Shown here in pieces: positions 1 through 41,949 of a stretch of DNA of 41,949 bases (position 1 is its first letter; the number at the start of each line of letters is the position of its first letter). The notes under the pieces are model-generated. The model did no database searches, was not told the DNA's origin, and saw nothing but the letters and a program-made list of their open reading frames with translations. The position numbers were made by a program, and so were the translations under genes. Location: NCBI RefSeq assembly GCF_001186125.1, contig NW_014040450.1, forward strand, positions 81,609 through 123,557, in the 5' to 3' direction. The stretch is from Sphaeroforma arctica JP610 (taxonomy: Eukaryota).

Positions 1-42
1 TGTGTGTGTGTGTGTGTGTAGTGTGTGTGTGTGTGGTGGGTG

Positions 43-73
<31 letters not shown>

Positions 74-245
74 CGTGTGTGTGTGTGTGTGTAGGGGTGC
101 GCGCGCGTGTGTGTGTGTGTGTTCATGTGTGTGCGCGTGTGTGTGTGCGTTTGTGTTTGTGTGTGTGTGCGTGCGTGTGTGCGTGTGTGCGTGTGTGTGT
201 GAGTGTGTGAGTGTATGTGTGTGTGTGTATGTGTGTCTGTGTGTG
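1..245. repeat. (GT)n microsatellite
   Basis: Imperfect TG dinucleotide run visible directly. Confidence 0.95.
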
Positions 246-344
246 TCGCTTATAGAATGCTTTGTATCCGTAACTCGGGCACAGTCAAGCCACTCCATCC
301 ATAGAGGAAGTCGAAAGAGATCCCCAAACCCCATCTCGAAATGT

Positions 345-1244
345 CTACATGATGTACCGCTGGTGGTATTGTTTTGCGGCTTCTTCTTCGCACATTTCTT
401 CAGATTCTTCCTCCAGAGATAAGAAAGCTTCAAACGACCCTAGTGTGTCTACACCGGCGACAACAAAGCCCTTCGACTTCCGGACATTCCATTCGTCCTT
501 AATTTCTTCCGAATCCAGCGAAGAGTTTGCATTGAACTCTTCAAGATCAGCAAAATTGGCATCACTTTTCTTGTCGCTTCTACTGATGAAACTGTCATTA
601 GTAGGAACATCTGTGACCGTATGAATGGGTACTGTGTCGCCAATTCTCTTGGGGAATTTAATGTCATTCACACGATCAGTGCCTCGAGAAGCGTCGCCGA
701 TCCTGAGCAAAAACTCTCTAATTGAATCCTCTCGGGGGCCAAATTTTACGACAGAATGATACTCAGTTTCGGTCTGAGCATCACTCGCCTTCAAATCTCT
801 TTTCTTGTCACCTCTGCTGCTGAAACTGTTACTAGCGGGAGCATCTTCGACTGTACGGATAGGTCCTGTGTCGCCAATCTTTACTGGGAGTTTACTGCCA
901 TTCAAAAAATCAGTGCCTTGGGAACCGTCGCCGATCCTATCCAGATATTCAGTGCTGGGAATGCCGTTGTCATGGCCGAAATCTACGATTGTATGGTCCC
1001 GTACTTTACGAACAAATTCTGCCTGGAGATCTCTGCCACCTGTGCCTTGGGTGACATTGTCAACTTTAATCTCGATAAGAGTAACAGTTTCGTATGTTAC
1101 GGCCGTGTCGATTGGAGAAAAAACCCGTCTAATGGCTCTGTTAATACGCATCCGATTTTGTCTGTTCACAATTGATTTTTGCGCTGCTAGTACCACTGCG
1201 ACAAAGGCCGCGAGGACTAAGAAGTACTGCATAGTAGAGTTCAT
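345..1244 (-). CDS. Intronless 299-aa predicted secreted protein with two ~66-aa internal repeats and an acidic C-terminus; function unknown
   Basis: Long ORF with a signal-peptide-like N-terminus ([17 protein letters not shown]). aa 84-150 and aa 163-228 are repeats of each other (RIGD..RIGD..SRxDKK). A TATATAA lies upstream at 1305-1311. Confidence 0.75.
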
Positions 1245-1304
1245 GCTAGTTGAAATTGTTTCGCTATTGTATGAGTGATTTCATTTATGAACTTTTTTTC
1301 TTCA

Positions 1305-1311
1305 TTATATA
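1305..1311 (-). promoter_or_regulatory. Candidate TATA box for the 345-1244 gene
   Basis: TATATAA on the - strand ~60 nt upstream of the ATG, with an Inr-like TCACTCA at 1272-1278. Confidence 0.4.
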
Positions 1312-2047
1312 CTACTATTTAGAATATTAGGCTTTGGTTTACCCCTCGGAAATATCCTATCCACATATATCACGGGCCTCTGGATTAGGGTCGCGAGCAG
1401 AAATCAGGTTCCGTCGTAGCGTAAATCGTGAATCTAGCAGAGACTCTATTCAGAGGGCCGTGCATATATGTATATATAAAATATATTCACGGTTTATGAC
1501 AAATTGATAATAGATAATAGCCAAAATGAACAGATGGTGTAAAGTATTATCGGATTGGCGCTTGAAGTTATGGGAAGAATAGTTATTGGTGCTTATTTCA
1601 GTTGCTTGGGTAACATTTTTGCTGTCCCCCAGCAAGCAGTGAGGCAGCAATAGCAGTAGCTGGCTATTTTTCAAATTAAGGCGACCCGATGGCCAATCAG
1701 GCAATCAGTCAATCACCCAAACTTGGTAAATTTAAAATTATGAGTCGAACCGTGCTTGTTGCTTCGCTGCTGCTGTGTATTATTTTTACTTTAAGAAAAT
1801 TCAAAATTGAAAATAATTTTTATCACGTATTGATCCCTATTGGCCCTTTGTTTTCTGCTTTCGCAGGCAAACAATGGGTATGCCGGTATGGTGCACAGAC
1901 GTCAGAGCGTCAAACCAGTGGACGACAGTGCACACTGGTGAGATCATTTCTATCATCGCGATGCTGTTGACCTGCTGTAGGCACCACATCAGCGTATCTG
2001 ACTATCTGTATCGATCATCGATATGCTCGGTATCTGATTTATACATG

Positions 2048-2472
2048 TTCAGTTAATTATTATTATCTTCGCCAATTATAATATCTGTCTGTCGATTCTT
2101 TTACGCGTGCGTGTGCTCAAATACTGTATCAGCTGTGGCCGCGAAAACCTGAGTTCAGTTTATTGTTATTATCTTCGTCAATTATAATATCTGTCTGTCG
2201 ATTCTTCTACGAGTGCTTGTGCTCAAATACTGTATAAACTGTGGCCGCGGAAGCCTGCGTTCAGTTTATTGTTATTATCTTCGCCAATTATGATATCTGT
2301 CTGTCGATTTTTTTACGCGTACGTGTGCTCAAATACTGTAATAGCTGTGGTGAACATGCGGCCGCGGAAGCATGAGTTCAGTTTATTTTTACTATCTTCA
2401 CCAATTATAATACCTGTCTGTCGATTCCGTATGCTCAAATACTGTATTAGCTATGGCCGCGGAAGCCTGAGC
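2048..2472. repeat. Intergenic tandem repeat, ~105-117 bp unit, ~4 copies
   Basis: Recurring TTCAGTT..ATTATCTTCGCCAATTATAATATCTGTCTGTCGATT..GCTCAAATACTGTA..GGCCGCG. Confidence 0.9.
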
Positions 2473-3065
2473 TAACAACTTTATAGGTTAATATTTAAAA
2501 TATGATACTATTTACGAGCGTAAGTATGCATACATTGTGCTAGATTGACAGAAAACACAAATTTGAACATTAATAGGGCATGCTTCACATTGTACGGCAC
2601 TATTACCACAATATTGCATTGGTCATACAAGCATTGATATGGGGTGTACTTATTTTATTGTACAGTTATCAACGAAGACTCCATTACCTAAGCTAAGCTT
2701 ATTTAGATGTAGAACCTCTCACCAGTATGTTCGGCATATAGTGTAGCTACTCACGCGAGAGTAAATATACACAATATAATCGAAGGAGATTGAGTGATGT
2801 ACACCACTGCTGATACTACTTCCGATAGTAACACAGGCATCAATTGGATGTCATCTAATGAATTAAAATTAAAATTCGCTGGGTCATAGATTTCACAGTC
2901 ACAGATAGCAAACGGCACATTACATATGAACTTTGTTACTAACGCTTCGATGGGAAAAATGGACTTCGTCATATGATTTCCCGTAGCCATTGCATGGTTT
3001 AAATTGTGCATGGGTGTGCAAATTCATAGGGAAGGAAACGTGAACAAGTATTTATAGGTACTTAC

Positions 3066-3629
3066 GGTAATCGCTCCGTGCATCTCGGGCGAACCCCAGA
3101 TACGTCCTTCACTACACTGTGTCAACGCTCTGAGCTCCGGAACCTGGATGAGAAATACGATCCGTAGTTAGCAGACAGACTTTATTGTAGGTGATGCAGC
3201 TAGAAATAAACAGCTATAATCTGATAAGCATCAGGGATACTACTTCGTATACAAAATGCATGTGTTTCTTATTTAAAACCGAATAGTAGAACTGTATGTA
3301 CACAAAAACACATAAAACCATGCGAATACCACCGAGTTTCTGTAATCAGTACGAGAGAGACATTACGATGCCACCTACCTTGAGAGTTTCTGCAATTAGT
3401 ACGAGAGAGACATTACGATGCCACCTACCTTGAGAAATTTCTCTAGGGTAGGATCACGCACAGGCAGCCTACTCGGGTTGAAGATACGTACATCACAATC
3501 CATGCGCTTAAGCAAACGTGCAGTCTCATACGCACATTTACGGGCAAAACTACTCTCGCGCAAAGATCCGTACAAGACTAAAATCCTGGGCTTGTGTTCT
3601 ATTGTTGCTCCTGAGAAATGCATAGCCAT
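3066..3629 (-). pseudogene. arsH: ArsH-like (NADPH-dependent FMN reductase, arsenic resistance family) gene; two exons 3629-3429 and 3143-3066; C-terminal half not found
   Basis: Exon 1 encodes HKPRILVLYGSLRESSFARKCAYETARLL...VRIFNPSRLP, then AAG|GTAGGT. Exon 2, after CAG|, encodes VPELRALTQCSEGRIWGSPEMHGAIT, then |GTAAGT. These match the ArsH motifs ILxLYGSLR and ELR..WSEG.VW.SPE.HGA. I found no IDWIPL, RPTQG or GRWMR exon downstream by eye. Confidence 0.75.
3334..3435. repeat. 50-bp tandem duplication that includes the arsH exon-1 donor site
   Basis: The unit occurs at 3334 and 3384. On the - strand both copies contain TCTCAAG|GTAGGT. Confidence 0.9.
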
Positions 3630-3695
3630 ATTGGTGAAAAGATTCTGGGATAAGAACGAAGCGAAAAACTCGTATTTTGTGCAATACGGCATACT

Positions 3696-3703
3696 TATTT
3701 ATA
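3696..3703 (-). promoter_or_regulatory. Candidate TATA box of the arsH-like gene
   Basis: TATAAATA on the - strand ~67 nt upstream of ATG 3629. This argues that the ORF-track start at 3692 is not the real start. Confidence 0.4.
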
Positions 3704-4450
3704 GTACCGTGCTTACTTGTTCAATTGCTCTGGTCCTATGCTTTTTTATCATAGCCATAGCGGTATTGCCTCCTCCTCCTCCTACATAATAAAACAAAGA
3801 AAGAACACAAAACCCTAAACTTTAAAATAGTGCAAGTGGCTATTATTCTGGCGGGCTTTGTGCTGTGCGTTTTTTGGCGGGCTTTCCTATTGTTCGTCAG
3901 ATTTATTTGTCATTTCGTATTTATTTTTTGTTGAAAAAGAAACCTACGGGCTACGGCTACGTGCTGTCACCGTGTACTATTTACAAATTTTATTTACATA
4001 GGTCTCTTGGTAGAGATATATTAAACAAAAGATATAAAAGTTTTATATCTAGTAGACCGTCAGTACTAATACTATCGTGTGCTGTATGTATTGCCGCACT
4101 GTCACACTGTGAAGGTTAGTGTCACTCGAAGTGCACACAACTACTAGTGCAGCTGTGTAAGGTTAGTTGCGCTGCCTGTTTAAGACCCTACTGACAACGG
4201 CTTGTGGACGTCAAGGGTTGCATTGAAACGCGATCGTACGTCTTTGCAACAGGTTAGAAAGACAAAGAATTTCACATACATAGCCATAGGGTCCACTCAG
4301 CAATACGTTATTTAAATACAAGCAATGCCGTGCGAAAGGGGTCAGGACCAGACAGTCGCACGCACGCCCAACCCTCATAATATGCACGTGTGCGAGAGAT
4401 AAAGTTTTCTAACGCTCTGTGACTCTCGTGTCAGCGCAACGTTAAACGCC

Positions 4451-4741
4451 ATGAGTTCAGCAAAGATAGACAGTCTACGCAAACGCATTGCATCTGCACG
4501 GGCGGCGGGGAAAGAGACCCGTGAGGCAGAGCTGTGTTTTGAGATAGGCGAACTACTCAGAGCTAAAGAGAATTTTGCAGAGGCTGTTGATTACTTCGAA
4601 CGACATGCACATCTGAGTGAAAAGGCTTGGCAATCGTTGCCTACATCCTCCACGCTTGCTAAGGAGTATGCCTTGGCGTGCCGACTGGTGGGTGATTGCT
4701 ACTCGGGTCTTGCAAGGTATTGTACGCATATATATATATAC

Positions 4742-4772
<31 letters not shown>

Positions 4773-7700
4773 TGTATGTATGTATGTATANNNNNNNNNN
4801 NNNNNNNNNNCTCCTTGTTCGATGTGCATGTAGTAGTCCAATATAATACCTGTACGTGTATATACCATGTAAGGTGAGGAGGCTTGGCTATCGTTGCCTG
4901 CAGCGCACAGACTGGCTAAGAAGTATATATTGGCATATCATTTCGTGGGCGTTTGCTTTTTTGAGCCCAGACACATCGAACAAATATATCATACAATACC
5001 TTTCATATGACATATATATATATATATGGTGTGTCTGTGTATGTAGCAGACTATGAGTTTCAGACTGCCATTGCATTGCACTGTCTTCTTCCTGCAACCT
5101 CCATAGTACCGTCTTTGGTAGCTGAGTTAGTAGAATACGCCACATAGCTCTCCAGTTGTGCAGCTCACTCCCTCAGCTCCCCTTGCAACATACCTAGTAC
5201 GTACCACTCAGCAGGCGCACTCAAGCGCTGGCTTTAAATACACTGGCCACGGGTATGAGATCATAGCCTGTACACGCTGTAACCGACAACAACGTACATA
5301 CCTATATACTACCATACCTTGATCTCACACACAGTGTACATTAGTACAGACGACTAACAAGTTGTTCCTTGCCTCGAATGGGCCTCGTGAGAGCCACGGG
5401 CGGGTTGGGTTTAGGGTTTGGGGTGTATGTGCAGGTTCCTTGTGTGGGGCGCTCAGATCCATCCATACTATATGTACACTCCACGAACCTCGTATGAATT
5501 CAAAACACATCATACTACATACGTTGGTATATTGCAGTCTATAGCATCACTGTGTATATGTTCTCATGCACGGGTTGTATCGATGACTATGAATGTACGT
5601 AGTGGATTACACTCGAAGTCATAAGACCTGCTGTAGCATCACTGTGTATATGTACACATGCACAAAGTGTATCGATGACTATAAATTTACGTAGTGGATT
5701 ACACTCGAAGTCATAAGACCTGCTGTAGCATCACTGTGTGTATGTACACATGCGCAGCTTGTATTGATGACTATGAATGTGCTCATTGCATCACTTCGCT
5801 TGATGCTGCTTGTACAACATCTCGCACTCACTCGTAGTGCCGACGTTTGGCGTACGCACCCACACACTGCTGTACAAACACGTGAGTGACGTACTAACCT
5901 ATCGGCAATAGCGTGGGCTGGTTGTTAGCTTCTGTAACCAGTTCGATGTGTGCGTACGCAGGAAGGTACACCACAGGGACTGTATACACACTGTTCATAT
6001 GTCTGCCCTACTCTGCGCCATACACACACACACACATACACACACATACACACGTACATGCATACATACACATACACATCATTTGGCGTGGTATGGACGG
6101 TCGCCTGTATCACGCTCACTAGCAAGAACTCATTTGTGTCACGTGTTGTCTCAGATTTGAGGAGGCGATTGACTACAACAAGAAGTATCTTGGCGTGGCG
6201 AAGAAGATGAAGAACCGTGCTATGGAACAGGAGGCCATGCAGACCTTAGGCAATGTGTACCTGGATAGGTAGGATATACCTTTATGTGTACCTGGACAAG
6301 TAAGATATATCTTTATATGTACCTGGACAGGTAGGACATATCTTTATGTGTACCTGGACAGGTAGGATATATCTTATGTGTACCTGGACAGGTAGGATAT
6401 ATCTTTATATATGTACCTGGACAGGTAGGATATATCTTTATATGTACCTGGACAGGTAGGATATATCTTTATGTGTACCTGGACAGGTAGGATATATCTT
6501 TATGTGTATCTGGACAGGTAGGTATCTTTATATGTACCGCAGTGCGACGTGTTATTGAGAATTACTAACATTGGTCCTAGAGCCAGAGGTGCTACGTCTG
6601 ATTGTATGCTTGCGAAGGGTTATGCCTATATGGAACGGGCTGTAGACATATGTGTGTACAGTTGGGTTGGGTCTTAGTACGAGCGTAACATGTATCATTT
6701 TATACACAACAACAACAACCCTGCAGAGAGTTAGCAGTACCATTATGTATAGTACTACACCTATACCAACACCGTATAAGCTATATCCACGGTATGACTA
6801 TTGCAGTGGTTTATTTCACACTCTTTGAGTGCGACTGACAGAGAAACATTGTACACACTACATCGCTGTGGCAGTACGAGGCATGGTTGTGATAGTACTG
6901 CGGGGGTTCTGGATGCTTGTTAAAAAGCACGCTCTTGCACTAGAGTGGGAATGGAGATGTCTGTATATGGCTGTGGTGGATTCATATTCCATTGAGCTGA
7001 AGTATTCGGACACGCATATGACCAGTATATAGTTATCTATTCGCAGTTAACCCGCTTGACTACCGTGTGGTTACCATGACATGTGTCAATCATAGGTTGA
7101 CATTCATAAGGGCTTGTCTGACAGACGCTGCACACCCCATGAGTCGGGCAGTACCTACCACACCCACGGCTGGGGCGTGTTTGTCAGTTGTTACCTATCA
7201 AGGGTGAGCTCACTTTAGGTATACCTCCACTATCGTAACCGCCCTTGTGACGACCTGCTTTGCCCCCCCCCCTCCCCCCCCCCCGCAGATCGCGCGACAA
7301 CCAGGACGCCTCCAAAGCAGAGGTTGCGTACCGCAAATGCCTTCAGCTGGTCGATCGGTTGACCTCAGAGATGCAGCCGTTCGATATCTCAGACAAGCGC
7401 TGTCGGCTGTACTATAACCTGTGCCAAGTGACTAAGATACGCATGAAGTTCGAGGCGCAGAAGAGCGGCGAAGCGGGAGATGGCGATACGGATTCGGCAA
7501 GGACAACACGGAACGGTGTGATCACTTGGCTTACTTGCGGTGCTTGGTGTCTATGATAGCAAGGACGACTGTTTCCGATAGCACAACTTGCTTACTGGGA
7601 ATGTGGGGTGTTCTAGTAGAAGTTGAGGCTGTGTAGATAGTGGTGTTCCCATGCTCGCTTCTGGCTGTAGTTGGGTATTTATAACATGTCTATCTGTACC

Positions 7701-10063
7701 TTTTCACTATTGGTGAGGAGCACTGCATCACCACTACTACACCCATACACAACGTAGCCTTTAGACCACTCTTTAACTATATAACTGACACACCCTTAAC
7801 TATATAACTGACACACTCTTTAACTATATAACTGACACACTCTTTAACTATACAACTGACACACTCTTGGATAGTAGTTTCATGGCGAATGTGAGCATCC
7901 AAGATTAGAAGCATACTCAAATGGTCCCCATGTAGCCGTTGGCAGCTTCTCTGTGTAGTGTTTATGCTGTGAGTATGGGATAATGAACCCGTCGACAGAC
8001 ATGTGTATGTCGATTAAAACACGCTCACATGCTGCCAGCTGTAGAATCAACGGCGATGTTGCAACTCACAACCGGTGCCTACTACCTCTACCAACTGTGT
8101 CACTAACTGTGTCACTAACTGTGTCACTAACTGTGTCACTAACTGTGTCACCAACTGTGTCACCAACTGTGTCACCAACTTTGTCACTAACTGTGTCACT
8201 AACTATGTCATTAACTGTGTCACCAACTGTGTCACTAACTATGTCACTAACTGTGTCACCAACTGTGTCACTAACTGTGTCACTAACTGTGTCACTAATA
8301 ACTGTGTCACTAACTGTGTCACTAACTGTGTCACTAACTGTGTCACCAACTGTGTCAGGTGCGAGTCAGTTGGAGGAGTACTGTGAGAAGGCGATCAAGT
8401 GCAGCACACTGGGCCACAATGTGGATATCCGTGTGCAGTCTATGGTGTTGTTAGCCGAAACCTATTACCAGACCGATAGGCCGGATGAGGCTAAGGCAAT
8501 GGTATGGTATTGTATGGTATGGGATTGTATGGCATGGTATTGTATGGTATTGTATGGTATGGTTCCCATGGGTGAGCAGATGTTACGCGGATGCATTTGT
8601 TGCTGTAGGGTGTGTATGGTGGCAGGCTAGACTATATAGGTGTGTCAGGAGGTGAAGACTTGACCCACACGAGTACAGCGCTGTGGATGGATACCATGCT
8701 CAACGCATATCACCACAATATATCTACAATGTACACGCACGCTCTGACCAGCAAGTATGGGAGCATCACTGGAAGTATGTATATGAACGCCTGCTTTAGT
8801 TCTGATAGGCCCCTATCGAAGGGGATCACAGGGTAACGTACCACAAAAACACGCGGAGACGCAACACCGGATGTGAAGTACACCACACCGACCAGAGCAC
8901 ACACTCATTGTACATCGCAACGTCTTCATCACAGAGCTTACATCACAATGTTGTCACCACAACGGCTTCATCACAGAGTTTACATCACAATGTACTCACC
9001 ACAACGGCTCCAACACAGAATTTACATCACAATGTTGTCACCACAACGGCTTCATCACAGAGTTTACATCACAATGTACTCACAACAACGGCTTCATCAC
9101 AGAGTTTGCATCACAATGTTCTCACCACAACTGCTTCATCACAATGTTCACATCACAATGTTGTCACCACAATGGCTTCATCACAGAGTTTACATCACAA
9201 TGTACTCACTGCAACTGCTTCATCACAATGTTCACATCACAACTAGTTTGAGGATGCTTTGGAGCCTGCGCGGACAATCAAGGACAGCGCAGTCAGAAGT
9301 CTGCAGATGGTGGGTCATGTAAAGTATATTCTCTCGTGTCCTCCCACAACCGTTGTAGCCACAGGATTCTCTATGCAGCATGAGTTGATATGTTATGTAT
9401 TGTACTCCATGTTGTTTGAGCTGCCGTAATGCTACGCTGTTCTATCCAGCACATCGGCTGTGTGCACATTATGCTAAAACCCTGAACCCTTAAATCTAAC
9501 CCCTAAACCCTAAAACTCTAAACCCTAAATCCCTCAAACACTTGGTATGTTGCCTTCACTGTAACCTCGAGGCTCATGTTTATTTACTACTTAGTCCCTC
9601 AATGTGTTCAGATATGCATACAGTTTGATTTCTTTGTTTCTGTAGTACAAGTCGCGACTGTACGCGTGTGCTGCGCTGAGGTGAGACTTAGTTGGGTGCA
9701 TCAATAGAAAACTGTATCTGTGTTGGTTTATTAGGTCTGTGTTGGCCCACTGAGTCTGTACTGTTCCGCTGGGTCTGTGCCGGTGTTGCTACTTGACACT
9801 CACTCTCAGGCTTGCAATGACAAACAACTTCCAGAGTGTGGACTACCTCCTCATACTATTCTCTTCGAAACGCTTTTGGCGAACAAACAGAACGAATCCG
9901 TTCGTTTCCCCCCACCCCCACTACCCCATGAGAGTACCTCAGACCTATCATACTCATGCACATTGCTATACCGGTCGGGTATTGGGGGTGTTCGTATCGT
10001 CTCGACTGCGGCACTCTGGTGCTGATTTTTGCTCACCTTGCCTTACTTTAAACTAACATCTCT

Positions 10064-10101
<38 letters not shown>

Positions 10102-13100
10102 GTCTTCGCACATGTCGCATACAACGCAGTATCTCATATACGTTGGACTCGTCCAGATCGCAATGGCGAATGGAGTGCTATCAGCGCCTCCGGATAGCGA
10201 GGAGCGTGTGTGGGTGACCAAGCAATGCAAGAAAGCCTACCTGCTTACCAACCAGGTATGTGTATCCCTGTCATATGTCTCGCGAGAATGCGTGTGATCT
10301 AAGCACGATCTAGATATGTATGTACCTATGCATGTCGAAGTACACACTGTGCTCTGCGAGCATGTCGCATATTCAATTGGTACGCATCGAAGTACACACT
10401 GTGCTCTGCGAGCATGTCGCATATTCAATTGGTACGCATCGAAGTCCACACTGTGCTATGCGAGTATGTCGCATATTCAATTGGTACGTATCGAAATACA
10501 CACTGTGCTCTGGGAGTATGTCGCATATTCAATTGGTACGTATCGAAGTATACACTGTGCTCTGTGAGTATGTCGCATATGCAATTGGTACATATCAAAG
10601 TACACACTGTGCTCTGTGAATATGTCGCATATTCAATTGGTACGTATCGAAGTGTACACTGTGCTCTGTGAGTATGTCGCATATGCAATTGGTACATATC
10701 GAAGTACACACTGTGCTCTGCGACCATGTCGCATATGCACTGCTAGGACAGCTAGAACTCGCACGTGCTTTAAGCTTTGGGGTTTAGGGTTTTGTCCTAC
10801 TAGTCACACATAGCAAGTTACTAATTATAGGCTGGGGTTTAAAGGCTTTAGGGTTTAGAACCTCTGTCACCACATAGCTCGTTTCCCACCTGACGCACTA
10901 GATCTCATGGCCCCTAACTCAACTGCCATATACACAGCACACACGTACTTTTTGAATGGCCGCTGTATACACCTGGAGTCCACCTGAACCGATCAACTAT
11001 ATACACATAGCAACCATAAACTACATGCCATATAACTTACACACACAGTACAACTACCACTCATACTATGTACACAATATAGCTACAATACTACAACATA
11101 AATAAATTTTCAAGACTCGGCAGTCAAAGGTAAACCTCGCTTTCCCAACAGTGCAACCGACATTACATACACTCCGCCCACCCACCCCCTCCCCCTCTCA
11201 ATCACCAATCTACCCCCTATCACACCCCTCTCAACCACCAATCTACCCCCTATCACACCCTTCTCAACCACCAATCCACCCCCTGTCGCACTCCTCTCAA
11301 CCACCAATCCACCCCCTATCACTCACCTCTCAGCCATCAATCCACCCTCTATCGCACCCCTCTCAACCACCAATCCACCCCCTATCACACCCTTCTCAAC
11401 CACCAATCCACCCCATATCGCACCCTTCTCAACCACCAATCCACCCCCTGTCGAACCCCTCGCAACCACCAATCCACCCCCTATCACACCCTTCTCAACC
11501 ATCAATCCACCCCCTGTCGCAGGGGACCAACGAAGAGGTGCGTGCGCTGCAGTTGTATCGCCGATTGCGAGCGGATGATAAGATAGCCACCTTCAACACA
11601 CAGCTCCAGAGCATTGACCCTGAAGACACTCTGTTGCTGTTCAAAACCCACGAACGGTATGGCACGCAACTCTTTGTGGGAGGGCTGTGTGAATGTCTGT
11701 GTGTTGTTGTGTTTTAGTGCTAATGGGTCTCATGGTGTAGAGTGTGATTGCTGACTGTATGTGAGTGTGCTGTGTGCATGTCTGTGTATTGTTTTCATTG
11801 TGTATTATAGTGCTAATGGGTTTCATTGTGTAGAGTGTGTTTGCTGACTGTATGTGAGTGTGCTGTGTGCATGTCTGTGTATTGTTTTCATTGTGTATTA
11901 TAGTGCTAATGGGTTTCATTGTGTAGAGTGTGCTTTTTAGCTGTCTGTGATTTTGCGGTATGCATGTCAGTGTGTTGTTGGGTTGTAGTGCTAATGGGTC
12001 TCCTTGTATAGAGTGTGTTTGATAGCTGTCTGTGAGTGTGCTAGTGTGCGAGTCTGTGTATATTTGTGCTGTAGTGCTATTGGGTCTCATTGTATAGAGT
12101 GTGTTTGATAGCTGTCTGTGAGTGTGTGAGTGTACATGCCTGTGTATATTTGTGCTGTAGTGCCAATGGGCCTCATTGCGGAGAGTGCGTTTGATAGCTG
12201 TCTGTGCGTGTGATGTGTGCATGTGTTGTTGTACGATCTCATCTGTACAACCGCATCGTAACTACCATTATATCACATATACCACTCTGCGAGATGTCGT
12301 ATGTATACCTGTGTTCACTTCTGCCGGTAGACTTGTGCTCCTTTCTATATATTTTAGGGTTTTAGGGTTAGGGTTAGTTATAAGTGCTCTCTACAAGTGT
12401 GCAGTACACATCTCTGTGAAATTGCGATTTTGTGTGTTTGCTAGTACACTGTCCATGTTCCTTCGTGTGCTTGTCTTCCCTGATCTTTGTTCTAGTACTG
12501 TGTGCATGTAATCGACGGGCCACTCCCATACCACATACCCTTAGAGACGCATGCCTTAGAAGCACCGTGAGCGTATACTTCATGTGTTCATAACTTTTAT
12601 ACTCCAACGTTCGGTACTATGGATCTTCGTTCTAGTACTGTGTGCATGTAAGCGACGGGCCACCCCCATAACACACACCCTTAGAGACGCATGCCTTAGA
12701 AGCACCGTGAGCGTATATTATATGTGTTCATAACATATATACTCCAAAGTTCGGTACTATGGTCCTAGGCCCATCGTGTGCGGCTGGTATGGTTGTAGTA
12801 TAAGTGATATTGGAATGTCGTGATTTCAAGCGTTAAACAAACAAGTTGGGTGGAGCACAGTTACATAGGTCTCATTGCGTACGGCTGTTACTACAGTGAT
12901 GATGGTATCCGGTCACAGAGTGTATGTAGTATGTGTGTGGCGTGGCTGTGGTATTCAGGTACGGCACATTGGTTTGCGCGGTTCGTAGGAGTGATGGCTG
13001 TCAGTGCACAAGTACAACAGAGAAGGACAAACATACATGCAAAGTGACAAGCAACATGTCACACTCCCCATCTAACACCAGTTTCTCCGCTTCCTCTGCC

Positions 13101-16100
13101 ATATCATTGGTGTGTAGGTACATGCAACATGTCACACCCCCCATCTGACACCACTCTCTCCACTTCCGCAACCATCTTATTGCTGTGTAGGTGCATGCAA
13201 CATGTCACACCCCCCCATCTGACACCACTCTCTCCACTTCCTGTGCCATCTTATTGCTGTGTAGGTACATGCAACATGTCACACCCCCCATCTGACACCA
13301 CTCTCTCCACTTCCTCTGCCGTCTCATTGCTGTGTAGGTACGGTGACATGCTGGCTAGCATGGACGATGACGAACACAAGGAAATCGCTCTGGAGCACTA
13401 CAGCGCAGCCATTGCGCTGCTGAAGGCAATGGACTCCAAATGGCTGTCAGAAGACGAGCGCCTGTCGCATCTGCACGATATGTACACGAGTGCTATCATG
13501 ACTCACTGCGAATTGGAGGTGCGTACGTGAACGTGTGAGGGGGTAGTATACGTTGGAACATGAACGTGTGAGTGGATTTGATTCATTGCAACGTGAACGT
13601 GTGAGGGGGTTTAATTCACTGTCACGTGAACGTGTGAGCACTGTTGGATCGCTGTGAATAGCCAAGTACTCACGGTACGTTGTGTCACGTGAGTGTTTCT
13701 GCACTTCTTTGGACTTTATGCTGTCACTCGTATTTTGTTAATATTAATATTTATATATATATTGACACGCTGCAGCAATATGTGGAGGGGCTCATGCTGC
13801 TGCAAAAAAACAAAGCGCTGCAGAAGGGACGGCCGGCGGAGGCGTCCGTGTATCTGTTTGAAGCAACGCTCCTTCAACATGTAAGTGGACCTTCGCTTGC
13901 GTATATATATTTATATATATATATATATAACGCTCCTTCAACATGTGAATGGTCCTACACTTGCGTACTTCACTTGCGCACATCCCACGGTGGACTGTCG
14001 TGCTCTCGCATTCAGATGAGAATGCGATCAGGGTTCAGTACAGCCTAACCTCTAAACCCCAAACCCTAAACCACCGACCCTAAACCCTAAACCTTAAACC
14101 CCGTTTATTTCTTGCGTATGAGCCTGTCATACTACTAGGCGTGAGTGGCAGTGGAGTATTATGTGGCAGACAGTACGGATCGGTGCAACAACAGACTGTC
14201 AGGCTCAGTTGAAAATCAGGAGAGAAATCCTTGTGTGTGGGAAATCGGGGGAAAAGTGCCAAATATGTGGGACAGTTGAAACATAAATATCGTTATTTGT
14301 ATTATGGAGGAGAAGGTACCCCTATGTGGATGAACCCCCCTAAACCCTAGAACCCTAGGAGATAAGTGCCTGGTTGTTGCCGACTGAGAACATGATCCGC
14401 GAATTGGCCTCTTATAATATATCCTTTGCACCACACAACGGTCCAACAAATGCATCGCAACACACCTCACCGCCTCTCAGCCACCACGTGGTCTCATGTA
14501 CTGTATCTTTAAACGCATCTCAGCCACCACGTGGTCTCATGTACTGTATCTTTAAACGCATCTCAGCCACCACGTGGTCTCATGTACTGTATCTTTAAAC
14601 GCATCTCAGCCACCACGTAATCTCATGTACTGTATCTTTAAATACATCTCAGCCACCACGTGGTCTCATGTACTGTATCTTCGGTGTCACAGAATGATCC
14701 CACACACTCGTCGCAATTGTCTCTGGAGAAGATTGCCCAGTCCAGGCAGCGTGCTATGGAGCTGGCAAAGGAGTACGATATCGAGGTGGGTGCGCCGTCT
14801 GGCTGTGATAGACATAGTTCGGGTGTGGTACATTGCATGCGTGGTTTATGTTGTGTGTCTATGTGCTTATGGTTTGACATGTTAGTGCATGAGGTCCGGT
14901 TGTGCAGGATTGTATGTGCACATTTTGCACAGACAGTTGCAACTGGCGGTATGTATCCGTATACATCATTTCTACATGTGTGTGGTATGCATAGATGATT
15001 GCTGGGTGGAAAGAACAGGCAAGTCCAGGAAGTGTTATCGTACGAAAGTAAATGGGAGATCGATTGTGAGCCTATAACTACATAATTATTTATTTACATA
15101 TTCAAACAGTGCTATTCTGGAGTATCTCTACGCACCTATGAACTTGTCCGTATAAACTGTGCATGGCGTTGGCAGCATCCTCAAGGCCTTATTACCTACA
15201 GAACGACTCAGCATGTGTAGTGGATGGCTTGTGTGATGTAAACGTGCACATGATACGCACAACACAATCATCAGTACGTCCACCCCATACGCGCGACATG
15301 AACCCGACAGATAGTAGATACACGTGCGACATGTACGTGTTGGTAGCCATATCAGATGCGAATGGAGATATAGACCGCCGCAAAGCACTCGAACAAAGAT
15401 ATAAAGGCCCCATTAATGGCCGACCTTGCAGTGTCTTTGGCGTACTGGTAGCTGTATCTGTGCATATCTCACTTTGCCTCGCAGTCTGTGAGAGAGAAGT
15501 CGTGCTGCCATATCGGCTTGTGTGTCCAATCGGTAAACTTGGTTTATACACCATGGCACAGCAAGCCAAGTGTCGTTGATGGTGCTAGTCACTCTACTTG
15601 TTTATTGGGGGTTTTGTTTGTAATCCTAATTTGGCCCCCTGTTTTTTTTAGTTTTCTGGCCCTTTTTTCGGGGTGGCTGGCCAATATTTCGATTTGTTAT
15701 GTCGTGTGGCGCTCACCTATAGTAGAAGTTTGCGACCACACATGCGCCATAGCTTACAAACCAATCCTTGCGTCTGATTCTATTTTTATCTCCATACCCG
15801 ACACTGCTGTGTACTGTAGGAGGAGATGGAGGATCCGATGTTCGATACAGCGAGCAATGAAATAAACGTAGGTGACCCTTCCGCATCACGCTATAGCCTA
15901 TATGTTGATGTATGGGATCCTTCCGCATCACGCTATAGCCTATATGTTGATGTATGGGATCCTAACGAATCACGCTATAGCCTATATGTTGATGTATGGG
16001 ATCTTAACGAATCACGCTATAGCCTATATGTTGATGTATGGGATCCTAACGAATCACGCTATAGCCTATATGTTGATGCGTGGGATCCTATACGGACAAC

Positions 16101-19100
16101 CACATATCCATCCCGTTTGCTGTGGTTCTGTTCGTGTACATCACGCTATAGCCTATATGTTGATGTATGGGATCCTATACAGACAACCACATATGCATCC
16201 TGTTTGCTGTGGTTCTGTTCGTGTACGTCGTGAAATAGACGCGTTAGTGCTCTCAGACAGTGATCAATTGCACTAGAAGCTTAGCGTCTCGTCGTTCCCA
16301 AAGTTCCGTTTATCTCCCTCAAAACGTCAGTCTTTGATTGTCAAACAATCGTAAGCATCTGGCCACACACCATTACCACTCACTCTCTCACTCACTCTCT
16401 ACGCCGTCAGTTGACACTCACTGTCCCATTGCATGTATCACACAACACTCTCTCCTCTCACTCTCTCACTCACTCTCTCTCACTCATCACTCTCAGTCTC
16501 TACGCCATCAGTTGACACGCACTGTCCCATTGCATGTACCGCCTCACAGGGCTTTGAATCAATTGCCGAAGACTCGGATCCAGACGAAAGTATGGGCGGC
16601 GATGAAGTCAGTGAGAAGATCAAGGTACTGTGTGTTAGGTTATTCATAGTAGGCTTATCAGCACACATAGCCATAGAAGTGTGTGCGATTGATAGACAGT
16701 ACTATCAGTGCTCGATAGCAGTGGTAGTAGTAGTGTGTTGGATGCGTTAACTGTATCTGGTAGTGTGTTCGTTGTATAAAGCATGTGCATTGCCAATGAA
16801 CCATGTAATCTATGAATGAGTGGTGTGTTCTATGAGCACGTGGTACGTTGCGTGTACAATCCATAGTATTAATAATCTATGAACTAGTTATAATATCAGA
16901 GCAATTCATAGTATTAGTATTCTATGAATTAATTATAATATCAGAGCAATTCATAGTATTAGTATTCTATGGACTAATTATAATATCAGAGCAATACATA
17001 GTATTATCACTTATAGTGTCGGTGTGCTCTGTACATAATAGGAGGCACGCCAAACGGCCGCGAGAGAGAGAGCGCTCATCAACAGAGTCAACAAACGCAA
17101 TGACAAGGGCGAGGTAGGTACCTGGCATCTAAGTATCCGTTAAAATCCTCAATTTCTACTGGAATGCATCTAAGTATCCGTTTAAAGTTCTCAATTTTTA
17201 TTGGAAATGCATCTAAGTATCCGTTAAAGTCCTCAATTTCTACTGGAAAGCATCTAAGTATCCGTTTAAAGTCCTCAATTTCTATTGGAATGCATTCTAA
17301 GTATCCGTTTAAAGTCCTCAATTTCTATTGGAATGCATCTAAATATCTGTTAAATTTCTCAATTTCATTGGAATGCATCTAAAAATCCGTTTAAGTCCTC
17401 ACTTTCTACTGGAAAGCATCTAAGTATCCGTTTAAAGTCCTCAATTTCTATTGGAATGCATCTAAGTATCCGTTTAAAGTCCTCAATTTATATTGGAATA
17501 CATCTAAGTATCCGTTAAAGTCCTCAATTTATATTGGAATGCATCTAAATATCCGTTTAAGTCCTCACTTTCTATTGGAATGCATCTAAGTATCCGTTAA
17601 AGTTCTCAATTTCTATTAGAATGCATCTAAGTATCCGTTAAATTTCTCAATTTCTATTTGAATGCATCTAAGTATCCGTTCAATTTCAGTGCGCAATTTC
17701 TATTAGGAGACAGGTGTATTCCTAATATGTCTGTGTTTGAAATATACTTGGTCACGTGCGAGATATACATTCTCTGGTGGGTGGGGCTTGTGTTCTTGAG
17801 TTTGTACCATCCCCGGTTGCTAGAGCAGGTTGTGTGCAGATATGAGCATGTGTCCAAAGTCCAATGCCGACGTTTATCAAATACATGCTTGTAACTGTAT
17901 CCGTACACATATATAATCCCAGCACACTTTAACCAATACGCACCTTACAACCGTATCCGTACACATATATAATCCTAGCATACCTCAACGAACACGCACC
18001 TTACAACCGTATACGTACACATATATAATCCTAGCACACCTCAACCAACACGCACAGACCGCGCTACACTCGGCCGTCATCAGTGGAGACAGGGCCAAGG
18101 TGGTGCAGCAGTTGGGTTGGGGAGCGAAGGTTGTGACGTACGACTTCATGGGCTGGACTCCCATTCACGAGGCAGCGAACCACGGCCATGTGGAGATACT
18201 GAGCTTGTTGCTGGAGACGCCTGGGTATGTGCATGATGCTTAGCCGTCTACAGGAGAGTGCAGGTAGTGTGTTTGAGCTTGTTGCTGGAGACGCCTGGGT
18301 ATGTGCATGATGCTGAGACGTCTACAGGAGAGTGTAGGTAGTGTGTTTGTGCATGATGCTTAGACGTCTACAGGAGATTGTAGGTAGTGCCGTTGTGCAT
18401 GATGCTTAGACGTCTACAGGAGAGTGTAGGGGGTGTCTTTTGCACTCGGTTTGTGGGTCCCGGCAGACGGTACCGGTCTGTGTGTATTTGTGTATATGTG
18501 TGTAGCGTAGGTTATGGGGGGGGAATTCTGTGCATAGATGTGTGTGGGCAGATGGAGAGAGTGTCAACCACCACAACCACCACACTCAACCGTGTACAGT
18601 ATCTATTTGATACCCGCACTCTACTACCACTCCAAACTCCATAATACGATTCTAACGACTGACACAAACTTTCACCCATACGACACAATCCCACGCACAT
18701 GTGACTCAAACTTACACTCGTATGACACAATCCTACACGTGTCTGATATATCAACCACTCACTTAAACTCGGTTCCTACCCCCTTAAACCCTACAACCTA
18801 CAACCTACAACCAGCTGTACGTTGGCCGCAGTCAACGCTCCAAACAACGAGGGCGTGACGCCGTTGCACGACGCTGCCATGAACGGGGTACTGATCTCTG
18901 TGCCTACGTGTGTTGATTGTTGTGTGTGTGTCCATTTGTCTCTGTGTCTACGTATGTTAATTGTTGTCTGTGTCTTCTTTGTGCATGTGTGCTCATTTGT
19001 CTATGTGTCTGTGTGCTGGTTGTTGTCTGTGTCTTCTCTGAGCATGTGTGTTCATTTATCTCGTGTCTGTGTCTGTAGTGTTGTGTGTTGATTTTTATCT

Positions 19101-19769
19101 TTATCTCTTCTGTGCATATGTGTTCATTTATCTCTGTGTCTGTGTGTGTTGTGAGTTGATTTTTATCTTTGTCTTCTTTGTGCATGTGTGTTCATCTGTC
19201 TCTGTGTCTGTGTATGTTGGTTGTTGTCTGTGTCTTCTCTGTGCATGTGTGTTCATTTATCTCGTGTCTGTGTGTGTTGTGTTGTGTGTTGATTTTTATC
19301 TTTATCTCTTCTGTGCATGTGTTCATTTATCTCTGTGTCTGTGTGTGTTGATTGTTGTGTTGATTTTTATATTTGTCTTCTTTGTGCATGTGTGTTCATC
19401 TGTGTCTGTGTCTGTGTCTTCTCTGTGCGTGTGTGCCCATTGGTCTCTGCGCCTATGTGTGTTGATTGTTTTCTCTGTCTGTTTTTGTTCATTGGTCTGT
19501 CTGTCTATGTGTGATACAAATCATTTGACATTCGTGAGAAGACCCTCTAAACGCTGTGTGACTGTGATAGGGGACCATGCATGTTGCGACAAACTCGGCA
19601 AAGCCTTTGAGACGACTTTTCACTTTTCTTTCCAATCGACGGTGTATTTGCCTGTGCATATCCTGTGGTACATGCATGGGCTCAGAAAGCGTTGTATGAT
19701 ATGCAAGCACATCACGATGACCATAAGATACATTGAGTCATCTGATGCTATCTATATATATATATATAA

Positions 19770-19844
<75 letters not shown>

Positions 19845-19863
19845 GTGTAAGTATATATGTATG

Positions 19864-19896
<33 letters not shown>

Positions 19897-22800
19897 ATGT
19901 ATGTATGTATGTATGTATAAAGTATGTATGTATGTATGTATAAAGTATGTATGTATGTATGTACACGAAATGTACAGAGTATGTATGTATGTATGTACAC
20001 GTAATGTACCGACCATTCCCATACAGAATACGGTGATGAGGCACCCCTATTATGCACAGGCAACTACCACACGTTTGGCCGCACAGTTGCACTTTTATAT
20101 GAACTGAGTGTATATCAAGTAGTATTCAATATATAAATTTTCAAGTAGTATTCAATATATAAGTTATCAAGTAGTACTCGATATATATAACCGTAGCCTA
20201 CCATGTACAATCCATCAAGTGTATTGAACCCTGGTTGTTAGTCGTGGTTGCATGCTTTTTCGTACCTACATGCTTTTGTGTGTGAGAGGCATTTGCACAG
20301 AATCCCCGTTCCTGCTTGGCAGAGCGCTGCTGATGCACTTTTTACATCTTACCCGCCCACATTATCTACCACCTATATCCCAGTATATATGATATCTCCA
20401 CCCCCAGTAGACATTACACTAACACAGATCTATATTATCTACCACCCATATCCCAGTATATATGGTATCTCCACCCCCAGTAGACATTACACTGACACAG
20501 ATCTATATTATCTACCTCCTATATCCCAGTATATATGATATCTTCACCCCCAGTAGACATTACATCGACACAGATCTATATTATCTACCACCTATATCCC
20601 AGTATATATGATATCTCCACCCCCAGTAGACATGACACTGACACAGATCTATATTATCTACCACCTATATCCCAGTATATATGATATCTCCACCCCCAGT
20701 AGACATGACACTGACACAGATCTAAATTATCTACCACCTATATCCCAGTATATATCATATCTCCACCCCCAATAGACATTACACTAACACAGCTCGAGGA
20801 GGATTATCTATCATCTGTAGTATCTGCCACACCCATTGATTCATGAAACGTTTTGTCTGCAAACGCACCAGTACGACGAATGCGTTCGGCTATTGCTGGA
20901 TGCCGGTGCAACCAGAAGTCTAGAACACTTGGACCGGAAGAAGCAGCGACCACTGGTAAACGTGTACGACTTTTGTTGAACCGCAGCTTGATAGCTTATT
21001 CGGTTGAATATGTGATGAGCGTGTACGGCTTTTGTTGAACCGCAGCTTGATAGCTTATTCGGTTGAATAGGTGATGAGCGTGTACGGCTTTTGTTGAACC
21101 GTAGCTTGATAGCTTATTCGATTGAATAGGTGATGAGCGTGTACGGCTTTTGTTGAACCGCAGCTTGATAGCTTATTCGGTTGAATAGGTGATGAGCGTG
21201 TACGGCTTTTGTTGAACCGCAGCTTGATCGCTTATTCGGTTGAATAGGGGATGAGCGTGAGCCTACCCGTGTTTCCGGCTATAACATGTTTTTTCGTGGT
21301 GTGCAAATGCAGATAAAGCTAGGACACAAGACTCATGTGGGAACGTATGCATGCATCTGAACGTCTACCGTCGCGCTTGTGCCTTATCTGTTCATCTACC
21401 TACCCTGGGTTTTATAAAACCCAAAAACCCTAAACCTTAGCAACCTATCCGCCTGCTTACCTGCATACCCTATATCGTGCCTGCATCTTTCGATTGCTGA
21501 TTCCAGTTGCCGCCACTATCCTCCCACACCTGCACATACTGGAGATGATCCCATACATCTGATACGTCTCATGCTACACACCAACTAGTGCACATACTGA
21601 AGATGATCCGACACATCTGATACGTCTCATGCTACACACCATCCCTTACACTGCCCAGGATGTGGCCATTGACGGGTGCAAACAAGTGCTTGAAGAAGCC
21701 ATGACAGCCGAAGGCTTGCGCCTGGATACAATCGAGGTCATTAGGCCCGAATCACCCGAGAAAATGGTGCAGGACATCCCGTTGCCCATGGAAACCGCAC
21801 AAGCCCTCCGAGCCCCGAAACGGGGCACGGCACACTTCCTGGATATGAAGGAACGGATTGAAGAACAATACACAAAGTATGTGTGGGATGTGTGGGGGAG
21901 TACCTTGATTATTATTTGCTGCTGTGGAGATTTTGTTGTGTTGTGTGTAGCATTTCCTGGACGGGAACGAACGAACGAATTGAGGATTAGTACACAGCGT
22001 ATGTGTGGCTGTGTGTGTGATCAAAGCATACGCGTGGCTGTGTGCGGGATCAAAGCATGCGCGTGGCTGTGTGTGGGATCAAAGCATGCGCGTGGCTTTG
22101 TGTGGGATCAAAGCATGCGCGTGGCTGTGGTGTCACTTACATTCTGCATAGCAGTTGATGACATGTGAGATGTGTCTGTAGGGGCATGTGTTGGTCAGCT
22201 GAGTCGGTGTGTGCCTGAGTAGGTGCCTGGCTGCCCTCTGTGGGGTGTGTTCGAATGGGTGTGCACTACAGTGTATGTGCGGCCGTAATCACGAACCTCC
22301 CCACTGTAGTACGTAGACTGTGTAGACTGTGTACATGCGAGACGTTGTGTGTGTGCCTGTTAGACGTTATGTAGACAGGTCTATTTCAAGTTCATATGTC
22401 AGAGCTCATATCCATACTACGCATCTGTGGGTTAAAACCTCGCCATATGAATACGATTAGGGCTGTTCGTTCTTACTGAGTGCTACTACATGGGAGTTCT
22501 GGCCGGAATACCACCACTCAAATGTCCTGTTTGACTAAGCTGTTACATGCACGTATGACACATCACTTGAATATATCTTCACACTCTCGCTGCCCGTCAC
22601 TGTCCTTTTTCCACCAATGCACTCACCGGGCGCGGGTAGAGGTTACAGAGAGCTGGTGGTGTGGAGTTTTAGTATGTGCTGTTGTTTTGAGTGTATTGGT
22701 ATGACACTCGAATGCTTTCTTCACAGCGTACATTGAGGTATATATGAATACACATAGTAATATATATATATATATATATATATACGTAGAGAGATATCTA

Positions 22801-23078
22801 TATATCGGATACACACACATACATATATGTACATGAACACACGTAGATAGCTTCATACGTTTTTGTACTTATAAATGCCACCGTCCTCTCTGGACCAACG
22901 TAATTAACAGACGAGCTCAGATGAAGAGCGCTGATGGTGTGGACGTGACCAGTGAATCAGAAGAGGAAGGTCTCACAGATGAACTGGACGACGAAAGGAA
23001 TGCCGACCTCACAGACAGCAGTGACAGTGACAGGTGTGTTATATAAACAGTGACAATATATATATGTATATATGTATA

Positions 23079-23111
<33 letters not shown>

Positions 23112-23222
23112 ATATTTATATTTATATATATATATATATATTATATATATATATTATTATATATATATATATATATATACCTGAAGTTGTATTTGTGTGT
23201 GTGTCTCTTTGTTTGTATATAC

Positions 23223-23279
<57 letters not shown>

Positions 23280-25937
23280 CAAATTTCTTTGCACTGGAGT
23301 ATAGTGACCGAAATGCTCATATACATTCCTCCCAACCAAAATCCACCGCTGCATATTACACCTCTTGTCCGTCTATCCTTACGCTCTATTACCAATCTGA
23401 CACAGATTCGCAGTGACAAACGATCTCTCGGATGAAGCACTGAGTGACGCCGACCCAATGGCTGGCGCAGCCCATGCCCTGACCACTCGCAGCCCCAATG
23501 TGCAACTGCACGCCCCCAGAATGGATGGATTTGACTCATTCTCTGACGACGATGATGTGTTGATGGGTGTCAGTAGGTCTGAGGTAGGGTTTGGGAATGC
23601 TATGCTATGCTAATGCTAATGCTATGTTCAGGTCAGGTGTAGGGTGTACGTTGAGTTGAGTTAACAGCTTCTTCTGTTGGTGTTATTACTATGACACTGC
23701 ATTTCTCTGTGCAGTATGGGTCTTTTTTAAACGCCAAGGTCGGCTGCTGAACGACATCCTTGTTGCGCTGTGCTTGTAGCCCTCGGTCTACCTGTTGTAA
23801 ACCTTTATATTTTTCATGCTCACTATCTTCACACACAGGCCACGGGAGGGCAACCTGAGGTGTGTAGCATTGCACTGATATTGTTCATCTTTCAGGCTCT
23901 GAAACAAAGATAAGACATCTTCAGCTACAATATGTGTTCATTCGGTCTCGTGACCTGATATTGAGCTATCACCCCTTCCCAATTATTCAGTAAAACCGCT
24001 TCAGTATAATCTTATCCCGTCTTTCCACTCCAGTATAAGCTTATCCCGTCTTACCACTCCAGTATAATCTTATCCTGTCTTCCCACTCCAGTATAAGCTT
24101 ATCTCGTCTTACCACTCCAGTATAATCTTATCCTGTCTTACCACTCCAGTACAAGCTTATCTCGTCTTGCCACTCCAGTATAAGCTTATCTCGTCTTACC
24201 ACTCCAGTATAATCTTATCCTGTCTTACCACTCCAGTATAATCGTATCCCGTCTTACCACTCCAGAATGATCTTATCCACCACTCCAGTATAAGCTTATT
24301 CCCGGCGAATTGTCACTCCCCCATCTCATCAGCAGCACATCAACCCTCTGCGAGTGCACGTGGATGGCGCAGACTCAGACGCAGGCGCAAACAGTGTACA
24401 CTCGGGCACGCACACGCACACTCGGCACTCCGGATCACTTCCACACCGTGAGGACGCAGACACGCACACAGGAGCCCTACACAGAGACAGTGGGGATAGC
24501 TCAGAAGGGGCTGTGTGTGTAGTCAATCGACAACACATCAACCGCAACCACGGCGTGACTGGGTCTAGAAGCAAACACCGGGCAAAGACGGTGGCAAGCC
24601 GGAATTACAACTACAACTACAACATCTCACTCAACAGCGAGAAGACGACCGACAGACCATACGATGCACACGACGCGTACGACACCCGCGGGCGTAACCA
24701 CTCAACTGCCGAAGGGCAACACCAGGCGTCTATGAGACAGACAGCCGGGTCACGACTGAACGCGCACCACCAACTGCTGGGGGACTATTCGTCTAGTGGG
24801 AGTGATGGCGGTAGTGGACAATTAAGCAGGAGTGGGCCTGATCAGCATAGTGCGCGGGGGACGACGAGTGGGGGTGGGAGGAGGAGTCGCGGCCGGGCAG
24901 AGGGCCGGAGCGGTTCTGGTGAGCCTAGCCATCCGCAGCAAACACGCACACACACACACACACATGCACACGCAAACGCACACGTAGAAAGAGAGAAAGA
25001 GAGTGGAAAACAAAGGCATGGGCACGCCCACGCCCACGCTCACATACTAAGAAGGAAGAAGAGGAGACAGCAACCACATTCTCTGCCAGATAGGCTGTCA
25101 GGTGTGAGTTACACAGGACCCCGAAGTAATGACACGGGTCAGATCCATAGCACACACAACCGCAGGCGGCAGAAAACATCTGAGAGTCACAGGAGACGAG
25201 GCATGCATGAGACATATCATCATGGCAATGGAGAGCATTCCCGGGATAAGGGTGAGGTTAGTGGGGTTGGTACAGGGCGAGTGTCGGATGATAGTGACTG
25301 TGGGGATGCGCGTGGTCGTAGTCATTGGTACAGTGATGATAGTATCGGCGGTGGGATCAGTAGTGATGAGAATCACGCGCTCCGGTCGTCAGCCGGGGTG
25401 AACAGCATGGGCAGAGGTAGTATTAACAGTAACACGTATGGAGACAGTATTAGTAATAATGAGCCAAACAGCGGCAACGATAAACACAACCGACATAGCA
25501 GCAGGCACGGCATAGGGAGTGGTCGTGAGTCGGGCACTTACCGGTCGAGAGTGGTGGTCATCTCATCGGACACAGACAACAGTGCGGCAGAGTCCGCCTT
25601 AGACACAGGGATACCCTTCCACAGGGGAACACACGACGGTGCTCACACACGCACACACGCCAGCGGTACCATACACACCTTACCTACACATACACACACA
25701 CACACACGTGCGCGCGCACATTCACAACGCAGAGAGGTGGACAGTGGGGTCATGGAGGATTACTTCCCAACCATCGGCAGTGGCACAGTATCAGCAGGTG
25801 TGTGAGATGTGCTAGCAGTGTGTGGTAGTTGTATCCACGTCCATGTGCTTTATGTTTCTAAGTGCGTGTGTCCGAGAGAGGGTGAGTAATNNNNNNNNNN
25901 NNNNNNNNNNGTGTGTGCGTGTGTGTGTGTGTGTATA

Positions 25938-25968
<31 letters not shown>

Positions 25969-26278
25969 TATAAATGTAAATATATACATATATATAAATG
26001 TAAATATAAACATATATATATATATATATAGGTATGTGTGTGTGTGTTTGTGTGTGTGTGTATATACATGTAGATTTATGTACAATTATATATACATATA
26101 TATGTGTGTGTCTGGGTCTGGGTCTGGGTCTGGGTCTGTCTGTCTGTCTATGTCTGTCTGTGTCTGTCTGTGCGTATGTATGTATATATGTGTGTATAGC
26201 GGCATGTATACATTTGTACTTGCCAATATGATTTTCTTTGTCCCTTAACAACACCTTGGCTCCTCATTTGCATTCCCT

Positions 26279-26341
<63 letters not shown>

Positions 26342-29300
26342 AACGGATTGAAAATATCATACTAAACTGAATGGTATACGTTTTCAACGTATCTCAGTAG
26401 CGAAACAACAGACGTCTCTGGCCGTAAACAATAGGGACAACGGGACACCGGGTGTACCGCCGGAAATGCCCAAATTCGAGTTTGGGTTAACATTCAAGGA
26501 CAGGCCTCATTTGGCCCTGCGAGTACGGATCACTGAACAGCACACCGATAGCACTGTCCCTAATACCACGTGAGTGCTTTTGGGTGCGGGTGTGTGCTGC
26601 TGTGGTGGTGGGATGCGCTTGGTGTGTGGCTGTGTCTGAGAGTATTTGCGGTATACATGTCTGGATCTTCGGATATTCTCTGCACGTCCTCAAATGCATT
26701 CATTCCCACAAGACAAAACATGAAAGTACGTATATGGGCAGCAGTTACATGTAGATATGACATGTATGTATATCTGTGGTAGTTACATATAGAAATAACA
26801 TGTAAATATATACCTCGTAGTTACATCTAGACAACAATTAGTTATAAGTATATATGCCTCATTGGCTGTGCCCATATGTACGGCATCAGTACAGGGATCA
26901 GTTCGAGCTTGGCTTGTGAGTCCGCCAATCTGTGACCAACAGATGTGCATATCTTCGTATGTTATCTAACAATAACTGATGTGAGCGGTGCGTATCTTAT
27001 TAAGTTACACACCACAATCTAAACCTGGGTTTTTTTTCTCTGGTTTTTTTTCTGGTGCCATGTCTCCCGCGCGCTGCCCCAGCCCCAACCCGTCTGTGCT
27101 GCTGTGTGGCCCTTCCCAGTCCATCGATACCCTACGCTCAATGGTTCGTCTGCATCTACATGCGCAAGAGGGCGTGCAACCTCGCATAGTGGGCTTCAGA
27201 CATGTATCGGGAGAGCTGATTGTCAAGGACACCACTCTACGCAATATCGAGGTGCAGGTCTTGAAAGGTGTGTCACGTAGGCTGGGTATGCCAGGCACCC
27301 CTCGTGTGGCGGTGCTACTTGGAGTGTGTATAGGTTGTACAGGATACTATAGTGGATTCACAGGGCGTTGTACATGTGAGTGACATGGGTGTGTATGTGT
27401 GTTATGTATGCGTATGTGTGTTATAAGTGAGTGACATGCTTGCGTACGTGTGTTATATGTGGTTGATATGTATGAATATGTGTGTTATGTACGGTCTCAT
27501 TGGATGGTATGTGAATATTTTTTCAGTGGTGCTTTAAATTCGAGGTGATTCTATGTGACATTCATAGTGTGTCGTATGACGGGAATTCTTCACGGGCGAT
27601 GCTTCAGATTGAATTCTTTCATTCGTGCTATCCAATCCTCTACACCGAGAAGTGACTGACTCTCGCAGTACTGTGTTTGTCTACGCGAGGCGTGTGCATG
27701 AGGATAGGCAATACACACGTGTGAGTTTTGCACACATGTATAGTAGATCTTCACAGGTATGAAGAAACCTTTCAGATTCACAGCACTGCCTATCTAGAGA
27801 TACCCACGGCGGTGCGCAAATGTGTTCGCACCAGCGCAGGGACGTACAACACATACGTGGGCATATATATTTATATATATATATAACTGTATAAGTATAT
27901 GTATATATATATATGTGTGTGTGTGTATGTGTATGTATATATATATATATGTATATATATACTCACGCACACACACACACCTCTGTGTACGTTTTTGCCA
28001 AGACGGTTTCTTTCTCTTTACCAACCCACTCTGCACTTTTACCACTCGGTAGGCGAGCACAACACCAGCCTGCAGGTGATCTGCGACAGCTGGGAGTGCG
28101 AGAGTCCTTTGGAACAGTACAACCGCATCACACGCACGTGCGCACTACAACCGCTGGCAGCTGTGTGCAAAGGCCTCCAAACACACTACAACACAGAGGA
28201 TGCAGATACCACGTTCCTCAGCCAGCACCCAGGTGTGTGGGGAGGCTAGCCTGGGATGTGAATGTGACACTTTTTTTGTGGACAGTTTGTGTTTGAGATG
28301 CAGTGTTTGGTTCTAGGCTAGTCTGACGTGCTGTGTGTTTAGGACACTTTGTTTAAGGGTTTAGGTTTCAGGACACTTTGTTTAAGGTACAGACGGTAGT
28401 TAGTTGTGGGATGTCCTAAATGATAGTCACACCATTGCATGCATGTGGGCCAGATGCGTGTGTGTGTTGTAGTTGTACGGGGGGCTTGTCAATACGATTC
28501 CTTGTCACACAGAGCCCGCCAGTGGGCTGCCTTGTTGGTAATATTGCGTGTACATACGAGGGTGTTGCATTCCATAGTCTATCTGTATATCTCTGGTAGC
28601 TATGACGAGCTAAGTAAGGTGCGTCACCCTTTAACGAGGGCTGTGTGTGATAGTCCCAATGGTGTTTGCTGGTGAAAGCATTGTTCTTTGCCCTGGGTCT
28701 ATGGATGTACATTCCTACTTGCACTGTTTCGTTCAGCGTCGATTTTAGTAAAGAAAGTCTACCGTTGTCTCATGTACTTGATTTTGTTTTTGTTTTTTGT
28801 ATGTATATTGTATACTCGCTATCCACGCCATGTTTTGTCCAGTGCCCGTTGCCGTTGATCTGATTATACCGACACATACCTATGTTCTCATAAACTAGGC
28901 TCGGTATATGCTGCAACGTACACATATACACACATACATTCTGCTCATATCTCGATACTACATTCTCCTATACGCTCATGCATCAGCGGATAGCCCACCC
29001 GCACACACCACACTGGCCATCGCCCATACGCCGCTTTGTCATCAATTGGTGGCGGTGGAGCACTCACAGACATATGAACGGTATCTCCACGCGCCTGTGC
29101 ACAATGCCATGCAGCTGGTATGTAGTCTGGGTGGTTCGCCGTCGTTTGAGGGATTGTTTGCACGGGTTGTGCTTGTGTTGCTGTTGTTGTATAGTGTGTT
29201 GTGGCACTCGTCTGGAAATGGCCGCACAGTGTGTTGGGCTTTGGTATAGTGGTGTGCATGTACTGTCACGTATATACTGACTGGACGTATTCGTTGCTTG

Positions 29301-31544
29301 ATATTACCATTTCCTGTGTGACTATCCGAGATCGCTCCGAACCTCTTCAATGAGACCAGAGTGCCGGGTGTGTGGTCCGTCTCATACTGTGCTGTACAGA
29401 GCAACACTACTTTGTAATCAAACACATATGTATCTCTGCTGATTGAAGGTGAATAACCCTGGCGTACGTCTATTGTGCCATATCAAGTCTATGTGCACCC
29501 CCTGTGTCCACACGCTACAGCGACCACGTAATCTGGCCCACGCACATTGTTGAGCGACGAATATCTCATCTACACACTCTCTACAGACAGGTCCTCTGGT
29601 GTCAATAGAAGGCTCGATCCGTTCATCCACACGCTCACGGCCACGCACACACAGACACATGCGCGCGCGTATACCTGATGTACTGATATTATGATGGGCC
29701 ATATAGCACACAAATGCACACCGTGTGCACACACGCCCGCTACGCCAGCTGTCACCGAACATCTCTCTCTCTCTCTCTCTCTCTCCAACCCGATCAACTC
29801 ATGCTCAACGTAGAACGAAGGTGTGGAAGGGCTCCATCCGAGCGAACGTCAGCAGCGCAGTGACTTTGTTGAGTCCCGGCAGTATCTCGAGCGCTATCTG
29901 CAGCTGACAATACTCGTGCGATGCATGACACACGTGCGACACCTGTCACGTGTCAACCTGTCACACACCAGGATCGATGACACGGGCGTGCAAGTGCTCG
30001 TGAGTGGCCTGGGTGTGGGCAGTGCGTTAACTCACGTGCAGCTGAGTGGCAACTTGATCACCGCTACCGGGGTGGAGTTTCTATCGCAGACTTTGTATGT
30101 AGTTATGCCTTAATATAGTAGGCTGGGTGTGTTGCAGGCCCGAGTTTATAAACGTCTCGGGTTTTTATGGAGGGAGTAGGTGCATGGGAATGATGTAGTG
30201 GCCCTTTGTTGCTAGGGACCAGGTGCATAAGAATGGTCTAATGCTGCTCTGTTGCTAGGGACTAGGTGCATAAGAATGGTCTAATGCTGCTCTGTTGCTA
30301 GGGACCAGGTGCACTGGGAATGGTGTACTAGTGCTCTGTTGCTAGTGTGTATCACTCTCAGACCTAGGTGCGTGGTTGTGTTGCTAAGGATTGGTTATTC
30401 TATAGCGGCTGGCAGCATCTGTGCTACAGCATATGTCGGCCGTGTATTGCGAGTTGGTATCAGTGCGGTGACTATACATCATTAGTGTTATTCATAGTAG
30501 TGATCAGTGTGCACTCGGACTTTCTAATTGGCTAGGCATCTGAGCTTGCAATCTATTACAACGCCTTGTCATAGATCCGTAGAGACCTGACCCCTCCCGC
30601 AAGCCCCATGTGCTGAGTGGTCAGTACGCTGCTGTACTCTCTGTCACCTACACATAACCATCCACAACCTGCCGCCGCTGCTTACGCCGATGGGTCTACC
30701 TCATGGTTGTCCGTGCTACTGTAGTACTATGATATTGACGATGAAGTTTCAGGGTTTAGGGTTTTAAATTTGGTTTAGGGTTTCGGTTTTGATTGAGTAA
30801 GCTGACACATCTGCGTACACAGCCAACTGTACGGCACAGCATTAGCATTGCCATCTACTCGTAAATTGGTGAACCACCACGGGACTTGGGTATCACGATC
30901 GGCCCTTATAAATACCTCTACACACAATCGATTGCACTCCACAGTAACCATCTACGCCGACGTATATCCTGACTATGCACATACCTCTACAAGATACATA
31001 GCTTACACTTACGCCGATGTATATACCTGATGCATATGCCTACCTACAATGCCTTACTTTGACCTGTGTTGATGCACATACCCCTATATGATACATAGCT
31101 TTCAGTTACGCCTATAGAATATGCCTGCGTACAATTCGTTGCTTTTACCTGTGCAAATACACATACCTCTGTAAGATCCATAGCTTACACTTACGCCTAT
31201 GTGTATGCCTAATGTATATGCCTGCGCACAATGTCTTGCCTTACCTCTGCTGATGTGCATGCCACACAATCTATCGCACTCCACTGTGCATACCCACAGG
31301 TCCAAGTTGTGTGTGCTCGACCTGTCATATAATCTGCTGACTGATTTGGCTGCCCCACACTTGGCACGGATACTCCACACAAACAACGCTACGGTATGGT
31401 TGTTATGTCTTATGCCTGGTGTCGTTTCGTTATGAATAAAAATATCAAACGTTTATATAGTCGTTTACATATTATATTTTTTATTTTTTATTTTTATTTT
31501 ATATTATTATATATTATTATATTATTATATTATCATTATTAGAT

Positions 31545-31602
<58 letters not shown>

Positions 31603-34600
31603 CATACAGTAGTCTAAGTGTCGCTAGTGCCCGTGTTCTTTGGTAGCGTGTTTGTGATTAGAAGTGTATTCTTGTGCCATCACCAGCAATCATCTCGTTG
31701 CTAGTGAATTTTGGCGCTTGACATTCTAGTCTGTACTGCAAAGTAAAGGACTCCTGTGGCAGAGTCTCCTATATTATGTATCGAAGACCACATACGGACA
31801 CTGTGCTCCAAGCGTCCACCGTGTATTGGTGCGACAGTACTTCTAAAGTATGAGGATGGGTTATTATTGAAAGCTTCAACACTCCAGTACGTCCACGCAG
31901 GAGAGGGTTTACTGTCACTCTCCTCATGGGGCACTCGGCAGACACTCTCCGATAGACAAACCGCCCACCACTCGCATGTACCATATGTAGTCTGACCGAA
32001 ACTCGCAACCATCGCGTCGGTATATTCTCCTGTCTCATATACTTCTATGCTCGTAGCAGATTCAACGCCTTAGGCTGGACAGCAACTTCTTAAGCAACCG
32101 CACACTGTCACACCTGAGCACCCCGCTGGTATCAACAGTACGCCAATCGCTGCAAGAGATTGGTCTCAGCGGCAACGCAGAGATCACTGTGGTTGCGATA
32201 GGTATGTGTTCGATGTTGTTCCGAGAACGCGCGTCCGTACTTCTGTAGTAAAGCACTACAGTACTTTTTTTAAGGCACTACGTTACTCATATACTCATAT
32301 GAGCAAAGTATTACTTCTGTAATTCTGCAGATACATGTGTACGTGAGTGGGGTGTTGGTGACAATGTAGTGTACAATGCTTGCAGGAGGTGTCTCTTGAA
32401 GAAGTACGCAAGATGTGTTCCATTTATTGCGTATGCATGGAGTATTATTTTTACACCCGAGCTTGCGAGCTAGATGCCAAGGGTTGCCATCCACTGCTGA
32501 TTGCTCTTGCAGTCGATTTGCATCTTGTCGCAGTGGACTTGCTAGGGGCTCGTGAGGCTATTATAGAGGCCTTGTGGTTGCTAGGGATTCATGAGGCTAC
32601 TATAGAGGCCTTGCAGTTGCTAGAGACTCGTGAGGTTATTATAGAGGCCTTGTGGTTGCTAGGGACTCGTGAGACTATTAAAGAGGCCTTGTGGTTGCTA
32701 GGGACTCGTGAGGCTATTGTAGAGGCCTTGTAGTTTTGCTAGGGACTCGTGAGGCTAATATAGAGGCCTTGTGGTTGCTAGGGACTTGTGAGGCTATTAT
32801 AGAGGACTTGCGGTTGCTAGGGACTCGTGAGGTTATTATAGAGGACTTGCGGTTGCTAGGGACTCGTAAGGTTATTGTAGAGGCCTTGCGGTTGCTAGGG
32901 ACTCGTGAGACTATTATAGAGGCCTTGTGGTTGCTAGGGACTCGTGAGACTATTGTAGAGACCTTGCGGTTGCTAGGGACTCGTGAGACTATTATAGAGG
33001 CCTTGTGGTTGCTAGGGACTCGTGAGACTATTATAGAGGCCTTGTAGTTGCTAGGGACTCGTGAGGCTATTATAGAGGCCTTTCGGTTGCTAGGGACTCG
33101 TGAGGCTATTGTAGTGACCTTGCGGTTGCTATTGGCTCAGTTGGACTAACATGTACGGGCTGTCGGTGCTTGTCGTTGCGTATGGTATATAGCCATGTGC
33201 ACGCGCTCTCCTTAGCACTTGGGTTGATGCTTGCCGTAGTATGACTGTTCTATCTGATCTACTACATGTGCGCTGGCTAAGTCATAAAGCTACTTTGTTG
33301 GTACACCCATGCTAATATACTTACCCCTATTGCACCACAGTGAAACTCATCCGGTCATTTGATGGCGGATGTCCGCTGACTGTTCTCTCAGATGGCGTTG
33401 GCTCCAGTTCGCACGCCGCAGCCGTATCGCCAACTGTCGACCCTCTGAGCCACAACTCACCAACCGACGCGTGTTTATCGCCGTCTCTCATTGGTCACAC
33501 GCGTACCGCTATACCAGCCGATGTACACGTGTCTCTCAGAGGCGTGCACCTCACAGACGAGAGTCTGAGGACTCTGTTGGACGCTGTGGCATCAGGTGGG
33601 TGTGTATGTTTAGTACCGTTCGGCACGGTGTGGGAAATGGTTTATCTAGGTCGTAGGCTTGTTGGTTAACTAAGTTGTTGGGTATATTCAAAGGTGCGAG
33701 TCCAGCAGTTGAGGTCTTGCTCAGTATAAGTGTGCGGGCATTGCTTGGCGACTCTTTGTTCTGTGCGTTATGCTTTGCCTCTATGAGTTGTTGTATGGAT
33801 ACTCATACAGCAGCTGTTGACCTGATCTTTGGGTGTGTGTGGCGGCGCCGATTGAGCCAAGTGCACTACGCACACACATCCGACTATGAATACAATACCT
33901 CGCAGAGGCCCAGAATACTAGTACACCCGTAGATACTATGGCGTGAAGTCACCGGTGACTGAAATATGAGAAAAAAAAACTGAATATGTATGCAATACGT
34001 CACAAAAGCACAGAATACTAGCACACCCGTAGCTATTGTGGCACGAAGTCACCGGTGACTAAAATAGGGCATATGCCGTTGTTAAGGACTTTTATACGGC
34101 GAGAATCTAAGACATGTTTATATATATATATGTGTGAGAGTGTGTGTGTGTGTGTGTGTGTATCTACGACATATACTAATTCTGATGTATATGTGCAGGG
34201 TTTGTGATACGCCTCAATCTGTCGCACGCTGTTCTGCCCGGCAGTGGTCTAGCAAGTGTGCTCCAGGCAGCGGTGGCGACGTCAAGGTGAGTATGTTTGT
34301 ATGTGAGCATGCTACTATACAATCCAGTAGTAGACCATTGTGTGCGGCCCTGTGTGGTGACTGTGTCGCGGTACTGGCTAACTGAATTTGGCCGGCTGTA
34401 TTCTGGTACAGTGAGACTTGAGCCTTTGGACTGCTGCGTTTGTCACACAAAGTAAAAATAAACTACGAGTGTTTGTACAAAAAACGGCTATAGTACGCAA
34501 AGTATCCTCTCTACCGTCCCGTAGTCTAAGATCCATCGCGCTTTGCCTGTGTTGCCCTTTGCGAGTTGGGGTCCTAACCCGTTGATCGTACTATACATAG

Positions 34601-35180
34601 CCGGCTTGAGCAGCTCGATTTGTCACACCATGTCATCTCCGATGCCGACATTGCACCACTCCAGTACTGTGTAAAGGCAGTGTGTGATGGGCATAGTGTG
34701 CTGACGAAGTTGGATTTGTCCTTTGCGACCCGATTAGGCCCTTGTGACGGGTATGTGGTGCGACCAATTTCCGATTATTGGTTCGTCTACTTTCGGGTGC
34801 CTTACACTTTGGTCCCGTCTATGGACAGGTGTACTGTGTATCTGCATGGCTCACTTCTTTGTGGTTGGTGCCTGTGTTCTTGAATTCGACTAGTAGTCCT
34901 GTTAAATTATCTTTGTCTCGATTTGCGGAAGAATTTGGAAACGACCATGTATCTACCTTTTCACATACATAGCAGTTGCACACAAACTAGGAACACGCTC
35001 GTTGTCATTGCATTGATCGGTGCTTCTTGGTTCGGCCATTCATAGCATACTGATTTTACATGTTTTACTGATAGGATCGACGAGCTTCTCATCGCCCACG
35101 ACAAGCTGGCCAGCCTTGAAATAGTTGCCAGGGGTATGCGAATGGGACGTCAAACAGTCCCCTTACAGGCCGGAGCGTGA
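4451..35180 (+). CDS. TONSL: Tonsoku-like protein (TPR - ankyrin repeat domain - low-complexity linker - UBL - LRR), 31 exons, ~1,912 aa
   Basis: Hand-built exons, all GT-AG with matching phases: 4451-4716, 6155-6268, 7289-7515, 8359-8501, 9247-9309, 10130-10255, 11523-11656, 13338-13518, 13776-13880, 14693-14785, 15820-15867, 16550-16624, 17042-17113, 18058-18224, 18815-18887, 20872-20955, 21659-21876, 22911-23033, 23406-23583, 24333-25797, 26398-26569, 27083-27267, 28053-28232, 28987-29117, 29814-30094, 31300-31393, 32060-32201, 33341-33595, 34199-34286, 34601-34750, 35075-35180 (TGA). Total is 5,739 nt. Domain order and motifs ([76 protein letters not shown]) match animal TONSL as I recall it. 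Individual boundaries may be wrong and small exons may be missed. Confidence 0.88.
4791..4810. other. Assembly gap (20 N) after a (TATG)n/(TA)n microsatellite
   Basis: N run. Confidence 1.
5542..5790. repeat. Intronic tandem repeat, 92 bp, ~2.6 copies
   Basis: TAGCATCACTGTG at 5542, 5634 and 5726. Confidence 0.9.
6253..6538. repeat. 31-bp minisatellite, ~9 copies, starting inside TONSL exon 2 and repeating its donor site
   Basis: Unit ATGTGTACCTGGACAG|GTAGGATATATCTTT. Confidence 0.95.
7768..7868. repeat. ~24-bp minisatellite, ~4 copies
   Basis: Unit CACTCTTTAACTATATAACTGACA. Confidence 0.85.
8091..8357. repeat. 12-bp minisatellite, ~22 copies, abutting the exon-4 acceptor
   Basis: Unit AACTGTGTCACT/C; the last copy ends TGTCAG|. 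Confidence 0.95.
8910..9242. repeat. ~42-bp minisatellite, ~8 copies, abutting the exon-5 acceptor
   Basis: Unit ACATCACAATGTTGTCACCACAACGGCTTCATCACAGAGTTT. Confidence 0.9.
10336..10740. repeat. 52-bp minisatellite, ~8 copies
   Basis: CGAAGT.CACACTGTGCT... at 10336, 10388, 10440 and onward. Confidence 0.95.
11195..11521. repeat. 33-bp C-rich minisatellite, ~10 copies, abutting the exon-7 acceptor
   Basis: Unit CCCCCTATCACACCCCTCTCAACCACCAATCCA; the last copy ends CTGTCGCAG|. Confidence 0.95.
11700..12220. repeat. Degenerate GT-rich tandem repeat (TAGTGCTAATGGG...TAGAGTGTG core, ~6 copies)
   Basis: The core motif recurs at ~90-bp spacing. Confidence 0.8.
12489..12762. repeat. 140-bp tandem duplication
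   Basis: GTTCTAGTACTGTGTGCATGTAA at 12489 and 12629. Confidence 0.9.
13050..13341. repeat. 73-74-bp minisatellite, 4 copies, each containing a copy of the exon-8 acceptor
   Basis: TGTGTAG|GT with the AG ending at 13117, 13190, 13264 and 13337. Confidence 0.9.
14473..14681. repeat. 43-bp minisatellite, ~5 copies, just before the exon-10 acceptor
   Basis: Unit TCTCAGCCACCACGTGGTCTCATGTACTGTATCTTTAAACGCA. Confidence 0.95.
15868..16228. repeat. 42-bp minisatellite starting at the exon-11 donor
   Basis: Unit GTATGGGATCCTAACGAATCACGCTATAGCCTATATGTTGAT. Confidence 0.95.
16860..17005. repeat. ~45-bp AT-rich minisatellite, ~3 copies
   Basis: CATAGTATTA...TATAATATCAGAGCAAT repeated. Confidence 0.85.
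17126..17686. repeat. ~40-bp minisatellite, ~14 copies, beginning 12 nt after the exon-13 donor
   Basis: Unit GCATCTAAGTATCCGTTAAAGTCCTCAATTTCTATTGGAAT. Confidence 0.95.
17895..18055. repeat. 56-bp minisatellite, ~3 copies, abutting the exon-14 acceptor
   Basis: ACCGTAT.CGTACACATATATAATCC at 17950 and 18006; the last copy ends CACGCACAG|. Confidence 0.9.
18900..20000. repeat. Complex GT/TC-rich repeat plus (TA)n/(GT)n/(TATG)n microsatellites
   Basis: Visible low-complexity tracts at 18900-19510 and 19750-20000. Confidence 0.85.
20360..20792. repeat. 73-bp minisatellite, ~6 copies
   Basis: ATTATCTACCACCTATATCCCAGTATATATGATATCTCCACCCCCAGTAGACAT...CACAGATCTA repeated. Confidence 0.95.
20961..21259. 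repeat. 59-bp minisatellite, 5 copies, beginning 5 nt after the exon-16 donor
   Basis: CGTGTACG.CTTTTGTTGAACCG at 20961, 21020 and onward. Confidence 0.95.
21996..22130. repeat. 29-bp minisatellite, ~4 copies
   Basis: Unit GCGTGGCTGTGTGTGGGATCAAAGCATGC. Confidence 0.9.
23995..24303. repeat. 29-bp minisatellite, ~10 copies, before the exon-20 acceptor
   Basis: CAGTATAA at 24002, 24031, 24060 and onward. Confidence 0.95.
24333..25797 (+). other. TONSL: TONSL 1,465-nt low-complexity exon (S/G/H/R/T-rich disordered linker, NLS-like RRKKRR)
   Basis: The ORF-track 483-aa ORF covers it. It has a CAGCAG acceptor and a G|GTGTGT donor, both in phase with the flanking exons. Confidence 0.75.
25891..25910. 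other. Assembly gap (20 N) next to microsatellites
   Basis: N run. Confidence 1.
26398..28232 (+). other. TONSL: TONSL ubiquitin-like domain region (exons 21-23)
   Basis: LALRVRI...[23 protein letters not shown]...[17 protein letters not shown] resembles the TONSL UBL and the following SW-x-x-P-L-x-x-x-Y segment. Confidence 0.65.
29814..35180 (+). other. TONSL: TONSL C-terminal RI-type leucine-rich repeats (exons 25-31)
   Basis: LRR motifs [87 protein letters not shown]. Confidence 0.85.
32535..33130. repeat. 39-bp minisatellite, ~15 copies
   Basis: Unit TTGCTAGGGACTCGTGAGGCTATTATAGAGGCCTTGTGG. Confidence 0.95.
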
Positions 35181-35342
35181 AAGTAGGTTCCCATAAACTT
35201 AATCCATAGTAACTTAGTAAATAAATTTAGAATATAAAGTCTCGCGAAGTATTTTACAGTTTACTGTGCCCGCCTTTTAATAGGCTTAGATGTGTGGCAA
35301 TACCCGTTTGTGTCATCTGAGTTTCGACTCTGGTTGTGAATT

Positions 35343-35431
35343 CCGCAATATCTTCGGATGCGCAGGTTCGAGTCCTGCACCTGTCATAAAATTTGCAGGT
35401 TGGCCGAGTGGTCTAAGGCGTTGTGTTTAGG
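35343..35431 (+). tRNA. Circularly permuted tRNA-Leu(UAG): 3' half 35343-35386, 7-nt spacer, 5' half 35394-35431
   Basis: 3' half: C-CGCAA-T-ATC-TTCG-GAT-GC-GCAGG-TTCGAGT-CCTGC-ACCTGTC-A. 5' half: TGCAGGT-TG-GCCGAGTGGTCTAAGGC-G-TTGTG-TT-TAG-G. Rejoined they give an 82-nt type II cloverleaf with a U1:C72 mismatch. Leader and trailer pair into a BHB-like motif. Confidence 0.75.
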
Positions 35432-35441
35432 AAACAATCAA

Positions 35442-35451
35442 TTTTTTTTTT
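35442..35451 (+). terminator. Pol III oligo-T terminator of the permuted tRNA-Leu
   Basis: T10 run 10 nt after G37 of the 5' half. Confidence 0.7.
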
Positions 35452-35465
35452 GGGGGGGGGGGAAT

Positions 35466-35625
35466 GTTATAGGAGTCATATCATAGCCTTCTGAATTATA
35501 CAGTAATAGGAGCCATATCATAGCCTTCTGAATTATACAGTAATAGGAGCCATATCATAGCCTTCTGAATTATACAGTTATAGGAGTCATATCATAGCCT
35601 TCTGAATTTAATATACAGTTATTGG
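35466..35625. repeat. 37-bp minisatellite, ~4 copies, between the two tRNA genes
   Basis: Unit TAATAGGAGCCATATCATAGCCTTCTGAATTATACAG. Confidence 0.95.
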
Positions 35626-35962
35626 GGTATACCGCCTGTATCAGTCGTTCTGAGCGTCGCATATTGCGAAATGCATATTTTTAGCTTTGTCTTAGTGAAA
35701 GGCTCTAAAGTAGACAATACTCACCTCCGTATTAAAGAATTTGTTCGCAGACTTATCAGTAATACACCTCGAAGTTTGCTGCTGTAATCTGAAGTAAATA
35801 AACGAGTTCATTGGATACACTGACAGCAAAGATTGTACCTTGACCTAATTGCTGTAATGAAACTTTTTTATAAACTCAACAATTATAATATCATGTTGTA
35901 TAGCATTTCTGAATTAGACACTATTATTTACTTACATCCCCTTAAGTAAACTCACTAAAAAA

Positions 35963-36033
35963 TCTCCAACACGGGAATCGAACCCATGGCAGATGAATGG
36001 AAATCATCTATGTTACCACTACACCAGTTGGAC
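35963..36033 (-). tRNA. tRNA-Gly(UCC), 71 nt, intronless, with a G1:G72 mismatch
   Basis: GTCCAAC-TG-GTGT-AGTGGTA-ACAT-A-GATGA-TTTCCAT-TCATC-TGCC-ATGGG-TTCGATT-CCCGT-GTTGGAG-A, followed directly by T6 (35957-35962). Confidence 0.85.
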
Positions 36034-36769
36034 ACTCTTACTGTATAAATAGCTCTATCAATTACTAAAAATAAAATAGTTTTATTCACTATCGCTCGCA
36101 TATGTTTATTTATTAGGAAAATAGTAATACATGCGATCCTCCTCACATACCAACGTCCTAAAATTGACTATGTAAATATTATTAATATACTTTCATTACA
36201 TCATTCTTAGCCTGAGTAATACTTGCAACTATTCCCCATAAAGTCCTCCTCTTGCTGCCAAGTCCCACGTCCTTCACGTCCATTTCATAGGGGCGCGTCC
36301 GATTCGCCTCGAAAACCGGCACCGGGAGCCTCGGTTTTCTTGGCCAAATCTGACCATTACTTGTTCGACAAGCCGCACATTGTTATAACTCCAAAAAATG
36401 ACCAATTGTTAAAAATCAGTTATATGTGCACGGATCGTGAATATTCTTAGAAACTACGAAATGAAGTAGCAGAAGTATAGTACATCAGGGAATGGAGAGA
36501 TGAACTCGGCCTAATAATAGTATAGAACCGATTATATACATGTGTGAACGGCTGAACACTTAGACTTCCATGAAACATTATAGTAGACGACTGAATCAGG
36601 ATATCAGCCTTTGAACACTAAAGTAGAACAATTGGATTAGTTCTTCAATAGTAAACTAAGTGTATGGTCTACTACAACGAAGCTCTAGCCACAGATACTA
36701 GACTACAACTAAGTGTCTCGATTGATTTAATAACCTTCTTTTTTTTCGATTTGACCTACTAACTCCAGA

Positions 36770-38760
36770 ATGGGTGATTGCTTCAGCGATACAACGTCAT
36801 CACGCATAAGTGGCAACACTCCACGCAATGAGCTTCGAACGCCTTCGATGTGTTATAGACGACGCTATTGCCCAATTCTGTCTTTTCTCTATGAATGGAA
36901 ACTAGAAAAGTTCCAGAAGGAGTATACGCGATTCCCCGCGCTTCAATTTCTCGACCAGCCGAAACAAATCAAATTGATGGTAGCACTAGGAACGGAGGGA
37001 ACAAACGTCGAAGTTGAACGTTGGCTGATCGCACACTATGGAAGTGCAGCATACCCCATAAAGCTGGAGCACGACGCGGAATTGCTATAGCAAGCACGTA
37101 TAAACAAACAATCCACTACCAATCGGATCTAGCTAGATAGTGTGTACTTTCTGCGCTGTATCATTTAGACGAACAACACTTGCCAATGCGGATACCCACA
37201 CCAATGCGTCGCGATAGAGGTGACATTGTCCTTGCCCGAGCGGCAGATGGAAAAGAAGTCAACGAATCTCTTCGACTAGAAGCACCACCAAACCTCTCAA
37301 CAAACCCTGTTGATCCACGCCTTATGGTTATTTGATTACCGTCAACAGATGGATGCGGGGAACCGTGAGACAATAAGTGACAGGGATGAACCCTTGCCTT
37401 CAAACGCCCCTACCGATGCCTAAACCAGAGCAGTCTTCTACCCCTCAGCTTATTGCCGACTAATGGAGGGCATATGATGTTGGCCTTCAGCATCGTAAGG
37501 CGGACGATGCAGTTTCATTTATGCCTTAGCGCACCTCAACTGATCCTAATATGATCGATCAATGGTTGCTCTAAAGCATGGACTTGCTAGAACACTTGTC
37601 GATGGGGAGACCTTTCGTAAATGTCCCACAGCTCGGTGAAGCAGCCGCGGGGACCACGGGATGCTTTTCAGTCTAGTGGCGATGCCACCGAGTTCAATGA
37701 TAGTATTATCTGATCGGCCACAGGTCGCTGGCACACACAAACAGCTGACCGACAAAAGCACTTTTACCTGCCCCAACGGCCCTGTTGGTTTCTTATGGCG
37801 ATATATCCAGAGGTTGATGGAAGACTTTCCCAATATTTCGATATGCATGTCGGTCAGACACGCCTCTCAGTTTATTAACCTCCTTGACTGAATGGAGCAC
37901 CTCCGGAGATGCAGCGAAAGGTCTGGGTTGAAGGTTGGACATATCCAGTGACGCTGAGAAACAGGGATGTTTCAAGCCTCAAACATTGTACCCTTTAAAG
38001 CTACAACAGTTGAGTTGCGGACCCGCTCATCTCAGTTTGAGGCAAATGTTTACCAAATTTATGGACCAAATTGTACAAGCTCCGCATCGCAATGTGAACG
38101 TTCATAACTACTGCGTACTACGATATTTTAAAGAGGGGCTATTACAAACACTCGACCTGTATGAGCCTACGCACACTACGGCCTACTCCACTCGAAAGTT
38201 ATCGGCGACTGCACTTGAGCAACACATAGCCTCATCGACTAAACGCAGCCGCAGTATGTCGCCCGGCTTTACGAACTATACCTACTGTGGCAGGAGCCAG
38301 TCCGAGAATCACGATGATAGTGACCGATGATCGTGACCGGCCATCTAAAGGCTGTAGCCTGAGCACGGGTTGTGGATACCAATCGGACTCCGAACATAGG
38401 TGCGGCAATAGTCGCCAGCAATCAACTGGCAACGGCGGAACCTATCCAGACCGAGCTAGTGGTGTGACCGCAAAAGCTTCACTCCTGGGACCCACCAACC
38501 TCCGCCTGACATCTGCGACATCACAATTTTTGTGAAGCTACAGCGACCTGCATTTCCCGCTAATTGAATGCAAGCACAACATATGACTGACGAAGAGACG
38601 ACGCCCTACGCTCAGACACCACACAGTCCAACGAAAACCGACATTCTGTTGTTTTCCGACAGCAGGTAGCAATGTCAAAACTCGACCGCCAGCTGAAGTT
38701 TGCCATCACCAAACTATACGAGGGTCTTGAACGTTTCATTGAGGTCTTTGGCTCCACTGC
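36770..38760 (+). mobile_element. Heavily decayed LTR-retrotransposon-like gag/pol remnant
   Basis: Broken ORFs. A gag-like ORF starts at 36770. An RT-like fragment KSTFTCPNG...YIQRLMEDFPNISICM resembles KTAFxxPxG...FQR..VxxYMDD. The other domain matches are weak. Confidence 0.5.
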
Positions 38761-38787
38761 CAGTCTCCTTCCGTTCCAAGAAGTTTC

Positions 38788-39325
38788 TGTAAGAGTGCAA
38801 TGTAGTAGACTTTAAATGAAGTGCAAATGTATTTAAAGAGCGGTGCGTTCGAATGAATTTATTTATGATCTCACCCTCAGTTATATACTGATAGTATTTG
38901 TACGAGTGTTCAACCACTAGGGTTGGCCAGGGTAAAAACTCATATGTTCAGTATGAGAAACCTTATGCAGAACACTTTAGCACTCGGATATATTTTCTAG
39001 AAATAAATATATCATATTCTCTGTTACGCACACTCAGTCTCGGACCTCGGCTCTTGGGTAGCCGGTGGCCCGTGTCCTATAAATAGAATAATCTGAGAAG
39101 AAGTCTCAAATTACTCTTACATTCTCTTGGGCTGACCCACCTATACATATATTAATTTAAGAACAAGTCCCTAATTACTCTCGAGCTAACGACGTAAAAC
39201 ATTATTAACGTATTTAAAAATACGTCTACTCCTGTAGTCTCTCAGTTTCACTTGGTGCGGCGGCCAAAGTGTTGGGTGCAATGGCTAGCCCTGTGGTATG
39301 TAATAGAGATGACTGTACCTTAACG
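38788..39325 (-). mobile_element. Putative 3' LTR of the minus-strand gypsy element
   Basis: Ends ...CTCTTACA at 38788. It is preceded on the - strand by a PPT-like GAGGGGAGAA (39326-39335). Its last ~200 nt are an inverted, diverged copy of 41047-41222. Confidence 0.6.
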
Positions 39326-39535
39326 TTCTCCCCTCGTACAAGAGGAGAGGTTGCTTATATATTGACAGTCTTATAACCAATGATCCGGAACTTAGTCATG
39401 TGCCTTATCCGATCAAAACGCTTGATCGGGTAACCCAAATTTACGGCATATACAAATAATCTCAAATATCCAACAACCCCTATTAGGTATTCGTTCCAAG
39501 CTGAAACACTACCAGTGTGCCAGTTTCTGAGATAA

Positions 39536-39797
39536 GAAATTAGTATCCAAGCACGGGCCGGGGACACTGGCCTTTATTTTCAAAGAGCTAAGGCAGTGTG
39601 CTGGCATTTTACCTCAGAGAGCTAGACGGCTCAAAGTTAATGTTTCTAGCACATCGCCTTCTTAACCGAAATTAGTATCCAAACACGGGCCGGGGACACT
39701 GGCCTTTATCTTCAAAGAGCTAGGGCAGTGTGCTGGCATTTTACCTCAGAGAGCTAGACGGCTCAAAGTTAATGTTTCTAGCACATCGCCTTCTTAA
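39536..39797. repeat. 132-bp tandem duplication
   Basis: GAAATTAGTATCCAA.CACGGGCCGGGGACAC at 39536 and 39668. Confidence 0.95.
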
Positions 39798-39939
39798 ACT
39801 ATTCTCTGTACAAAATAAAAGCTTAATTCTGGTCGCGGCGACACATACGCGCATGTGCTGCGAGTCCTTATAGTACGTGATAATATCGTTAGTGATGACA
39901 TTCATAAAGTTTATTTCAATTTGGGGTAAACTATTATAT

Positions 39940-40600
39940 GTATCGTCAAACACTTCCGCTGTCTCCCACGCCATCGTATTTAGTATCAAAATTTACCAGT
40001 CTCGTCATTCGGTCGGCGTTTAATGATATGGCGGAGCTCTAATCCTTCTTCCTGCCACAACGCATCGTTCAGCGAGGGATCCGTACTACGACACCGCACG
40101 GGCCGAAAACGGTCGCATTTTCGACGTTCTTCTTTCAGAATTCACCATTATAATGTCCCTTTCATTAAACTGGACCAAATCGTTAGAAGGTCGAAGGATT
40201 TTGTCAGTTTGTCCGTATACTCCATCGTTAATATCGGCAATATTGTATCACATAGTACCAAAGTACACGCAAGGGTGCAATTGTGTTTACGGGTGATACG
40301 AGGGTTCTGGTACAATATTTTGAATGCTAGATGTTCATCCCATGCCTGCGGTATGGCCTCACAGCAGATGCGAATTGTGAGAGGGAAGGTAGTTCACATC
40401 TTGCCTGGAAGTTCAACAATCTTATTGGTAAATTTCGAGCCCATGTCTGTCTGCATTTTTCATGAGAATCCGTGTTCACCAAAAATCTCTACCAGAGTCA
40501 GCACCGTTGTCCGTTTCGACTTATCAGGTGTGGCGCGGAGGATCCAGTAACCGATAGCTACATCCAACACATGAAGGATGAACTTGTTCTTGTCGAGATA
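39940..40600 (-). mobile_element. Degenerate Ty3/gypsy integrase with chromodomain (chromovirus-like)
   Basis: The - strand translates to DKNKFILHVLDVAIGYWILRATPDKS...EIFGEHGFS*KMQTDMGSKFTN (rve core) and AWDEHL, then LELRHIIKRR..GKF*Y*IRW / WETAEVFDD (chromodomain-like). Stops and frameshifts are present. Confidence 0.75.
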
Positions 40601-40699
40601 TTATTGGTATGGTAATGTAATCGGCCCGAATGTGGTCCCACGGATATCATACGCTAATACTAATCGTCTGGTGGAAACCCTTTCATAAAGTGTCTTGGC

Positions 40700-41222
40700 C
40701 CAAATGAGAGACTACAGGTCTCAGGCCAGATTTTACAGCAAGAAAGCATCTTTGATTTATGGAAGTCATCAGAGTTAGCTCACTCCCGAGAGCTAAGTCA
40801 TCGGAGTTAGCTCACTCCCGAGAGCAAATCAAGTTGCTCAAATTACTCTCAAGAGTTGAGTTATTACTTAACCGACTTCCGAGAGCAGATTAAGTTTCTC
40901 AACCGATTCCCGAGAGTGAATTAAACCTGACAACCGCAACATATTAATGATAGATGCGGTTCTATGTGAGTCACAACCTATGCGGAAAGGCATCATGTGA
41001 TCAGCGTGAGATTTAGTTGCAGAGAAGTTGAAATAGAAAAGCATCGAAGTGTTTAAGTGTTCCGCATAAGGTTTCTCATACTGACCATATAAATTTTTAC
41101 CCTGGCCAGCCCAAGCGGCTGAAGACTAGCACAAACACCTTAGGTATAAAACCAAAGGTGAGGTCAGATATAAATACATACATTTGCACTTTCTTTAAAG
41201 TCTACTATATTGCACTCTAACA
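40700..41222 (+). mobile_element. Second related LTR-like sequence in opposite orientation (5' boundary uncertain)
   Basis: Shares GCATAAGGTTTCTCATACTGA, TTTTTACCCTGGCCA, TTTAAAGTCTACTA and TGAGAGACTACAGG with the - strand copy. Ends CTCTAACA. Confidence 0.6.
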
Positions 41223-41559
41223 CCAAACACTCACCACATTGTCTCGATTTCCGTGTCTAACTCCAAGTGGCTAACTGTCGCAGTTTGTGAACTGTGTCAG
41301 CCGCCCCGTGGTTGTCTGCGCGAATGCTGGCTGCCCTTCATTGCTAACCAAAACAATGAAGATTGATCGCGCTGCGTCTAAACAACCGTTTTATGGTATG
41401 GGACGTGGTTCCACATACCCGATTTGCTGTGAGTAGTTTGAATTCAATGTGAACTCAGTCTTTCTACTACCGTGTGTTCTCATGGTGACTTCCAGCACGC
41501 GTACTTGGCATATGTCAAGAATGTGTGTCGTGTTTGAGGCACTAGTACCGGCTACGACT

Positions 41560-41949
41560 GTAGTATGTGCATAAAATAAATCAAACCAAAGCACACGTGG
41601 TACCCAAGGCAGGCATAAGATTGCAAATGCCCCGTCCGCTTTGATCTTGCGGAGCATCTTGTGAATGAGCTTTCAATGTAGGCTCATGCTTCCTTGCACG
41701 AGGGACCACTCCTGGTCGAAAAAAGTTCTTCGTCCAAATCCGAGGCTGCTGAGCCTTATGTAGAGCCGCAGATACGGACATGTTATTTGGTCCGGAGATC
41801 CTTTGGGCCTGCTCGAAGTAGCTGGTAAATAATTGTCAGCAGTCTGCATATCTTTATTATCTGCCGTACCTTCATGTACTATGCTTACAATATCCGGTAG
41901 CACTTACTTTTCTGCCATCCGCCTGGTCGAAAAAAGTTATTCGTCCAAA
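41560..41949 (-). mobile_element. DIRS-like (tyrosine-recombinase retrotransposon) methyltransferase-like domain remnant
   Basis: FFDQEWS...*KLIHKMLRKIKADGAFAILCLPWVPRVLWFDL resembles the DIRS pol C-terminal motif DAF..DW...PP..LI..VLRKI..D.A..IL..P.WP...WF. There is an in-frame TGA at 41673-41675. Confidence 0.6.

What the first reader, a model, noticed from the sequence alone, without database searches (positions are those of the whole stretch)
35331..35451. Circularly permuted tRNA-Leu(UAG) gene with a BHB-like junction at position 37/38
Seen in sequence: the tRNA 3' half (35343-35386; anticodon-stem 3' strand, UUCG variable arm, T arm, acceptor 3' strand, A73) lies upstream of the 5' half (35394-35431). 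The halves are separated by TAAAATT and followed by T10. They complement each other: the anticodon stem is TTGTG/CGCAA and the acceptor has 6 of 7 pairs. The break falls at the canonical intron site 37/38. Leader TGAA (35337-35340) pairs with positions 32-35 TTTA to form a 4-bp central helix. TT|C38 forms a 3-nt bulge. Leader TGGTTG (35331-35336) pairs with trailer CAATCA (35435-35440) as an outer helix; the second bulge is 5 nt, so the BHB is relaxed. Established knowledge: this layout matches permuted tRNAs that mature through a circular intermediate (splicing endonuclease and ligase, then RNase P and tRNase Z) in Cyanidioschyzon merolae, prasinophytes, Bigelowiella and Thermofilum. Inference: I know of no report in an opisthokont-like genome, which this appears to be, and standard tRNA scans would likely miss it.
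Basis: partly seen in the sequence, partly recalled or inferred. Interest (0 to 1): 0.93.

Follow-up and report, generated by a model that had tools for sequence, protein, structure and literature searches.

The report
Swapped-halves leucine tRNA genes in Sphaeroforma
A single-celled relative of animals carries several leucine tRNA genes whose back half is written before their front half, a layout I found reported only from algae and one archaeon, and they are likely cut and re-joined into working tRNAs.

Summary
A tRNA-Leu(UAG) 3' half (35343-35386) precedes its 5' half (35394-35431), which is followed by T10. Rearranged, the halves give an 82-nt cloverleaf with the eukaryotic leucine identity set. 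The host is the ichthyosporean Sphaeroforma arctica: the adjacent Tonsoku-like gene matches 100%. The locus is one of a dispersed family. Contigs of five genomic runs from five studies span the swapped order, with at least seven upstream contexts and variable linkers. One paralog carries three two-sided compensatory changes. No contig listed joins the halves in normal order, so misassembly and tandem-array remnant are unlikely. Pair 1-72 is mismatched in every copy I could read; this may be tolerated or repaired after transcription. My literature searches found no permuted tRNA in an opisthokont. The scan earlier noted one in diatoms, and I found others in a bolidophyte-like alga.

The parts
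35275..35282 (+). AT-rich TATA-like element, candidate upstream Pol III promoter (inferred, weak)
   Evidence: Sequence. It lies about 30 nt before 35313, where two paralogs begin to match (table 7). It is 61-68 nt upstream of the 3' half, beyond the 50 bp noted for C. merolae.
35313..35330 (+). Likely 5' part of the leader, with a 4-bp TTCG-loop hairpin at 35319-35330
   Evidence: Pair probabilities 0.82-0.96. Two paralog contigs per run match from 35313. Another paralog's flank has a 4-bp hairpin with a changed closing pair and loop at about the same place (X19 loose end).
35331..35342 (+). Leader (intron-3'-like): outer helix strand 35331-35337, and A35340 placed for the anticodon-intron pair with U32
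   Evidence: Paralogs with unrelated upstream DNA begin to match at 35331-35333. A-I pair definition from PMC10275265.
35343..35386 (+). tRNA-Leu 3' half, positions 38-73: anticodon-stem 3' strand, UUCG variable arm, T arm (B box), acceptor 3' strand, A73
35387..35393 (+). 7-nt intervening sequence closing the acceptor stem; the most variable part among paralogs
   Evidence: Differences listed at 35387, 35388, 35389, 35390, 35392 and 35393
35394..35431 (+). tRNA-Leu 5' half, positions 1-37: acceptor 5' strand (U1 unpaired with C72), D arm (A box), anticodon stem 5' strand, U33, anticodon UAG at 35428-35430, G37
35432..35441 (+). Trailer (intron-5'-like) that pairs with the leader
35442..35451 (+). 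T10, likely RNA polymerase III terminator; no run of four T lies between 35313 and 35441
   Evidence: The paralog trailers listed also reach a T run within about 10 nt (table 7).

Best explanation
This is one copy of a dispersed family of circularly permuted tRNA-Leu genes in the nucleus of the ichthyosporean Sphaeroforma arctica, likely transcribed by RNA polymerase III as one precursor and likely spliced at position 37/38 into a working tRNA. Shown: the swapped order, the family, the cloverleaf, the leucine identity bases and the T run. Inferred from the algal pathway: (1) transcription starts near 35313-35330 and ends at T10; (2) the halves fold as a tRNA body with the acceptor closed by the 7-nt linker, and leader and trailer clamp the anticodon stem like the two ends of an intron; (3) the tRNA splicing endonuclease cuts after G37 and before C38, guided by the mature domain and the U32-A35340 pair, and a ligase joins G37 to C38, giving a circle; (4) RNase P and tRNase Z remove the linker and CCA is added. 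The unpaired U1.C72 is either tolerated or repaired afterwards (untested). The family likely arose within this lineage by tandem duplication of an intron-bearing gene, loss of the outer exons, and later dispersal.
For: Rearranged halves score as tRNA-Leu(tag). A73, C3-G70, A4-U69, G5-C68, the long variable arm and U8:A14, the eukaryotic Leu identity set in Table 1 of PMC9976931, are all present; so are G18, G37, U55, G2, G30, C61 and C62, which matter in yeast tRNA-Leu(UAG). The host is fixed by P0005 (100% identity; named S. arctica JP610, Tonsoku-like), and one contig runs from that gene into the 3' half with 0 differences (X10 record 1, 34165-35360). Contigs spanning 3' half, linker and 5' half are listed in 5 of 5 genomic-looking runs from 5 studies (X1, X5, X10, X12, X16). 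In X1, six contigs leave the match upstream at four places, besides this locus's own flank, so there are at least 7 contexts. One paralog (X1 record 8, X5 24, X10 8, X12 16, X16 13) changes G6-C67 to U-A and U7-A66 to G-C, and G49-C65 to A-U (A49 read from the X16 loose end only). It has a different but still hairpin-forming variable arm and keeps pairs 3-70, 4-69, 5-68 and A73 (my reading of tables 3, 4 and 7). All downstream loose ends listed reach a T run within about 10 nt, and none continues into a 3' half. No joint and no letters-between row links 35431 to 35343 in any of 8 runs laid. The 7-nt linker and 37/38 junction match type II in Soma 2014, Table 1.
Against: No RNA evidence for the precursor, the circle or the mature tRNA was obtained. 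U1.C72 is unpaired here and in the compensated paralog, and A1.C72 in another copy (X1 record 6). At least one copy is clearly decayed (X1 record 2: 18 other letters, A58 and A73 changed, a 6-nt insertion), so copies can be dead. ViennaRNA does not favour the 4-bp central helix, although it also misfolds the mature tRNA (cloverleaf -20.7 against MFE -29.7 kcal/mol). With the B box before the A box, the promoter is unexplained and the TATA-like element is weak. One contig carries the 5' half from position 7 on behind unrelated DNA (loose end before 35400, X10 and X12); it could be a fragment or a conventional gene. Tables 7 and 8 were cut (27 and 80 pieces and 6 loose ends hidden; 5 loose ends dropped), so a conventional copy is not excluded.
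Confidence: 0.76

Rival explanations
1. The copies are a tRNA-derived repeat or pseudogene family, amplified from one accidental rearrangement and not made into tRNA; conventional genes elsewhere supply Leu(UAG).
For: Many dispersed copies, at least one decayed, and a 1-72 mismatch in all copies read. No RNA contig shows the mature join. One contig has a 5' half without the 3' half upstream.
Against: Two-sided compensatory changes that spare the Leu identity pairs. Variation concentrated in the linker. Leader kept from 35331-35333 while flanks differ. A T run after each trailer listed. No normal-order copy listed in 5 genomic runs at 80% likeness.
Confidence: 0.11
2. The locus is transcribed but stays unspliced as a YrlA-like tRNA mimic, with a closed acceptor loop and a leader-trailer stem, and has a non-translational role.
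For: YrlA RNAs have this topology (10.1101/312249, passages). The leader-trailer helix is the strongest predicted feature, and the BHB helix is not favoured. An open 1-72 pair would not matter to a mimic.
Against: YrlA lacks the anticodon loop, whereas here U33, UAG and G37 are intact, the break is exactly at 37/38, an A-I pair is in register, and the Leu identity set is kept in a diverged paralog.
Confidence: 0.07
3. The genes are functional, but maturation avoids a circle: RNase P and tRNase Z open the linker first, giving a two-piece pre-tRNA held by its stems, which is then spliced at 37/38.
For: Soma 2014 notes that the order of steps should depend on where the enzymes sit in the cell. 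One RNA-run contig from a paralog ends exactly at A73 (X19 record 17); this is a single study and contigs cannot show ends, so it is at most a weak hint.
Against: Circular intermediates retaining the linker were found in both red and green algae.
Confidence: 0.04
4. Misassembly, or two truncated neighbours of a tandem array of ordinary intron-containing tRNA-Leu genes.
For: The locus is repeated and sits next to low-complexity runs, and no single contig listed spans the whole stretch.
Against: The window holds no further half (best other hits 10-11 nt, E 0.23 or above). Upstream flanks listed contain no 5' half and trailers end in T runs. The swapped junction is bridged by contigs in 5 studies, including paralogs anchored in 1-7 kb of other DNA.
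Confidence: 0.02

Closest known systems
Type II (37/38) circularly permuted tRNA genes of Cyanidioschyzon merolae, Ostreococcus, Micromonas and the Bigelowiella natans nucleomorph (Soma 2014, PMC3978253, parts 1-4 of 11 and passages read); permuted genes also in Auxenochlorella (PMC12633428, passages)
   Same: 3' half before 5' half, junction at 37/38, short linker (7 nt; known range 1-74), leader-trailer pairing, downstream T run, and a class II tRNA, the class that review says is most often permuted. Known Leu cases are CAG and TAA.
   Different: The host is an opisthokont with a large, repeat-rich genome. The gene is a dispersed family with at least two sequence types and decayed copies, whereas Table 1 lists one gene per anticodon except two for Gly(CCC). 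Leu(UAG) is not in Table 1. The 1-72 pair is unpaired.
Permuted tRNA-Leu(UAG) and Leu(AAG) found here in marine metagenome contigs of a Triparma-like bolidophyte (L007, L010, L011, L013-L016, L018)
   Same: Same type II layout, 6-nt linker, T run right after the anticodon.
   Different: Fully paired acceptor and a short variable arm. Identity to the window's tRNA is only 65-69% by MAFFT, with different acceptor, T stem and variable arm, so there is no sign of transfer from these algae.
YrlA bacterial Y RNAs (10.1101/312249, passages)
   Same: T arm, closed acceptor stem, then D arm, with the ends paired as the anticodon stem.
   Different: YrlA has no anticodon loop and is bacterial; here the anticodon and the splice register are intact.
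Mitochondrial tRNA 5'-editing by Thg1-like proteins (PMC4284800, passages)
   Same: A genome-encoded mismatch at the top of the acceptor stem.
   Different: These are nuclear genes. That 2014 review says end editing is not known for nuclear-encoded tRNAs except G-1 of tRNA-His. Editing is not shown here.

Membership tests
Type II circularly permuted tRNA gene | 3' half upstream of 5' half with a short intervening sequence | tested here: met
   bridged by contigs in 5 of 5 genomic runs
Type II circularly permuted tRNA gene | Halves rejoin into a cloverleaf with conserved tRNA bases | tested here: met
   ARAGORN tRNA-Leu(tag), 82 nt; the one defect is U1.C72
Type II circularly permuted tRNA gene | Junction at 37/38 in a BHB or BHL motif | tested here: inconclusive
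   Junction position and A-I pair are in register and the outer helix is strong, but the central 4-bp helix has probability below 0.01 in ViennaRNA
Type II circularly permuted tRNA gene | Pol III T run after the 5' half and none inside | tested here: met
   T10 at 35442; T runs in the paralog trailers listed
Type II circularly permuted tRNA gene | TATA-like element within 50 bp upstream of the 3' half | tested here: inconclusive
   AT-rich element at 35275-35282 lies 61-68 nt upstream
Type II circularly permuted tRNA gene | Expressed via a circular intermediate into an aminoacylated tRNA | not testable with these tools
   All runs offered were contigs; no small-RNA or raw-read run was listed
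Eukaryotic cytosolic tRNA-Leu | A73, C3-G70, A4-U69, G5-C68, large variable region, U8:A14 | tested here: met
   against PMC9976931 Table 1
YrlA tRNA mimic | Closed-loop acceptor stem with T arm before D arm | tested here: met
YrlA tRNA mimic | No anticodon loop | tested here: not met
   U32, U33, UAG and G37 are present
YrlA tRNA mimic | Ro60-binding stem and a linked Ro60 gene | not tested
   No genome is held
5'-edited tRNA (Thg1-like repair) | Encoded mismatch at acceptor positions 1-3 | tested here: met
   U1.C72 here and in one paralog; A1.C72 in another
5'-edited tRNA (Thg1-like repair) | Changed 5' base in the mature RNA, and a Thg1-like protein in the host | not testable with these tools
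   No mature tRNA reads and no genome

The most novel reading that the evidence does not exclude
Sphaeroforma arctica encodes its tRNA-Leu(UAG), and at least one more Leu type, only as multi-copy permuted genes, and replaces the mismatched first base after RNase P cleavage by templated 3'-to-5' addition. That would be the first permuted tRNA family in an opisthokont and the first 5' editing of a nuclear tRNA other than tRNA-His.
Probability: 0.15. Interest if true: 0.92.

Novelty: new variant of a known kind. Interest (0 to 1): 0.72.

Why it matters
Permuted tRNA genes have been tied to algae and one archaeon, and explained by unusual splicing endonucleases and TATA-only transcription in compact genomes. 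A conserved, expanded family in a relative of animals would show that opisthokont-type tRNA machinery can also make them, and probably that they arise repeatedly. It would let one test in a cultured organism how Pol III transcribes a gene whose B box precedes its A box, and whether a circle forms. It also means that standard tRNA scans undercount tRNA genes in protists: ARAGORN and Rfam both missed this one.

Tried and rejected
No whole genome is held, so no genome-wide tRNA census was possible. The run search listed no holder on record as RNA; this is no evidence on expression. Of three RNA-looking runs laid, X18 and X20 had no contig on the tRNA, and X19 had two contigs in all, one on a paralog's leader and 3' half. 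Contigs cannot show absence, so this is not counted either way. Summed contig depth rises from 46 to about 2600-3400 over the halves in X1; the tool says this is no copy number, so I counted flanks instead. A Sphaeroforma-type motif found 0 hits in viral contigs and 0 in prokaryote genomes, and the strict permuted-Leu pattern found 0 in viral contigs. Of 14 metagenome hits, 6 were ordinary tandem tRNAs in tRNA clusters and none looked ichthyosporean. Of 5 viral hits to the loose pattern, 3 were tandem tRNAs. Transfer from algae was considered and is not supported. The FMN-reductase ORF gave 4 unnamed hits and did not identify the host. The protein atlas did not answer. The sigma-70 scan is irrelevant to a Pol III gene. 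Using the neighbouring tRNA-Gly mismatch (G1.G72) as support for general 5' editing was rejected: the Gly consensus is G1-C72, so there the odd base is 72, not 1. Literature: 'permuted tRNA' (74 papers, 40 listed; from 2016, 41 papers, 37 listed); Sphaeroforma+tRNA+permuted 0; permuted+tRNA+ichthyospor 3, none on this by title; circularly permuted+tRNA genes+opisthokont 1, on organelle 5S rRNA; Sphaeroforma+tRNAscan 2, unrelated by title; Sphaeroforma+Thg1 0; Ichthyosporea+tRNA genes 20, none on this by title. Those lists were seen as titles and abstract starts only. Subscription papers and genome-paper supplements were not searched and could hold a mention.

Full report
Observation. The letters and coordinates are as reported. 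In genomic order neither ARAGORN nor Rfam sees a tRNA here; both report only tRNA-Gly(UCC) at 35962-36034 on the minus strand. With the halves swapped, ARAGORN draws an 82-nt tRNA-Leu(tag): five-pair anticodon stem, U33-UAG-G37, UUCG variable arm, standard T arm, and six of seven acceptor pairs with U1.C72 open. A pattern of B box, A box, anticodon and T run in that order matches once in the window and in 0 of 100 shuffles. The window holds no other piece of either half longer than 11 nt.

Host. The long intron-rich gene ending just upstream has TPR, ankyrin and a weak LRR match. Its first exon is 100% identical to P0005, named by its sources as a Tonsoku-like protein of Sphaeroforma arctica JP610 (1 hit among 194 candidates; sequence). 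The species is filed under Opisthokonta, Ichthyosporea. Two RNA runs splice its last exons at GT..AG introns and their contigs stop at 35187 and 35238, before the tRNA. One genomic contig runs from 34165 to 35360 with no difference, which ties the leader and the start of the 3' half to this nuclear gene.

A family, not an accident. I laid 8 of the 24 runs listed. Five behave as genomic DNA (X1, X5, X10, X12, X16) and come from five studies; any one may be the window's source. All five list contigs that cross from the 3' half through the linker into the 5' half. In X1, of 34 contigs laid, six leave the match upstream at four places (35313 twice, 35331 twice, 35332, 35333), besides this locus's own flank, so there are at least seven contexts. 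None of the 30-letter flanks shown is a 5' half. The downstream loose ends shown (behind 35426, 35433 and 35434) all reach a T run within about 10 nt. No joint from 35431 back to 35343 and no letters-between row was listed in any run, so no normal-order copy, with or without an intron, was seen at 80% likeness. The tables were cut, and one contig (X10, X12) carries the 5' half from position 7 behind unrelated DNA, so a conventional gene is not excluded.

Selection on tRNA structure. Reading tables 3, 4 and 7 by contig depth gives the following. One paralog, seen in all five genomic runs, changes G6-C67 to U-A and U7-A66 to G-C; with the A49 seen in the X16 loose end, it also changes G49-C65 to A-U. 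It has another variable-arm hairpin and another linker, and three further differences near contig ends that the tool does not list, so its anticodon is unknown (at most one difference lies in 35425-35432). It keeps C3-G70, A4-U69, G5-C68 and A73, which with the long arm and U8:A14 are the eukaryotic leucine determinants in Table 1 of PMC9976931 (passages). Other copies differ mostly in the linker. One copy is decayed (18 other letters, a 6-nt insertion, A58 and A73 changed), and one has a G49.G65 mismatch. This mix of constrained and decayed copies is what an ordinary multi-copy tRNA family looks like (inference).

The junction. The break is at 37/38. Eukaryotic endonucleases use the mature domain, a distance rule and a pair between U/C32 and the third-last intron base, within a relaxed bulge-helix-loop (PMC10275265, passages). 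A35340 sits in that register. Against this, ViennaRNA with the cloverleaf enforced gives the central pairs under 1% and prefers a 7-bp outer helix, and the region's z-score is -1.19. The same program misfolds the mature tRNA, so this is weak evidence, but I call the motif a relaxed BHL with a firm outer clamp, not a demonstrated BHB.

Mechanism. By analogy with the algal pathway (Soma 2014, PMC3978253, parts 1-4 of 11 and passages): one Pol III transcript from leader to T run; cleavage after G37 and before C38; ligation to a circle; removal of the linker by RNase P and tRNase Z; CCA addition. All of these steps are inferred here. The promoter is open, since B box precedes A box; an AT-rich element at 35275-35282 is a weak candidate. 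The review's origin model, tandem duplication of an intron-containing gene with loss of the outer exons, fits a leader and trailer that look like the two ends of an intron.

The open first pair. Position 1 is U here and in the compensated paralog, and A in another copy, always opposite C72, while G2 shows no listed change. Three outcomes are possible: an open 1-72 pair is tolerated; RNase P cuts one base in, so that G starts the tRNA; or the base is replaced by templated 3'-to-5' addition. A 2014 review says end editing is not known for nuclear tRNAs beyond tRNA-His (PMC4284800, passages). The neighbouring tRNA-Gly also has a 1-72 mismatch (G.G), but there base 72 departs from the Gly consensus, so it does not support general 5' editing.

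Comparison and novelty. Soma 2014 lists 34 permuted genes from red and green algae, a nucleomorph and Thermofilum. Auxenochlorella was added later (PMC12633428, passages), and a 2026 review limited to photosynthetic lineages still names algae and archaea (PMC13578239, passages). My searches gave no opisthokont case; they miss most subscription journals and all supplements. The scan's earlier notes hold nothing on this genome or sequence but mention a permuted tRNA-Ile in diatoms (unchecked). My one metagenome scan gave 14 loci, of which 8 are type II permuted Leu genes in three sequence types. The FtsZ beside one of them has Triparma proteins as its nearest named hits (85-90%). These algal tRNAs are 65-69% identical to the window's and share no acceptor, T stem or variable arm with it, so independent origin is more likely than transfer (inference; no tree was built). 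Permuted tRNAs thus seem more widespread than published, which lowers the surprise a little, but an expanded family in a relative of animals is a real extension.

Verdict. The feature is real; most likely a functional permuted tRNA-Leu family (0.76, or 0.80 counting the non-circular route). It is a new variant of a known kind; interest 0.72. Expression and the fate of position 1 are the open tests.

Noticed in passing
L007, L010, L014; L011, L016, L018; L013, L015: Type II permuted tRNA-Leu(UAG) and Leu(AAG) genes with 6-nt linkers and T runs in marine metagenome contigs. L010's FtsZ is nearest to Triparma (Bolidophyceae), a lineage not in the permuted-tRNA lists I read. The host of the other contigs was not checked.
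   Followed up: partly
L001:1400-1590 and L002:1400-1580: In giant-virus tRNA clusters, a tRNA-like element in permuted order (T arm, closed acceptor-like stem, Leu-type D arm) with no anticodon, clamped by the same 8-bp inverted repeat in both contigs. It resembles a YrlA-like mimic.
   Followed up: no
window 35962-36034 (-): Conventional tRNA-Gly(UCC) with a G1.G72 mismatch and a T run right after it, 500 nt from the permuted gene.
   Followed up: partly
run X19, record 17, laid on 35331-35386: A 1198-nt RNA-run contig from a paralog locus ends exactly at the discriminator A73. It may be a long transcript cut by tRNase Z; one study only, and contigs cannot show ends.
   Followed up: no
window 35319-35330: A small leader hairpin directly before the outer helix. 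By eye, short hairpins with other sequences lie at about the same place in three paralog flanks (table 7).
   Followed up: partly
window 4451-35238 (+): Tonsoku-like gene (1910 aa, P0005) spread over about 31 kb, with introns full of minisatellites and TTTAGGG-type repeats (9477-9539, 14044-14102).
   Followed up: partly
window 3396-3698 (-): Fragment of an NADPH-dependent FMN reductase (PF03358), cut by a 50-bp tandem duplication at 3334-3435. It may be a broken or intron-split gene; 4 unnamed hits.
   Followed up: partly
window 345-1280 (-): 311-aa ORF with a signal-peptide-like start and an internal repeat, without a Pfam match.
   Followed up: no
window 35452-35608: A G run and a 37-bp tandem repeat (3.8 copies) start right after the T10 terminator.
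   Followed up: no
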